Below, in pieces: positions 1-64,000 of a stretch of DNA of 64,000 nt. Numbering within the stretch: the stretch's first letter is position 1; the number at the start of each line of letters is the position of its first letter. This DNA is from Methanosarcinales archaeon (GTDB lineage: Archaea; Halobacteriota; UBA148; JAUWXC01): positions 823,286 to 887,285 of the forward strand of contig CP061209.1 in assembly GCA_026016205.1 (NCBI GenBank), given 5' to 3'. The notes below the pieces were generated by a model. It was not told the origin of the DNA. It searched no databases and saw only the letters and a list, made by a program, of their open reading frames with translations. A program made the translations under genes and the position numbers.

Positions 1-1192
1 AAAAACGCCTTTTAACCCTGGAGATAACGTGTATGAGGGCGATAGAGAATTAATCAGAACAGTGCTCGGTCTCGGTGGGGGGGATGTATACCTGGGCCTA
101 TTGGAGGGGCAGGACATGCCGGTCCATCTTGACGTAAACAAGTTGGTACAAAAACACTGCAGCATTTTAGCCAGGAGCGGGAGCGGAAAGTCATACACTG
201 CAGGCGTTTTGATTGAAGAGCTCCTAGAACAAGAGGTGCCGCTCTTGGTCATAGACCCGCACGGCGAATACATCTCCTTGAAGCACGAGAATAGTGATAC
301 AGCACAGCAAAACCTAATGAAGAAATTTGGCATAGAGCCGAAAGGATATGCATCACAGGTAATCGTGTATACGCCCGCTAATTTAACGCTCAATCCCGAA
401 GCAGATAAGGTCTTTCGCTTAGATGGCATCAATCTAAGCGCCAGAAACATAGCCTTGATGCTGCCAACCGATCTCAGCGATACCCAGATGGGCATCCTGT
501 ATCATGCCACAAAGATGGTAGAAGAGGAAAAGGGACTCTACACAATTGATGATATTATCCTTGCAGTAGGCGAAAGCAGGAGCAGGGCAAAATGGAGCGT
601 AATCAATTCACTTGAGATGCTTAAAGAAACAGGCATATTGTCCAGTACTCCGACAACGATAGATGAGCTGGTGCAACCGGGAACGGCATCGATCATCGAT
701 ATGAAGGGGATACCCCCTGACCTGCAAAGCGTCATCGTTGCACGACTGTGTGAGAATTTGTTCGCTGCCAGGAAGACAGGAAAGATTCCACCTGCAATGC
801 TCGTAGTAGAAGAAGGGCATAACTTCTGCCCTGAAAGGGGATATGGCAAGGCAGCATCAAGCGACATACTAAGAACAATCGCATCAGAAGGGCGGAAATT
901 TGGACTGGGGCTCATGATAATATCCCAGCGACCTGCACGCATCGATAAGAATGTCCTGTCCCAGTGCAACACTCAGATTATTATGAAGGTGACGAATCCC
1001 AATGACATACAGGCGATTGGCAAGAGCATAGAAGGATTTAGTTCAGAACTTGAGGTAGATATAAAGAGGCTACCGCCAGGGGTTGCGTTACTGGTCAGCA
1101 ACGACATAGAACATCCCGTTCTCGTTGACGTACGAATTAGAAAAAGTTTGCATGGAGGACGGTCAATCAGAATCGTCGGCAGGGGTAGTTGA
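1..1192 (+). CDS. HerA/DUF87 family ATPase (5' end probably upstream of window)
   Basis: Walker A ARSGSGKS, DPHGEY, Walker B VVEEGH, SEGRKFG and SQRP motifs; frame open to window edge. Confidence 0.85.
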   Translation, partial: KTPFNPGDNVYEGDRELIRTVLGLGGGDVYLGLLEGQDMPVHLDVNKLVQKHCSILARSGSGKSYTAGVLIEELLEQEVPLLVIDPHGEYISLKHENSDTAQQNLMKKFGIEPKGYASQVIVYTPANLTLNPEADKVFRLDGINLSARNIALMLPTDLSDTQMGILYHATKMVEEEKGLYTIDDIILAVGESRSRAKWSVINSLEMLKETGILSSTPTTIDELVQPGTASIIDMKGIPPDLQSVIVARLCENLFAARKTGKIPPAMLVVEEGHNFCPERGYGKAASSDILRTIASEGRKFGLGLMIISQRPARIDKNVLSQCNTQIIMKVTNPNDIQAIGKSIEGFSSELEVDIKRLPPGVALLVSNDIEHPVLVDVRIRKSLHGGRSIRIVGRGS

Positions 1193-1473
1193 GGGTGCCT
1201 ATACACGTGCTTGAGGAGAAGACGAGTCGCTATAGAGAGTTTCTTGAAAGGGCGATTAAAGATGTGAAGATTGTAGCACCACATCCGCTACAGGACGTTG
1301 CCAATGATTACTTGACAATGGCCAAGTCCTATTGTCAAGATGGTGTTCACTTTCAAGAAAAAGGAGATATGGTCAATGCACTGGCTTGCTTTAGTTATGG
1401 GCATGCATGGCTGGATGCTGGAGCGAGGCTTGGTGTATTCGATGTTAAAGATAAAACGCTATTTGCAATTTGA
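1189..1473 (+). CDS. DUF357 family protein
   Basis: MAKSY..DG.HF...GD.VNALA.FSYGHAWLDAGARLG signature. Confidence 0.85.
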   Translation: MRVPIHVLEEKTSRYREFLERAIKDVKIVAPHPLQDVANDYLTMAKSYCQDGVHFQEKGDMVNALACFSYGHAWLDAGARLGVFDVKDKTLFAI

Positions 1474-1482
1474 GGGATAGAA

Positions 1483-1830
1483 ATGGATTACAAAGTGATA
1501 TTAGAGGCGGCATGGCCCGTCAAAGATGTAAAAACTGTGGATGATGCGATGAGCGTTGCCGTTGCAGAGGCAGGGAAAAAATTGAACCCAAAACTGAGCT
1601 ATGTCGATATTGAGGTTGGAACAACAACGTGCCCTGCATGTGAGGAGACGTTAAAAAGTGTGTTTATGGCTGCTAACACGGCGCTGGTGGGATTGAAGCT
1701 GGAGATGAAGGTGTTCAATGCCGAGAATGAGGAGCATGCATCCAGAATTACAAAATCCGTAATTGGAAAGGTGCTGAAAAACGTGCCGCTGAAAGTAGTA
1801 GAGATTATAGGGATTAAAAAGCGTGAGTGA
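1483..1830 (+). CDS. DUF555 / UPF0212 family protein
   Basis: LEAAW.VKDV...[24 protein letters not shown] motifs. Confidence 0.85.
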
Positions 1831-2714
1831 ATATGAAAACCATCTCAGTTGTCGGACATGTCGCCTTTGACAACATCTTCCGCGTTCCCAGGCTGCCGGA
1901 AGCCAACACATCAATTCACATCAAGGAGTGCGAACGATTTTATGGAGGGGGGGCAGCAAATACTGCTGCTGCCATCGCGCGCCTGGGAGGAAACTGCGAA
2001 CTTATATCCCCCGTGGGGGCAGATTTCGCCAATTCCGAGTATGAATCGCATCTCCGGAAATTAGGCGTGAAACTGAACAAACTCATACGCTTGAATGGTG
2101 AAGAGACTGCTAAAGCATACATCTTCACCGATGAGAAGCATAATCAAGTCACATATTTCTTTTGGGGCGCGTCCAGACATTTTCCAGAATTAAAAACACC
2201 TACGGTGGAAATGGCGCATCTCGTCACTGCCAGCCCGAAATTCAACGTCAGGATGGCACAATCAGCAGACTTCATCTCCTTCGACCCTGGACAGGACCTG
2301 GCAATGTACTCGAAAAAAGATTTGCTATCAATACTCAGCAAAACAAACATACTATTCGCGAATAGGCACGAAATCCAGCGCATATGCAAGATAATCGGTA
2401 AATCGTTTCCCGATCTCAAGGAAGATGTGGAGACGGTGGTAATTACCTACGATGCAGAGGGGAGCAAGATTTACGCCGACGACGTAATCGAGATACCATC
2501 CCTAAAGGTACACTCTATTGACCCAACTGGTGCTGGTGACGGATACAGGGCGGGATTTTTAGTGGGACTGACAAAGAATTACGACCTGGAAACGTGCGGG
2601 AAGATTGGCACCACAGTAGCGTCTTTCATCGTTGAGCAAAAGGGCTGCCAGACAAAACTGCCAGATTGGAAACAGATGAAAGAACGGTATGAGAAGGTAT
2701 TCGGAGAATTATGA
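1827..2714 (+). CDS. PfkB family carbohydrate/nucleoside kinase
   Basis: [25 protein letters not shown]. Confidence 0.85.
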
Positions 2715-3379
2715 AACTGGCGGCGCTCATTTCGGGCGGAAAGGATTCTTCATTTGCCATGTACAAGGCGCTTCAGGCAGGCCATGAGATAACCAATTTG
2801 ATTGTGATTAAGTCCCAAAATCCAGATTCATACATGTACCACACGCCAAACATCCATTTAACCGAATTATTCGCAGAGGCAACAGGGATCCCCCTCATCT
2901 CCAAGCTCTCATCTGGCGAAAAAGAGCGAGAAGTGGACGATTTAAAGATGGCGCTACAACAGATAGAAGTAGATGGCGTCGTGATGGGGGCAATAGAGTC
3001 AGAGTACCAGGCATCACGTATAAGGCATGTCTGTGAGTCCCTTGGATTAGAGATGTATGCTCCGCTCTGGCATCAAGACCCGGAGGCGCTTCTTAGAGAG
3101 ATGGTAGAGATTTTAGATGTAAGAATCGTCCACGTATCAGCCCTTGGTCTTGATGAAGATTGGCTGGGGCGCAAGATAGACAGGCGAACGATAGAAGAGT
3201 TAAAGGCACTAAAAGAACGATATGGGATACATATTGCAGGCGAGGGAGGGGAGTACGAGTCCCTGGTGGTGGATGCGCCATTCTTCACAAAGAGGATTGA
3301 ACTGGTCAAAACCAAAAAGGTCTGGCGCGACAACTACGGCACGCTGAATGTTCTGGAGGCGGCGCTGGCGGAGAAGTGA
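2711..3379 (+). CDS. Diphthine--ammonia ligase-like PP-loop ATPase (Dph6 family)
   Basis: SGGKDS, SYMYH, GAIESEYQ, GEGGEYES. Confidence 0.85.
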   Translation: MKLAALISGGKDSSFAMYKALQAGHEITNLIVIKSQNPDSYMYHTPNIHLTELFAEATGIPLISKLSSGEKEREVDDLKMALQQIEVDGVVMGAIESEYQASRIRHVCESLGLEMYAPLWHQDPEALLREMVEILDVRIVHVSALGLDEDWLGRKIDRRTIEELKALKERYGIHIAGEGGEYESLVVDAPFFTKRIELVKTKKVWRDNYGTLNVLEAALAEK

Positions 3380-5136
3380 ATATGGGAGAAATAGAAGAGC
3401 GCACTGTAGAGCTGACCAAATATATCTTTACGGCGCCGAAGTGGCCATATTCTCTTCCATTTTTGCTAATATTCTCGATTGTAATAGGGATCGGCGCGCT
3501 CAAGTTCGGTCATGGCTGGCTGTGGGGTGCCAAAGCCGGGTTGATACTGATTGGTGTGCCGTCGGTCATTTCAGCACTGCTAACGGCCCCAGTTGCCTCA
3601 AAATTCGGCGGCACCACAACGCTCAACAGGTCCTCCCTGCTTGCATTAGCGTGCACGGTTATCATAGGGGTATTTTGCGGTGCCAGTGCATTTTTTTCAA
3701 TATTGCTTGACGCTTCGCTGACGTTTGACGCGTATATAATGGCACTGAGCATCGTCTTCGCGATGAGAATGTTGGTGTTGCTTGGCACATCAAACAAGAG
3801 CATTTGGAGAACGGCGCCTCCAGCATCACTCCAGACGCTGTTTAGCGGAATCTTTCTTCTGTTCTACGCTCACAACGTAGTCTATTATGTAAACCTGGTG
3901 ATAGGGTGCGCCATATTCACTCTCGCATGCTACTTGTTCATAAGGTACGTCGATGCACCTATGAAAAAGTCATTTGGCGTGAGCGGACTCGATTTCATCA
4001 AGAGTTTCGTCGCCCAGACCGCTGACGGGCGCTCTGAGATGGAGGACTTCTTCAGGAAGATGGGGGAGCCAGTGGATGTCCCGGTTACCGTCCTGAATTT
4101 TGCAACGAATAGCGAAAGCAAAGCGATGTTCGTAACGACCATGCTCCATCCAGGACCGATGGGAGAGATTTGTGCAGGGAACCTGCCCGCAAGGATTGCG
4201 AACAGTTTAGACGGGACGGTCTTTGTTCCGCACGGCACAGCGTATCATGACTTTAATCTAGTTTCAGCGACTGAAATTCAAAAGGTCATTTCGACCGCAA
4301 AGAAGGCGCTGGCAGGGGTTAGGTATGCAGGCAAAGGAACCAGACCCATCAGGGTTAAAAAGGGAGATGTCACGGTCTTGGGCCAGCGGTTTGGCGATTC
4401 TGTGACACTTGTAGCAACGCAGTCCCCTCTGTCCACAGAAGACATAGAATTCGCGGTGGGGCTGGCAGCCATATCAGAGGTACGAGTCAAGGGAGCCAAG
4501 TACGCTGCACTGATAGATGCACATAACTGTGCTACCGGGAAGAGCAAGATAATAACGCCAGGAAGCAGGACCTCATACGACATGATAAGAGCTGCATCAG
4601 ATGCAACAGAGCAGTTACTGGCCATGCCAGAGGGTGAAGTTAAAATTGGAATATCCAAAAGGGATGCAATGTATTCCTTAGAAGAGGGCATGGGCAGTCT
4701 TGGTGTCAGGGTTGCTGTAATCGAAGTGTTAGGGCAGAGGACAGCCTATGTGCTAATTGATGGGAACAATATGGTGGCAGGCCTGAGAGAGAAGATTATA
4801 AGCGCACTTCCCGTCGACATGGCAGAGGTTATGACCACTGATACGCATGTAGTGAATACGGCATCCGGAAAGAACTATGTCGGACTGAAAATAGACCATG
4901 GTGAATTAATCAATACGATTAAAGAAATGACCGAAGAGGCGATTGAAGATTTGGAGCCTGTGCAGGTTGGAATGAACAGCGAATTTGCCGAGGATGTCGT
5001 CATCTTTGGTTCACACAGAACAGCGCAGCTCGCGAGCACGGTCAATGCGATTATGGCGATGTGTGGCGCTCTCGCAATTTCGATAGTGACCATAGCTCTT
5101 GTGCTTGCCATCTTAGCGTTTGCGATGACGTCGTGA
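3376..5136 (+). CDS. DUF2070 family membrane protein
   Basis: N-terminal TM helices, HPGP.G, HG...HDFN, DAHN, DGNN, TTDTH motifs. Confidence 0.85.
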   Translation: MNMGEIEERTVELTKYIFTAPKWPYSLPFLLIFSIVIGIGALKFGHGWLWGAKAGLILIGVPSVISALLTAPVASKFGGTTTLNRSSLLALACTVIIGVFCGASAFFSILLDASLTFDAYIMALSIVFAMRMLVLLGTSNKSIWRTAPPASLQTLFSGIFLLFYAHNVVYYVNLVIGCAIFTLACYLFIRYVDAPMKKSFGVSGLDFIKSFVAQTADGRSEMEDFFRKMGEPVDVPVTVLNFATNSESKAMFVTTMLHPGPMGEICAGNLPARIANSLDGTVFVPHGTAYHDFNLVSATEIQKVISTAKKALAGVRYAGKGTRPIRVKKGDVTVLGQRFGDSVTLVATQSPLSTEDIEFAVGLAAISEVRVKGAKYAALIDAHNCATGKSKIITPGSRTSYDMIRAASDATEQLLAMPEGEVKIGISKRDAMYSLEEGMGSLGVRVAVIEVLGQRTAYVLIDGNNMVAGLREKIISALPVDMAEVMTTDTHVVNTASGKNYVGLKIDHGELINTIKEMTEEAIEDLEPVQVGMNSEFAEDVVIFGSHRTAQLASTVNAIMAMCGALAISIVTIALVLAILAFAMTS

Positions 5137-5180
5137 GGGCATCTAGTCACGCGCATAGATGTCGATGTTCAAAATTAGAG

Positions 5181-5255
5181 CGGACCCGGGGGGATTTGAA
5201 CCCCCGACATTCGGCTTAGAAGGCCGACGCTCTATCCGGGCTAAGCCACGGGCCC
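5181..5255 (-). tRNA. tRNA-Arg(TCT), intronless
   Basis: Reverse complement folds as a cloverleaf: GGGCCCG/CGGGTCC acceptor, TCGGC-CTTCTAA-GCCGA anticodon arm, GGGGG-TTCAAAT-CCCCC T arm. Confidence 0.95.
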
Positions 5256-5299
5256 ATAAGAAATAGTTTCTCTCAAATAATAAATCTTTTTAACTCCAC

Positions 5300-6094
5300 C
5301 TACCCATACAAGGGCATCCCCCGTTCCCCAACTTCTCGTTTCTCTGCCTTTCCGACCTGTTCTGCCAATTTTCTAAATCCCAACTCGATGTGTTCTACTT
5401 GCTTGAATAATTTTTCGGTGTCGACGTTCATGCCATACAACGAGTTTAACACCTTGATAACTTCAATAGCAGCCCTAGGATCTGGGGCTACACCGTAGGC
5501 CTCACTTAATAAGCCGATTGCCGGAAAATTGCGCAAACTGCACTCTGTCATAATGCTTCCGGCTATCCCGGCTACAGTACCCATGCCAAAGATAGGTGCC
5601 TTGTTCTTGAGTTTTTTTAGGGCAGAGGGCGTCGTTGCAACACCAAATACCCTGTGCCTTTGCTTGGTCCGTTCTCGGACAATTTTTGCTATGTCCTCAT
5701 CCGATGCAACACCATACCTAGAAGTATCAGACATGGTAGCGACGCCCGTAATCGACACAATCTCTCGCGCATTAATCTGATGCGCCCAATTAACAAGCGC
5801 CTTACTAACATCATACGAAATCACCGGAGAAATTGGCACATCAGAGACTATGACGATTAATTCGTCACCTTCATAAATTCTGGTGGGCACATTTACAAGT
5901 CCGGCAAATAAGACAGCTATTGGTGGAAAAAGTTTAGAGTCGACCGACCCTATGTGCCTCAACTTTAACTGGTCTATGAGATACTGGCTTACAATATTGC
6001 CAACCAGCCCAGTACTAGGAAACCCAACTAGCAGGACAGGGTTTTTCGATTTGATATTTTTTACGATGAAATTTACCTTCTCGGATTCGTCCAT
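5300..6094 (-). CDS. PAC2 family proteasome assembly chaperone
   Basis: GFPSTGLVGNI, PTRIY, PDPRAA motifs. Confidence 0.85.
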   Translation of the reverse strand: MDESEKVNFIVKNIKSKNPVLLVGFPSTGLVGNIVSQYLIDQLKLRHIGSVDSKLFPPIAVLFAGLVNVPTRIYEGDELIVIVSDVPISPVISYDVSKALVNWAHQINAREIVSITGVATMSDTSRYGVASDEDIAKIVRERTKQRHRVFGVATTPSALKKLKNKAPIFGMGTVAGIAGSIMTECSLRNFPAIGLLSEAYGVAPDPRAAIEVIKVLNSLYGMNVDTEKLFKQVEHIELGFRKLAEQVGKAEKREVGERGMPLYG

Positions 6095-6212
6095 CGTACC
6101 ACCACCCACTTAAACGAAGTATAAGGACATAAGTTCATCGATTTAATGAAGATTTATTGATTGTAGGCGCATTAAAGAGGGTTAACATATGGCGAAAAAG
6201 GCGCGGAAATGA

Positions 6213-9038
6213 TTACTCTATGTAAATCGCCGGCCTGCCCGGAATTGCAAATCTCCTCTTGTTCTGAGGGTCATAGTCGGCGTTAACTTCTACTTTGACT
6301 CCGACTTCGTGCGCGATAAAGTCCCTGGCCTCCGCAAGTATGTCGCCCTCGTTTATTCTCATAGACTCCATCCGCTCTGAAGATATCTTCTGAACGAGCG
6401 CTGAAACTTCCTTGCCCCGTTTCCTCAACTCTGGGTCTTTCATGACCTCCTGTATTGCATCCCTGGCCTCCCTGCCAGCTGCGATATCAAGGACCTTCCA
6501 TTTCCAGTCCTCTGCGGTATAAATGTATGCGGCCCTCGCATCCTTTATCCTGGCTACTTCAATAATCTCTTTAATGTCAGAAATCACACATTTGATGTAT
6601 TCTTCAGCCCTTTCAATGCCTTCATCGACCGCAGATTCGTCGTATTGAGGCCACTCTGCTTCCGATATAAAGCCCTCTTTGCCCAGTTTTTCCCATATTT
6701 CCTCGCATATGTGCGGCACGAACGATGTTAAAAGCTTGGTCTGCACCTCGATGAGCCAATTTATCAATTCTTTGTTGAAACCAGAAGTCCTCTTAGCATA
6801 CCATTTCAGGTGGGCCTGCAGGTCGAAATATCCCTTATGGATGGCAGTCCTGAACTCCGTAGCCTCCATCGCTTCCGTAGTTGCCTTGATCGTTCTGTTC
6901 ACAACCGATTTGAACCATCTATCGATATATTTGGTGTCACTTCTGCCTTTCCCATAGTTTTCAGTGGCAAATTCGTACCACTGCGCCAGTTTGGAGCCTA
7001 TGGATCTGGCAAACTCAGTATCCCAGTTGGGATCATCAAGACCTTCTCCCCCGTACATCAGCGTCAGTCTTGTAGCGTCTGCACCATATCTCTCATGAAT
7101 CTGCCGCAAGGTGTAGAAATTGCCCTTGGACTTGCTCATTTTGACACCGTCAACTTGAATGAAGCCATTGACGCCAATTCCACGCGGCCAGTATTTCTCT
7201 GGGAATATGGCAACATGGTTGAAGAGGCAGAAAGTAAGGTGATTTTGCACAAGGTCCTTGCCCGAATTTCTGAAGTCGAATGGATACCAATACGTAAATT
7301 CAGACCTCATTTTCTCCATTAAGGTTGGCAAGATGCCACTTTCTTTAGCAACGGTTTCTGCGTCCCCCTCGCCAAGAAGTATGTAGTCAAAGACTGCATC
7401 ACCCAGATTTTCAGCCTTGATACCGTGCTTTTTGTCTTCCAGACAATGTGCGATGGTATAATACGCCATGTAAATTGTGGAATCAGAGAGGGATTCTATT
7501 ACCCATTTTTCATCCCATGGAAGGGGGGTCCCAAGGCCAAACTCCCTGGTGCATGCCCACTCTCTCAACCAGTCAATGACATATTCGAACTGGCTTCTAA
7601 CCTTGTCCGGATACAGCGTTACATTGCGCAGAGCTTCGTGCACTTTTGCCTTCCAATCCGGGTTAGAGTAGTTCAAAAACCATTGATCAGACACGACCTT
7701 AACAATACATCTGGCCAAGCAGCGACAGACGACGTCGGCGGATAAATCATAGAATGTTGTAGCCTTGTTCTCTTTGACTAAATCCCTGGCAAGAGTCTCC
7801 TTGACCCTTGAGACAGTTAGACCTGCGTATTTCCCTGTATTTTCTTTCAGTACGCCGGTATGGAATTCCTTTTTGTAAGTCTCTTTTGTCGCCTCCTCCA
7901 ACTTTGGATCTGTCTGACTCAATATTCCCATTTTTTCAACAACTTCAATGGCAGGATGTTTGCCAAAGCCATGCACCTTAATCAGGGAGATTGGTATTAT
8001 GTCTTTAACCAAGTCAGGAGATATCCCATACTTCTTCGGGTCCTTCTGAACAGCTCTCAAAGCAACGTAGTCATAGGGCGCATGCGAAGGGACTGACATT
8101 ACCACCCCAGTTCCGGTCTCTGGTTCGACGAACGGCGCAGGGAGAATCGGCACTTTTGTTCCGCTAACCTTGTTCGTGCAATACTTGCCCACGAGTTCGT
8201 TTTTCTTCAAGTGGCGCAACACCTGCACACTGTGTTTCTGCGCCTCCAGTTTCTCGACGGTTTCCTTGGACACAATCCAGCGCTCATCGTCGACTTTTAT
8301 CTCCACATAATCTGCGTCAGGCCTAATCCACAGGTTTGTAACGCCGAAGGAGGTTTCAGGCCTGTAGGTTGCGGTTGGCAATACCACGCCATCTAACTCG
8401 AACTTGATTAAAAACACTTCCTCTGGCGTTACGCCTTCTCCTTCTAATCTTGCATGATCTCCCACTGGCGAGTTGCACCTGGGGCACCAGACTACAGGGT
8501 GCTCGCCCTTTGTGATGTATCCGCCATCTTTTAACTTGCGGAACTGCCATTTAATGAACGCATTGTAGTACGGATTTAGAGATGTAGTGATGAACTTTCT
8601 GCGCCAGTCCACGCCGACGCCCATGTCTTTTAGGTCCAACATCGTCTCCCTTGGAAAAAACGAAACCCAGTGTAGTGGGTCTGCGAATTTTGGAACCTCT
8701 TCCTGCAGGATGCCCATATCCAGTAGTATCTTTATCTGGCCGGGCTCATGCTCCGCGATTCGCTGCGCTGCGGCAATAATCGGCGTGCCAGTACAGTGAA
8801 ATCCAAAAGGGAATAGCACATTATAACCCATCATCCGCTTGTATCGTGCAAATACCTCCACCCTCATCAGGGAAAACCCATGCCCCAAGTGGAGAAAACC
8901 ATTCATGTAGGGATAGGGGAAATTTACGAAAAATTTCTCTTTTGCCTCATCCACACCTGACTCGAAAATCCGTGCCTCTTCCCATTTATTCTGCCACTTC
9001 CTCTCGATCAGTCGCCTGTCAATTCGGTCTGAATTCAA
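6213..9038 (-). CDS. leuS: Leucine--tRNA ligase
   Basis: PYPYMNGFLHLGH (HIGH), KMSKS, GTGVVMSVPSHAP editing domain; TTG start after GGAGGT. Confidence 0.97.
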   Translation of the reverse strand: MNSDRIDRRLIERKWQNKWEEARIFESGVDEAKEKFFVNFPYPYMNGFLHLGHGFSLMRVEVFARYKRMMGYNVLFPFGFHCTGTPIIAAAQRIAEHEPGQIKILLDMGILQEEVPKFADPLHWVSFFPRETMLDLKDMGVGVDWRRKFITTSLNPYYNAFIKWQFRKLKDGGYITKGEHPVVWCPRCNSPVGDHARLEGEGVTPEEVFLIKFELDGVVLPTATYRPETSFGVTNLWIRPDADYVEIKVDDERWIVSKETVEKLEAQKHSVQVLRHLKKNELVGKYCTNKVSGTKVPILPAPFVEPETGTGVVMSVPSHAPYDYVALRAVQKDPKKYGISPDLVKDIIPISLIKVHGFGKHPAIEVVEKMGILSQTDPKLEEATKETYKKEFHTGVLKENTGKYAGLTVSRVKETLARDLVKENKATTFYDLSADVVCRCLARCIVKVVSDQWFLNYSNPDWKAKVHEALRNVTLYPDKVRSQFEYVIDWLREWACTREFGLGTPLPWDEKWVIESLSDSTIYMAYYTIAHCLEDKKHGIKAENLGDAVFDYILLGEGDAETVAKESGILPTLMEKMRSEFTYWYPFDFRNSGKDLVQNHLTFCLFNHVAIFPEKYWPRGIGVNGFIQVDGVKMSKSKGNFYTLRQIHERYGADATRLTLMYGGEGLDDPNWDTEFARSIGSKLAQWYEFATENYGKGRSDTKYIDRWFKSVVNRTIKATTEAMEATEFRTAIHKGYFDLQAHLKWYAKRTSGFNKELINWLIEVQTKLLTSFVPHICEEIWEKLGKEGFISEAEWPQYDESAVDEGIERAEEYIKCVISDIKEIIEVARIKDARAAYIYTAEDWKWKVLDIAAGREARDAIQEVMKDPELRKRGKEVSALVQKISSERMESMRINEGDILAEARDFIAHEVGVKVEVNADYDPQNKRRFAIPGRPAIYIE

Positions 9039-9077
9039 GGAGTTACCTCCATTTTTAGAGCCAATAAAATAGAAGAG

Positions 9078-9686
9078 TTACTCCACCCTGCCAATCTTAA
9101 TCAGCGAAAGTAGTGGAACCCCCACTATAGAATCCAAGCCCTTCTTGTCAATCACAACAGCAATGGCAAGTGGCTCTGCACCAAGCTCCCCTAGCAACTC
9201 CACCGCTTCGTGGGCAGTAGATCCTGATGTGACTACGTCATCGACAATGATGCATTTTTTGCCCTCAATAGAGGCAAAATTATGGCTAATGGTACCCTTT
9301 ACGTTTTGCTTCTCAGGCTCCCACCGCTGTTTTTTGGGATGAAGGACTGACAGATCTGCACCCAATTCTTCCGCAACCAGCGTTGCAAATGGGATGCCAC
9401 TTAAAACAATGCCCACTACGACCTCTATGTTTGCCTCAGGCAGTGATTCTAGAGCCATATCAGCAAGCGCAGACGAGATGAGACTCATCCTCTGCGAACT
9501 CCTGCCTATTTGATTCCAGTTGACAAATATGTCCTTTGGCGCCGGAGCTTTCTTCTTTTCAGCCCTTGACAGCAGCCAAGTAGCAGTTTCGCGCGATACG
9601 TTAAGTTCGTCAGCGATTTCACCTGAACGGAGTCCTTTTTTCTTCAGTTCCATCGCTTTCCCGATAAGGTCATCAATACCTCTCAT
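9078..9686 (-). CDS. gfcR: PyrE-like HTH-PRTase transcriptional regulator (GfcR family)
   Basis: N-terminal HTH EIADELNVSRETATWL plus PRPP motif IVDDVVTSG. Confidence 0.8.
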   Translation of the reverse strand: MRGIDDLIGKAMELKKKGLRSGEIADELNVSRETATWLLSRAEKKKAPAPKDIFVNWNQIGRSSQRMSLISSALADMALESLPEANIEVVVGIVLSGIPFATLVAEELGADLSVLHPKKQRWEPEKQNVKGTISHNFASIEGKKCIIVDDVVTSGSTAHEAVELLGELGAEPLAIAVVIDKKGLDSIVGVPLLSLIKIGRVE

Positions 9687-9687
9687 T

Positions 9688-10170
9688 CTACTCCTTCCTC
9701 CTGGTTCTTTTTAATTTAGACCCGCAAACCGAGCATATATCGCCCTGGGCGAAATACCTGCCACATCCAATACACCGTTTCTTCCATATTAAAACATCCC
9801 TGATTTTATGCTGCATGATTGGCTTAATCTGGATCCCAAGCCGAGATGCCACATTTTGGATTGCATAGTCATCCGTGATGATACATGCGCCTTTACCGAT
9901 ATATTGGAGTGCTTTTGCTAATAAATGTATGTCGGTTTCAGACAGTACGCCCACGTCCCCGGTTCTTCTAGCAGTCTTCACAACCTCGTCGATGTAACGC
10001 TGTTCTGCCGGCTCCACTTTCAGGCCAGTGCTTCTTGCCTGCTCAAAGAGTGTAATGGACCTTACGTCCTTCAACTCTCTCATCACACCAGGCACCGTGA
10101 GTGCCTCTGCACTTCCTATTCGGTACCCGCACACAAAGACCGAGGAATCCACTATAAGTAAGGCCATCAT
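9688..10170 (-). CDS. nob1: Nob1-like PIN endonuclease with Zn ribbon
   Basis: IVDSS, LSETD, TDDYAIQNVA, C-terminal CIGC...CSVCG; start trimmed to ATG at 10170. Confidence 0.85.
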   Translation of the reverse strand: MMALLIVDSSVFVCGYRIGSAEALTVPGVMRELKDVRSITLFEQARSTGLKVEPAEQRYIDEVVKTARRTGDVGVLSETDIHLLAKALQYIGKGACIITDDYAIQNVASRLGIQIKPIMQHKIRDVLIWKKRCIGCGRYFAQGDICSVCGSKLKRTRRKE

Positions 10171-10316
10171 TTGTTTGATGTGCACGAACAACCCCATAAA
10201 TCTAATCCTATGCCCAAAACTCTTCATAGAGGGGTCAAAAAAGCGAAAACTATATAGAGCGCCCCTTAAATCAATAGATGCCGTTATTCGGTGATTTTTA
10301 TAAAGGAGGTGGGAAT

Positions 10317-10523
10317 ACGACTGAATTACCAATTGCACCAGTAGATAGGATTGCAAGAAAGGCTGGCGCGGACAGAGTAAGTGACGATGCAAAGGTGGCG
10401 TTAGCTAACATATTGGAAGATTATGGGCTCAAAGTATCAGCAGAGGCTGTGCGCCTGGCAAAACACGCTGGCAGAAAGACGTTGAAGGCAGAGGACATTA
10501 AATTAGCAGTACAAAGGCTTTAA
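10317..10523 (+). CDS. Archaeal histone (HMf-like); expected start position is ACG
   Basis: [21 protein letters not shown]...[14 protein letters not shown] histone fold; SD GGAGGTG at 10305-10311; in-frame upstream ATG at 10278 is an alternative start. Confidence 0.93.
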
Positions 10524-11011
10524 AGCCATATAATGACGCCGATGCTCGTCATTGTTACGATGATACCGGCGATTAGCACGCCGCTGAGAATGGCTGGAAA
10601 CGCGTATCTGGCCTTAATTCCAAACACAAGAGCGGCGGCGCAACCCGTCCATGCACCCGTGACCGGCAGAGGAATAGCAACGAATAGCGCCAGGGCCAAT
10701 GCGCCGTATTTTTGAACCGAATTGTTGTACCTCCTGTGTGTCCGGGCAAACAGCCAGTCGAAGAAATGGTCAAAGGTTCTGGCTCGCCTTAGTTTTGCAG
10801 ATACAGAATCCAGGAAAAGCAATAGAGGTATGATGGGGAGCATGTTCCCGACGACCGACAGGAAGTACGCCGTAGCTGGGTCGAGACCGTACACCCCTAT
10901 AGCAATAGGTATTGCAGCCCTGAGCTCGGCTATAGGAGCCATTGCGATCAAGACAACAATGACGCTTGAAGGGAGTGCCTGAAACCATTCTACGATATAA
11001 GATATGCACAT
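10520..11011 (-). CDS. COG2426 small multidrug export-like membrane protein
   Basis: [24 protein letters not shown]. Confidence 0.85.
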
Positions 11012-11071
11012 TTACGTCCTCGTGTGAATAAATGTATATAGTATCTATAGATATCGTTACCCTATGGCAGG

Positions 11072-11971
11072 GTGAGCGTGATGGAGAACAGGGTAAAACT
11101 TGGAGAGAAGGGCGCCAAGGTCGGGGTCTTTGGCAACATAATACTGTCCATTTTCAAGCTAATTGTTGGGATAGTATCCAACAGCACTGCAGTCATGGCG
11201 GATTCCATGCATTCCCTCTCTGACGTCGCTACTTCGCTCATGGTCTGGTTTGGAATCAGGATGTCAGATAAACCGCCAGACGAAGAACACCCCTACGGGC
11301 ATGGTGATGTTGAGCCAATCATGGGCCTGTTGATTTCCGTTGCCATTGTATTGGTCGGATTTGAGTTTGCCAGACATGCGATAAACGAGATTTTTACGGG
11401 AGTTGTGGCGCCCACACCGCTGGCGGCATATGCAACCGTGTTCGTAATCATATATAAAGAGGGCATGGCAAGGTATGTCCTAAGCGTTGCTGATAAGATT
11501 AAAAGTCCGGCCTTGAAGGCGGATGCCCAGCATCACAGGAGCGATGTATATTCATCTATAGCAGTCTTGGTCGGGGTTGTTGGGTCGATATTGTTCTATC
11601 CGATTCTGGACCCACTCGCGGGGATTGCCGTATCGCTAATCGTCATAAAAATGGGTTTTGATGTAGGCAGAGAGAACATTCAGCATTTAATGGGCACGAT
11701 TCCCTCGCCAGAGGTAAAAGAGAGAATTGAGCGCCTGGCTCTGAGCGTCAAAGGGGTTAAAATGGTCCACAATATCCGTATCCATTATTTTGGAGCGTAT
11801 GCAACAGTCGACCTCCATGTATGCGTAGATGAGTCATTGCTGTTGAGTGAAGCCCACAAGATAGCACACCATGTACAGAGGAAAATAGTTGAAATCCCAG
11901 AGATATCATCTGCCTTGGTTCATGTGGAGCCGTTTGATGTACACCATAAAGAAGAACATGCTGAGAAATGA
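11072..11971 (+). CDS. Cation diffusion facilitator transporter
   Basis: ADSMHSLSD, HPYGHG, HHRSD, C-terminal VHVEP domain. Confidence 0.92.
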   Translation: MSVMENRVKLGEKGAKVGVFGNIILSIFKLIVGIVSNSTAVMADSMHSLSDVATSLMVWFGIRMSDKPPDEEHPYGHGDVEPIMGLLISVAIVLVGFEFARHAINEIFTGVVAPTPLAAYATVFVIIYKEGMARYVLSVADKIKSPALKADAQHHRSDVYSSIAVLVGVVGSILFYPILDPLAGIAVSLIVIKMGFDVGRENIQHLMGTIPSPEVKERIERLALSVKGVKMVHNIRIHYFGAYATVDLHVCVDESLLLSEAHKIAHHVQRKIVEIPEISSALVHVEPFDVHHKEEHAEK

Positions 11972-11982
11972 TGCTGTGTCGC

Positions 11983-13152
11983 TCACCTATCGCTAATCTT
12001 GGCTTCGTGTAATGACCTTGTGATGAGCGCAGGCACATCCAGCATGGCTTCCACTCTGGCCACATCCTTAACTTTCGCAGACGTTGCCGGGCGCCTGGGA
12101 ACCGCCTTGCACTCTCCTCTAGAGGATGTCGAGATATCAAATGTTCCAATTTTTTTCGCAAGTGTTACAATCTCGGATTTATCATACCCTATCAACGGGG
12201 CGTATATCGGAAAATTGATGCCAACGGATTCAGCGAGCAAATTCGCAGACGTCTGGGATGCGACCTGCCCCAAGGATGTGCCGGTTACGATTCCATACGC
12301 CTTTTCCTTCTTTGCAATCTCAACGGCAATCAAGTACATCATTCGCTTGCACAGCACGCATGTTAGTTTTGGAGGGCAGTGTTCTTTGATGGACTGCAAG
12401 ATATGCCCATGTGGTATCTCGTAAACAGTCATGAGATGGTTTGGCGCCCATCTCTGCAAGATGTCAATGCATTTCGTCGCTTTAATTCTCATCGCATCAT
12501 CCGAGAATGGAGTGATGTCATAAAACACAGGGATTATTTCACAGCCTCGTCTCATCATCAGCCACGCCGCCACAGGCGAGTCGATGCCTCCTGATATCAA
12601 TGCGACCATCTTGCCCTGCGTACCAAGCGGCAGGCCACCAACGCCTTTGACGATGTTATTATACACGTATGCCCTATCCTGCCTGACCTCGACGAATATC
12701 TCATGATCTGGCGAGGTTAGATTCACGCTGACGTTGCACTCCGTCAAGCGCTCGGCAACAGCAGCACCGCACACCCTTCCGATGTCCTCGCTGGAAAAAG
12801 GATGAATGCCCGCCTTGTGAGGGCGAATGGCAAAGGATTCGCCCTTGCCGATGAGCGCCTCCCCAACGTCTGCCGTTAGTTGTGCTATCGCATTAAGTCT
12901 TGGCTCCGTGGAAATCACAGGACTCGCTGATACCACGCCAAACACGTTCGCTACGACATCTGCGATGTGCTCGTCAGAGGAGTGGATGAAGATTCTGCCC
13001 CAATCCCTCCTGACGTTGGAGTATTCATTCTCGTGAAGTTGAAGCATTGCCTTGATATTGTCAACTAATGCCCTTTCGTAGCGACTGCGCACCCTGTCGC
13101 TTTTCAGCCCAATTTCGCCATACCTGACCAGGATTGCATCGTAGTTGAGCAT
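11983..13152 (-). CDS. thiI: tRNA 4-thiouridine synthase (THUMP + PP-loop, no rhodanese domain)
   Basis: VRYGEIGLKS, GGLPLG, SGGIDSPVA, CVLC, LGQVASQT. Confidence 0.93.
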   Translation of the reverse strand: MLNYDAILVRYGEIGLKSDRVRSRYERALVDNIKAMLQLHENEYSNVRRDWGRIFIHSSDEHIADVVANVFGVVSASPVISTEPRLNAIAQLTADVGEALIGKGESFAIRPHKAGIHPFSSEDIGRVCGAAVAERLTECNVSVNLTSPDHEIFVEVRQDRAYVYNNIVKGVGGLPLGTQGKMVALISGGIDSPVAAWLMMRRGCEIIPVFYDITPFSDDAMRIKATKCIDILQRWAPNHLMTVYEIPHGHILQSIKEHCPPKLTCVLCKRMMYLIAVEIAKKEKAYGIVTGTSLGQVASQTSANLLAESVGINFPIYAPLIGYDKSEIVTLAKKIGTFDISTSSRGECKAVPRRPATSAKVKDVARVEAMLDVPALITRSLHEAKISDR

Positions 13153-13262
13153 TGTATCCACACCACTCCTATCCTTCCTGAGCATAGTTTAATCTTGTGG
13201 AAACCGGCAAGGATTATCGAAAGGTAAAAAAGACATGACATGCATCTGTGCAGTAGGTTAAC

Positions 13263-14018
13263 ATGTTAGATGAAGTAACGATTACCAGGGCAATCGTCGA
13301 AGATTTTATGAAAACGTTTGTGGAGTACACAGACGTAGATGTTGCCATAGTCGGCGCAGGACCGTCCGGCATGGTGGCTGCCAAGTACCTTGCAGAGGGG
13401 GGTGCAAAGGTAGCCGTTTTCGAGCGGAAACTCAGCGTTGGTGGTGGAATGTGGGGCGGTGGTATGATGTTCCCCCGTATTGTGATACAAGACGAGGCGA
13501 AACACATATTGGAGGATTTTGAAATCCATTACTGGACGCATAAAGACGGATATTTTCTTGCAAATTCCATAGAGGTGGTCGGAAAACTCGTAAGCAAGAC
13601 CATTGCTGCCGGCGCCGAAATATTCAACCTGATGAGTGTGGAAGACGTTGTGATCAGGGATGATAAGATAACGGGCGTGGTCATAAACTGGAGCGCTGTC
13701 GAGCTGGCGAAGTTGCATGTGGATCCCCTAAGTATTAGGTCCAAAGTGGTTATCGATGGAACCGGGCACGATGCAGACGTATGCAGAATTGTTGAGAGGA
13801 AAATCCCTGGCGCGCTGAAGGTTGTTGGCGAAAAACCCATGTGGGCAGAGGTAGGGGAGAAGTTTCTCCTAGATGCGACGAAGGAAGTGTATCCAGGACT
13901 GATTGTAACAGGAATGGCAGCGAATGCCGTCACAGGAGGTCCGAGGATGGGGCCCATATTTGGTGGCATGATGCTTTCAGGTGAAAAGGCCGCAAAACTG
14001 GCGCTATCTAAGTTGTAG
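13263..14018 (+). CDS. thi4: Sulfide-dependent thiazole synthase (His-type Thi4)
   Basis: GAGPSG, GGGMWGGGMMF, LHVDP, DGTGHD, PRMGPIFGGM. Confidence 0.93.
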   Translation: MLDEVTITRAIVEDFMKTFVEYTDVDVAIVGAGPSGMVAAKYLAEGGAKVAVFERKLSVGGGMWGGGMMFPRIVIQDEAKHILEDFEIHYWTHKDGYFLANSIEVVGKLVSKTIAAGAEIFNLMSVEDVVIRDDKITGVVINWSAVELAKLHVDPLSIRSKVVIDGTGHDADVCRIVERKIPGALKVVGEKPMWAEVGEKFLLDATKEVYPGLIVTGMAANAVTGGPRMGPIFGGMMLSGEKAAKLALSKL

Positions 14019-14072
14019 CGTGTTGAAAACTTTTAAATACGACGTCGATAAGTTAATCTGTGGGGTGGGGAA

Positions 14073-14390
14073 GTGAATTATCTCGACGTCTTGAATTTAT
14101 ACTATGTTGGAGTTGCAATTATCGTCCTGTTTTTCACGTTATATAGTTCTGTGAACTTTCGGAGGACTGGCAAGAAGATACTAAAGGCGAGGATTTTCTT
14201 AAATGATGACATCCTGAGCAAAACGTGGGCATATGGCGTAGTCATAGGAATATCATTCGCCGTTCATGAAATCCTCAGTTCGTCTATGATTGCCTGCCAT
14301 CCTCCGTACCTCTGCGAGATAATGAAACTCGTCTTCTTGACCGCGTTGCTGGGGCTGATATACGAGTGGTACGACTTCGGAAGGTTTTAG
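14073..14390 (+). CDS. Small 3-TM hypothetical membrane protein
   Basis: Three hydrophobic segments, purine-rich SD before GTG. Confidence 0.6.
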
Positions 14391-14869
14391 AACTTATATC
14401 CGATTTTTCGCAGGAATTCTTTTCGCTCTTCTACGTCTTTTTGTGTTTCAATGCCCTTTGCACTGGCGCCATCGACAACGCCGATGATTGCCTTTCCCAT
14501 TTCAGTTTTTACCACCAGCACTTCAACCGGATTGGAAGTGGCGCAGTAGATGCCGCAAACCTCTGGTGTGCTTTTTATGGCGTTCAGCACGTTGATGGGA
14601 TACGCCTCCTTTAAGAATATCAGAAAGCTGTGTCCTGCACCTATCCTTAAGGCGTTTTCTGCTGCAGCCTTCTTCAGCTCTGGATCATTGCCCTCACACC
14701 TCACCAGGCAGGGGCCAGATGCTTCGCAGAAGGCGATGCCAAACTTCGCGCCCGGAACTGTATTCACAATCGCCTCATACAGGTCTTCCACGGTCTTGAT
14801 GAAGTGCGACTGGCCCAAAATTAGATTGGCGCCAGATGGTATATCTATTTTAACGGTTTGAATCTCCAT
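14387..14869 (-). CDS. DUF355 / adenosine-specific kinase family protein
   Basis: [28 protein letters not shown]. Confidence 0.88.
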
Positions 14870-14917
14870 GCCTACACCTCAATAAACATATTTATCAACG
14901 CTCGGCCTTTTAATTAT

Positions 14918-15970
14918 ATGCCCATGTCCAGAACAGGCGTCGTATATCATGATGATTATCTGAAGCACGAGACCGGAGAGCATCCAGAGCAGAAGGAGCG
15001 CCTGATTGCCATAATGAAATTGCTCAAGGAAACTGGTGCGCTGAAAAAGCTAACGCGCATCGCTCCGAAAAAGGCAACTACTGAGCAAATAGGGTATGTG
15101 CATGATGCCTCCTACATCGAGAATGTGCGAGGACTCTGCCAGAGCGGTAGAGGGATGTTAGATTCTGATACCATATTATCCCAAGATTCTTACGAGGTTG
15201 CGCTTTTGGCAAGCGGAGGGGTTATGAGCGCTGTTGATGTTGTCATAGACGATTTGAATAACGCCTTTGCGCTCATCCGTCCGCCAGGTCATCACGCGGA
15301 GGCTTCGCAGGGAATGGGATTCTGCATATTCAATAACGTTGCGATAGCGGCGCGCTATGCCCAAAGGCAACACAAACTGAAAAGAATTCTCATCGTAGAC
15401 TGGGACGTGCATCACGGCAACGGCACCCAGCACATCTTTTATGACGATGCCTCAGTTCTGTACTTTTCCATCCATCAGAGTCCCTTCTATCCAGGAACTG
15501 GAAAGACGGATGAAATCGGCACTGGTGATGGAAAGGGTTTTACGGTAAATGTCCCACTGCCGCGAGGGATGGGGGATGCAGGATACACCTACGTATTCAA
15601 TGAAATTCTAATTCCAATCGCCCTCGAATTTCGTCCTGAACTGGTTTTAATCTCCGCTGGGCAGGATGCTCATTTCGCCGACCCCATAGGAGGGATGAAC
15701 GTAACTGCAAAGGGATTCGATCAGCTTGCCGGCATAGTCAAATCAATCGCGAACTCGACATGTGAAGGGAGAATAGTTGCAGCGCTGGAGGGAGGATATG
15801 ACCTGACCGCGCTACCATATTCGGTTTTATCCATCCTCAACTCGTTTGGGGATTTGGGCATGGACATAAAAGAGCCGATGGCTACTCCAAAAGACGAATT
15901 ATCAGGCCAAGTCAGGGAAAGGGTAAAAGAAGTCAAAGAGGCGCAGAAGGAGTGTTGGCCTATCTCTTAA
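14918..15970 (+). CDS. Histone deacetylase family protein
   Basis: HPE...R, RPPGHHA, GFCIFNN, DWDVHHGNGT, SAG.DAH, EGGY. Confidence 0.93.
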   Translation: MPMSRTGVVYHDDYLKHETGEHPEQKERLIAIMKLLKETGALKKLTRIAPKKATTEQIGYVHDASYIENVRGLCQSGRGMLDSDTILSQDSYEVALLASGGVMSAVDVVIDDLNNAFALIRPPGHHAEASQGMGFCIFNNVAIAARYAQRQHKLKRILIVDWDVHHGNGTQHIFYDDASVLYFSIHQSPFYPGTGKTDEIGTGDGKGFTVNVPLPRGMGDAGYTYVFNEILIPIALEFRPELVLISAGQDAHFADPIGGMNVTAKGFDQLAGIVKSIANSTCEGRIVAALEGGYDLTALPYSVLSILNSFGDLGMDIKEPMATPKDELSGQVRERVKEVKEAQKECWPIS

Positions 15971-17303
15971 AATACTTCCTCAGAAAAATTCTGAAGTCTT
16001 TATCGTCCGTCTTGTCCATCCCGCTTATCCTGGTGATTTGCGCGCCCTTCAGCACGTGATACCCCTTTCCAATCGCCTCCGATACGTGCTTTCCCAGCCC
16101 GCAGGTTTCCAGTTGGGATTTAAGCAAATCTTTTGCCCTAGTATGCGCCCTGGAAATCTCCACAACATATGTCCCATCTTCAATGTAAGGATGAAGGTTA
16201 TCGTGCTTCGTTTTAAATTTCTCGGCATGCGCCGCCGACCCAACAGGTGGACCGACATGCTTTTTGATGTTCGGGAGCGTTGCCACTTCCATCTCCAGCA
16301 GGATAATTGACTTTGCACCAGACCAAACGCCGCTTCTGGACACCTTGAAATCATTCCTATGAAGTAAGTCTTCTATGGACCTGGCTGCCTTGTACAATTG
16401 AGGATAGAGTATATCATCCACGACATTCGGCGTATCAAACACGACTGCAAGCAACTCTGTTCCCCTGCGCTTCAACTCCTGGGCTAGCCCCTTATCGGTG
16501 AGTGGTTTTAGTGGCAGGGGGAAAAAGAAATGAATGCTGGGGCTCTTTAGAAATTCCCTCGACGCGTCAACAAACGTGCAAAAGTTGTCCAGCGACACGG
16601 CCGCTGCAACGTTCCTGGATGGGTCAACGGGGTCAATGATGGCCAGCGGGGCATCATGCTCGAGAGTTCTGTGATTTTCTATATCAATAACGATGTCCCT
16701 GCGCCATTTACTCGCATTTTGCACCACATCAAGGAAGGATTTGTATTTGATGATGAGAAGTTCGCAGAGGTAACCAGAGAACCCCATCGTCTTTAACTCT
16801 GAGCCGTAGACGCCTATGCCCTTCATGAATTGTTTGAGCAGGCGCGCCTCATCCTCCAACCCCTTGATTTTCTTCTTAACGTACTCATTATGAAACGGTG
16901 TCCGGTCCACAGCAGACCGTATAGCAGAGGCATCCCGCACCTCAAAGCATGGGACTATATCCACTTGGTATTCGCCAAAAAACGCCCGAATGTATGGATG
17001 TTCTGCATACCTCTCCTCGTATTTTGGTGCGACCTTTTTGGCTATCTCCAGCCCCAGCGACTCGAGCGTTTCGTCTGTCGCAGATTCCGGGAACATGATG
17101 AATATGTCAAGGTCCCTGTCGCCGGAAATCCACGTGTTTCTCGCTGCCGAGCCAACCAGCAAGGCGTGCGCCTCAACGCCAAGTTCTTTTGCGGTTGCGT
17201 TGACTTCGGCGATGATTTGATTGGTCAGTCTCTGCAATACTTCCTCTTCATTTTTGCCAGGCGTGACCTTTCGCAGCACCTGAGAGCGCGCCTTATCAAT
17301 CAC
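15960..17303 (-). CDS. cca: CCA-adding tRNA nucleotidyltransferase
   Basis: VGS.A..TW...DLDIF, YAEHPY, SAVDRTPFH, GFSGYLCEL. Confidence 0.95.
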   Translation of the reverse strand: MIDKARSQVLRKVTPGKNEEEVLQRLTNQIIAEVNATAKELGVEAHALLVGSAARNTWISGDRDLDIFIMFPESATDETLESLGLEIAKKVAPKYEERYAEHPYIRAFFGEYQVDIVPCFEVRDASAIRSAVDRTPFHNEYVKKKIKGLEDEARLLKQFMKGIGVYGSELKTMGFSGYLCELLIIKYKSFLDVVQNASKWRRDIVIDIENHRTLEHDAPLAIIDPVDPSRNVAAAVSLDNFCTFVDASREFLKSPSIHFFFPLPLKPLTDKGLAQELKRRGTELLAVVFDTPNVVDDILYPQLYKAARSIEDLLHRNDFKVSRSGVWSGAKSIILLEMEVATLPNIKKHVGPPVGSAAHAEKFKTKHDNLHPYIEDGTYVVEISRAHTRAKDLLKSQLETCGLGKHVSEAIGKGYHVLKGAQITRISGMDKTDDKDFRIFLRKYFKR

Positions 17304-17839
17304 AATCTCACCTCGTGCAGGGCTTCGTAGATTGGCCCTTTTGGCGTCAACGTGCTCTTTTTAAGTATGATGTGGTCGACTTTCATCGTCCCTACCTCAA
17401 CATCAGATAAATCTTTAATAGTGCTAACCAACTGCCCTTTCTGATCCATGGGAAGATGTTTAACCCTGGCTATGGTTGCGTGCGCCGCAAAGCGGTTATC
17501 TCTCTTAAATCCCAGCGGCTGGAGCGCTTCCTCCACAGCAGTATGCAGGTGATCAAAATCGCCCTCTGCACCAACCCAGATGACGTTTATGTGTCTTAAA
17601 CTGGGAAAAACGCCAACACCCCTTACCTCGGCTTCAAAAGGAGATACATGCACATTCTGCAACGCATCGCTTATTGGCTTGATTTGCGCCTCTTCTATAT
17701 CGCCCAGGAATTTTAGCGTGATATGCACCTGTTCAGGCTTTACCACTTTCACACCGTAGTTTGAAAAGTGCTGCTGGAGCTCTGCCACCTTTTTCGTTAG
17801 AGCTGCTGGAAAATCCACTGCAATAAAAGTTCTGATCAT
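17300..17839 (-). CDS. thpR: RNA 2',3'-cyclic phosphodiesterase (2H family)
   Basis: HITLKFLG and HATIAR 2H motifs, S.LTPKGPIY. Confidence 0.92.
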   Translation of the reverse strand: MIRTFIAVDFPAALTKKVAELQQHFSNYGVKVVKPEQVHITLKFLGDIEEAQIKPISDALQNVHVSPFEAEVRGVGVFPSLRHINVIWVGAEGDFDHLHTAVEEALQPLGFKRDNRFAAHATIARVKHLPMDQKGQLVSTIKDLSDVEVGTMKVDHIILKKSTLTPKGPIYEALHEVRL

Positions 17840-18417
17840 TCTACTCCCAATCTCAGCTGCTGATACCGCGGGTATAGCCCGCTAAGGTCCACCACTTCCC
17901 TTATGACACCAGCAAGGATTTCTGCCCCGGTTTCTATGATGGGATTGTTTCCCTTGTTGACGAAATCATAGGCGGGATCATCTAATGGGATGTTGATTTT
18001 CTTCACCATTGCCCTGTATTCCTTTAGATGCGGGTCTTTGGATTTTCTGGTCCATTCGGTAGCCATAGGCGATAGTCCGATCGATCGTAACTCCTGTTCA
18101 AAGCAGGGCCTTCTGAAGAGGGTGGATAGCACATAAACTCCAACGGCAAAGCGCTCGTTTGGCTCTATATCTGGCAAGCGCTCGCCTACAAGGGCATATA
18201 TATCCTTACCCTTGCCACCGACATAGGAATATACCTTGGAGGGAGGGATATCCTCTTCTACTAGGTGCCCCAGGTCTCTTAGGGCTCTCAGGTATCCTGT
18301 CAGGATTAACCTGTGCTGATCGTAACCTTGTTTCTTGATCTGGCGGGTTATGCCACTAATCGAGAGCTTCTTTGCCCCCAGTATCTTGGCCAGAGTATCA
18401 TAGAATTTCTGCTCCAT
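17836..18417 (-). CDS. Hypothetical protein with N-terminal winged-helix-like domain
   Basis: SISGITRQI...HRLILTGYLRALRDLGHL...PSKVY wHTH pattern. Confidence 0.65.
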   Translation of the reverse strand: MEQKFYDTLAKILGAKKLSISGITRQIKKQGYDQHRLILTGYLRALRDLGHLVEEDIPPSKVYSYVGGKGKDIYALVGERLPDIEPNERFAVGVYVLSTLFRRPCFEQELRSIGLSPMATEWTRKSKDPHLKEYRAMVKKINIPLDDPAYDFVNKGNNPIIETGAEILAGVIREVVDLSGLYPRYQQLRLGVE

Positions 18418-18554
18418 ATTTCCACCAGGACGTTAACTGATAACAGATGTAGTCAACTTGTTACCAGATTTGATAAAACTTTCTATTTTTTATTACCAAA
18501 CCTGATGTTAAAAATCGTTTTAAACTGCCGCCAATATAACTCTGAAGGGACATT

Positions 18555-18821
18555 ATGCTTAACTCCACCATGCTCAAAACAATTAATAAGGATAAGGAAG
18601 AGGTGGTAGTCTACACTACAGAAAGCTGCCCAAGGTGCGAACAGTTAAAGCGTTCATTGAAGTCGGACGGAGTGCACTACAAAGAGGCGGATATGTCCAC
18701 CCCTGCAGCACTCGCCGAGCTGAGGGCGAATGGGGTATTCAGTACATCTGCGCCAGTGCTGAAGGTTGGAGAGCGATTATTTACATCCAAGGACTTGTTT
18801 GAAGGAGAGGAGTCGGATTGA
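18555..18821 (+). CDS. nrdH: Glutaredoxin/NrdH-like redoxin
   Basis: VVVYT..SCPRC, SAPVL; overlaps nrdD start. Confidence 0.75.
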   Translation: MLNSTMLKTINKDKEEVVVYTTESCPRCEQLKRSLKSDGVHYKEADMSTPAALAELRANGVFSTSAPVLKVGERLFTSKDLFEGEESD

Positions 18822-21088
18822 GCACAGATATTAACGTAATCCAGAAAACACTTGAGGGTGCAGAAGCGCCCACAATGCCCAAGATTAGAACATCCGATGG
18901 ACACATCTTGGATTGGGACAGAGAGGCTATCGTCAGACAGTTGCTGAAGGAAACAAAACTCAGCGAGGAGTTTTACGGCATCCCCCCCATCGATGAAGAG
19001 ACAGCTAGAGAGGTGGCAAAGAAGGCGGAAAAGCGCATCAGGGCGATAGGAGTGAAATACCTCTCTGGGCCGCTGGTAAGAGAGATTGTAAATGTAATTC
19101 TGTTGGAAGATTATCACCAGGAATGGCGGAACATTTCCACAAGGGTTGGCACGCCAGTATATGATGCCCATATGATAGACACAGGCAACGGCTTCGAAGC
19201 GAATGAGAATGCGAACCTGCAGGACAATGCCGAAACTTCGCACAAGAAGAAGGCAGATAAGATTTCAAAAGAGCAATATTTGTTATTGCTGCCCCCCCAC
19301 CTATCCGATGCACACCTGAACGGGGACATTCACATACATGATTTAGAATACCTTGGCACACGCGGTTTCTGCCAAGATTGGGACCTGCGGTACTTCTTTT
19401 ATTATGGATTGATGCCGGACGGCTCTGGCACGAAGGCGAGCGTTGCAGGTCCGGCAAAGAAGACGGAGGTTGCAATACTGCATGCAGTAAAGGCACTAGG
19501 CAGCGCGCAAACGAATTTTGCGGGCGGACAGGGCTTCTACAATTTCCTGACGTTTTTAGCCCCCTATTTAGAGGGTCTTTCATATGAAGAGATAGAACAA
19601 TTGATGCAGATGTTCGTCTACGAAATGACGCAGATGATGGTGGCCAGGGGAGGGCAAATCGTCTTCAGTTCTGTGCAGCTCACCCCAGGAGTTCCCCAAA
19701 TATGGAAGGACAAGCCCGCCGTATATAAGGGAAAAGTGTGGAATGGCGAACAGGCGCCACTTAGAATATATAGGGAATTTGAACGAGAGGTTCGGCTGGC
19801 GTTCAAAGCGCTGATGAACGTCATGTTGAAGGGCGATTACTGGGGCAAGCCGTTTAACTTCCCCAAGCCCGAAATCTCCATCGAGCCCGATTTCATGACC
19901 GAGGATGAGGAGTTTAACAGAGCCCATCCAGAGTTGCCGACCTATGATGGATTGTATGACCTTGCATTCGAACTGGCGGCAAAATACGGCTCGCCTTACT
20001 TTGACAATCAGCTGCCGGAGTACAGGGGTGCTGGAAAGGGCATTTCGTGCTATCAATGTTGCGCCTACCAGTTCTCCACTACTGCTGAAGACGATGACGA
20101 CTTTGAAAACAAACTGTATTTTAGAGATGGCAAACATTTCTCCATGGGCGCATGGCAGGTCGTCTCGGTCAACTGTCCCAGGGCGGCGTATAGGGCAGAA
20201 TATGATGATGAGAGATTGTTCAGCGAGCTGAAGCGATTGATGGATGTCGCCATCGAATTGTTCAAGGTCAAGAAAAAGTGGATGAACATCGTAATCAAGA
20301 ACAACAGGATGCCATTCGTCGTGCAGCGCCCGAAGGATTCTCTCACAGGCAAGAAGGGGGATGTGGCAGTTTATACACAGGACCTCGTTTACACGATTGG
20401 CGTTGTTGGAATAAACGAGATGGTTCAACATCACATAGGTGCACAGCTGCATGAATCCCAGGAAGCGTTCAAACTCGCGATAAGAGCGATGACTGAGATG
20501 GAGTTCTATACTAAAGAATTGAGTGAAAAACACAACATGACAATCGCGTTAGCCAGAACGCCGGCTGAAACGACAGCACAGCGATTTGCGGTATCAGACC
20601 TTTTACATAGCGATTTTGCAACCTTTGCCGAAAAAGTCATCAAAGGCGATGTAGAAAAGGCAAAATCCCTCACAAAAGAGACGAGAGATCTGCCAATCTA
20701 TTACACCAATGGCACACACGTATTTCCAGGTGCAAACATATCGCTTATCGACAGGATTAACATCGAACACGCGTTCTTCCCCATCGTGGATGGAGGGGAT
20801 ATCCTGCATATATTCATGGGTGAGTCGACTCCGGATCCAAAAGGGCTGAAGGAGCTCGCCATGAACATCGCAAAGAACACGCAGGCTGGCTATTTTGCGT
20901 TTACAAGGGACATGACCCTCTGCATGGATGATTTCCACGTCGAAGCCGGTTTACAGGAGACGTGCAGCAACTGCGGGTCGAGCAACGTTGAGCACCTATC
21001 ACGTGTAACTGGCTATATCCAGGCTGTATCAGGATGGAATGCTGCCAAGAAGCAGGAGTTGAAGGATAGGGTGAAGTATGAGATTTGA
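18818..21088 (+). CDS. nrdD: Anaerobic (class III) ribonucleotide reductase with ATP cone
   Basis: ATP-cone, IHIHDL, PAETT, YYTNG, glycyl-radical RVTGY. Confidence 0.95.
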   Translation: MSTDINVIQKTLEGAEAPTMPKIRTSDGHILDWDREAIVRQLLKETKLSEEFYGIPPIDEETAREVAKKAEKRIRAIGVKYLSGPLVREIVNVILLEDYHQEWRNISTRVGTPVYDAHMIDTGNGFEANENANLQDNAETSHKKKADKISKEQYLLLLPPHLSDAHLNGDIHIHDLEYLGTRGFCQDWDLRYFFYYGLMPDGSGTKASVAGPAKKTEVAILHAVKALGSAQTNFAGGQGFYNFLTFLAPYLEGLSYEEIEQLMQMFVYEMTQMMVARGGQIVFSSVQLTPGVPQIWKDKPAVYKGKVWNGEQAPLRIYREFEREVRLAFKALMNVMLKGDYWGKPFNFPKPEISIEPDFMTEDEEFNRAHPELPTYDGLYDLAFELAAKYGSPYFDNQLPEYRGAGKGISCYQCCAYQFSTTAEDDDDFENKLYFRDGKHFSMGAWQVVSVNCPRAAYRAEYDDERLFSELKRLMDVAIELFKVKKKWMNIVIKNNRMPFVVQRPKDSLTGKKGDVAVYTQDLVYTIGVVGINEMVQHHIGAQLHESQEAFKLAIRAMTEMEFYTKELSEKHNMTIALARTPAETTAQRFAVSDLLHSDFATFAEKVIKGDVEKAKSLTKETRDLPIYYTNGTHVFPGANISLIDRINIEHAFFPIVDGGDILHIFMGESTPDPKGLKELAMNIAKNTQAGYFAFTRDMTLCMDDFHVEAGLQETCSNCGSSNVEHLSRVTGYIQAVSGWNAAKKQELKDRVKYEI

Positions 21089-21189
21089 GTTCCCCCAAAT
21101 AAAACCATATTAGATAATTTAAAGTCCTGTGGTGTTAACAACTCATAGCGCGCGATGGCGCGATAAAAAGGCAAAATGAGCGTGATTTT

Positions 21190-21921
21190 GTGAGGGCGAA
21201 TTTTGGCGGCATTGTTCACATATCAACCGTAGACTGGTACGGCAAGGTTGCCATGGTTATATTTTTCAGAGGTTGCCCATTTAGATGTCCTTACTGCCAG
21301 AACTACGCTCTCCTGAAGGAGGAGAACTTCGTTGATGTGGAGACGATTGAGGCAGAAATTAAAAAGGCAAAAAAATTCGTAAGTGCTGTCGTCTTCTCCG
21401 GCGGAGAGCCGTTAGCGCAGCCTGAGCAAATAAAGCATCTGGCAAAATTTGCGAAAGACCTGGGACTTCTAGTTGGCGTGGAAACCAACGGATACTATCC
21501 AGAGCAACTCAAGGAATTGATAGACGCAAGACTGATTGACAGGGTCTTCCTAGATGTCAAGGCGCCGCTATCCCCGGAAAAATATGAGAAGGTAGCAGGC
21601 GTCAGCGATGGAAACGTCGTCGCCCTGGTGAAACGCTCTCTCGAAGTCTGCAAGAACTTTGACCTGGAAGTCAGGACGACGATTTTCAAGGGCCTCATCT
21701 TTAATGAAGAAGACATTAAAGCAATCGCAGAAGGGATATCGTCTTATGGGAATATCCCATACGTCCTCCAGCAGGGCAGACCTGAGCAGGCATGGAGCGA
21801 GGAATTGAAGCAGCATAATCCGCCAAGCAGAGAATATCTTCTGGCGTTGGGGAAGATTGCTAAACAATATCTTAAAAAGGTGAAAATCAGGACAAAGGAG
21901 TTTGGTGAGGAATCAGTTTGA
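21190..21921 (+). CDS. nrdG: Class III RNR activating radical SAM protein
   Basis: GCPFRCPYCQN, SGGEP, ETNG. Confidence 0.9.
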   Translation: MRANFGGIVHISTVDWYGKVAMVIFFRGCPFRCPYCQNYALLKEENFVDVETIEAEIKKAKKFVSAVVFSGGEPLAQPEQIKHLAKFAKDLGLLVGVETNGYYPEQLKELIDARLIDRVFLDVKAPLSPEKYEKVAGVSDGNVVALVKRSLEVCKNFDLEVRTTIFKGLIFNEEDIKAIAEGISSYGNIPYVLQQGRPEQAWSEELKQHNPPSREYLLALGKIAKQYLKKVKIRTKEFGEESV

Positions 21922-22463
21922 AGGTTATTGGATTTGTGGGCCTGCCAGCGTCGGGAAAGACAGAGGCAGCCAAAGTGGCGCAGGAACTTGGTATCCCAAT
22001 CATTAGGATGGGAGATGTCGTGCGCGAAGAGGTAAAAAGAAGAGGGCTGGATATCACCGAGGAGAACGTTGGAAAGGTGGCGAATGATATTAGGGCCAAA
22101 GAAGGCATGGGCGCGGTAGCCGAGCGCTGTGTTCCACTTATCAAGACAATGGATGAGGATATAGTCGTAGTCGATGGTCTGCGCGGAGGCGCAGAAGCAG
22201 AGGCATACAAGAAGGCATTTGACGCCCAATTTACGTTGATTGCGATACTTGCTTCCCAGAAAAACAGATTCGCGCGCGCACTTGCACGAAAAAGGAGCGA
22301 TGATGTAGTTGACTGGGAAGGATTCAAACAGAAAGATGATAGGGAGTTGCGCTGGGGGCTGAAAGAAGCCATAAGGATGGCAAATGTGTTGATAGACAAC
22401 AACGGCACCCTGGAGGAGTTTAGAGAGAATGTCAGAGCAGCCCTGGAAGGGGTCAAGAGCTAA
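21918..22463 (+). CDS. UPF0200 P-loop nucleotide kinase-like protein
   Basis: GLPASGKT, MGDVVREE, VDGLR, RELRWG. Confidence 0.8.
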   Translation: MKVIGFVGLPASGKTEAAKVAQELGIPIIRMGDVVREEVKRRGLDITEENVGKVANDIRAKEGMGAVAERCVPLIKTMDEDIVVVDGLRGGAEAEAYKKAFDAQFTLIAILASQKNRFARALARKRSDDVVDWEGFKQKDDRELRWGLKEAIRMANVLIDNNGTLEEFRENVRAALEGVKS

Positions 22464-22824
22464 GGTCTGGGCACCCATATATGCGACGGAGAGCGTGGAG
22501 AGTGTGCAAAAGGCGATCACAAATATTTTCCCGGATGCCCGGCTCAACTTTGAGGAGAGTAAACTGATTGGAGATGCTTCCCTGGATAAATTACAGGAGT
22601 TGTTCAGGAAACAGAAGATACGTGACTCTGCCAGGACAGTGCTTCTCAACAGCAAAAGAGGGAATAAAATTGAGTTCGACCTCAACAAGCAGGTTGCGTT
22701 TGTGGGCAAAGTGAATCTTGAAAAGGGTCCGCTGGGAAGCATTCATGTGAGCGTCGAAACTGATGACCCGGAGGAATTGATAGGGTGGCTTGTATCTTCA
22801 AGTGAGGTGAAACATGAGGATTAG
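22429..22824 (+). CDS. DUF54 / UPF0201 putative RNA-binding protein
   Basis: TE...V.KAI.NIFP, IRDSAR, LNKQVAFVG, GPLG.I. Confidence 0.85.
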   Translation: MSEQPWKGSRAKVWAPIYATESVESVQKAITNIFPDARLNFEESKLIGDASLDKLQELFRKQKIRDSARTVLLNSKRGNKIEFDLNKQVAFVGKVNLEKGPLGSIHVSVETDDPEELIGWLVSSSEVKHED

Positions 22825-23569
22825 TTTTTCATCCCTGGCTACGACCAATAACCCGTTTGAGTGGGTGTATAAGTTAGAGGAGATGGGGTTTAGCGGCTGG
22901 GAAATTGTTGGTGAGGGCAGGCAGAAGCTCACAGAGGATGTGGGCAAAAAAATCAAGGAAGTGCAGGAGGCTACAAATCTAGAATTCACGGTACACCTGC
23001 CTTTCTCTGACCTGAATCTCGCTAGTCTGAATCAAGGGATATGGGATGAGACTATGAGGCAAATGAACGGCGCCATACGCTCGGTAGGAGATTTCACGGA
23101 CCTGATGGTCGTGCATCCCGGGCACCTTTCGCCCTTGGGAGCGGAATTGCCTGACAAGGCGTGGAAGCAGAACATTGTCGGTATACAAAAACTATGCGAC
23201 GTTGCAAAGGATTATAACGTCACAATATGCGTGGAGAACATGCCAGACATTGGATTTCTGTTCGGCAAGTTCCCGGAAGAGTTAGTAGGCATGGTAGAAA
23301 ATGTGGACAGGGAGAATGTTGGCATCGCCCTTGACATAGGGCATGCCAATCTTGTGGGCAAATTGGATGAGTTTTTAAATTTGGAGGCAAAACATGTCCA
23401 CATACATGACAATCTTGGCAAGAGAGATGACCATCTTCCGCTTGGGCGCGGCATGATAGATTGGAAGATGGTGATGAAAAAATTAAAAGACCACAAGGGC
23501 AGGTTTGTCATCGAGGCTAGAACCTTGGAAGAAGGAGAAGAAAGCCTGAAATACCTAAGACGGCTTTGA
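22814..23569 (+). CDS. Sugar phosphate isomerase/AP endonuclease-2 TIM barrel protein
   Basis: HLPFSDLN, VHPG, VENMP, DIGHA, HIHDN.G..D.HLP. Confidence 0.85.
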   Translation: MRISFSSLATTNNPFEWVYKLEEMGFSGWEIVGEGRQKLTEDVGKKIKEVQEATNLEFTVHLPFSDLNLASLNQGIWDETMRQMNGAIRSVGDFTDLMVVHPGHLSPLGAELPDKAWKQNIVGIQKLCDVAKDYNVTICVENMPDIGFLFGKFPEELVGMVENVDRENVGIALDIGHANLVGKLDEFLNLEAKHVHIHDNLGKRDDHLPLGRGMIDWKMVMKKLKDHKGRFVIEARTLEEGEESLKYLRRL

Positions 23570-24763
23570 TGTGCATAGCTCAATCAATCGCTTCTCGCCG
23601 CTGCGCGGCCCTCTGGCAATGATCAAATCTCCCGCCTTAGTGATGGTTTTTCCACCTGGGCGATATACCCACGTATCTGCTCTTCTAATAGCCAGAACGA
23701 ACATGCCGGTTTCTGTTTCCAGCCTCAACGCCTTCAATGTATTTCCATCAACTTTAGAGGCGTCTTTTACCTCTATTTTGGCGATAATTTCACCTGACTC
23801 CTTGATTGCGAGCATGAATACAGGATGGAGTTTGATGTCCCTCAAAACAACATCCGCGATTTCGTCAGCTGCATCTGAGATGACCTCTGAGGATGTTGCA
23901 AGATGCAACAATCCTCTCAGGCTATTTACATCATCGACATGCTTTGACGCTGCCAATACCCAGTGCTCTAACTCATATTTCATTTCGTCTATCTGGGCTT
24001 CTAATATCTCCACCTCGTGCGCGATCTCCTCGTTGTAAAAAAGTAGGGCGGAATAAGCAAGCCCGACCGCCAGTTCTGATAGATTTTTCATCTCGATGAT
24101 GGCATCTACGGCTTTAGTAAGATCATTCAACAATCTCCTCTTCTTGGGGGGCTTGAACTCACATTTATCCCCTGTGGCCAATTTACATAACATCGCCACC
24201 CCTTCATCCGGTCCCTTGGCGAATAAAACGTCGCCCGCCTCCATGGCCGTCTTTTTATTGGGGTCATATACCCACTCCGCGTTACGTCTGAGCGCTATGA
24301 CCACCATGCCAGTCTTCGTTTCTAGTTTGAACTCACCCAGAGTTTTTCCAGTGAGGGAGGATTTTTCGCTAATCCTGACGCGTGTGACGGTTTCTTCTGC
24401 ACTTGGAATTGCAATTTTCAACTCAGGAGGGAGACCCAATTCCCTGAGTACGATGTTGGCAATATCTCCCGCTGCGTTGGATATTTTTCCAGCAGCAGAG
24501 GCTATCTGTAGCACGCCAGAAAGCTCCTCTGCCTCCTCTATGCGCCTGGCACCCAGCATCGCTGTTATGCGTGCATGATAGCTCATAACGTCCATCTCCT
24601 CCTCAAGCCGAAGCACTTCTTCGGCGATGTCCTTGCTGTCATACAGAACAGCGGAATACGCCAGGTCCACCATCAATTCGGAGATGTCCTTCATGTGTTT
24701 CAGAAGGTTTTTCATGCCCTGTGGTTCATATTCGATTTCTTCAGTCATACCAATCCCAATCAT
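23555..24763 (-). CDS. Tandem PhoU + TrkA-C (RCK-C) domain protein
   Basis: Two repeats of MK..SEL.V.LAYSA followed by L.LET.TGM.V.A.RR. Confidence 0.85.
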   Translation of the reverse strand: MIGIGMTEEIEYEPQGMKNLLKHMKDISELMVDLAYSAVLYDSKDIAEEVLRLEEEMDVMSYHARITAMLGARRIEEAEELSGVLQIASAAGKISNAAGDIANIVLRELGLPPELKIAIPSAEETVTRVRISEKSSLTGKTLGEFKLETKTGMVVIALRRNAEWVYDPNKKTAMEAGDVLFAKGPDEGVAMLCKLATGDKCEFKPPKKRRLLNDLTKAVDAIIEMKNLSELAVGLAYSALLFYNEEIAHEVEILEAQIDEMKYELEHWVLAASKHVDDVNSLRGLLHLATSSEVISDAADEIADVVLRDIKLHPVFMLAIKESGEIIAKIEVKDASKVDGNTLKALRLETETGMFVLAIRRADTWVYRPGGKTITKAGDLIIARGPRSGEKRLIELCTSKPS

Positions 24764-24794
24764 TCACTGTGGTTAATAAATGCTTTTCTCCAAT

Positions 24795-25361
24795 TCATAA
24801 CACCGCCATGATGACGACAAACAGTATCAGGATGCCAAACACATCACAAACACTGGTAACTATGGGGATCGTCGTATCATCGGGGTCTATGCCTTTTTTG
24901 TACGAAAGAAATGCAGCCAAGACTGTTGTGATGATGACAATTAAGATGAGTAAAACGCCTGATATGGAAGATATCAGGACCATTTTAATCAAACCAACGC
25001 TCTCAAAGCCCATTAAAACGCAGAATAGGTGCCCTAAAATCCCGATTGCAAAGAATGAAAGTACACCAACAATGGAAACGCCAAGCACGTCGCTTCTCAA
25101 CACAGGGTCGGTTGGCGTGAGGCTGATAACACCAAGGTGGAGCGCAGACGTAATCCGAGAGCTGAGTATGGCGCCTAGATTTCCGCCCATGCCAATCGTG
25201 ACCGGGATTAACACGAACAATCCAGGGAACGTGAACAGGATACTCTTAAAGGTGTCGAGAGCCAGCCCAGATAAAATTCCAAGGACGGCACAAAATGTGA
25301 GCAGGGGGAGCGCGGTTTTCATGATTCTTATGGCATTGTACCTTTTCACCAAGAGCGTCAA
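24795..25361 (-). CDS. MgtE-like magnesium transporter membrane subunit
   Basis: GNLGAILSSR, GIDPDD..IP.VTS..D. Confidence 0.85.
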   Translation of the reverse strand: MTLLVKRYNAIRIMKTALPLLTFCAVLGILSGLALDTFKSILFTFPGLFVLIPVTIGMGGNLGAILSSRITSALHLGVISLTPTDPVLRSDVLGVSIVGVLSFFAIGILGHLFCVLMGFESVGLIKMVLISSISGVLLILIVIITTVLAAFLSYKKGIDPDDTTIPIVTSVCDVFGILILFVVIMAVL

Positions 25362-25362
25362 C

Positions 25363-25962
25363 TTACACCACTCCCATGATAATTCTCACTGCTATGAAGA
25401 ACGCGAGCACCGTAAGCACGTCTCCGGCAGAGGTCACCATTGGCCCCATGACATTATCGGGATCAATTCCATGTTTGAATATCGTGAATGCAAATATCAT
25501 AACCAAACCGATTAGTATGAATGCTGATAGCGCCCAAACCGTCAGAGATATTGCTGCCAGAGAAACTATGCCAATGCACTCTCTACCAAGCGCCAGCGTC
25601 ATGGCATAAGCGAGAAACGCGATTACAACTGCCATTGTCGCCCCTTCTCCCAGCGACGCTATAACGCTGTGTACAAGGTTCTCATCGCCCCTCAAGTCCG
25701 GCTTGATGATGCCTTGGTGTAAAGCAGACCCAAGCCTGGAGCCGAATGCACCGGCTATGCTGCCCCGCATTCCCAACAACGGTGGGATTAACACGAGCAG
25801 ACCTGGAAGAGCGCTCAGCGCATCCTCCATGCTTGCGAGAACGACACCAGCGAATAGACCAGATATGATGCATACCAGGAGTGGCAGAGAGGACTGTTTA
25901 ATAATAAAACGCACGCTAACGTACTCTTCTAGATATTTCGCCCCTTGCTCTTTATCCACCAT
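25363..25962 (-). CDS. MgtE-like magnesium transporter membrane subunit
   Basis: G.RG.I.GA.GSRL, GIDPDNVMGP.VTS.GD. Confidence 0.85.
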   Translation of the reverse strand: MVDKEQGAKYLEEYVSVRFIIKQSSLPLLVCIISGLFAGVVLASMEDALSALPGLLVLIPPLLGMRGSIAGAFGSRLGSALHQGIIKPDLRGDENLVHSVIASLGEGATMAVVIAFLAYAMTLALGRECIGIVSLAAISLTVWALSAFILIGLVMIFAFTIFKHGIDPDNVMGPMVTSAGDVLTVLAFFIAVRIIMGVV

Positions 25963-26031
25963 CTATGGTTTGTATCGCCCATTTCTTATTTAAGTGATTT
26001 GAAAAAGAGGTGAGCAGATTCAAAAGCGAGG

Positions 26032-26214
26032 TCATTCTTTCTCTATGAATATGAGATAGTAAGAGAATAAGGCGACAAATGATAGACATATCAAGGATGC
26101 TGTAAACGATCCGAGCCAGCCCCAGACTGTGAACATAGTTCCTACAATAAAAAGAATAGATGCAAAAAGAAAGGCCGTGTGTGAATAGTGTATAAGTTTT
26201 AGGATATTGCCCAT
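26032..26214 (-). CDS. Small 2-TM hypothetical protein
   Basis: GGTGATGTT-ATG start context, two hydrophobic helices. Confidence 0.5.
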   Translation of the reverse strand: MGNILKLIHYSHTAFLFASILFIVGTMFTVWGWLGSFTASLICLSFVALFSYYLIFIEKE

Positions 26215-26340
26215 AACATCACCCGACCGCCATTCTGCATTCTTACAATACATTCTTTAATATATCTATCATTATATAAATACCATCGTGTATATAAATA
26301 TTTCCTTGTTTGCCTCTGGTCGCTCAATAAAACCCAGATA

Positions 26341-26454
26341 TTATCCTGGTTTTTCTTCTTTCCCTTCTTCGCCTTTTTCCTTCTTTTTGACCATCTTGGG
26401 CTTCTTCCAGGATTCCAGCATCTCTTTTAACTCTTTGATGGGTCCAAGTCTCAT
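26341..26454 (-). CDS. 37-aa Lys/Glu-rich small ORF (below ORF-track cutoff)
   Basis: MRLGPIKELKEMLESWKKPKMVKKKEKGEEGKEEKPG; AGGT upstream; purine-rich coding bias. Confidence 0.45.
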   Translation of the reverse strand: MRLGPIKELKEMLESWKKPKMVKKKEKGEEGKEEKPG

Positions 26455-26483
26455 GGATACCTAAAAAGTCTTTTTCAAATAAA

Positions 26484-26693
26484 TCAGTTGGGTCGCTTCA
26501 GCGAGCGAAATATGGCACCACTTGTATGGAAAATGTGCTCAATTGTTTTTACGTATCCCTTATACATACTCTCATTCATTTTTAGGATAGGGCCCTGAAT
26601 GAACCAGAGAAATGCCGCTGCTACCCTCTCATATGCGCTACTTACGGCCCTGTCGAGTTTCACTGCGAACCGCAGTATGGATGAAATTTTCAT
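26484..26693 (-). CDS. 69-aa hypothetical protein
   Basis: Strong SD AGGAGG before ATG, TTTATAA box upstream. Confidence 0.5.
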   Translation of the reverse strand: MKISSILRFAVKLDRAVSSAYERVAAAFLWFIQGPILKMNESMYKGYVKTIEHIFHTSGAIFRSLKRPN

Positions 26694-26766
26694 CTTCCCC
26701 CTCCTACTTCTTTATAAATTGATAAAAATTGTGCTGTTGAAGAATATAAGGATTTTGCACAACATC

Positions 26767-27399
26767 CTACACATATTTTAAGATGCCCCTGAGGTCATGC
26801 ACCACTACAGATGCGTGTTTAAGCAGTTCTGAATCAGGATTGAAGGCGATGCCCAATCCGGCACATCTTAGGAATGTGATGTCATACCTGCTATCACCCA
26901 CAGCAACGCATTTTGCAGTTGGTATATGCAATTTCTGCGTTAGGTTGCAAAGGGCTTCATCCTTCTTGACAACGTCCACATTGAGTATTTCTTCGCCGGT
27001 CAGGCAGCCTTCTGCATCGCAGACTAAATCGTTCGCCACTACATGCTCAATTCCCAATCTACCTGCAACACTTCGTGCCATGGCATTAAGTCCACCGGTG
27101 ATAATGGCAGTTTTCACGCCCCTGCTCTTGAGATCTTTTACGACTTGCGCCGCATAGGGCATTAACTCGTAGTTGGACAGTACGTCTGTGATTTGCTGCA
27201 TCGTGGGCCTAAAAGGGTGCCAAAGGGCAGCGTCCCTCCGCATAAACTCGGCATAATCTATCCTCCCCTTGACATACTCTTTCAGGTTTCCCATTGCCAG
27301 CTCTATGGTGCCAAAATGCCTGTGCAACGTTCCCCATGAATTTCTTTCCTTGACAAGAGTTCCGTCCATATCAAATGCAATAAGTTCGTATCGCGGCAT
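26767..27399 (-). CDS. HAD-IB hydrolase, phosphoserine phosphatase-like
   Basis: FDMDGTL, ITGG, K, VGDSRYD. Confidence 0.85.
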   Translation of the reverse strand: MPRYELIAFDMDGTLVKERNSWGTLHRHFGTIELAMGNLKEYVKGRIDYAEFMRRDAALWHPFRPTMQQITDVLSNYELMPYAAQVVKDLKSRGVKTAIITGGLNAMARSVAGRLGIEHVVANDLVCDAEGCLTGEEILNVDVVKKDEALCNLTQKLHIPTAKCVAVGDSRYDITFLRCAGLGIAFNPDSELLKHASVVVHDLRGILKYV

Positions 27400-27405
27400 G
27401 ATAAA

Positions 27406-27774
27406 CTACGCCTTTACACGAAGTGCTTCATTCTCTTTCTTTGGCGCATTCTTGACGAACCTGTTCTCTAATTTAAAAGCATAAAAAAAGACGGGTGCCC
27501 CTTCTGGAACGTTTCGCCACAGAGACGTATCAATGCATTCCGCCCCTAATTCATCAACAAGACCTTGATATGTAGCCGCTTCTATCCTGTAGATGCGTAT
27601 TGCAAAATTTTCAAGCGCCCCGCTCTGCTTGTTTCTCACCCTGTAGATGCCTTTGTTGTAAAATTTGTCTGAGATGAATGTGCAGCTCCCGCTTTGGAGC
27701 GTTTCCTGGATTCGCAACGAGTCGAGAGGGATTAGATGTCCAACCCGGCTGAGTTCTACCTGAAATTCATCCAT
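27406..27774 (-). CDS. Hypothetical protein
   Basis: 122-aa ORF filling the gap, TATA-like box about 25 nt upstream. Confidence 0.6.
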   Translation of the reverse strand: MDEFQVELSRVGHLIPLDSLRIQETLQSGSCTFISDKFYNKGIYRVRNKQSGALENFAIRIYRIEAATYQGLVDELGAECIDTSLWRNVPEGAPVFFYAFKLENRFVKNAPKKENEALRVKA

Positions 27775-27824
27775 GCAAAAATAAATTAGGATTGTGCATA
27801 TTTATAGATTCCGAGTTTGGTCCT

Positions 27825-28739
27825 CTATTTCGGATACGGAATTACAATTTCTATGAATTCCTTCGCAATGGATGTGTTCTTGAAGACTGTCTTTGCTTCC
27901 TTCAATAATGGGGTTGCGTCTTCAGAATAGCGTGAGCTGATGTGGACCAACACAAGCTCTTTTACACCCGCTTTGGATGCAACCGTTGCAGCTTCTTTTG
28001 CCGTAGAATGCCCGGATTCAATTGCCCAGTCTTGTAGATCGTCGCTTAAAGTGCCGTCATGTATGAGCAAGTTTGCATCCTTCGCTGCTTCTATCACGGC
28101 GCTACAGGGCCTTGTGTCGCCGGTGTAAACGATTTTTCTCCCAAGTCTCGAAGGACCTACAACCTGCTCTGGCTTGATTTCCTTGCCAGCAACGAACACG
28201 GATTTGCCTGAATGTAATTTCGAGAACAATGGGCCTGGTGGAACGCCCAATTCGATGGCTTTTTCCCTATCAAATCTACCCAGCAATGGCTTTTCGTCTA
28301 ACACATATCCGATACTTGGAACGCCGTGGTCGGTTTTTATCGCCCTAACCGTATATTCAGGGTGTTCAACGACGTCACCTGGTTTGAGCTCGTGGTCTTC
28401 AATCTTGAAACTCAGTTTGTAGTAGCCTAATCCGATAAGTACCTTAACAAGTTCGCGAATCCATTTGGGTCCGTAGATGTGCAGTGGTTCGGTTCTCCCC
28501 TGGAAGCTCATGGTTTGTATCAGCCCAGGGACGCCAAGAAAGTGGTCCCCATGATAATGCGTGATAAAGATAGATGTGAGATTCATCATTCCTGTTTTTG
28601 CCCTCATCATCTGCTGCTGTGTCCCCTCGCCACAGTCGAACAAAAGGAGTTCTCCCTTTCGATTGACCATGACGGCGGAGGGATTTCTATTAGGTGTTGG
28701 GAGGGAGCCCCCTGTGCCAAGGAATATCACTTTGAGCGT
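27825..28739 (-). CDS. rnz: Ribonuclease Z; expected start position is ACG
   Basis: FLGTGG..P...R, DCGEG, THYHGDH, GVPPGP exosite, YTGDT, HISSRY; SD GAGGTG at 28745-28750. Confidence 0.95.
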   Translation of the reverse strand, partial: TLKVIFLGTGGSLPTPNRNPSAVMVNRKGELLLFDCGEGTQQQMMRAKTGMMNLTSIFITHYHGDHFLGVPGLIQTMSFQGRTEPLHIYGPKWIRELVKVLIGLGYYKLSFKIEDHELKPGDVVEHPEYTVRAIKTDHGVPSIGYVLDEKPLLGRFDREKAIELGVPPGPLFSKLHSGKSVFVAGKEIKPEQVVGPSRLGRKIVYTGDTRPCSAVIEAAKDANLLIHDGTLSDDLQDWAIESGHSTAKEAATVASKAGVKELVLVHISSRYSEDATPLLKEAKTVFKNTSIAKEFIEIVIPYPK

Positions 28740-28743
28740 AACA

Positions 28744-29754
28744 TCACCTCATTTTCTCAAGACGAATTATCCGGCGGGTCAAACTTTTATGAACCCGCTG
28801 CCGATGGTGCCCGATGGTTGTGAAACCTGCATCCTCTGCAATTTTTTCTATGGGAATTTGTGACACCACTACGGCTTTGTTACCCGGCCGGAGGATACGA
28901 TGTATTTCCTTTAATGAGCAATCATATAAATCTTCCAGTGATCTGGCCCTAAACAAGGCTGACCTGCCATACGGCGGATCCGTCACAACCGCATCCACTG
29001 AGTTGTCAGCCAATCCTAGATTGCGGGCATCGCCGATCATCAACTCACCACCTATGCCATAGTGCCGTAGATTTGTGTTGGCGCCAAGTACCATCTTGCG
29101 CTGTACATCTGCGCCGATGCACCTGGCGCCGGTCAGCCCTGCCTCGATTAGTATACCTCCAGTCCCGCAGAAGGGATCCAGTAATGTTCCTCCTTCGCAG
29201 ATAGAAGAAATATTCACCAGGGCCCTTGCTACCCGCGGCAATAATGCTCCTGGGTGGAAAAATAGTCTGCGATGGGGGCGCCTGGATTCGTACTGGGTCC
29301 TGTCCACAGAATACATCAATTTGCCGAATGCACATTTGCCTTGAGTGAGAACGAGGCGGAACACCACGTCAGGATTTTTGAGATCAACCCTATAGCCTCG
29401 CTTGTAAATAATGGCACCTGCCTGCTTCTCCAGGTCCGAGATATTAAGCACGTGTTCCTTGACCTGCCGGGCCCTAACGCAAAAGGTTTCGTCCTTTTTG
29501 AGGTTTAAATCCACAGTGCCAACTAAATCGGCGATTGAATCAGTGTCGGCAGGACAAAACCCGAGCACCTCTAAGATATTGTGAGTCATGGCAAGGCGTG
29601 ATGCAATGGACGGCATCTCCTCGATTTCGATGATGAAGAGCATATCCAAATCAGCAACTTCTTTAAAGCACGTGTCAAATGCCTCTAAGCAGCCTAAAAC
29701 CTCTGCCTTGGGCAGCGTTTCATGCTCACCTGACAGCTCAAATGCGACCTTCAT
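28744..29754 (-). CDS. trm11: tRNA m2G10 methyltransferase (THUMP + MTase)
   Basis: FELSGEH..LP.AE, LDPFCGTGG, TDPPYG, VHKSLTR. Confidence 0.9.
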   Translation of the reverse strand: MKVAFELSGEHETLPKAEVLGCLEAFDTCFKEVADLDMLFIIEIEEMPSIASRLAMTHNILEVLGFCPADTDSIADLVGTVDLNLKKDETFCVRARQVKEHVLNISDLEKQAGAIIYKRGYRVDLKNPDVVFRLVLTQGKCAFGKLMYSVDRTQYESRRPHRRLFFHPGALLPRVARALVNISSICEGGTLLDPFCGTGGILIEAGLTGARCIGADVQRKMVLGANTNLRHYGIGGELMIGDARNLGLADNSVDAVVTDPPYGRSALFRARSLEDLYDCSLKEIHRILRPGNKAVVVSQIPIEKIAEDAGFTTIGHHRQRVHKSLTRRIIRLEKMR

Positions 29755-29835
29755 GGTGGCAATATATTGCACATAGACCACTTAAGTTTATATAAGGCGG
29801 AAAAAAGTAAAGACCTTGTGTATTAGGTGTTGTAC

Positions 29836-30399
29836 ATGCTCTCCCCCATGCACGTGAAAAAAAGCATTAGAATCGAGAATGTCGTTGCGTCCACGGCAAT
29901 AGGGCAAGAGATAGACCTCAAGTCGATTGCAGGTAGACTTGAAGACGCGGAATATGAGCCAAAACGGTTCCCGGGCCTGGTATATAGAACTAAGAGCCCC
30001 AAAACTGCTGCACTGATATTTAGATCTGGAAAGGTCGTATGCACGGGTGCGAAGAGCGTAGGAGATGTTGCCGGAGGGCTGAAAAAAGTCTTCAAAAAGA
30101 TGAGGGAGATTGGCATCGATGTTAAAGAAAACCCGATAACGATTCAAAACATCGTTGCATCCGCTGACCTTGAGGAGGAGTTAAACCTGAATGCGATAGC
30201 CATCGGCTTGGGCTTGGAGAATGTCGAATACGAGCCTGAGCAGTTTCCAGGGCTGGTATACAGGTTATCAGAGCCAAAGGTAGTGATATTATTATTTGGG
30301 TCCGGCAAGTTGGTAATCACTGGCGGTAAGAGGATAGAGGACGTTGAGGCGGCAGTGGAAAAAATTGCAAAGGATTTGGAAGGATTAAATATCTTGTGA
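29836..30399 (+). CDS. tbp: TATA-binding protein
   Basis: Two repeats: [23 protein letters not shown] and [25 protein letters not shown]. Confidence 0.97.
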
Positions 30400-31061
30400 C
30401 TGGCCATGAGCGAACTATGCGATATATTATGGGAAGCTTATGAGGGTTGCGGCGAACAATACAAGACATATACACAACCCATATCAAAGTATATCAGAGA
30501 ACACCCTAAATCCACTCTAGCTCTGGCATTCTTGGCCGGCATTATATGTGGCGGCATACTACAATCGGATATCGCCAAACTGCTGATAGTTACCTTGGCC
30601 GGTGGAGTCCCTGGCGCAATCTCCCTTGGAACGCTGATGGGGATGCACCCGGTTACCTGTGCATTGATAGCAGTTGCTGCCAATTTCGTCGTTGCCGCAG
30701 CAGCAATAAATTTCCTGTACTTCATAGAAAAAGAGCCAAAGGTTGCGATAATCGTGAACAGGATTAGAGGGCGTTTTTCTGGCTTCTTGGAGCCATTTAT
30801 GAGATTTGCTGGGGAGAAGGGCGTTTTTCTTTCTATAGTGCTGTTCACATTTGGCATAGGCCTGACAACGGTGTTCATAGTTGATTTGATTAAGGCGGAT
30901 ATACAAGATGCAAAGAAGGCGATACTACTTGGACTCGTCCTGGCAGCAGTTTTCTGGATAATAGTGTACCAGGTCTTGGTGACCGTCATACCGCCAACAG
31001 TCGTATCCATGGTAATCGTCGCTACCATACTTCTTATGGTATTCTATTCCAGGATAAGGGA

Positions 31062-31965
<904 letters not shown>

Positions 31966-31969
31966 TTAA

Positions 31970-32938
31970 TTATTTTTTCTTAAGCGATGGTATGATTTCT
32001 CTGCCTATTAGTTTAATGGCAGCAGATTTATCTGGACCGATTGGCGAGCCGATTACGACCTGCGTAACGCCTAGCTCGTACAGTTCATGAATCCTTTGAA
32101 GGCAGTGCTCCGGTGAGCCATGGATGGAAAATGCATTGGCCATTTTGTCTGTAACAGACGCAAACGCTGTGTGATAATCGCCCCTTGCAAGGGCAGTTCT
32201 AATATTCAGTGCCGTTTCAAGACTTATTCCATGCCGCTCCAATATGAATTTCGGCGTGCCCGCAACAATGTAGGCGACGATTGGCAATACGGCTTCCTTT
32301 GCCTTTTTTTCGTCCAGGTCAACAGAAAAGCTCGTGTACGCGGCTATGTCAAAGCCCTTCTTTGCGTGCTTTAGCCTTGAAATTGCATACTTAAAATCCA
32401 GAGGATGAGAGGCGTTGATTAAAACTCCATCTCCGATGAGGCTTGCTGTTTCGAGCATCCTGGGACCTTGAGCACCTATATAGATAGGTATCTTTGAGGC
32501 GGGGCAAGTCAACTGCGCACCATTCAGCTTGAAAAATTCGCCATTAAACGTAACGCGCTCGCCTGTCAACAGGCACCTGATGATTTTTACTGCTTCCTTC
32601 AACCTTGCTACAGGTTTCTCGCGATGAATACCTATTGACGCCAGTGTGGTTTCATCGCCAGCGCCAACACCGAGCATGGCTCGCCCGCCAGAGGCTTCAT
32701 CAAGGGAGGCTACTGCAGATGCTGTCAGTGCAGGATGGATGTGATATGGATTCGTGGCACCTGGGCCAAGTTTAACTTTTTTAGTCTTCCCTGCCAACAA
32801 GGATAATGCCACATAGGCGTTTCTGTTGTTGTAGTGGTCCGTAACCCAAACTGCGTCAAATCCGCATTCTTCCGCAAGAACGGCATGTGAAACCAGCTCG
32901 CTCAGCGGGATGTTTGGAACAAATTCAATACCAAGCAT
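31970..32938 (-). CDS. mer: F420-dependent methylene-H4MPT reductase
   Basis: GIEFVP, WVTDHYNNR, GPG.TNPY, GAQGP.ML, LINAS.P.DF, GSPIGPD. Confidence 0.88.
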   Translation of the reverse strand: MLGIEFVPNIPLSELVSHAVLAEECGFDAVWVTDHYNNRNAYVALSLLAGKTKKVKLGPGATNPYHIHPALTASAVASLDEASGGRAMLGVGAGDETTLASIGIHREKPVARLKEAVKIIRCLLTGERVTFNGEFFKLNGAQLTCPASKIPIYIGAQGPRMLETASLIGDGVLINASHPLDFKYAISRLKHAKKGFDIAAYTSFSVDLDEKKAKEAVLPIVAYIVAGTPKFILERHGISLETALNIRTALARGDYHTAFASVTDKMANAFSIHGSPEHCLQRIHELYELGVTQVVIGSPIGPDKSAAIKLIGREIIPSLKKK

Positions 32939-32976
32939 GAAACCACCATATTAAGATAGTTCTTGAATTAAAAAGG

Positions 32977-33732
32977 CTACCGTTTCAATCTAATGTGCAC
33001 CTGACCGGAAACGCGCAAGTTAAGCGCTTTTGTTGCACTGCCCTCTCTCAGGGAAATTTCAAGAAAACCATGACTCCCAACCGTGAGCAATAGCTCAGAC
33101 GCATCCGCATACGTCCTTACGAATGGCATCCGCTGGCCGCATACTTCCGCCTCGTCGCCATAGCGCAGGTGCTGCAGGGCAAGCGAGCCCGGAATGTTGG
33201 TTATGATGTTCCCAAACCCGTCAATGTAAATGACTTCGCCGCTCAGCGCTTCATTGGATGCTTCCACCTTGCCAAAGTCAAGGTTTATGAAATCGTCTAT
33301 CGGTTTGAATCTTGAAATGCCATAGTCCTTTGACAATTCTGCCGCCACAGGAGCGAAAACATCCCTGCCATGAAATGTGGCTGACTTTGGTGGCGCATAT
33401 TTGATCTCGTGCACCGTAAAATCCCCAAGGTTTCTCGCTGCCGGAATTAGAAGACCATTATCAGGGCCCACAAGATATTGCTCACCCGCTTTAATCACCA
33501 GCGCGCGTCTCTTCGTGCCAACGCCGGGGTCGATGACCGCTACGTGAATCGTTTTATCTGGAAATTCCTTGGCAGCATACATCAGCGCGAATGCGCCCGC
33601 CCTGACGTTCTGGGGCGGAACGTTGTGCGAGATGTCGATGATTGTGGCATTGGGATTAATTTTAAGAATAACGGCCTTCATCAGCGCGGGATATAAATCC
33701 CCGAAGTCCGTGAGCAAGGTGAGTATAGGCAT
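32977..33732 (-). CDS. SAM hydroxide adenosyltransferase (DUF62)
   Basis: LLTDFG, VIDPGVG, GPDNG, SATFHGRDVFAP, D.FGN. Confidence 0.92.
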   Translation of the reverse strand: MPILTLLTDFGDLYPALMKAVILKINPNATIIDISHNVPPQNVRAGAFALMYAAKEFPDKTIHVAVIDPGVGTKRRALVIKAGEQYLVGPDNGLLIPAARNLGDFTVHEIKYAPPKSATFHGRDVFAPVAAELSKDYGISRFKPIDDFINLDFGKVEASNEALSGEVIYIDGFGNIITNIPGSLALQHLRYGDEAEVCGQRMPFVRTYADASELLLTVGSHGFLEISLREGSATKALNLRVSGQVHIRLKR

Positions 33733-33831
33733 GGTTACACTACTTTCGTTTATCTCATTATCGACACGTATATTAAGCATCTCCTTAAACCATCGATTTT
33801 AAAGTTCAAAAGTGTGTAACTAGAAGTAAGA

Positions 33832-34083
33832 ATGTTAGAGATAAGAGTGAGAGTCGGACCAAAAGGACAGGTAGTTATTCCACAAGTGTTCAGGAGGGCA
33901 CTAAAAATAGCCCCCAAATCTGAGGTAATTTTCAAGTTAGAAGGCAACAGGCTCATCATCAAAAAACCAAGAAAGGATGTAATCAAGACCTTCGAAATGA
34001 TTGCAAAGTCCCAGCCCAGGTTCACCAGAAAAATGCATCCGCATGAGACGTACGAAGAGAAACTTGCGGCGAGGTTAGGATGA
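33832..34083 (+). CDS. AbrB/MazE-type antitoxin
   Basis: VGPKGQVVIP..FR..L.I. Confidence 0.85.
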   Translation: MLEIRVRVGPKGQVVIPQVFRRALKIAPKSEVIFKLEGNRLIIKKPRKDVIKTFEMIAKSQPRFTRKMHPHETYEEKLAARLG

Positions 34084-34127
34084 TATACATAGACTCAATG
34101 GTGCCCATCTATGTGATTTTGTATTAA
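34080..34127 (+). pseudogene. Truncated VapC/PIN toxin remnant
   Basis: ATGA-coupled to abrB; MIYIDSMVPIYVILY* resembles a PIN N-terminus and then stops. Confidence 0.6.
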
Positions 34128-34190
34128 CTGCCGAAAAGAATAAATAGTATATACAATAACTTTTATGTGAGTTAATGTAAGTGATATAAT

Positions 34191-34394
34191 ATGCAATGCG
34201 AATTTCAACCCTCAAAACATGCCAAGGATCAGATGGTCCTTAGGGGCATTTCAAAAAGGGAGGTTTTGAATTGTATCTTGAAAGGAGCAAAAAGGTTGCA
34301 GGAAAAAAAGATCGTTGGCATCTTCGGAAAATTGGAGGTTGTCTTTCAGAAGAGACCTTGTCATTATTATATCATAACAACTTACTGGAGGTGA
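34191..34394 (+). CDS. DUF4258-like (RelE/BrnT-fold) toxin
   Basis: SKHA..QM..RGIS..EV, IITTY motif. Confidence 0.7.
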   Translation: MQCEFQPSKHAKDQMVLRGISKREVLNCILKGAKRLQEKKIVGIFGKLEVVFQKRPCHYYIITTYWR

Positions 34395-34395
34395 A

Positions 34396-34725
34396 TTGAT
34401 GAAGTGCCCTATATGTGAAGAAGGTATGGAAAGAAAAAAGGTCCCATATACTATAGGAAGTGTTAAGCTCGGCACCTTTGAGGCAGATGTTTGCTCGTCT
34501 TGTGGTGAAATATTCTTTACAGAGAAGTCGTCTGATGCTATAGATAGGAAGGCAAAGGAATTGGGAGTTTGGGGGCTTGAGAAAAAAGGGAGAATAGGAT
34601 ATTCTGGAAATTCTCTCATCGTGAGAATCCCGAAAAAAGTGGCCGAATTCATGAAGCTGAAAAAAGGAGAGGGAATTCTCATCAAGCCTGAAGATAAAAA
34701 GCGGCTGGTCATCGAGATAGAGTAA
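34396..34725 (+). CDS. YgiT/MqsA-type Zn-finger + AbrB antitoxin
   Basis: CPIC...CSSCGE plus GNSLIVRIPK AbrB motif. Confidence 0.75.
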   Translation: MMKCPICEEGMERKKVPYTIGSVKLGTFEADVCSSCGEIFFTEKSSDAIDRKAKELGVWGLEKKGRIGYSGNSLIVRIPKKVAEFMKLKKGEGILIKPEDKKRLVIEIE

Positions 34726-34748
34726 TTGATTACTGAAAAATGCCGCAG

Positions 34749-35651
34749 TCACACCATATTCCTCAATCCAGCTTTCTCTACTATTTCCAATGCTCTTATG
34801 CGTTCCCCGGAGCTCAAGCGCCTGTTGATCTCAGGATGCTGATGTGCCTTGTAATAGGGCATGTACTGAAACATGAGGTTGAACCGCACCCCAGGCATGT
34901 GCTTCGCAACCCATGCAACAAGTGGCTTCGTACAGCATTCGAGATGATTGGGCAACACAAGATGCCGTATAATAACATCCGCATCCTCACGCGCTAACAG
35001 GAGGTTTCGTGTAGTAATGTCCCAGTAATTGTTTACGTTCGAGTGTTTTTTCGCGCACTCGTCATTTCCATACCTGAAATCCGCTAAATAGACATCTATC
35101 ACGCCACTCAACAACTCCATCGCCTCAGTGGAGCAGTACATATTAGAATTCCATATCACGGGCGTGTTTACGTTGCATTTGTCCATGATTTGTAATATGG
35201 TGTGCAGGTGCGGCGTTGGGTCGCCGCCAACGAAGTTTACATTTTTCGCACCCTGATAGTTTCTCATTGCAATAATCTCTGCCATCCTCGCTGGCAAAAC
35301 AGGCGTTCCCGACGTTGGAGCAGTCGATATATCCCAGTTCTGGCAATAGACGCATGAAAAGGTGCAGCCCGTGAAGAAAATCGTGTGCGATGGCACCAAT
35401 TCTGGCCCCTCGCCATAATGGAGAAACTCTGAGGCATAGTACGAGACTGCCTCAACGCCGCAGTATCCGACTTCGTGCTCTAGCCGGTTCACATCACAGC
35501 GCCGCTCACAGAAATGGCAGTGCCGCAGTATTTCATTTGCCTTTTCTATTTTCGCGCTTAATGACGATGTTCGCTTTGCAAGCAGATATTTCGCTAAACA
35601 CTTCCCGCTCAAAACGTCAAAATACCGCCCAATTCTTTGTACCTGCGACAT
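34749..35651 (-). CDS. PflX-like radical SAM protein
   Basis: CHFCERRC, GCTFSCVYCQN, VGGDPT, RHLVLP. Confidence 0.88.
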   Translation of the reverse strand: MSQVQRIGRYFDVLSGKCLAKYLLAKRTSSLSAKIEKANEILRHCHFCERRCDVNRLEHEVGYCGVEAVSYYASEFLHYGEGPELVPSHTIFFTGCTFSCVYCQNWDISTAPTSGTPVLPARMAEIIAMRNYQGAKNVNFVGGDPTPHLHTILQIMDKCNVNTPVIWNSNMYCSTEAMELLSGVIDVYLADFRYGNDECAKKHSNVNNYWDITTRNLLLAREDADVIIRHLVLPNHLECCTKPLVAWVAKHMPGVRFNLMFQYMPYYKAHQHPEINRRLSSGERIRALEIVEKAGLRNMV

Positions 35652-35654
35652 AGC

Positions 35655-37535
35655 TTAATGTGGTACCGCTTTGTCTGGTAGCGCAATCCCAATCCTGGCT
35701 TCAGAGGCGAACTTTTGTAGACGTTTGAGCAAACCACCTTTTCTTCTGCCAACGAGACTGTGTTCAAGAACGTCATTGATTGACGCTACAGGAATAATTT
35801 TAATTGTATCCTTGTACTTGTCCTCGATCAGCACATCATTTTCATTTGCCTTTGGAATCAATACCGTTTTAATGCCAGATTTGGCAGCTGCCTCAATTTT
35901 ATATGTCACACCTCCAACTGGCAATACCTCACCCCTAACAGACAAAGAGCCTGTCATCGCAACGCTCTGGTCGATAGGGACACCTTCGAGTGCAGATAGG
36001 ACGGCTGTAGCGACGGAGATGGATGCACTATCACCTTCCACGCCTTCATAGGTTCCAATGAACTGGATGTGAATGTCCTTGTTCGAGATATCATGGCCGG
36101 TGAACTTCTTAAAGAATGCCGAGACGTTTTGCACCGACTCTCTGGCTATATCCTGGAGCTGACCGGTGGCGATAACTTTTCCCTCTTCCTTTGACTGAGC
36201 AGGCGTCACCTCTGCGACGATGGGGAGAACTACCCCCGAGTCACCGCCAACAATAGCAAGTCCATTCACCCTGCCAATCTCTGCGCCCTTGCTTCTGAAC
36301 ATTTTGTAATCCGTTCTTTGTTCGAGATATCTATCTGCTGCCTGCTGCTCTATGGAGCGGGACATCTTCTTGGCATTCCTGACGTGCTCGGCTGTCGTGA
36401 GTTCGGCGCCTTCGGCGCTGGCAATATCGCCGGCAACCCTGACCAACCCGCCAAGGTCTCTCAGCTTTAGGGTTAACCGGCCTTTTCGACCGGAGCGCCG
36501 TCGCGCCTCTAGGATGATTTCCCTAACCGCATCTGTAGTAAAGTGAGGAATCTTTTTGTCTTTCTTCACTTCCTGCGCGACAAATCTGACCAATTTGCGC
36601 CGATTCTCTGGCGTGTCATCCATGGTATCCCGCACGTAGACTTCATAGCCATATCCCTTTATTCTTGAGCGCAACGCGGGATGCATCTCTTTTATTGATT
36701 CAAGATTGCCGGCAGCCACCATGATAAAGTCACACGGCACGGGCTCTGTTTTAACCATCGCTCCTGAGCTGCGTTCAGACTGTCCGGTAATCGAATATTC
36801 GCCTTCCTGCAAAGCGGTAAGCAGGCTATACTGTGACTCGGGTCGCAGGAGGTTGATTTCATCGATGAAGAGGACACCTTTATGCGCCTTATGAATGGCT
36901 CCTGCCTCTACCCTATCGTGAGCTGGCGTCTCAAGCCCTCCTGACTGGAAGGGGTCGTGTCTTACATCCCCTAACAGGGCACCTGAATGCGAGCCGGTAG
37001 CATCGATGTATGGAGCAGTATCCTTGCCTTCGCCTGATACTAACAACTTAGGAACAAGCGCTTCTTCTCTTGGCGTAACATACCTGAGCGCAACAAAGAT
37101 GAGGACGGCGGCAATGATTCCAAAAAGCAGTTGATTTGTAATAATGGAGTATATGAGGATTGCCATGACGAATAGCATGTACATCAGACTGCGCATCTGG
37201 GTTTTCTTTCGTGCCTCTGCTCTGTGAGATTCGACGATTTGCTTTCCTTTCCCAGCAGGAACGACCCTAACCCTTGGATTGTTGTTATCATCGGGATTAT
37301 AATAGACCAAAACATCCTGCATCTCTTCTTTCGGGAGAAGTTCAGCCATAGCCTTAGCTAACATCGATTTACCGGTTCCCGGCGTACCGATTAGCATCAC
37401 ATGGCGGCGCTGCTTGGCCGCCTTTTTTACCACTTCGACCGCGTGCTCCTGACCTATGACCTGGTCGACCAAAATCTCGGGCACCTTGATGTCGCTGGTC
37501 GCAGTTATTTCCAGTCCGCCCAAAACATCATCCAT
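35655..37535 (-). CDS. lonB: Membrane-anchored archaeal Lon protease
   Basis: GTPGTGKS, TM insertion, HDPFQSGG, EGDSAS catalytic Ser, PVGGV..K. Confidence 0.96.
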   Translation of the reverse strand: MDDVLGGLEITATSDIKVPEILVDQVIGQEHAVEVVKKAAKQRRHVMLIGTPGTGKSMLAKAMAELLPKEEMQDVLVYYNPDDNNNPRVRVVPAGKGKQIVESHRAEARKKTQMRSLMYMLFVMAILIYSIITNQLLFGIIAAVLIFVALRYVTPREEALVPKLLVSGEGKDTAPYIDATGSHSGALLGDVRHDPFQSGGLETPAHDRVEAGAIHKAHKGVLFIDEINLLRPESQYSLLTALQEGEYSITGQSERSSGAMVKTEPVPCDFIMVAAGNLESIKEMHPALRSRIKGYGYEVYVRDTMDDTPENRRKLVRFVAQEVKKDKKIPHFTTDAVREIILEARRRSGRKGRLTLKLRDLGGLVRVAGDIASAEGAELTTAEHVRNAKKMSRSIEQQAADRYLEQRTDYKMFRSKGAEIGRVNGLAIVGGDSGVVLPIVAEVTPAQSKEEGKVIATGQLQDIARESVQNVSAFFKKFTGHDISNKDIHIQFIGTYEGVEGDSASISVATAVLSALEGVPIDQSVAMTGSLSVRGEVLPVGGVTYKIEAAAKSGIKTVLIPKANENDVLIEDKYKDTIKIIPVASINDVLEHSLVGRRKGGLLKRLQKFASEARIGIALPDKAVPH

Positions 37536-37591
37536 CGTTGTCCTCTATATGATTGGAATCTACAATATAATATCTTTCTGGCTGACGTGCT

Positions 37592-38905
37592 TTACCTCTC
37601 AAGGGCGTCAAGGGCAAGCGTTAGTATATCAACCACCGATGACACAGGGGGCGCATAACAGGTCTCGATGTGTCGCAGTTGCCCACATGTCGCTCCGCTT
37701 TTAATCATAAATGATAGCGCATCAATCCTCTCTTTCACGCCCTCCTCAGAGATGAGCTGTGCACCAATTAATCGTTCCTCTGCGAATAGCAGCTTGGCAC
37801 AAATCTTTTTCCCACCAGGATAACAATGCGCCCTGGTCAATCCATGCGCCTTTCCTTCAGTTGGCACCAATCCCGCCTGCTTGGCAGCATACGAGGTCAA
37901 TCCAACAGATCCAACCTGAAGACCTGCAATAACTGATATGACTGGGTTTACGGCAGGAGCAAATATTGCATCCCCCCCACAGACATTCTCTGCCACAACC
38001 CTGGCCTGCTGGACAGCTGTTCCCCCCAGCATACTGAGTGCGGGGCTAGCGGTTATATGATGGGCAACTTCTACACAGCCCCCTGCAGCATAGACGCTTG
38101 CGCTCTTGGCCACGCGCATGGAAGGGGCAACTTGTATGCCTCCTGTTTCGCCAATTTTAATGCCCGCCTGCTTAGCAAGGCCGACGTTTGGCTTTATGCC
38201 ATGGGATATGATTACCAAATCTGCCGGGATTACCTCTTTGCCAACGGTAACAAATTCCACATGTTCGGGGCCGTTAATCGAGCCAAGTGGAGATCCTGTG
38301 ATGACCTTCGCACCCAAACTTTCCAGCTTATTTTGAACGATGGTCGTCATATCCGGGTCAAGATACCCAGGGAGTAGATACGGTGACGGTGCCACCATCG
38401 TGGTGTTGATTCCAGAGGTGATTAACGCCGATGCGATTTCAAGGGTTGCAGGGTCCGCACCTGCCACTACAGCATTTGTCGCATTTTTCATGGCTTCCTT
38501 GATTTTTTTACCATCCTCAATGCTTTTAATGAAAAAAACGCCATTTTTGTCGATGCCGGGTATCTGCGGAATGTCGTGGGCAACACCGGTCGCTATCACG
38601 AGGTGGCCATAAGCACGTTTCTCGCCTTCAACGATGATGGAATTATTCTCAATGTCGATGGCAGTGACCTCTGTGTTGGTGCGCAGATCAATGCTCTTGT
38701 CCTTGTAATAGGCGAAATCATGCATCATAAGGTCTTCAAAAGAGGTTATGTCGCCAGACAAAACAAAGGAGATGTCACGCGGGGAATATGCCACGTATTG
38801 ATCCTTGGTAAAAAGGGTGATTCCTATATTAGGGTCTTTTTCGCGAACGTACGAAGCAACTGACGCCCCGGCGATTCCGCTGCCAATAATCACAAGTTCT
38901 GGCAT
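37592..38905 (-). CDS. NADH oxidase/CoA-disulfide reductase-like flavoprotein, catalytically degenerate
   Basis: GSGIAG FAD motif, IATG, YAPP dimerisation motif; YSPRD instead of YSPCG. Confidence 0.8.
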   Translation of the reverse strand: MPELVIIGSGIAGASVASYVREKDPNIGITLFTKDQYVAYSPRDISFVLSGDITSFEDLMMHDFAYYKDKSIDLRTNTEVTAIDIENNSIIVEGEKRAYGHLVIATGVAHDIPQIPGIDKNGVFFIKSIEDGKKIKEAMKNATNAVVAGADPATLEIASALITSGINTTMVAPSPYLLPGYLDPDMTTIVQNKLESLGAKVITGSPLGSINGPEHVEFVTVGKEVIPADLVIISHGIKPNVGLAKQAGIKIGETGGIQVAPSMRVAKSASVYAAGGCVEVAHHITASPALSMLGGTAVQQARVVAENVCGGDAIFAPAVNPVISVIAGLQVGSVGLTSYAAKQAGLVPTEGKAHGLTRAHCYPGGKKICAKLLFAEERLIGAQLISEEGVKERIDALSFMIKSGATCGQLRHIETCYAPPVSSVVDILTLALDALER

Positions 38906-38998
38906 GACATCAACTTATTAAACACCTTGTTTATAATATTGTTGCATTAAAAAGCCTAAAGTTTATAATAATAAAGACGATTATGCGTAGGGGTTAAT

Positions 38999-39838
38999 GT
39001 GAAAATCATTGGAGGGTCAGCATCGCAGTTGCTCGCAAGCAGGGTTGCGTCCAGATTGGGCTGCGAACTTATTAGGGTTGAGTACAAACGGTTCCCTGAT
39101 GGCGAATCGTACGTGCGCGTGCAGGACGATATCGATGAGGTTTTGATAATCCAGAGTACAGTCGTAGATAGTGATTGGATTTGCCTGCTGCAGTTGATCG
39201 ATGCATGCGAGGGTGCGAAGCATATTAGAGTAGTGATACCGTATGTTGGATACGCGCGCCAAGACAGCCAGTCGCACCCGGGGGAGGCAATAAGCGCAAG
39301 GGCCTTGGCAAAAACCGTTCATGTAGCTGAAATTTTCACGATAAACATCCACAATCCATCCATCCTGAAGTATTTTAGCGGAAAGGTACGCGATTTGGAT
39401 GCGGCGCCCTCCATCGGAAGATATGTCAGTTCCCTTAAACTTAACAAGCCCATCATAATCGCGCCTGATGATGGAGCAAGGGCACTGGCTGAATCCGCTG
39501 CCTTAAACCTCGGCATCGATTTTGATGTTTTAGAAAAGAAGCGGCTGAGTGGCGATGAAGTTGAGATAAAGGCAAAGCATCTTGACGTTACGGATAGGGA
39601 TGTCGTCATAATAGATGACATAATCTCAACCGGCGGAACGATGGCAGAGACGATTGAATTGCTCAGAAGGCAAAAGCCGAACGACATCTATGCAGCTTGC
39701 GTACACCCAGTACTCGTGAGGGATGCGGTTAGCAGACTATTTCAGGCAGGCGCAAAGGATGTTATCGCAACAGACACTATTGAAAAAGGCGTAAGCGTCG
39801 TCAGCGTTGCGCCGATAATTGCCGAAGCGCTTAAGTGA
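38999..39838 (+). CDS. prs: Ribose-phosphate pyrophosphokinase
   Basis: FPDGE, PY.GYARQD, APD.GA, DDIISTGGT. Confidence 0.93.
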   Translation: MKIIGGSASQLLASRVASRLGCELIRVEYKRFPDGESYVRVQDDIDEVLIIQSTVVDSDWICLLQLIDACEGAKHIRVVIPYVGYARQDSQSHPGEAISARALAKTVHVAEIFTINIHNPSILKYFSGKVRDLDAAPSIGRYVSSLKLNKPIIIAPDDGARALAESAALNLGIDFDVLEKKRLSGDEVEIKAKHLDVTDRDVVIIDDIISTGGTMAETIELLRRQKPNDIYAACVHPVLVRDAVSRLFQAGAKDVIATDTIEKGVSVVSVAPIIAEALK

Positions 39839-39859
39839 TTCGCCCTGGGAGCAGGCACA

Positions 39860-40858
39860 ATGCTGGAGATAGATGGTTCGCATGGAGAGGGTGGGGGGCA
39901 GATTCTCAGAACATCAGTTGCGCTCGCTGCCTTGACCGGAAAAAGTGTCAAAATTAAAAACATAAGAGCAAGTAGATCAAAACCTGGACTTGCTCCACAG
40001 CACCTGGAAGCGGTGCGCTGTATGTCATCGCTGACGGATGCAGATGTCAGTGGATTGACGTTAGGGTCAACAGAGATAACATTTGCCCCCAAGGGAATTA
40101 AGGGAGGCGACCATGAGATTGATATAGGCACAGCAGGCAGCATCCCCCTTCTTTTGGAGTGCGTCATGCCTGCAGCCACACGTGCGGAGGATGTTCTTTC
40201 CTTGCACATAAGAGGGGGAACAGATGTTAGATGGGCGCCGTCAATCGACTATATAAGATATGTTTTCCTGCCAGCAATAGCCAAAATGGGTTATAGCGCT
40301 GAGATCGAGGTTGTCCGGAGGGGTTATTACCCGCGTGGCGGGGGCCTTGTCAGAGCAGTCATCCATCCTTCGGGGCTGAAGGGTGTTGAGTTTACACTTC
40401 CGGAAGAAATTAAGATAGGGGGTATCTCCCATAGCTCGCGTCTGCCAGAACATGTTGCGCTCAGGCAGGCAGCGTCTGCAAAACAGATTTTAAGCGATGT
40501 GGGATACGATGCATCAATATCCATCGAGACCAATAACTATGAATCCACCGGCAGCGGCATCACGCTCTGGTGCGATAACATCGGTGGATGTGCGATTGGC
40601 GAGAGGGGCAAGCCTGCCGAGGAGGTTGGTAAAGAGGCAGCAGAATTCCTCTTGGGAGAACTAAACTCAGGTGCAAGCGTTGACGTGCATCTCGCGGACC
40701 AACTCATACCGTACATGGCGCTAGCCAAAGGCAAATCGGGCATTACGGTAAGAGAGCTTACAGTGCACACGAAAACGAATATCTGGGTGGTAGAGCAGTT
40801 TTTAGACGTAGAGTTTGACGCGCACGAAAATGAACTTGTCAAGATCGTTAAGAGATGA
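39860..40858 (+). CDS. rtcA: RNA 3'-terminal phosphate cyclase
   Basis: GEGGGQILR, PGL.PQH, RGYYP.GGG, HLADQL, T.HT.TN. Confidence 0.95.
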   Translation: MLEIDGSHGEGGGQILRTSVALAALTGKSVKIKNIRASRSKPGLAPQHLEAVRCMSSLTDADVSGLTLGSTEITFAPKGIKGGDHEIDIGTAGSIPLLLECVMPAATRAEDVLSLHIRGGTDVRWAPSIDYIRYVFLPAIAKMGYSAEIEVVRRGYYPRGGGLVRAVIHPSGLKGVEFTLPEEIKIGGISHSSRLPEHVALRQAASAKQILSDVGYDASISIETNNYESTGSGITLWCDNIGGCAIGERGKPAEEVGKEAAEFLLGELNSGASVDVHLADQLIPYMALAKGKSGITVRELTVHTKTNIWVVEQFLDVEFDAHENELVKIVKR

Positions 40859-41477
40859 TTTCTAAGAACGTTGGCGGAATAATCTCTGAGAGGCAGATTT
40901 GGTCGCTGACGTTCATTATCTTGATTCCACTTTCCTGTGCTTGTTTGGCATTTATGATTATCACAATGGGCTGATCGGTCCTATATTTCGCAACCCTGAT
41001 CGCTTCGTCAAAACTGGTGCTTAGATGGAGATACCTCTGATTGACGGGCTTCAGACCGACCTCGAGGATTCTGCCTGCTTCCTCCTCTGTCGTGCCATAG
41101 TACAGCTCTGGCCGCTCATTAAGGGGGAAATCCAGATCGACGTTAACCGAGTGCGCGTACCTTGCCCTGATCTTGTCCTCACTTATTTCGTATCTGCCCT
41201 TGACGTCGGATTCTATCAGCGCGAAAAGATGTTCCCTGTAAAACCACCTATACCTGTCTTCCAGTGCAGTAATTAAAGACTCCACATCCACCCATCCTCG
41301 TTTGTCCATCTCAAGATACAACTTTTCTGGAAAGTGCCGCAGTGCACCTGACACCATCTTTCCTAGCTGGGTCGTCCTTCCCTCATCCAGAATTGGTCGT
41401 CCGGCCTGATCGCATTGACATTTCTCGCCCCTGAAATATCCATGAGTGGGGCACATCCTTATTTGATCTGTTTCCAT
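40848..41477 (-). CDS. kptA: RNA 2'-phosphotransferase (Tpt1)
   Basis: N-terminal C..H..C.C, LRH, KGRY, IRA.Y.HS, HLS. Confidence 0.9.
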   Translation of the reverse strand: METDQIRMCPTHGYFRGEKCQCDQAGRPILDEGRTTQLGKMVSGALRHFPEKLYLEMDKRGWVDVESLITALEDRYRWFYREHLFALIESDVKGRYEISEDKIRARYAHSVNVDLDFPLNERPELYYGTTEEEAGRILEVGLKPVNQRYLHLSTSFDEAIRVAKYRTDQPIVIIINAKQAQESGIKIMNVSDQICLSEIIPPTFLEIIS

Positions 41478-41524
41478 TTTTAGTCCTCCTAAAGATGTGA
41501 AGTAGAAATATTACGTTTTGCCAT

Positions 41525-42703
41525 CTATGTTAAGGTTCTGGTGATATCTTTGATTACGTCCACCAATGCGTCCACTTCTTCCTGAGTATTGTATAGCGCA
41601 AAAGATGCACGGACCGAGCCGTGAATGCCTAAAAACTGGTGGGCTGGCATGGCACAGTGATGGCCACTCCTCGTGCAAATTCCATGCTCATCGAGCATCG
41701 TTGACACGTCATGAGAATCCATCGATGCGACGTTGAATGAAACCACTCCCGCTCGTTCTGATGGACCGTATACCTCGACGTTCGGCAGTTCTGCTAAACG
41801 GGATGCTGCATCCCGCGCCAGCGATGTTACATGATGCTCTATGTCGGTTATGCCAACGTTTTCCACATATTCTACGGCGGCGCCCAGCCCGATTATGCCA
41901 GGTATGTTAGGAGTACCGGGTTCGAAGCATGCTGGGGACTCGTCCAGTTCAAAGGAGTCTCTGGTGACTGATTTGATGGCTCCGCCCCCTGAATACACGG
42001 GTTCGAGTTGGTCTGGATGCTTAACATACAACACGCCAGTGCCAGGAGGGGCCAACAATCCTTTATGACCTGGAAATGCCAGAAAGTCGCAGTCCAGTTT
42101 TTCAACGTCCATGGGCATGTGCCCCAAGGATTGCGCTCCATCTACCAGGAGTGCTGCGCCGTTCTCATGTGCAATCTTGGCAATTTCTTGAATGTTCAAA
42201 ATCGAGCCGAAGACGTTTGAGATGTGCGTAATTGCGATTAATTTCGTGCGCTCCGTAATCGCTTCCTCGATTGATTCCGGACTTAAAATGCCCTGCCGGT
42301 CAGACTCAATGACAGTTACTTCAACGCCTTTGGGACGGAGCCTGAGCCATGGAAGGAAATTGGAATGATGCTCGAGAATGCTCGTGATGATGTGGTCACC
42401 TTTTGACCATTTCATCCCCAAGGCGACCATGTTGATGGCTTCAGTGGTATTTTTGGTGAAAATCGTCTGGCACTCCTTTGCGCCCATGAATTTCGCAACT
42501 TTTCTTCGCGCCCCATCATATCGCTCGGTCGTCGTCCTCGCGAGTTTGTATGCTCCGCGCCCATAGTTGGAAGCGTATTCGAAGAAGTACTCGTTCATCG
42601 CCTCTACGACGGGCCTTGGTGTCTGTGATGTGGCGGCACTGTCGAGATATATCACGCGGTCAAGAACCGGGAAATCCTTCCTGAGTTGCATGACGTCGTA
42701 CAT
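41525..42703 (-). CDS. Cysteine desulfurase (SufS/group II)
   Basis: YLDSAATSQ, EHHSN, DGAQ, GHK PLP Lys, RSGHHCA. Confidence 0.92.
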   Translation of the reverse strand: MYDVMQLRKDFPVLDRVIYLDSAATSQTPRPVVEAMNEYFFEYASNYGRGAYKLARTTTERYDGARRKVAKFMGAKECQTIFTKNTTEAINMVALGMKWSKGDHIITSILEHHSNFLPWLRLRPKGVEVTVIESDRQGILSPESIEEAITERTKLIAITHISNVFGSILNIQEIAKIAHENGAALLVDGAQSLGHMPMDVEKLDCDFLAFPGHKGLLAPPGTGVLYVKHPDQLEPVYSGGGAIKSVTRDSFELDESPACFEPGTPNIPGIIGLGAAVEYVENVGITDIEHHVTSLARDAASRLAELPNVEVYGPSERAGVVSFNVASMDSHDVSTMLDEHGICTRSGHHCAMPAHQFLGIHGSVRASFALYNTQEEVDALVDVIKDITRTLT

Positions 42704-42751
42704 GAGACTTAGGAATATATCTTGAGATTAGAAATATGTTGCGAGTTGTTT

Positions 42752-43519
42752 TCATACTCGTAATTTATGTGAGATTCGTTCAAAGCCAATTTCTCTGAAC
42801 TTTTTTAGAATTCCATCTGCATTTGTTATGATGATTTGCATATCGTCCTTATACAACTCCATGCATGCCAAGTTGCCGTTATGCCTGACCCTGATGTCGG
42901 TGATCCCCTTGCTTCGCAGGAATTCTTCTGCATCTCTTATCTGGCGCAGTTTATCCTTCGTGATTCTCTGCCCGCAAGGTATGCGCGTGGCCATGCAGGA
43001 CTCGGATGGCTTGTTCGCATTGGGCAGATTCAGGCGAACTGCCATCTCCTTTGCCTCTGATTTAGATACGCCAAAATCGAGCAGGGGTGTGAAAACGTCA
43101 AATTCTTTCAGCGCCCTGTAGCCAGGCCGGTTTTCATCAAGGTCGGATGCGTTGGTCCCATCCACGATGGTACTCGTGCCGGCAACTTTCCCCAACGCTG
43201 ACAGCATGCGCTTCTTGCAGTGATAGCACCTATCGGGCGGGTTTTGCACGAATTTTGGGTGAGCGAGCATATCCAACTTTACAATCCTGTGCGGGATTCC
43301 TATCTCGGCGGCGACTTGCTTCGTGCCTTCCAGCTCCCTAGGAGAGGACAATCCCGAGTCTATCGTGATGGCTGACGCTCTTTCAGCCAGGGCATCATAT
43401 GCCAGAGAGGCCACGACAGAACTGTCAACTCCACCTGAAAATGCAACTAAAACGTCGCGCTTCTGTGCCAGCGCTGCCCTGATTTTATCCATTTTTTTTG
43501 CTATATTATCGGCTTTCAT
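42752..43519 (-). CDS. larE: LarE-family sulfur insertase (Fe-S type)
   Basis: AFSGGVDS, RCYHCK, DGTN.SD..RPG, SCMATR. Confidence 0.88.
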   Translation of the reverse strand: MKADNIAKKMDKIRAALAQKRDVLVAFSGGVDSSVVASLAYDALAERASAITIDSGLSSPRELEGTKQVAAEIGIPHRIVKLDMLAHPKFVQNPPDRCYHCKKRMLSALGKVAGTSTIVDGTNASDLDENRPGYRALKEFDVFTPLLDFGVSKSEAKEMAVRLNLPNANKPSESCMATRIPCGQRITKDKLRQIRDAEEFLRSKGITDIRVRHNGNLACMELYKDDMQIIITNADGILKKFREIGFERISHKLRV

Positions 43520-43562
43520 ATCGGCAAAATTATCTATAAGGGCTCAGGTATTAATTACTTAC

Positions 43563-44897
43563 ATGGTTTGGAGACCGACTTTTGGAACAAATGGCATCCG
43601 GGGCATTGTAAATGAAGAGTTGACGCCTGAGATTGCGCTGAGACTGTGCCTAAGTCTGGGAACGCTGTGCAGCGGAGATATTGCGATAGGGAGAGATACG
43701 CGAGTCTCAGGGGAGATGATTAAGAGCGCTGCAATGTCTGGCTTACTGGCAACGGGAAACAAGGTCATCAACCTCGGCATTGCACCCAGTCCTGCGATTC
43801 AGTATTATGTAAAGCATAACGCGGATGCTGGCGTCATCGTAACGGCGTCGCACAATCCCAAGGAATACAATGGCCTGAAGTTTATAGACGGGGCGGGCAT
43901 GGAGTTCAGCAGGGAGCATGAGAAAGAGGTTGAAAAGGCCTATAATAAAGGCGAATTCAAGATGGTTAAGTGGAGCGAAACCGGGGAGTTAACCACAGCC
44001 AATGCAATTCCAGATTACAAAGAGGGCATCAAGAAATTGGTCGATGTTGAAAATATCAAGGGCAGAAAGTTCAAGGTTGTAGTGGACGCAGGAAATGGTG
44101 CGGCGTGCGGGGTAACGTCTGCTCTTTTGCGCGAACTTGGATGTGAGGTAATTGAGATAAACGCAGAACCGGATGGAACGTTTCCAGGAAGACCTCCTGA
44201 GCCGACCGGTGATGTGTTGGGAGATTCGATGGCGACGGTTAAAAAGAGCGGGGCAGACTTCGGCGTTGCCTATGATGGCGATGCCGACAGGGCAGTCTTT
44301 GTAGATGAACGTGGTGAATTCGTCAGCGAGGATGTGCTGCTTGCGATATTCGCGAAGAGCGCGCTGGAAAGAAAAAAGGGAGTTGTCGTAACGCCCGTGA
44401 GCTCGTCGTCATGCGTTGCTGAGGTTGTTGAACATTGTGGCGGGGAGATCGTTTGGACACCTGTGGGGAGCATATACGTCGCGAGAAAGATGATTGAGAC
44501 GAGGGCGGTTTTCGGCGGCGAGGGGAACGGTGGCCTGATTTTCCCAGAACATCAGTATTGCAGGGATGGTGGCGCAGCAGCGGCAAAGATGCTTGAAATG
44601 CTATGCGCTGGAAAAACTCTGTCAGAGTTCGCGGATGAGATTCCCAGATATTACCACATAAAGGAGAAACTGAGGGTTAAGGACAAAAACGAGGTGATGG
44701 AGAATGTCAAGGATGCCGCCAGAGGCAAGGTGGACACGACTGATGGCGTAAAGATTTGGCATGATGATGGCTGGGTGCTGGTTCGCGCCTCTGGAACCGA
44801 GCCCATAATTAGAGTATTCGCGGAGTCAAAATCACAGAAGAGGGCAAAGGAATTGCTGCAGGAAGGGATCGAACTGGTCAAACGGGCGAGTGGGTGA
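43563..44897 (+). CDS. glmM: Phosphoglucosamine mutase / PMM-PGM
   Basis: FGTNGIRG, TASHNP, DGDADR, GEGNG, RASGTEP. Confidence 0.88.
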   Translation: MVWRPTFGTNGIRGIVNEELTPEIALRLCLSLGTLCSGDIAIGRDTRVSGEMIKSAAMSGLLATGNKVINLGIAPSPAIQYYVKHNADAGVIVTASHNPKEYNGLKFIDGAGMEFSREHEKEVEKAYNKGEFKMVKWSETGELTTANAIPDYKEGIKKLVDVENIKGRKFKVVVDAGNGAACGVTSALLRELGCEVIEINAEPDGTFPGRPPEPTGDVLGDSMATVKKSGADFGVAYDGDADRAVFVDERGEFVSEDVLLAIFAKSALERKKGVVVTPVSSSSCVAEVVEHCGGEIVWTPVGSIYVARKMIETRAVFGGEGNGGLIFPEHQYCRDGGAAAAKMLEMLCAGKTLSEFADEIPRYYHIKEKLRVKDKNEVMENVKDAARGKVDTTDGVKIWHDDGWVLVRASGTEPIIRVFAESKSQKRAKELLQEGIELVKRASG

Positions 44898-45793
44898 ATT
44901 TGCAGAAGAAAATAATGGTCACAGGGTGCAGTGGATTTATCGGCACCCATCTGGCCAGGCGATTGCTGAATGATGGGTTTCATGTAATCGGATATGATAT
45001 GAACAAATCGTCGATTGCTGACCCCAATTTTGAGTTCATCCAGGGCGACATACTTGACATGGAAAAACTGCAGAAGAGCATGGATGGATGCGAAAGCGTG
45101 TTTCACCTTGCAGCCCAGACGTCTGTTCCAAAATCAACTTCAGACCCATTTCACGACTTCAAGACAAACGCAGAGGGCGTCTTCAACGTGCTTCTCGCTG
45201 CAAAAGAGCAAGGTGCCAAGGTCATCTATACGTCCACCTCCACGGTGTATGGGCTTGCAGACATGCCGACCAATGAGTCTCAAACGCTGAAGCCAATCTC
45301 GTTCTATGGGGCATCCAAGGCAGCAGGCGACTTATATTGCTTTGCATTTCACCATACCTTCGGATTGGACACGGCCATACTCAGATTGTACAATGTATAT
45401 GGTCCGGGCAACAGCAAGGGCGTGATGTATGACTTGTTCAAGAAGCTGGAGCGCGATCCATCGCATCTGGAGGTCATCGGAACCGGGCTGCAGAGGAAGG
45501 ATTACGTCTATATCGATGATGTGATTGATGCCCTTCTGGTTGCATACGAGAGGGGCGTGTCCGGCGAGGCGTACAACGTTGGCAACGGCGTCTCCACGAC
45601 CGTGAACGATGTCGTGAGAATCATCCTCGATGTCTTGCAATTGCGCCCGGAGATCACGTATACGGGTCAATCCTGGAAGGGGGATGTGGAGTCTGCGCAG
45701 GCCGATATTTCTAAATTTAAAAGTTTGGGATGGCACCCAAAGGTCAGCATAGAGGACGGAATCAGAAGGACGTATGAGTGGCTTAAAGATTAA
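44894..45793 (+). CDS. NAD-dependent nucleotide-sugar epimerase/dehydratase
   Basis: TG..GFIG, HLAA, YGASK, NVYGP. Confidence 0.9.
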   Translation: MNLQKKIMVTGCSGFIGTHLARRLLNDGFHVIGYDMNKSSIADPNFEFIQGDILDMEKLQKSMDGCESVFHLAAQTSVPKSTSDPFHDFKTNAEGVFNVLLAAKEQGAKVIYTSTSTVYGLADMPTNESQTLKPISFYGASKAAGDLYCFAFHHTFGLDTAILRLYNVYGPGNSKGVMYDLFKKLERDPSHLEVIGTGLQRKDYVYIDDVIDALLVAYERGVSGEAYNVGNGVSTTVNDVVRIILDVLQLRPEITYTGQSWKGDVESAQADISKFKSLGWHPKVSIEDGIRRTYEWLKD

Positions 45794-46293
45794 CGGTCTC
45801 TGCTCATTTGCTCTGCTTCCTCTAAAACCCTACCGTAAACCGTTATGTCAATTCTAAAGCCAGAGTCAATCAATTTTTTAAGCAAAACTTTAAATTCACT
45901 AAGATTGATCGTCTCCTTCTTTAAAGCCTCCAAAAGAACTCCTAACGTTCCAGTAAAAGTAAGTCCGAGAAATTCAGCGGCAATTCTTGCTCTCTTGTCA
46001 TCCAGAATAATCAAATCGGCTTTTTTCTCCATAGCCAAAAGCAGTGCATGTTCTTCCCCTTTATGGATGTTCAAATCGCTTAAATTTTTGTTATGTATGT
46101 GAACCTCTTCGGTTTTTATAAATCCTCTCTTGAGAAAATCGGTGACCTCTTCAGGAAAATCTGCTTTCTTTGCTACGATCTCTTTAAAAGCTGCCCTTGG
46201 TATGTGAATTTCTCCATAAAGTGATTTAAGCAGGTCAAGCCTTTTTATCTTCGAGAGAAAAATTAATGGGGATGTATTGGATACTACTAGCAC
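45790..46293 (-). CDS. DUF3368 PIN-like toxin
   Basis: VVSNTSPLI, GE..A..LA, LDDKRAR, GTLGVL. Confidence 0.88.
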   Translation of the reverse strand: MLVVSNTSPLIFLSKIKRLDLLKSLYGEIHIPRAAFKEIVAKKADFPEEVTDFLKRGFIKTEEVHIHNKNLSDLNIHKGEEHALLLAMEKKADLIILDDKRARIAAEFLGLTFTGTLGVLLEALKKETINLSEFKVLLKKLIDSGFRIDITVYGRVLEEAEQMSRDR

Positions 46294-46610
46294 TTTTTAA
46301 TCCTCTTCAGATCTTTTTCAAGTTCCTGCAGGTCGTAGTTTATGGTTATCCCCTTTGAGGATAAAATTTCAATCATTTCCCACAGGTTACGTCCTGCTAT
46401 CTCTGCTGCTTTCCACAGGGAGACTTTACCCTCTTCGTATAGGTCCAATGCATAATCAACCTTGTATTCCTGCAAGGATTTGTGAATGAGTTTCCTGATA
46501 AAGGTTGCCTTGTCTAGGTGCTCTTTTTTTGTGAACTCTTCTATTTCTTTCACGTCCTCAGGGAAGAGGCGCGTGGATATGGTTATAGCCTTGGTCGTCA
46601 TTTTTATCAC
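46287..46610 (-). CDS. UPF0175 antitoxin (RHH + HTH)
   Basis: ISTRL..., Y..GKVSLWKAAEIAG. Confidence 0.85.
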   Translation of the reverse strand: MIKMTTKAITISTRLFPEDVKEIEEFTKKEHLDKATFIRKLIHKSLQEYKVDYALDLYEEGKVSLWKAAEIAGRNLWEMIEILSSKGITINYDLQELEKDLKRIKKC

Positions 46611-46798
46611 GTCTACATTTTAATTAAATGTAAACATCTTATTTAAGACTTTTGATAAGAGAGATTTGGAGATTCTGCAAAACATATTTGAATTGTTGAA
46701 ACACGAGTAGTATAATCTAATTGCAACTATCCAAACTTTATCGTAGAAGTTTCTTAAGGATTAGAAATAAAAAAATATAGAAAGAAGGGGTGAAAATT

Positions 46799-47068
46799 TT
46801 AGTAGACGTGCTCTCGATGATCAACCCAATTGAGGTAGACTATTTTCTCTGTTTCATTGGGTGTGAATATGAGGCGATACATCTTTGCTATTCTTGTTGA
46901 CTTTTTACCGTGTAACTCGCCGGAAAGCCAACCGCCTACATGCAATGGATCTTCCTGTAACCGTTTGATTTTCTTGTCAAGTTCCTCAAGGGCTTTCTTA
47001 TTCTTTCTGATGATTTTGAGGGACTCAAGAAAAGTATCTGTTCGCTTGACGGTCCAAGTCATGTTCAC
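46799..47068 (-). CDS. RelE/YoeB-family toxin
   Basis: L.G.L.G..S.RI...YRLIF, DHREHVY. Confidence 0.8.
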   Translation of the reverse strand: MNMTWTVKRTDTFLESLKIIRKNKKALEELDKKIKRLQEDPLHVGGWLSGELHGKKSTRIAKMYRLIFTPNETEKIVYLNWVDHREHVY

Positions 47069-47280
47069 AGCTCGTCAAGCAAATCTTTAACAGAAGTAAC
47101 TTCCCTAACCCGACCTGCTTTAACATCCCGGTCGCTTTTACGGAGTGCTTCCATCGTTTTTGGATTGCTAAGAATTTCAACTGAGTCAATGAGTAATTCG
47201 ATGTCTTCTCGCGTAACCATCTTCTCTTCCATCCTCTTTAGCCCTTGGTATACATCTTCAATTGTAACTAAACCAGTCAT
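47065..47280 (-). CDS. Antitoxin partner of RelE-like toxin
   Basis: GTGA-coupled upstream of toxin; EILSNP..MEAL.KS..D...GRV neutralising region. Confidence 0.7.
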   Translation of the reverse strand: MTGLVTIEDVYQGLKRMEEKMVTREDIELLIDSVEILSNPKTMEALRKSDRDVKAGRVREVTSVKDLLDEL

Positions 47281-47434
47281 ATTCTTTCATTTAGATTCGT
47301 GCCCATATAATCATTTCGACCTACATATTAGTAATCTTGGGTATTAACAACGCACGATATATGCCTAGTGCTGATTCCTTGTCAGTCTTTTTACTTGTAA
47401 CATAAAAAAGCCAAAAAGGATAAAAAAATAGAGG

Positions 47435-47455
47435 AGAAGGGAATTAGTCCCTTCT
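47435..47455 (-). terminator. Hairpin + T-tract terminator after PGF-CTERM gene 2
   Basis: AGAAGGGA-attag-TCCCTTCT with A-run on + (T-run on -). Confidence 0.7.
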
Positions 47456-47479
47456 TAGCCATATATTTTCAGCTTTGTT

Positions 47480-48715
47480 TTATTCTTCGCGTCTGAGCAC
47501 TAAGTATGCTACCGCAAGAAGTCCTGCGATGGCAAACACAGCCTCAAAGCCTGGTGTCGTTGGTGGTGTTGCTGTTGCTGTTGCTGTTGCTGTTGCGGTT
47601 GCGGTTGCGGTCACGACTGCTTCCGGCGTTGGTGTAACACGACTGCCCGCAACCCGTCTCAGTATTGTTATCGTCCCTGTTTTCGAATTCCCAGCAGAAT
47701 CAGTTGCCTCCACTGTTACGAGGTTACTTCCGGTTGACAAACTGACCGATAGCGAGTATGGAATATCGTTCCCATCTAATGTTCCCAAGGATGCTGAGGC
47801 TCCATTAACTGTAACTTCTGTTATCGGTGAGCCTGTTCCATATGCTGTCCCAGAGATCGTCGTAGTAGTGGAATATGTAGATGTGCCCATTGAGCTTGAA
47901 ACCGTTAGAGTTGGATTTGTGTTGTCAACTTTAACCTCTAGTTGTACCGTGTTGTTAAAAAAAGATACATTATCATAGGCGGTCACATTGAGATTGTATG
48001 TTCCATCCGCAGCGTTTACCTCAACAGAACTGTTGACCCAGTTGTCTGTGGCTCCATCCTTTGTGAGAATAATCGTGCCCGCACCTATCGCAGAGGCGTC
48101 CACCGTAGCATTCTTGACTCCAGAGACGTTGTCAGTTATCGTGGCATTCAACGTAATTTTAGTGCCGTTGTTGGCAGCGGTTTGATCCCCGAGGTAATCA
48201 GTCGGATTAGCAACTACAGACGGCTCTGCGTTATCGATTGTGGTGTTACCAAGTGGATTCCCTGGAGGATCTGGTGTGACCGTTATATTCACCCCAGTCA
48301 CAGAGGTCACATTTGCATCAACTATGTTACTATCAGTCGCTGTTGAGCTTATATCATAGTTCACTGTAACCCACTCGCCTCCAGCAACGCTAACACTACC
48401 GGTAACGTCTACCACATTAGCATCCCATGTCGTATTGTATCCAAGTAGTGTACCGCCGACAAAAACGCTAATGTTAACAACGTCAGCAGACGCGTCTCCC
48501 TCGAATTTGACTTGAACAACTTCAACTGTTGCAGGTGTTTGTGGAGTTACGGTTACATTAAACTTAAGTATCGAAACATTAGTAGTACCTACTTTCACAT
48601 AAGGTGGTGTTATATCCTCAGTAACCGCACCCACCGGCATCACAAACACAACAAAAACGGAGAGCACTAAAATCGCTGTCAGCACTGTTATTGAGACTTT
48701 CCCATTACCTTCCAT
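47480..48715 (-). CDS. PGF-CTERM cell-surface glycoprotein with Ig-like domains
   Basis: Signal peptide, many N-x-S/T sequons, (TA)n stalk, PGF-TM-RREE. Confidence 0.88.
   Translation of the reverse strand: MEGNGKVSITVLTAILVLSVFVVFVMPVGAVTEDITPPYVKVGTTNVSILKFNVTVTPQTPATVEVVQVKFEGDASADVVNISVFVGGTLLGYNTTWDANVVDVTGSVSVAGGEWVTVNYDISSTATDSNIVDANVTSVTGVNITVTPDPPGNPLGNTTIDNAEPSVVANPTDYLGDQTAANNGTKITLNATITDNVSGVKNATVDASAIGAGTIILTKDGATDNWVNSSVEVNAADGTYNLNVTAYDNVSFFNNTVQLEVKVDNTNPTLTVSSSMGTSTYSTTTTISGTAYGTGSPITEVTVNGASASLGTLDGNDIPYSLSVSLSTGSNLVTVEATDSAGNSKTGTITILRRVAGSRVTPTPEAVVTATATATATATATATPPTTPGFEAVFAIAGLLAVAYLVLRREE
47567..47611. repeat. Hexamer tandem repeat (GTTGCT)4(GTTGCG)3 encoding Thr-Ala stalk
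   Basis: Read directly. Confidence 0.9.
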
Positions 48716-48880
48716 TAAATCTCCCCTCCTAAGGGGTCTTACAGTAGTTTACATTATGACTATATAAAAACTTATTCGATGATAGTCCTTTTCGAATTTT
48801 CGAGCCGTCTCGATGATTAAAATGAGGATGTCGCAATATAGTAATCTAACAACAAAGAATCAAAAAATAAAAAATATAGA

Positions 48881-48904
48881 AAGAAGGGATTTTCATCCCT
48901 TCTT
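48881..48904 (-). terminator. Hairpin + T-tract terminator after major surface protein gene
   Basis: AAGAAGGGAT-tttc-ATCCCTTCTT with A-run on +. Confidence 0.75.
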
Positions 48905-48924
48905 ATTTTAGTTTGTTTACCGTT

Positions 48925-51087
<2,163 letters not shown>

Positions 51088-51324
51088 TATTTATTTAACC
51101 TCCTTTAGTTTATTTCTTGGTCCCACATGGAACCTTTTCTTGAAGAGTGATATGTTATCTCTTATATAGACTTTTGCGTCTGTCCCACTTCCGAAGGAAT
51201 GGGCATCGCAAAGACATCGTTGTCGTTTCAAAAATCGCCTAAACATTTAGACAATTGTCGAAACGGTCCTCACCCTCCTAATCCCGTCATTTTGGGTTAT
51301 AAATCACTATTAGACCTATTCTCT

Positions 51325-51390
51325 TTTAAAGCTTTTGTGGTTCTTGGTGATTATCCGCCATATTTCTCTGATTTTCTAAAAATTGTCGAT
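51325..51390. repeat. Intergenic direct repeat, copy 1 (copy 2 at 53474-53529)
   Basis: 50/56 aligned identity plus a 10-nt insertion. Confidence 0.75.
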
Positions 51391-51403
51391 GCAAACAAAA
51401 GGG

Positions 51404-51434
51404 TTTATATCTGTGTGCACATATGTGTGCACAG
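51404..51434 (+). promoter_or_regulatory. TATA box and putative vapBC operator
   Basis: TTTATAT then TGTGTGCACA-TA-TGTGTGCACA just before the vapB ATG. Confidence 0.65.
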
Positions 51435-51441
51435 ATTAAAG

Positions 51442-51663
51442 ATGACCAAGACCATTTCGCTGTCCGATGAGGCGTATGATATACTGAAGAGGATGAAAAC
51501 AGGAAAGGAGAGCTTCTCGGACACCATCAAGAAATTAGCCGGAAGAGGGAAGTTGAGCGAGGTTCTGGACCTCTACCCGGAGATAACGGACAAGGAGTAC
51601 GAGAAATCAGCCAAGGAGTTAAGAAAGAAGATAGATGCCAGGCTGAAGGACATGGGACTATGA
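51442..51663 (+). CDS. vapB: VapB antitoxin (DUF217 type)
   Basis: MTKTISLSDEAY..LK..K...ESFSD.I. Confidence 0.88.
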   Translation: MTKTISLSDEAYDILKRMKTGKESFSDTIKKLAGRGKLSEVLDLYPEITDKEYEKSAKELRKKIDARLKDMGL

Positions 51664-52067
51664 AGTGCCTTGACACGACGTACTTTGTCGATTTAGTCAG
51701 AAAACCGTCCGCCATCAGGGACATAACAACGAGATTGGATGAGGAGGACAGGTGTGCCACGACCGTTTTTAACGTCTATGAGGCACTATTTGGAAGTTAT
51801 GCGGTGGACGATGCTAAGGGCGAGAAGATACGAGAGAAGATAAGCAAAGCCGCCAATAGGTTGGAAGTCCTGGAATTCCGTTATGTGGATGCATTGAAGG
51901 CAGCCGAGATAGGCGGAGCATTACTAAAAAAGAAAAAAGTAGTCGGTGCAGATGCCATCACGGCTGCGATTGCAATAAACAACGGCTGCGAGGCGGTTGT
52001 CACGAGGAACAAGAAGCATTTCGGGTGGATAAAAGACCTAACCGGCTTGGAAGTTGAGACGTACTAA
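51660..52067 (+). CDS. vapC: VapC PIN toxin
   Basis: LDTTYFVD, E, DAITAAIA, TRNKKHF. Confidence 0.9.
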   Translation: MKCLDTTYFVDLVRKPSAIRDITTRLDEEDRCATTVFNVYEALFGSYAVDDAKGEKIREKISKAANRLEVLEFRYVDALKAAEIGGALLKKKKVVGADAITAAIAINNGCEAVVTRNKKHFGWIKDLTGLEVETY

Positions 52068-52104
52068 TCAAGGTCCAAAAGATTTTTATATTGTGAATTC
52101 CCAA

Positions 52105-52350
52105 ATGGGAATTGTGATTAGTATGGAAGCGAAGATGCATTCCGGAAAATTGTACATACCGAAGAGATTTCTCAAGGCATTGAACATCCAACCCGACTCC
52201 GAGATAGAGGTTGAATTAGAGAACGATCATATAGTCATCAGACCAAGCGTAGGGGTGGATAAAGGAGCTAAGAGATTATTAGAGCTACTAAAAAATCCGC
52301 CATATGGATTGGCAGAGGATAAGGAGTACTCATATGAAGATATTGATTGA
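52105..52350 (+). CDS. AbrB-type antitoxin
   Basis: GKLYIPK..L..LNI...EI...IVIRP; IR AATTCCC-N4-GGGAATT at 52096-52113. Confidence 0.8.
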   Translation: MGIVISMEAKMHSGKLYIPKRFLKALNIQPDSEIEVELENDHIVIRPSVGVDKGAKRLLELLKNPPYGLAEDKEYSYEDID

Positions 52351-52807
52351 TACTGAAATATGGGCGTATGCGTACAAGAAGCCAAAGAAGGACTGGTTCG
52401 AGAGTGAAAAGGAATACGATAAGCAGATATCTTTGCATGAACTTGCAGGGGAGTTTGTGAAGGATAAGCTCATGAATGATGTTATATTCATGTCGCATCA
52501 AGAGATCGCAGAGATATGGCATGTTTTAACCATGCGAGGGAGAAGAATTCCGGGGGATGTGGCCTATGATATCATCAAAGCCCTACTTGACACAAGCACC
52601 GTGATTCAAGTGGGAATTACAAAAAGCGATGTTACCAAGGCTATTGAGCTCAGCAAGGAAACGAAAATACATATATGGGACTTTTTAGTGGTTCTTCCGT
52701 GCGAACAATTAGATAGGATTTATACAATGGATGAGCATTTCAGGCACAAAGCCTTTCAAGAGATTGCCCCAGTTGAGAACCCGCTGGGCGTGTGGTTAAC
52801 GATGTGA
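52334..52807 (+). CDS. PIN-domain toxin
   Basis: ILIDTEIW, AEIWHVL, IWDFL, IYTMD.HF..VENP. Confidence 0.85.
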   Translation: MKILIDTEIWAYAYKKPKKDWFESEKEYDKQISLHELAGEFVKDKLMNDVIFMSHQEIAEIWHVLTMRGRRIPGDVAYDIIKALLDTSTVIQVGITKSDVTKAIELSKETKIHIWDFLVVLPCEQLDRIYTMDEHFRHKAFQEIAPVENPLGVWLTM

Positions 52808-52822
52808 AGATGTCACGGCGAG

Positions 52823-53230
52823 CTACTTCTCAAGCCTGATGATGTCATTGAATTTATCATAATGAGCATCCTGCGAGTAAATCTCCTTTATCCTCATCTT
52901 CCGCATGGTTAAGACATGATGTGCATCTATGAAGTCAATATCGTATTTATCGTAAAGTTCCAGGATCTTATCTGATATGGCGTGATTTTCCGCCCCGATC
53001 AATTTCAAGCCACTGCAACCTAAAAATGCTGACAGGTACTCCCTTATCTTGTTTTTGGGCTTTTTTGCCCTCTCAAGTACGTGCGCAATCTCTGCCAATG
53101 TAAATATCGTCGTGATAGCTTTCTCCCTTCCATCCGATATCCTCAGCATTATTTCTCGCATATCGTCGAGCTTCGCCTTTGGCGCTCTGAGCATAACGCC
53201 AAGTGGAATGGAGGCATCGAGATATCTCAT
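52823..53230 (-). CDS. vapC: VapC PIN toxin
   Basis: YLDAS, AE, DFIDA, IYS.D.HYD. Confidence 0.88.
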   Translation of the reverse strand: MRYLDASIPLGVMLRAPKAKLDDMREIMLRISDGREKAITTIFTLAEIAHVLERAKKPKNKIREYLSAFLGCSGLKLIGAENHAISDKILELYDKYDIDFIDAHHVLTMRKMRIKEIYSQDAHYDKFNDIIRLEK

Positions 53231-53448
53231 TCCTCCTCGTGAGCAAAAGCCTCATGCATAAGTTTCACAGGGTCGTCTGCAAAGCCCTCTAAACACCCTT
53301 CACATACCTCAACGAAGTTTTTCTTGTGTCTGACCAGTTTTATCTCGCAGGCTATCTCATCTTTTGGCCCTATGTTCTGTTCAGCCCGTACCTCAGCAGG
53401 AATTAGTATCCTGCCCTTATCGTCCACGGTTCCCACAAATTCATCCAT
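53227..53448 (-). CDS. AbrB-type antitoxin
   Basis: VDDKGRILIP.EVR; IR ATATTTC-N8-GAAATAT at 53447-53468. Confidence 0.85.
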   Translation of the reverse strand: MDEFVGTVDDKGRILIPAEVRAEQNIGPKDEIACEIKLVRHKKNFVEVCEGCLEGFADDPVKLMHEAFAHEEE

Positions 53449-53473
53449 ATTTCCCACTATAGAAATATTCATA

Positions 53474-53529
53474 TTTAAAACTTTTGTGGTTATTCGCTAT
53501 GTTTCTCCGATTTTCTAAAAATCGTCGAT
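53474..53529. repeat. Intergenic direct repeat, copy 2 (contains BRE-TATA of the minus-strand abrB)
   Basis: Matches 51325-51390. Confidence 0.75.
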
Positions 53530-53624
53530 TTTGATGGTTGATGATTAAGTTTGCTGTTTAAGGTGAGCGAAAAAGGCATAAAAGCAAGCGTTTGCCAGAT
53601 AAAAGACTTATCTCATTAGGCATA

Positions 53625-54029
53625 TTATAGTTCAGCGGGCAACTTTACCTCGATTTCTGCTATTTTTCTAAACATTTCATCCCTCGTAACCAAGACACAT
53701 CTGTGAACTTTGCATGTAGAGGCGATCATCGCATCTGGAAGTCTCGCCTTATATTTGGCTCTGATTATTGCTGCTTCTTTCGCGATGGACAAGTCTACAT
53801 CGATGATCGTGAAGTTGTTAATAGCCCTTATGTCTACGAGAAATCTTTCTCCTTTTTCGATTTCCCCTCTGGAGTGGAAGCCGCTCAGAATCTCTGCTAC
53901 GCAGATCACAGAGGTGAATCCAACATGTTTCCCCCTATGAATGTTTTCGAATAGTCTCTTCGCTAGTTGATAATTTTCTTCTTCGTTCAGAATGCTCAGG
54001 AAGATGTTGGCGTCTATAAATAGCCTCAT
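53625..54029 (-). CDS. vapC: VapC PIN toxin
   Basis: FIDANIF, AE, LPDAMIAST, VTRD. Confidence 0.9.
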   Translation of the reverse strand: MRLFIDANIFLSILNEEENYQLAKRLFENIHRGKHVGFTSVICVAEILSGFHSRGEIEKGERFLVDIRAINNFTIIDVDLSIAKEAAIIRAKYKARLPDAMIASTCKVHRCVLVTRDEMFRKIAEIEVKLPAEL

Positions 54030-54033
54030 GCGA

Positions 54034-54288
54034 TTACTTCTCTCGTTCTTTGCCTGTTCTGTGCTCCCATTCATCCCTCATTTGCATCTGGTACTCCAGA
54101 CTCTTTCCAAATATGCCCTTCCCCAGTCCAACAAGGTCTGCTATTGGATTCTTTGGAGCTTTCTTCAACACGATCTTCTCGTCTTCAATGTCGAATACCA
54201 CTTTTTCCCCTGTCTTGATGTCCAGCAGTCTTCTCAGCCGTTGGGGGATGGTGACCTGCCCCTTCTTTGTGATTTTGCTGCACTCCAT
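54034..54288 (-). CDS. AbrB-type antitoxin
   Basis: ITKKGQVTIP..LR..L.I..G; IR AGTATTAC-N6-GTAATACT at 54294-54315. Confidence 0.9.
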   Translation of the reverse strand: MECSKITKKGQVTIPQRLRRLLDIKTGEKVVFDIEDEKIVLKKAPKNPIADLVGLGKGIFGKSLEYQMQMRDEWEHRTGKEREK

Positions 54289-54457
54289 GATATAGTATTA
54301 CTGTTTGGTAATACTTAAGGGTTTTGGCGTGTCGTATGGTAGTTAAAAAAACTCGTAAACACTCTTATCGAAAATACTTGCGTGTGCTGAGCTAACTGAA
54401 AGTGCGTTAATAACCGATGGACTTAATATTGCAATGAGATTGCAAAAGACAGCCGAT

Positions 54458-55267
54458 CTATAGCCTCTCCCATCGTCTCTTCTGGTATACCACGACTGCT
54501 ATGATGAGGATGGCGATTATAATCCCCACATAAATCACGCGGCTTGTCAAGACCTGGTGCCCAGAGGCACCTCTTGCACTGTCATACGCCCTCACCGCAC
54601 TGTCATAGGCGTTGTCGGCGGCTGCGATCGACTCGTTCATCGCCCCTCGAACGTAAAATTCGTTGCTGTTGTTGAAATAAATCTTCGCGGTCTGGAGATA
54701 TTCCTCCGCCTGGGTTACATCTGCTCCAGCATCGCTGGCATCGGCGATGGTTTGCTCGGCCTCTACAATCTTGTTCCACGCCCTGTCTTTAGCCTCCTGA
54801 GCCTCGTCAATCTGTCCGCTCGTCACATATCTCGTAATCGTATATATCGTGCTCAGCGGATCGGGCGCTGTTTGCGTGACTTCTATCAGAACTTTCTCAG
54901 TCTTAACCCCTACCGGGGGGGCGTTGCCGCTTAACTTAATCGTTACGGTATTGTATTTATGATGGTCGAACACGAAACTAATTTTATTCTTGATATACGT
55001 CACAGGTGCTTCATCATTCATGATGATGTTCCAGATAGGGTTTACCAACTCCGTTCGCAGCTCAAGCCTCGTTGCCCCTTCTAGACTCGGGGTCGTTTCC
55101 TTCAGAACGAGTTGTGTGAACACATCTCCGCCGACGATCAAATCACCGCTCGGGGTGACAGTCTCGGACTCAAACTTGAAATTGGTCTCCGCGAGAACGG
55201 GTGTCGCGAGGGAGAGTAAAATCAGGATTGCCAATGCGAATGCACCCAATCTAGCGCCTCTCATCAT
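54458..55267 (-). CDS. Secreted/membrane-anchored protein (signal peptide, beta domain, helical hairpin, C-terminal TM)
   Basis: Hydropathy pattern; starts 10 nt downstream of cetZ stop. Confidence 0.75.
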   Translation of the reverse strand: MMRGARLGAFALAILILLSLATPVLAETNFKFESETVTPSGDLIVGGDVFTQLVLKETTPSLEGATRLELRTELVNPIWNIIMNDEAPVTYIKNKISFVFDHHKYNTVTIKLSGNAPPVGVKTEKVLIEVTQTAPDPLSTIYTITRYVTSGQIDEAQEAKDRAWNKIVEAEQTIADASDAGADVTQAEEYLQTAKIYFNNSNEFYVRGAMNESIAAADNAYDSAVRAYDSARGASGHQVLTSRVIYVGIIIAILIIAVVVYQKRRWERL

Positions 55268-55277
55268 ATCACACCAG

Positions 55278-56456
55278 TTAGAACAACGGCTTAAGCGATT
55301 TATCCGTGTCCATCAACTTGTCGTACTTCTTGCCGCTCTTGTTGGCAACCTCTTTAATGCTATCCTGCGCATCAACCGCAAGTTTCTGCAATTCCTTAAC
55401 CCTTGGAATCTCAGACACGCCAGACAAAAGGACCACGGCAGCCACATACCTGCTGGTAGGAATGGGATAATCGCCGCCCCTGACTTCTGTGCCGTCTATC
55501 ATATCCTCGATCCACACCTTTGCCCGGTCTATCCCCTTCCTGTTCAACTCGTCTGGAGGGCCTGCCAGTAACACCAGGGCCCTTTCAGCAGACCCGACGT
55601 CGCACTGCAGCGTTAATCGACCCATAACCGCTCTTCGCACCAGGGATGTTATTCGTGTGGTAGCGTCAAGTGTCTCTATAGATGCCTTTTTCCGTTTGAA
55701 CAAACTAGAGATTATATTAGAAAGGGAGCCGCTTTTGATGGGCAACTCCTCCCTTGCATAACCAATCACCGAGATGCCTCCGCCTTTTAATGTGTTGATT
55801 ATTTCGGAGGTGTCAACAACCAACTGGCCCACGCCGCTTCTCTCAAACCTTTCGCCCGCACCAATGAGGATGCCGAATCGCCTCACAACCTCATCATTCA
55901 TAGATGCATAAGCGTCCTTAAGCGTCTCGCCTTCCTTCTTCCACAACTCATTATCGAATAAGAAGAGATTGTCGACCTCTTTTGCCAGTGTCATGAAACT
56001 CCTGGCTGCGTTCAGGGTGTAGAGTCCACCCTCCTCCTTTGCCGGTAAAAGCCCAAGGGCATAGACGGGTTCGCTATACAGTGTTTTTAATCTGCGCGCC
56101 AGGACAGGTGCGCCACCAGAGCCGGTACCGCCACCCAGCCCGGCAACAATTAGAAATGCATCAATTTTATGAGTTCCCCTCTTATCAATGGCGCTCTGCA
56201 CCGTATAGATTTCATCAGTGGCTATTTTTGCACCAAGTTCGTTGTCTGCCCCTACGCCATGGCCTTTCACAATAGATTGCCCTATTAATACCCTATCCTC
56301 CATAGGTATATTCTTTACACCCATGAGATCTGCCTTGGCCGTGTTGATGCACATCGCCCTTTCAATGCTATGCTGACCCGTTCGCTTATCATACTCTACA
56401 AAAAGGTCTATTATCCTTCCGCCTGCTTGTCCATAACCGATTACGAACAGTTTCAT
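55278..56456 (-). CDS. cetZ: CetZ tubulin/FtsZ-superfamily GTPase
   Basis: G.GQAGG, NTAKADL, GHGVGADNELG, GGGTGSG, T7-like VVDTSEIINTL. Confidence 0.9.
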   Translation of the reverse strand: MKLFVIGYGQAGGRIIDLFVEYDKRTGQHSIERAMCINTAKADLMGVKNIPMEDRVLIGQSIVKGHGVGADNELGAKIATDEIYTVQSAIDKRGTHKIDAFLIVAGLGGGTGSGGAPVLARRLKTLYSEPVYALGLLPAKEEGGLYTLNAARSFMTLAKEVDNLFLFDNELWKKEGETLKDAYASMNDEVVRRFGILIGAGERFERSGVGQLVVDTSEIINTLKGGGISVIGYAREELPIKSGSLSNIISSLFKRKKASIETLDATTRITSLVRRAVMGRLTLQCDVGSAERALVLLAGPPDELNRKGIDRAKVWIEDMIDGTEVRGGDYPIPTSRYVAAVVLLSGVSEIPRVKELQKLAVDAQDSIKEVANKSGKKYDKLMDTDKSLKPLF

Positions 56457-56549
56457 TTATATCCTCTCACTAATTGTAAGTGTACCATCTCTTCTTTGAC
56501 TGCTAATTATGGATATAGATAGGATATACCACCCTATATAAATGTATTT

Positions 56550-57257
56550 TTAATGGGACTTGTCATGGCGAAGGATAAGATACTCATTGTAAGCGTTTGT
56601 TAGCCTAACAGCATCAACCGGCATCAACGCATGCCTGTCATCAATCGTGGGCAACTTGGATGCGTCAACGCCTTTTTCCAATTTTACAATTATGCCCAAT
56701 AAACTCAAAGTTGTGTTATCAAAAATGATGTCGCGTACTGTTCCCACAAGAGTGCCATCACCGTATATGACGCTCTGCCCTAACAAAGTCTTCGCAGATG
56801 CTCCAGGGGGTGCATCTTTATATTGATGCAGCAGGGATTCAACCAACCGGTCCCTTTTATCAAACATGTCTATGTTTATCCCCAGGAGTTTTGCGGGCCC
56901 CACAAGGTCCACGACGTCGCCTAGGCGGGTAAATTCCTCTTTAAAGCTGTACAGCATTGCATACACCAGGCACTGTGCATATGCAAACGGATAGTCCTTT
57001 GCAAATTTGCCATGAATTTTTCTGGCCCTTGCATCCTCGGGATTGCGGAGAAAGTCGTCTGCTATCTCCTTGACCTTGGACGCAAAGACGGCCTCTGCGT
57101 CTGACTCCTTCTTTAACGCACCAACAGCCCTCGGGATTGCAAATTTGATGTAATGTTCCAGGGACCTCTCGTCCACTGGCTCGAGTAGAAAATTCCAGGG
57201 AAACAGTCGCGATTGTAGATAGTTAAAGGCCTTATCTGCGCTTAGTTTTATCGACAT
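56550..57257 (-). CDS. Helical N-domain + C-terminal PRC-barrel protein
   Basis: AKTLLGQSVIYGDGTLVGTVRDIIFD..T..L.GIIV...P...V PRC pattern. Confidence 0.7.
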   Translation of the reverse strand: MSIKLSADKAFNYLQSRLFPWNFLLEPVDERSLEHYIKFAIPRAVGALKKESDAEAVFASKVKEIADDFLRNPEDARARKIHGKFAKDYPFAYAQCLVYAMLYSFKEEFTRLGDVVDLVGPAKLLGINIDMFDKRDRLVESLLHQYKDAPPGASAKTLLGQSVIYGDGTLVGTVRDIIFDNTTLSLLGIIVKLEKGVDASKLPTIDDRHALMPVDAVRLTNAYNEYLILRHDKSH

Positions 57258-58149
57258 GGTATTTCCTTATGAACGTGATAATCTGCTGTATTTTTGGTTT
57301 ATCTTCTTCAACTGGAGCGGGGGCCTCCATACTGCAGAGCTTCCATGCCCACCTTCCAAAATCCGTTACTTCGTACTTATCGCCATGCTTCTCGACCAGG
57401 GGACATTCCCATTCATCCTGCACCAGATACTTTAGCCCCTCTTCAAGCCTCTTATTATACATATCGGTTACGAGATCCTTGTATTCCTCATCCTCAATGT
57501 CACAGATTTCCTGAAGTTCCTTTAAAGTCAGTGCAGATTTTGAGTCGACTAAGATATTAAAAGCGATAAAGGCGTAGTCCTTTTCTTTAAGGCGCTGCCA
57601 GCTTATATCCACCTGATTTGGTATCCCCAGCACCTTTTTCGCCGATTCCTGGAGGATTGTAGTCACATAATTGAGAGAGCTGAGCGCTACAAGGTCACTG
57701 ACCTCCTGGGCTTTGAGGTGTATGCCCTTGGCAGATATGTCCGCATTTTTAAACTCAAGCTTGGATTGGGGTTTGTCAAAGAATATGTCCGTTATTGCCA
57801 TGAAATAGTCCTTGGAAATCGGTTCATGCTCGCTGTCATAGGGGAATATATCGCCCCTTCTTTGGTCCAGACTGGGAGCAAAATCGGATGTCAACTCGAG
57901 GAGTTCAGATATGACTTCAGAGATGTTCGCATAAGCACCCTCTGTTTCGCTCGTAATCGCTTTCAGTTCACGTGCCTTCTTCTCTAAGTCCAACCTTAAT
58001 TTGCCGGTGATGCCTTTTTCGAGTAACTTTTCAATCTCTTCTAACTCCTTCCTCTTGTTATCCATTTCTTCGGCATCGATGTCCTTCTTAAGAGACCGGT
58101 ATTTTTCGGCCAGGGTGTTTATCCGTTCGTTAAAGGCAACCTTACTCAT
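57232..58149 (-). CDS. Coiled-coil protein with possible C-terminal winged helix
   Basis: Heptad-rich N-terminus; LTLKEL..I...L..L....LVEK.GDKYEVTDFG. Confidence 0.65.
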   Translation of the reverse strand: MSKVAFNERINTLAEKYRSLKKDIDAEEMDNKRKELEEIEKLLEKGITGKLRLDLEKKARELKAITSETEGAYANISEVISELLELTSDFAPSLDQRRGDIFPYDSEHEPISKDYFMAITDIFFDKPQSKLEFKNADISAKGIHLKAQEVSDLVALSSLNYVTTILQESAKKVLGIPNQVDISWQRLKEKDYAFIAFNILVDSKSALTLKELQEICDIEDEEYKDLVTDMYNKRLEEGLKYLVQDEWECPLVEKHGDKYEVTDFGRWAWKLCSMEAPAPVEEDKPKIQQIITFIRKYHVDKTKRR

Positions 58150-58205
58150 AGCACATCTCCATCGGTAACATAAATTACTAGGTGAGGTATATAATAGTTG
58201 TTAGT

Positions 58206-59408
58206 ATGAAATACATGGCACTCGTCGGAGATGGAATGGCCGATTACCCCTTAGAGGAGTTAAACGGCAAGACGCCCCTGCAGGCTGCCTATACGCCAAA
58301 CATGGATTTCATCGCAGGCAATGGAAGGAATGGTGTCGTAAGGACCGTGCCAGAGGGCATGGTGCCCGGTAGTGACATCGCGAATTTATCCATCATGGGC
58401 TATGACCCAAGGAAATATTATCCGGGCAGGGGACCTCTCGAGGCTGCAAGCATGGGCATTTCTCTTGACAGGGATGAAGTGGCATTCAGGTGCAATCTCG
58501 TAACCGTGAAAAATGGCGTGCTCATCGATTACAGCGCGGGACATATTTCAAGCGAAGAGGCGCGAACCTTAATCGAATACCTCGATGAAAAATTGGATGG
58601 CAATGCCCGCTTTTATCCGGGGGTTAGTTACAGGCACATACTGGTGCTCAAAGGGAGTGAAGATGTGACGTGCACGCCCCCACACGACATTGTTGAGCGC
58701 CCCATCGAAGAATATTTGCCCATGGGCAGGGATGCGGAAATTTTGAGGAAACTGATGCATAACTCCGTCCAGCTTTTAGAAGACCATGAGGTCAACGTAA
58801 AACGAGGAGGAGAGAGCAAAAATCCTGCCAACATGATATGGCCCTGGAGTCCTGGAAAATCGCCAAATATGCCATCCTTTGAGGAAAAATTTGGCGTCAG
58901 GGGCTCTGTAATTGCGGCGGTTGACCTGATAAAGGGCATCGGTAAATGCATTGGGCTTAAAGTCATCGACGTGCCGGGCGCCACCGGATACCTGGACACC
59001 AATTATGGGGGGAAGGCTGATTATGCGCTCAGGTCTCTTGTTGATGGAGACTTTTGCTTCGTGCACGTGGAGGCCCCGGATGAGGCGGGGCACAGCGGAG
59101 ACATGGAAGCAAAGATAAAAGCCATAGAGAACTTTGACGAAAAGGTTGTTGGGAGGGTGCTAAGGGGGCTGAAGAGATACGATGAATACAAGATTATGGT
59201 ATTGCCAGACCACCCAACGCCGATTTCGATTAGAACGCATACCTGCGACGAAGTCCCATTCGCCATCTTCTCGCCAAGTGAGGCTGCAGACGATGTGGAA
59301 AGGTTCGACGAATTCTCTGCTAGAAGGGGCTCTTTGGGAGCGATTGAAGGGAGAGAACTGATGGAACTTTTCATTAAAGGAGAGAGGTTGTATGAAAAAA
59401 GCATCTAA
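58206..59408 (+). CDS. apgM: Cofactor-independent phosphoglycerate mutase
   Basis: GDGMAD, PGSDIAN, GRGPLEA, HVEAPDEAGH, PDHPTP. Confidence 0.93.
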   Translation: MKYMALVGDGMADYPLEELNGKTPLQAAYTPNMDFIAGNGRNGVVRTVPEGMVPGSDIANLSIMGYDPRKYYPGRGPLEAASMGISLDRDEVAFRCNLVTVKNGVLIDYSAGHISSEEARTLIEYLDEKLDGNARFYPGVSYRHILVLKGSEDVTCTPPHDIVERPIEEYLPMGRDAEILRKLMHNSVQLLEDHEVNVKRGGESKNPANMIWPWSPGKSPNMPSFEEKFGVRGSVIAAVDLIKGIGKCIGLKVIDVPGATGYLDTNYGGKADYALRSLVDGDFCFVHVEAPDEAGHSGDMEAKIKAIENFDEKVVGRVLRGLKRYDEYKIMVLPDHPTPISIRTHTCDEVPFAIFSPSEAADDVERFDEFSARRGSLGAIEGRELMELFIKGERLYEKSI

Positions 59409-59937
59409 AATCGCACTTATCTTATTTATAGCAGCAATAGTAGTGGCATCTGCACTCTTATATGCTGGGCATGACGCGAGCGGTCCTGCGCCGACACCGA
59501 CTCCTACGCCAACCCTGCCAGAGGGGCATCCGCCGATACCGAGTGCGAGAATAAAAACGATATCATTCGACAAGGACACGTATTATGCTGGTGATACAGT
59601 GGTCGCAATACTGGAAGTGGAGAATACAGGAGATGCAAGCATCACCTCTGAAAGAGTCGATATCAGGGCCACATGCACGAGGTTAGATGACCCCATTGCA
59701 AACTTTGCCCTTCAATTCAAAAGCGAGGAAGAGAGAACGACGACCTACCCCGTGGAATTTTCTGAGCTGATAGAGCCGGGACAAACAGGAACGTTGGCTG
59801 CTGCTTTTAACACGCCGGCAGAGGTAGAGGTGAGCGGGACAAAAGTAAGCCTGGCAGGCGATTACAACATAATGGCAACACTGAGCGTGGACGGCGTAAC
59901 CGTAGACGCAAAGGAGTTGACGTTAACTCTTCATTGA
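59392..59937 (+). CDS. Membrane-anchored Ig-like protein with Pro/Thr linker
   Basis: N-terminal TM, PTPTPTPTLPEGHPP, beta-rich body. Confidence 0.65.
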   Translation: MKKASKIALILFIAAIVVASALLYAGHDASGPAPTPTPTPTLPEGHPPIPSARIKTISFDKDTYYAGDTVVAILEVENTGDASITSERVDIRATCTRLDDPIANFALQFKSEEERTTTYPVEFSELIEPGQTGTLAAAFNTPAEVEVSGTKVSLAGDYNIMATLSVDGVTVDAKELTLTLH

Positions 59938-59940
59938 GGT

Positions 59941-60708
59941 GTGGTTTTGCATATGGAGGCATTTACCGTCCAGAGAATTCCCTTGATTCGAGAGGGGGAT
60001 GACGTTGGCACGATTATATCCAACTCCGCGCAATTAGAAGATAGAGATATAATCGTCATTGCATCCTCGATTGTCGCAAAGTCAGAAGGGAGGGTGCTTC
60101 GGCTGGAGGATGTTACGCCGGGCGCTGAGGCAAAACGAATCGCGCGCGTGAACGACGAAGATGCGAGATTTGTCCAAGTGGTCTTGAATGAGAGTGAAGA
60201 GGTGCTAATCGAGAGCCCGTTCATGTTGACTCAGACTCATACAGGGCACATCTGCGTGAATGCTGGCGCGGATAGGTCCAATGTAGAGGGTGGATTCGTT
60301 TTATTATTGCCAAAAGACCCTGATGGAAGCGCGAAGAGGATTAGGGATGCGATTAAAAGGGAAACTAACAAGCATGTCTGCGTGATTATCGCCGATACCT
60401 GTGGCAGGCCATTCAGGATAGGACAGACCGGCATCGCAATTGGATGCGCTGGCATTTCGCCAACAAAGGACTGGAGAGGAGAAAAAGACCTGTTCGGCAG
60501 GACGTTAGAGGCAACTAATGAGGTGGTCATCGACGAACTGGCGGGCTTTGCAAATCTGATGATGGGGGAAGGAAAAGATGCAACTCCAGTGGTGATAATC
60601 CGTGGCGCAAAGTGGCAGGAGAGCGAGGAGGGGGGTCGCGAAATTCACAGGCCAGACACTGAGGATTTGATTAAGATGGCTCTCAGGGCAAGTAAAGATA
60701 GGCGATAA
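59941..60708 (+). CDS. cofE: F420-0:L-glutamate ligase
   Basis: IVAKSEG, CVNAG.D.SN, DT.GRPFR.GQ, DELA..ANL.MGEG. Confidence 0.92.
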   Translation: MVLHMEAFTVQRIPLIREGDDVGTIISNSAQLEDRDIIVIASSIVAKSEGRVLRLEDVTPGAEAKRIARVNDEDARFVQVVLNESEEVLIESPFMLTQTHTGHICVNAGADRSNVEGGFVLLLPKDPDGSAKRIRDAIKRETNKHVCVIIADTCGRPFRIGQTGIAIGCAGISPTKDWRGEKDLFGRTLEATNEVVIDELAGFANLMMGEGKDATPVVIIRGAKWQESEEGGREIHRPDTEDLIKMALRASKDRR

Positions 60709-60751
60709 GGGGTTTGTTTTAAAGCATATTTTATAATCGTAATGCTAAACC

Positions 60752-61150
60752 CTAAAGGTCTTCCTGCCTCTTGTTCACCCAGTACCAGATTGTCTGCGCA
60801 GAAATATTTCTCTTAACCTTATCCGAGATGTGTTTGGCTATTTTTTCGTATCCCCATCTCTTTTGCGCCCTTAGCTTCCTCGCATCCTTAACAAGGTTCC
60901 AGTCATAACGGTCTGCATATCCCACCAGTCTTTTAATGCCGTGCATACCCAGCATGGTGTGCACGAATGGGTGCAGACTGTCAACGATACTGGGGGGGAA
61001 TTGCAACGCCTTCACGTTTTTCCTCGTTCGTATAATCTCGCCGATGTCCTGCAAACTCATCTTGTAGCCGATGTGGACCGCAGTGGCATCCTTAGGAATC
61101 TTCTTGATATCCTCTTTTCGATAAACGACAAAATTCACTTCTTCTATCAT
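60752..61150 (-). CDS. DUF1699-like domain + C-terminal HTH
   Basis: VHI...S..DI......VKALQ.P.S pattern then YEKIAKHI...ISAQTIWYW. Confidence 0.6.
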   Translation of the reverse strand: MIEEVNFVVYRKEDIKKIPKDATAVHIGYKMSLQDIGEIIRTRKNVKALQFPPSIVDSLHPFVHTMLGMHGIKRLVGYADRYDWNLVKDARKLRAQKRWGYEKIAKHISDKVKRNISAQTIWYWVNKRQEDL

Positions 61151-61217
61151 GTCATCTCCTGATATATCTCATATTATTTATATTTAATAAATGTTGGCAA
61201 ATTTTTAGAGGCAGAAA

Positions 61218-61335
61218 TGCCCCAGCCGGGATTTGAACCCGGGTCTTAGACTGTCTGCACAGACTTTTTGATCAAACTTTTTGGTAAAAAGTTTGTGCCG
61301 CAGGCCTAAAGGATAGTCCACTACCCTACTAGGGC
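61218..61335 (-). tRNA. tRNA-Arg(GCG) with 45-nt intron at 37/38 (61253-61297)
   Basis: GCCCTAG/CTGGGGC acceptor, TAGGC-CTGCGG^A-GTCTA anticodon arm, CCGGG-TTCAAAT-CCCGG T arm; BHB helix CTGC/GCAG with GGC and ACA bulges. Confidence 0.9.
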
Positions 61336-61380
61336 GCATTTATACTATAACATATTATAACATTCATAAACCTGTCGTGG

Positions 61381-62514
61381 TCATTTGTCCAGCGTTCTCA
61401 CAATTCTAGCGATGTCGTTTCCCACATCCGATGTTTTGGATGCGCCGCCCATATCAGGCGTCCTGACTTTGCCCTCTTTGATGTTTTGCCCTATCGCCCT
61501 CAGCACAGAACCTGCTGCCTCTTTCTCGCCCAGGTGTTCTAACAGCATCGCACCAGCCCAGATTGTAGCAATTGGATTTGCCTTCTGCATGCCCTTGTAC
61601 TTTGGCGCAGAACCATGAATTGGCTCGAACATGCTCGTTCCCTCAGGATTGATGTTTCCACCCGGCGCGAGCCCCATGCCGCCCTGAATCATCGCACCCA
61701 AATCGGTGATGATATCACCAAACATGTTAGGCGTAACCACCACATCGAACCACTCTGGATTCTTCACGAACCACATTGTAATCGCATCCACATAGTTAAA
61801 GTCGGTCTTAACATCAGGATAGTCAGTCGCAACCTTCCTGAAAATCTCGCGCCAGAAGCCGTATATGTCTGGCAGCACATTCGCCTTGTCAACGCTGGAA
61901 AGATGTTTTTTCCTCTCCCTAGAGAGTTCGAACGCATATCGAATGACGCGTTCTGTGCCTTTCCTGCTAATCAGCCCAATCTGATATGCGATTTCATCAG
62001 CATCCGAATCAATGTCAATGTCAAACTTGACCTTGTACAATTTCCGCACAACTTCCAATTCTTGATGGGTCCTGCCCTCTTTTGCCCCACCGCCAATTCC
62101 AATATAGAAGTCTTCAGTATTCTCCCTCACGACGACGAAGTCAATGTCATCAGGTCCCTTGTCCTTCAAAGGCGTCCAGATGCCCTCTAACAACTTGATG
62201 GGTCTGAGATTGATATACTGGTCGAAGTAAAATCTCATCGCCAGTAGAATACCCTTTTCTAGTATGCCCGGCTCGATCCTATCATCACCTACCGCACCCA
62301 GATAAAGCGCCCTGTATTTTTCCAGCTCGCGCAACGTATCCTCTGGCATCAACTCGCCAGTCGCCAGGTAATGGTCTGCTCCATGCGGATAGTCAATCCA
62401 CTCCAGCTCAAAGCCATGTTTTTCTGATGCTGCATCCAGAACCTTTTTGCCTTCGGCTATTACCTCTGGCCCTATGCCGTCTCCGGCTATAACAGGGACT
62501 TTATACTGTGCCAT
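61381..62514 (-). CDS. leuB: 3-isopropylmalate dehydrogenase family
   Basis: [36 protein letters not shown]; downstream of leuCD. Confidence 0.85.
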
Positions 62515-62555
62515 GATTATTCTCCTCTTTGAACGTCTCACTAATAAGCACTACT

Positions 62556-63002
62556 TCACAATAACCCTTCTAGTTTTTGTTTCCAGTTTCTCGTTTTTAA
62601 ATCGACCCACTTGTCACCAAAAATTTTGTATTTATTGTCTGTACTTAAAATGGCTGACACATCACACTTTTGAGTGGTGGCCATGTATATTGAGTCAAAC
62701 GGCGTTGCGCCGACTTCAGTCGAAATAGCGCACCCCTCGTGAACAACGAGATCGTCCATTTGAACAAAATCAATCGGTAGGTCTCGAAGATTTGTGATGG
62801 CTTCAAAAATTAAGCCTATGTCCTGATCCCTATAGAATACGAGGTATATCTCTAATAAGGCAGCGGACGAGGTAACGAGAGTTATGTCTTTGTTTTGCGC
62901 CATCGTTAGAATCTGCTTGGCAATCGGCTTCAGCCAGTCGCTCTTCTTCAAATACGCGATTAAGATATCTGATTCGACAAAAACTCTTTTACTCAGAGAC
63001 AT
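62556..63002 (-). CDS. PIN-domain toxin
   Basis: FVESDILIAY, LLE, PFDSI, ILSTD. Confidence 0.82.
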   Translation of the reverse strand: MSLSKRVFVESDILIAYLKKSDWLKPIAKQILTMAQNKDITLVTSSAALLEIYLVFYRDQDIGLIFEAITNLRDLPIDFVQMDDLVVHEGCAISTEVGATPFDSIYMATTQKCDVSAILSTDNKYKIFGDKWVDLKTRNWKQKLEGLL

Positions 63003-63249
63003 ACCTCGCAAAGGTCTTGGCTTTTTTTATGGCTACCTTCTTCAATTCTTGCACCGATCTTAGCTCATCAAATATGCCTTCTAACTTCCTCATTGGATCC
63101 TTGGATTCGGGAGCGGGCACCATTAACGCCTTATCGCCCAGTTGGATGAACAAAACCCTATCTCCTTGGGATATATCCAGTGATTCTCTAATGCTTTTGG
63201 GTATAGTAACTTGGCCTTTTCTGGTAATGGTGGATTCCATTTTTTTCAC
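62989..63249 (-). CDS. AbrB-type antitoxin
   Basis: ITRKGQVTIPKSIR..L.I..GD; IR AGTACTAC-N12-GTAGTACT at 63251-63278. Confidence 0.9.
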   Translation of the reverse strand: MKKMESTITRKGQVTIPKSIRESLDISQGDRVLFIQLGDKALMVPAPESKDPMRKLEGIFDELRSVQELKKVAIKKAKTFARYVSE

Positions 63250-63304
63250 CAGTACTACATTTTATGTTTAGTAGTACTTATAGATTGCTCCCATATCGCT
63301 CTTA

Positions 63305-63787
63305 TTACAGTCTCGCTTTCGTATACCCGATCAACCCGCCAGATTCTATGATTTTAAGAATGAACGTCGGCATAGAGGCAACTTGGTATCGTTCATTCTT
63401 CGTCTCATTCTCGATGATGCCTTTCTTAAAATCAACCTTGAGTACGTCTCCTTCGCTGATTCGGTCCGCTTCCTTACACTCCAGCACAGGCAATCCGATG
63501 TTAATGGCATTCCTGAAGAATATGCGCGCGAAAGATTTTGCAATTACGCAATGGATGCCGGCACCTTTCAAAGCCAGAGGTGCATGCTCTCTTGATGAGC
63601 CACACCCAAAGTTCCTGCCGGCAACGATGATGCCGCCCTTCGCTACGTTCTGCGCAAACTCAGGACGGGCACCTTCAAAAACGTGCTTTGCCAGCTCCTT
63701 CGGGTCGTTTATCGTCAGATACCTGCCGGGAATGATGGCATCGGTATCGATGTCATCTCCAAATTTCCAAACGTTTCCCTTGCCCAT
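63305..63787 (-). CDS. leuD: 3-isopropylmalate dehydratase small subunit
   Basis: [37 protein letters not shown]. Confidence 0.9.
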
Positions 63788-63788
63788 A

Positions 63789-64000
63789 TCACACCGCCCT
63801 CGGATCTGTAATCTCTCCCTTAATCGCAGACGCTGCCGCAGTGGCAGGCGAACATAGATATACGAATGCTTTGGCACTGCCCTGTCTGCCCCTGAAGTTC
63901 CTGTTGGAAGTGGCAAGCCCGACTTCGCCATCACCAAGAAGCCCAAATGAACCGCCCATGCAGGGACCGCAGCACGGCGCTTCCACGAGTGCTCCTGCTT
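63789..64000 (-). CDS. leuC: 3-isopropylmalate dehydratase large subunit (3' end only)
   Basis: [31 protein letters not shown]. Confidence 0.88.

Follow-up and report, generated by a model that had tools for sequence, protein, structure and literature searches.

ACG as a probable, naturally occurring but rare start codon of histone and rnz in a Methanosarcinales archaeon

RESULTS

The histone gene and its start region

The window analyzed here is a stretch of 64,000 nucleotides of DNA from a Methanosarcinales archaeon, the genome of which we call G000. A histone gene lies on its + strand (10317..10523), with 68 codons followed by TAA (10521-10523). The frame opens with an ACG (10317..10319, + strand) that is aligned with the ATG of orthologs and is the same in G000 and in the genomes G001 and G002; we propose this as the initiation codon. 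The + strand of the window reads ataaAGGAGGTGggaatACG and then ACT GAA TTA CCA. A Shine-Dalgarno (SD) sequence, AGGAGGTG, is found at 10304..10311 on the same strand. It is an 8-nt match to the anti-SD and ends 5 nt before the ACG, with a spacer of ggaat (10312-10316, + strand). This arrangement, from the SD through the spacer and ACG to the CCA codon, had been pointed out in a first-pass annotation made from the letters of the window, and every coordinate of it is correct.

A TATA-like box, ctatatag (10250..10257, + strand), follows the sequence gcgaaaa and is presumed to be the histone promoter. This block is also conserved in the other two genomes. Applying the usual archaeal distance from TATA box to start, the transcript would begin near 10280 and have a 5' UTR of ~37 nt. 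In G000 there is an in-frame ATG 13 codons 5' of the ACG (10278..10280, + strand), which is not conserved. Downstream of the ACG in G000, the first canonical in-frame codon is the GTG of codon 27, which already lies within the histone fold. RNA structure around the two starts, of histone and rnz, gave z-scores of 0.31 and 0.17, with no significant signal. A small hairpin with a T-run (TGCCGTTATTCGGTG ATTTTTATAA) is located at 10279-10303 of the window, within the presumed 5' UTR of the histone. We considered this as a terminator and rejected it; there is one such site where 0.7 are expected, and the T-run is absent in G001.

As encoded, with ACG read as Thr, the histone product begins TTELPIAPV. 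It matches PF00808 with a score of 71.6 bits (cut-off 21.4), residues 2-65 falling on profile positions 1-65, and the NCBIfam archaea_histone model NF043032 with 91.4 bits (cut-off 50). The 68-codon frame read from the ACG is therefore a single histone fold of the HMf type (~65-70 residues and above the family cut-off), as had been recognized in the first-pass annotation. The N-terminal segment (M)xELPIAP is conserved and under selection in the comparison of G000 with G002. A search of the 987-kb genome gave one match, and this is the sole histone found in G000.

The rnz gene and its start region

The rnz gene encodes ribonuclease Z and lies on the - strand (27825..28739), with 304 codons followed by TAG. 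The proposed initiation codon is the ACG at 28737..28739 (- strand), which is aligned with the ATG of orthologs. The minus strand reads aaaaTGAGGTGATgttACG and then CTC AAA GTG ATA TTC CTT GGC ACA GGG. The SD, GAGGTGAT (28743..28750, - strand), is an 8-nt match separated from the ACG by gtt (28742-28740, - strand), placing its GAGGTG core 5 nt from the ACG. Here too the SD, the ACG and the core spacing noted from the letters of the window hold at every coordinate. Four codons 5' of the ACG there is an in-frame TGA (28749..28751, - strand; translation K*GDVTLKV in G000, G001 and G002), and a start upstream of this is therefore ruled out. The only canonical alternative start is the in-frame GTG of codon 4 (28728..28730, - strand).

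The rnz product scores 379.4 bits with the RNase Z equivalog TIGR02651 (cut-off 292.95), and 379.6 bits with NF000801 (cut-off 252) where residues 2-301 fall on profile positions 2-304. The sequence HxHxDH is the zinc motif of metallo-beta-lactamases, and it is present in the rnz translation as HYHGDH. Both Lactamase_B_2 and Lactamase_B domains were detected.

The ACG is aligned with position 1 of orthologs

We searched 30 relatives for each gene and then compared the start regions. Outside the genus there were 27 histone loci, of which 14 have ATG in the column of the ACG and one has ACG (genome G014, discussed below). A further eight have ATG or GTG one codon later than this column. The remaining loci are two second halves of doublet histones and two with other N-termini. 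For rnz there were 27 orthologs outside the genus. ATG occupies the ACG column in 19 of these and GTG in one; five others begin one codon earlier, and two have longer N-termini. The expectation that both ACGs would fall at Met1 of the orthologs is thus supported by the alignment columns, and the positions on the PF00808 and NF000801 profiles agree. By alignment, therefore, the ACG is position 1 of both families, a position at which the orthologs mostly have ATG.

The 5' region of the histone gene changes fast within the order, as seen at three loci of genus g2 in the same order (L004, L005 and L006). The histone ATG of G004 lies ~24 nt after a TATA-like box and has a leaderless appearance. G006 and G008 share this promoter and have ~52 nt inserted after it, with a new SD before the ATG. 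In family f3 the histone has an SD with ATG or GTG.

Conservation of the start regions within the genus

The genus contains four species genomes, three of which (G000, G001 and G002) carry both genes in full. In G003, which is 63% complete, there was no histone match, and rnz is present only as a C-terminal fragment. The ACG, with identical SD and identical spacing, is found at both histone and rnz in 3/3 of the genus members that have the genes. Conservation in related genomes had been named as a check on the original reading, and it is borne out at both genes. G000 and G002 have 96% protein identity for the histone and 90% for rnz, and are therefore distinct lineages, not one assembly deposited more than once.

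The 13 nt before the histone ACG, AGGAGGTGGGAAT, are identical in the three species, while farther upstream there are indels and substitutions regardless of frame. In G001 one base of the ATG at 10278 is missing, and there is an in-frame TAA five codons before the histone ACG. One base at 10278 is also missing in contigs of runs X3 and X4, among the differences listed for four runs. G002 has TAG at the place of the G000 ATG, 13 codons before the ACG. In neither G001 nor G002 is there any ATG, GTG or TTG between the upstream stop and the histone ACG. The histone of these two species is consequently left with no canonical start at this end of the frame; G000 has the non-conserved ATG, and rnz has the GTG three codons downstream.

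Comparison of G000 with G002 reveals 27 synonymous and three non-synonymous codon differences in the histone gene, with no non-synonymous change before codon 31. Codons 4-11 contain five synonymous differences (at codons 4, 6, 9, 10 and 11) and no non-synonymous ones. In rnz there are 91 synonymous and 30 non-synonymous differences, and the difference at codon 3 (AAA/AAG) is synonymous. As 60-70% of all codons are the same in G000 and G002, the constancy of the ACG in three species is not significant taken alone. The pattern of substitution nevertheless indicates that the codons directly after the histone ACG are translated and under purifying selection. Taken together with the upstream stop in G001 (TAA GGA GGT GGG AAT ACG), the exclusively synonymous change in codons 4-11 places the beginning of histone translation between that stop and codon 4. 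Within this interval in G001, no triplet other than ACG differs from AUG by a single mismatch.

The ACG might instead be an ordinary Thr codon or untranslated. Translation would then start at GTG 28730 for rnz, and the histone would use ATG 10278 (in G000) or another triplet. All three of G000, G001 and G002 have the in-frame GTG 28730, and this counts against the ACG of rnz. In G000 alone there is the in-frame ATG 10278, close to the predicted transcript start; if transcription starts at or before this ATG it could give a histone longer by 13 residues, which counts against the ACG of the histone. The first-pass annotation had recognized ATG 10278 as a possible start, but its counterpart region has stops in G001 (TAA) and G002 (TAG), with no canonical codon following before the ACG, and codons 4-11 are under purifying selection. 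A GTG at histone codon 9 is found in both G001 and G002, but it is GTA in G000. For rnz, the column of GTG 28730 is not the start in any of the 27 orthologs, and the match to the RNase Z profiles already begins at residue 2 or 3. In addition GTG 28730 is 14 nt away from the SD core, as are just 6/319 SD-led first starts. We therefore regard a start elsewhere as unlikely. That the histone is initiated at its ACG, whichever the mechanism, is very likely. For rnz, where GTG 28730 is the alternative, the same is probable.

Shine-Dalgarno strength and the rarity of ACG across the genome

A crude gene call using a codon-usage score and greedy non-overlap gave 1024 genes. An SD of at least 8 nt at the first canonical start was found in 10/1024 of these calls. 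The commonest SD spacing is 5 nt, seen in 88/319 genes with an SD of at least 5 nt. Both ACGs have an 8-nt SD at a spacing of 5, and so are functionally spaced. There are 94 matches of 8 nt to the anti-SD genome-wide, and a canonical start follows in 19 of them, so that an SD by itself is no proof of a start.

We then made a whole-genome ortholog comparison with G004, which belongs to the same order. Of the 1024 genes 776 were matched, and 308 pairs were testable, meaning that the first canonical start of G004 is ATG followed by conserved residues. The G000 codon aligned to this ATG is ATG in 207 pairs, GTG in 16, ACG in seven and TTG in six. Among the other codons GAA occurs six times, and ATA, ATT, AAA and AAG five times each, with the rest fewer. 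Five of the seven ACGs have a canonical start within 1-5 codons, an ATG that comes immediately next in four and five codons later in one; a sixth ACG has an ATG four codons before it. Among the ACGs aligned to a G004 ATG, only that of the histone is without a nearby canonical start, rnz having its GTG three codons downstream. When ACGs aligned to any canonical codon near N-termini were included there were 20 columns, and a long SD at a spacing of 5 was found only for histone and rnz.

No general use of ACG was apparent. Within the 1024 gene calls, an ACG before the first canonical start is led by an SD of at least 5 nt in 4/71 cases, and three of these four have ATG 1-2 codons later. An all-ORF scan of G000 revealed no excess of ACG. 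Nor is there an excess after the unexplained SDs of at least 8 nt, where ACG accounts for 2/11 site-codon combinations. A third site of the same form lies outside the window, with the sequence GAGGTGAT-tca-ACG (G000:C1:572008-572380, ACG at G000 572021) immediately beyond the stop codon of the gene upstream. The frame opened by this ACG has 120 codons and is hydrophobic and membrane-protein-like, with its first ATG 24 codons in. No homolog of this ORF was found in five relatives (G001-G004 and G006). There are thus two firm cases of an ACG start and one candidate ORF among ~1000 genes, and the feature is rare and not genome-wide. The proposal of recurrent non-canonical initiation at ACG consequently stands in part. 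It is supported by the Met1 position, the conservation in three species and the occurrence in a second genus (below); the genome-wide enrichment that was to be looked for was not found, and only histone, rnz and the one candidate ORF look ACG-started.

Histone starts were also surveyed more widely. ACG combined with the histone N-terminus pattern occurs in 12/401 genomes of the phylum; five of these are at the gene start (genera g1 and g5) and seven are internal Thr codons. Diverse histone loci from metagenomes have a canonical start in 80/80 cases (74 ATG, five GTG and one TTG), placed 2-6 codons before the conserved Pro. The best metagenome match to the histone is 72% identical.

A second genus with ACG at the histone start

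In G014, which belongs to a different family of the phylum, the histone start region reads GGAGGT-aagatat-ACG ACA ATA ATA CCA, with TAA six codons upstream. We searched 41 genomes of its family (f4) and read 30 histone loci (L115-L143 and L020). In the start column there are 12 ATG, seven TTG and three ACG, and the other eight loci begin 1-2 codons earlier. Apart from the three with ACG, all 27 loci thus have ATG or TTG in this column or beside it. Weak histone starts are therefore common in this family (TTG 7/30, ACG 3/30). The three ACG loci are those of genus g5 (G014, G036 and G051), all of its species; each reads GGAGGT-N7-ACG where the histone starts, and in two there is a TAA six codons upstream. 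The recurrence of ATG to ACG that had been noted within the window thus extends to a second genus with SD and ACG at the histone start. Judging from these sequences, the ACG start of the histone appears to have arisen a second time, independently, in g5.

Two features of g5 complicate this. G036 has an additional ATG within the histone SD. Moreover, the g5 histone has two in-frame ATA codons after the ACG, which counts against an ACG start. The closest named match to the g5 histone is a protein of 66 residues from Methanosalsum zhilinae DSM 4017 (98% identity), and its annotation begins with the first ATA, two codons past the ACG. This shows that the annotators found no canonical start, and makes ATA an alternative start in g5.

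The occurrence in g5 also bears on whether the ACGs could be errors of sequencing or assembly where the true codon is ATG. The window comes from one contig of 987 kb that was derived from a metagenome, and two sequencing errors had been allowed for when the ACGs were first noted. Yet the same ACG, SD and spacing are present in three species, at both genes, in genomes with 4-10% protein divergence, and the histone ACG is found again in a second genus that includes a single-contig genome of 2.1 Mb. Error is thus extremely improbable.

A possible mechanism of initiation at ACG

On the evidence of sequence comparison, ACG is most likely a rare natural start codon in histone and rnz. With moderate confidence overall, we favor direct near-cognate initiation at the ACG by Met-tRNAi, positioned by the SD. 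The unusually long SD of 8 nt at the optimal spacing of 5 nt would bring the ACG into the small-subunit P site. There it would pair with the ordinary initiator Met-tRNA (CAU) despite the A-C mismatch at the middle position, leading to an N-terminal Met. In the histone this Met would probably then be removed before the Thr. The output per mRNA would be expected to be well below that of ATG, making the ACG a heritable setting for low translation. We infer decoding by initiator tRNA, N-terminal Met and reduced output at ACG. The TTG and GTG histone starts that are frequent in neighboring lineages fit the idea that the strength of the histone start is evolutionarily tuned.

The tRNA complement of G000 was predicted with aragorn, giving 42 tRNAs. 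The initiator tRNA-Met(CAU) is normal, with an AGCGGGG acceptor stem, and the elongator tRNA-Thr(CGU) is ordinary. No initiator-like tRNA with anticodon CGU was found among the 42, the stem of tRNA-Thr(CGT) being of elongator type. aIF1 is present in G000. If instead the elongator Thr-tRNA(CGU) were to initiate at the ACG the product would have an N-terminal Thr and no Met. G000 does have a tRNA-Thr(CGU) gene, at 820202-820273, but on inspection this tRNA has elongator features (a G-C first pair, and no AGCGGGG initiator stem), and archaeal aIF2 selects the initiator tRNA. We regard initiation by Thr-tRNA as highly improbable.

Experimental precedent for initiation at ACG by Met-tRNAi comes from E. 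coli. [quoted passage not shown] The likeness to our case is that an SD-led ACG can start translation (10.1101/063800). The difference is that the reporters were artificial, whereas here ACG would be the natural, conserved start of native genes in an archaeon with initiation of the aIF1/aIF2 type. Expression in the 0.1-1% class would be very low for a chromatin protein, and this counts against the ACG start.

The ACG could also be converted into AUG by C-to-U editing of the mRNA, allowing a normal AUG start. This would account for the occurrence of ACG, and of no other near-cognate codon, in place of ATG at both genes and in either lineage, and there is one gene of the cytidine/dCMP deaminase family in G000. 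However, ATG to ACG is a plain transition that can recur without a special mechanism, and the transition neighbors of ATG were its commonest replacements in the comparison with G004 (GTG 16, ACG 7 and ATA 5). The start-codon editing of chloroplasts requires dedicated nuclear-encoded machinery. The only deaminase-family gene found in G000 is generic. It encodes 153 residues, and as the family is present in 12/14 control genomes its presence is uninformative. We know of no C-to-U editing of mRNA in archaea, and a literature search for it, with most subscription journals outside its scope, found none. The established precedent is the ACG-to-AUG editing at some start codons of land-plant chloroplasts, which likewise involves an ACG where homologs have ATG, in conserved genes and with SD-type mRNAs (PMC9845219). 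We judge editing to be highly improbable here. If it did occur, the histone and RNase Z mRNAs would be substrates of the first system of mRNA editing known in Archaea, one that had arisen or persisted in two separate lineages; this too is highly improbable.

Relation to known systems

Where ribosomes scan and recognize a Kozak sequence, ACG in a favorable context is decoded by initiator Met-tRNA at reduced efficiency and is kept by selection. Those ACGs serve as alternative upstream starts, whereas here ACG would be the only start of a housekeeping protein, and the ribosome would be positioned by an SD on an mRNA of the prokaryotic type. The AUU start of bacterial infC is a conserved non-canonical start in a housekeeping gene that sets its expression, through an autoregulatory loop involving IF3. 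No such loop is evident for histone or RNase Z.

The start codons of NCBI table 11 are TTG, CTG, ATT, ATC, ATA, ATG and GTG. ACG is absent, and gene callers therefore cannot annotate ACG starts and will mis-call such genes. A Prodigal-type caller would yield an 81-residue or truncated histone here. Archaeal initiation is described in a review as allowing AUG, GUG and UUG (PMC4705826). The GUG and UUG starts of archaea and bacteria resemble the proposed ACG start in being non-AUG codons read by initiator tRNA, where weaker starts tune expression (PMC4705826). ACG differs from GUG and UUG in that its mismatch is at the second codon position. A literature search, with most subscription journals outside its scope, yielded no description of an ACG start for archaea or for histone genes.

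A conserved ACG start for a sole histone, arising twice, hints that initiation in archaea (by aIF1/aIF2 together with an SD) copes with a mismatch at the second codon position, to a degree sufficient for essential genes. Weakening of the start codon may, on the same grounds, be a way to set the dosage of a chromatin protein. Methanosalsum zhilinae DSM 4017 is a type strain, and if the same ACG is present there the question could probably be addressed in a cultured relative.

Other observations on the genome

Introns are present in 23/42 of the aragorn-predicted tRNA genes of G000. Examples are the tRNA-Arg(GCG) gene at 61218-61335 of the window, and those at G000 87369, 149067, 506611 and 566339. 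Several of the introns share a hairpin-like sequence AAACTTTTT...AAAAAGTTTGA(T/C)CAAAA just 3' of the anticodon, which suggests a family of related and possibly mobile introns.

The region 26005-26338 of the window differs between populations. Contigs of three other runs skip 64-314 bases there and carry 12-23 other letters, which suggests that related populations vary here through an insertion or replacement.
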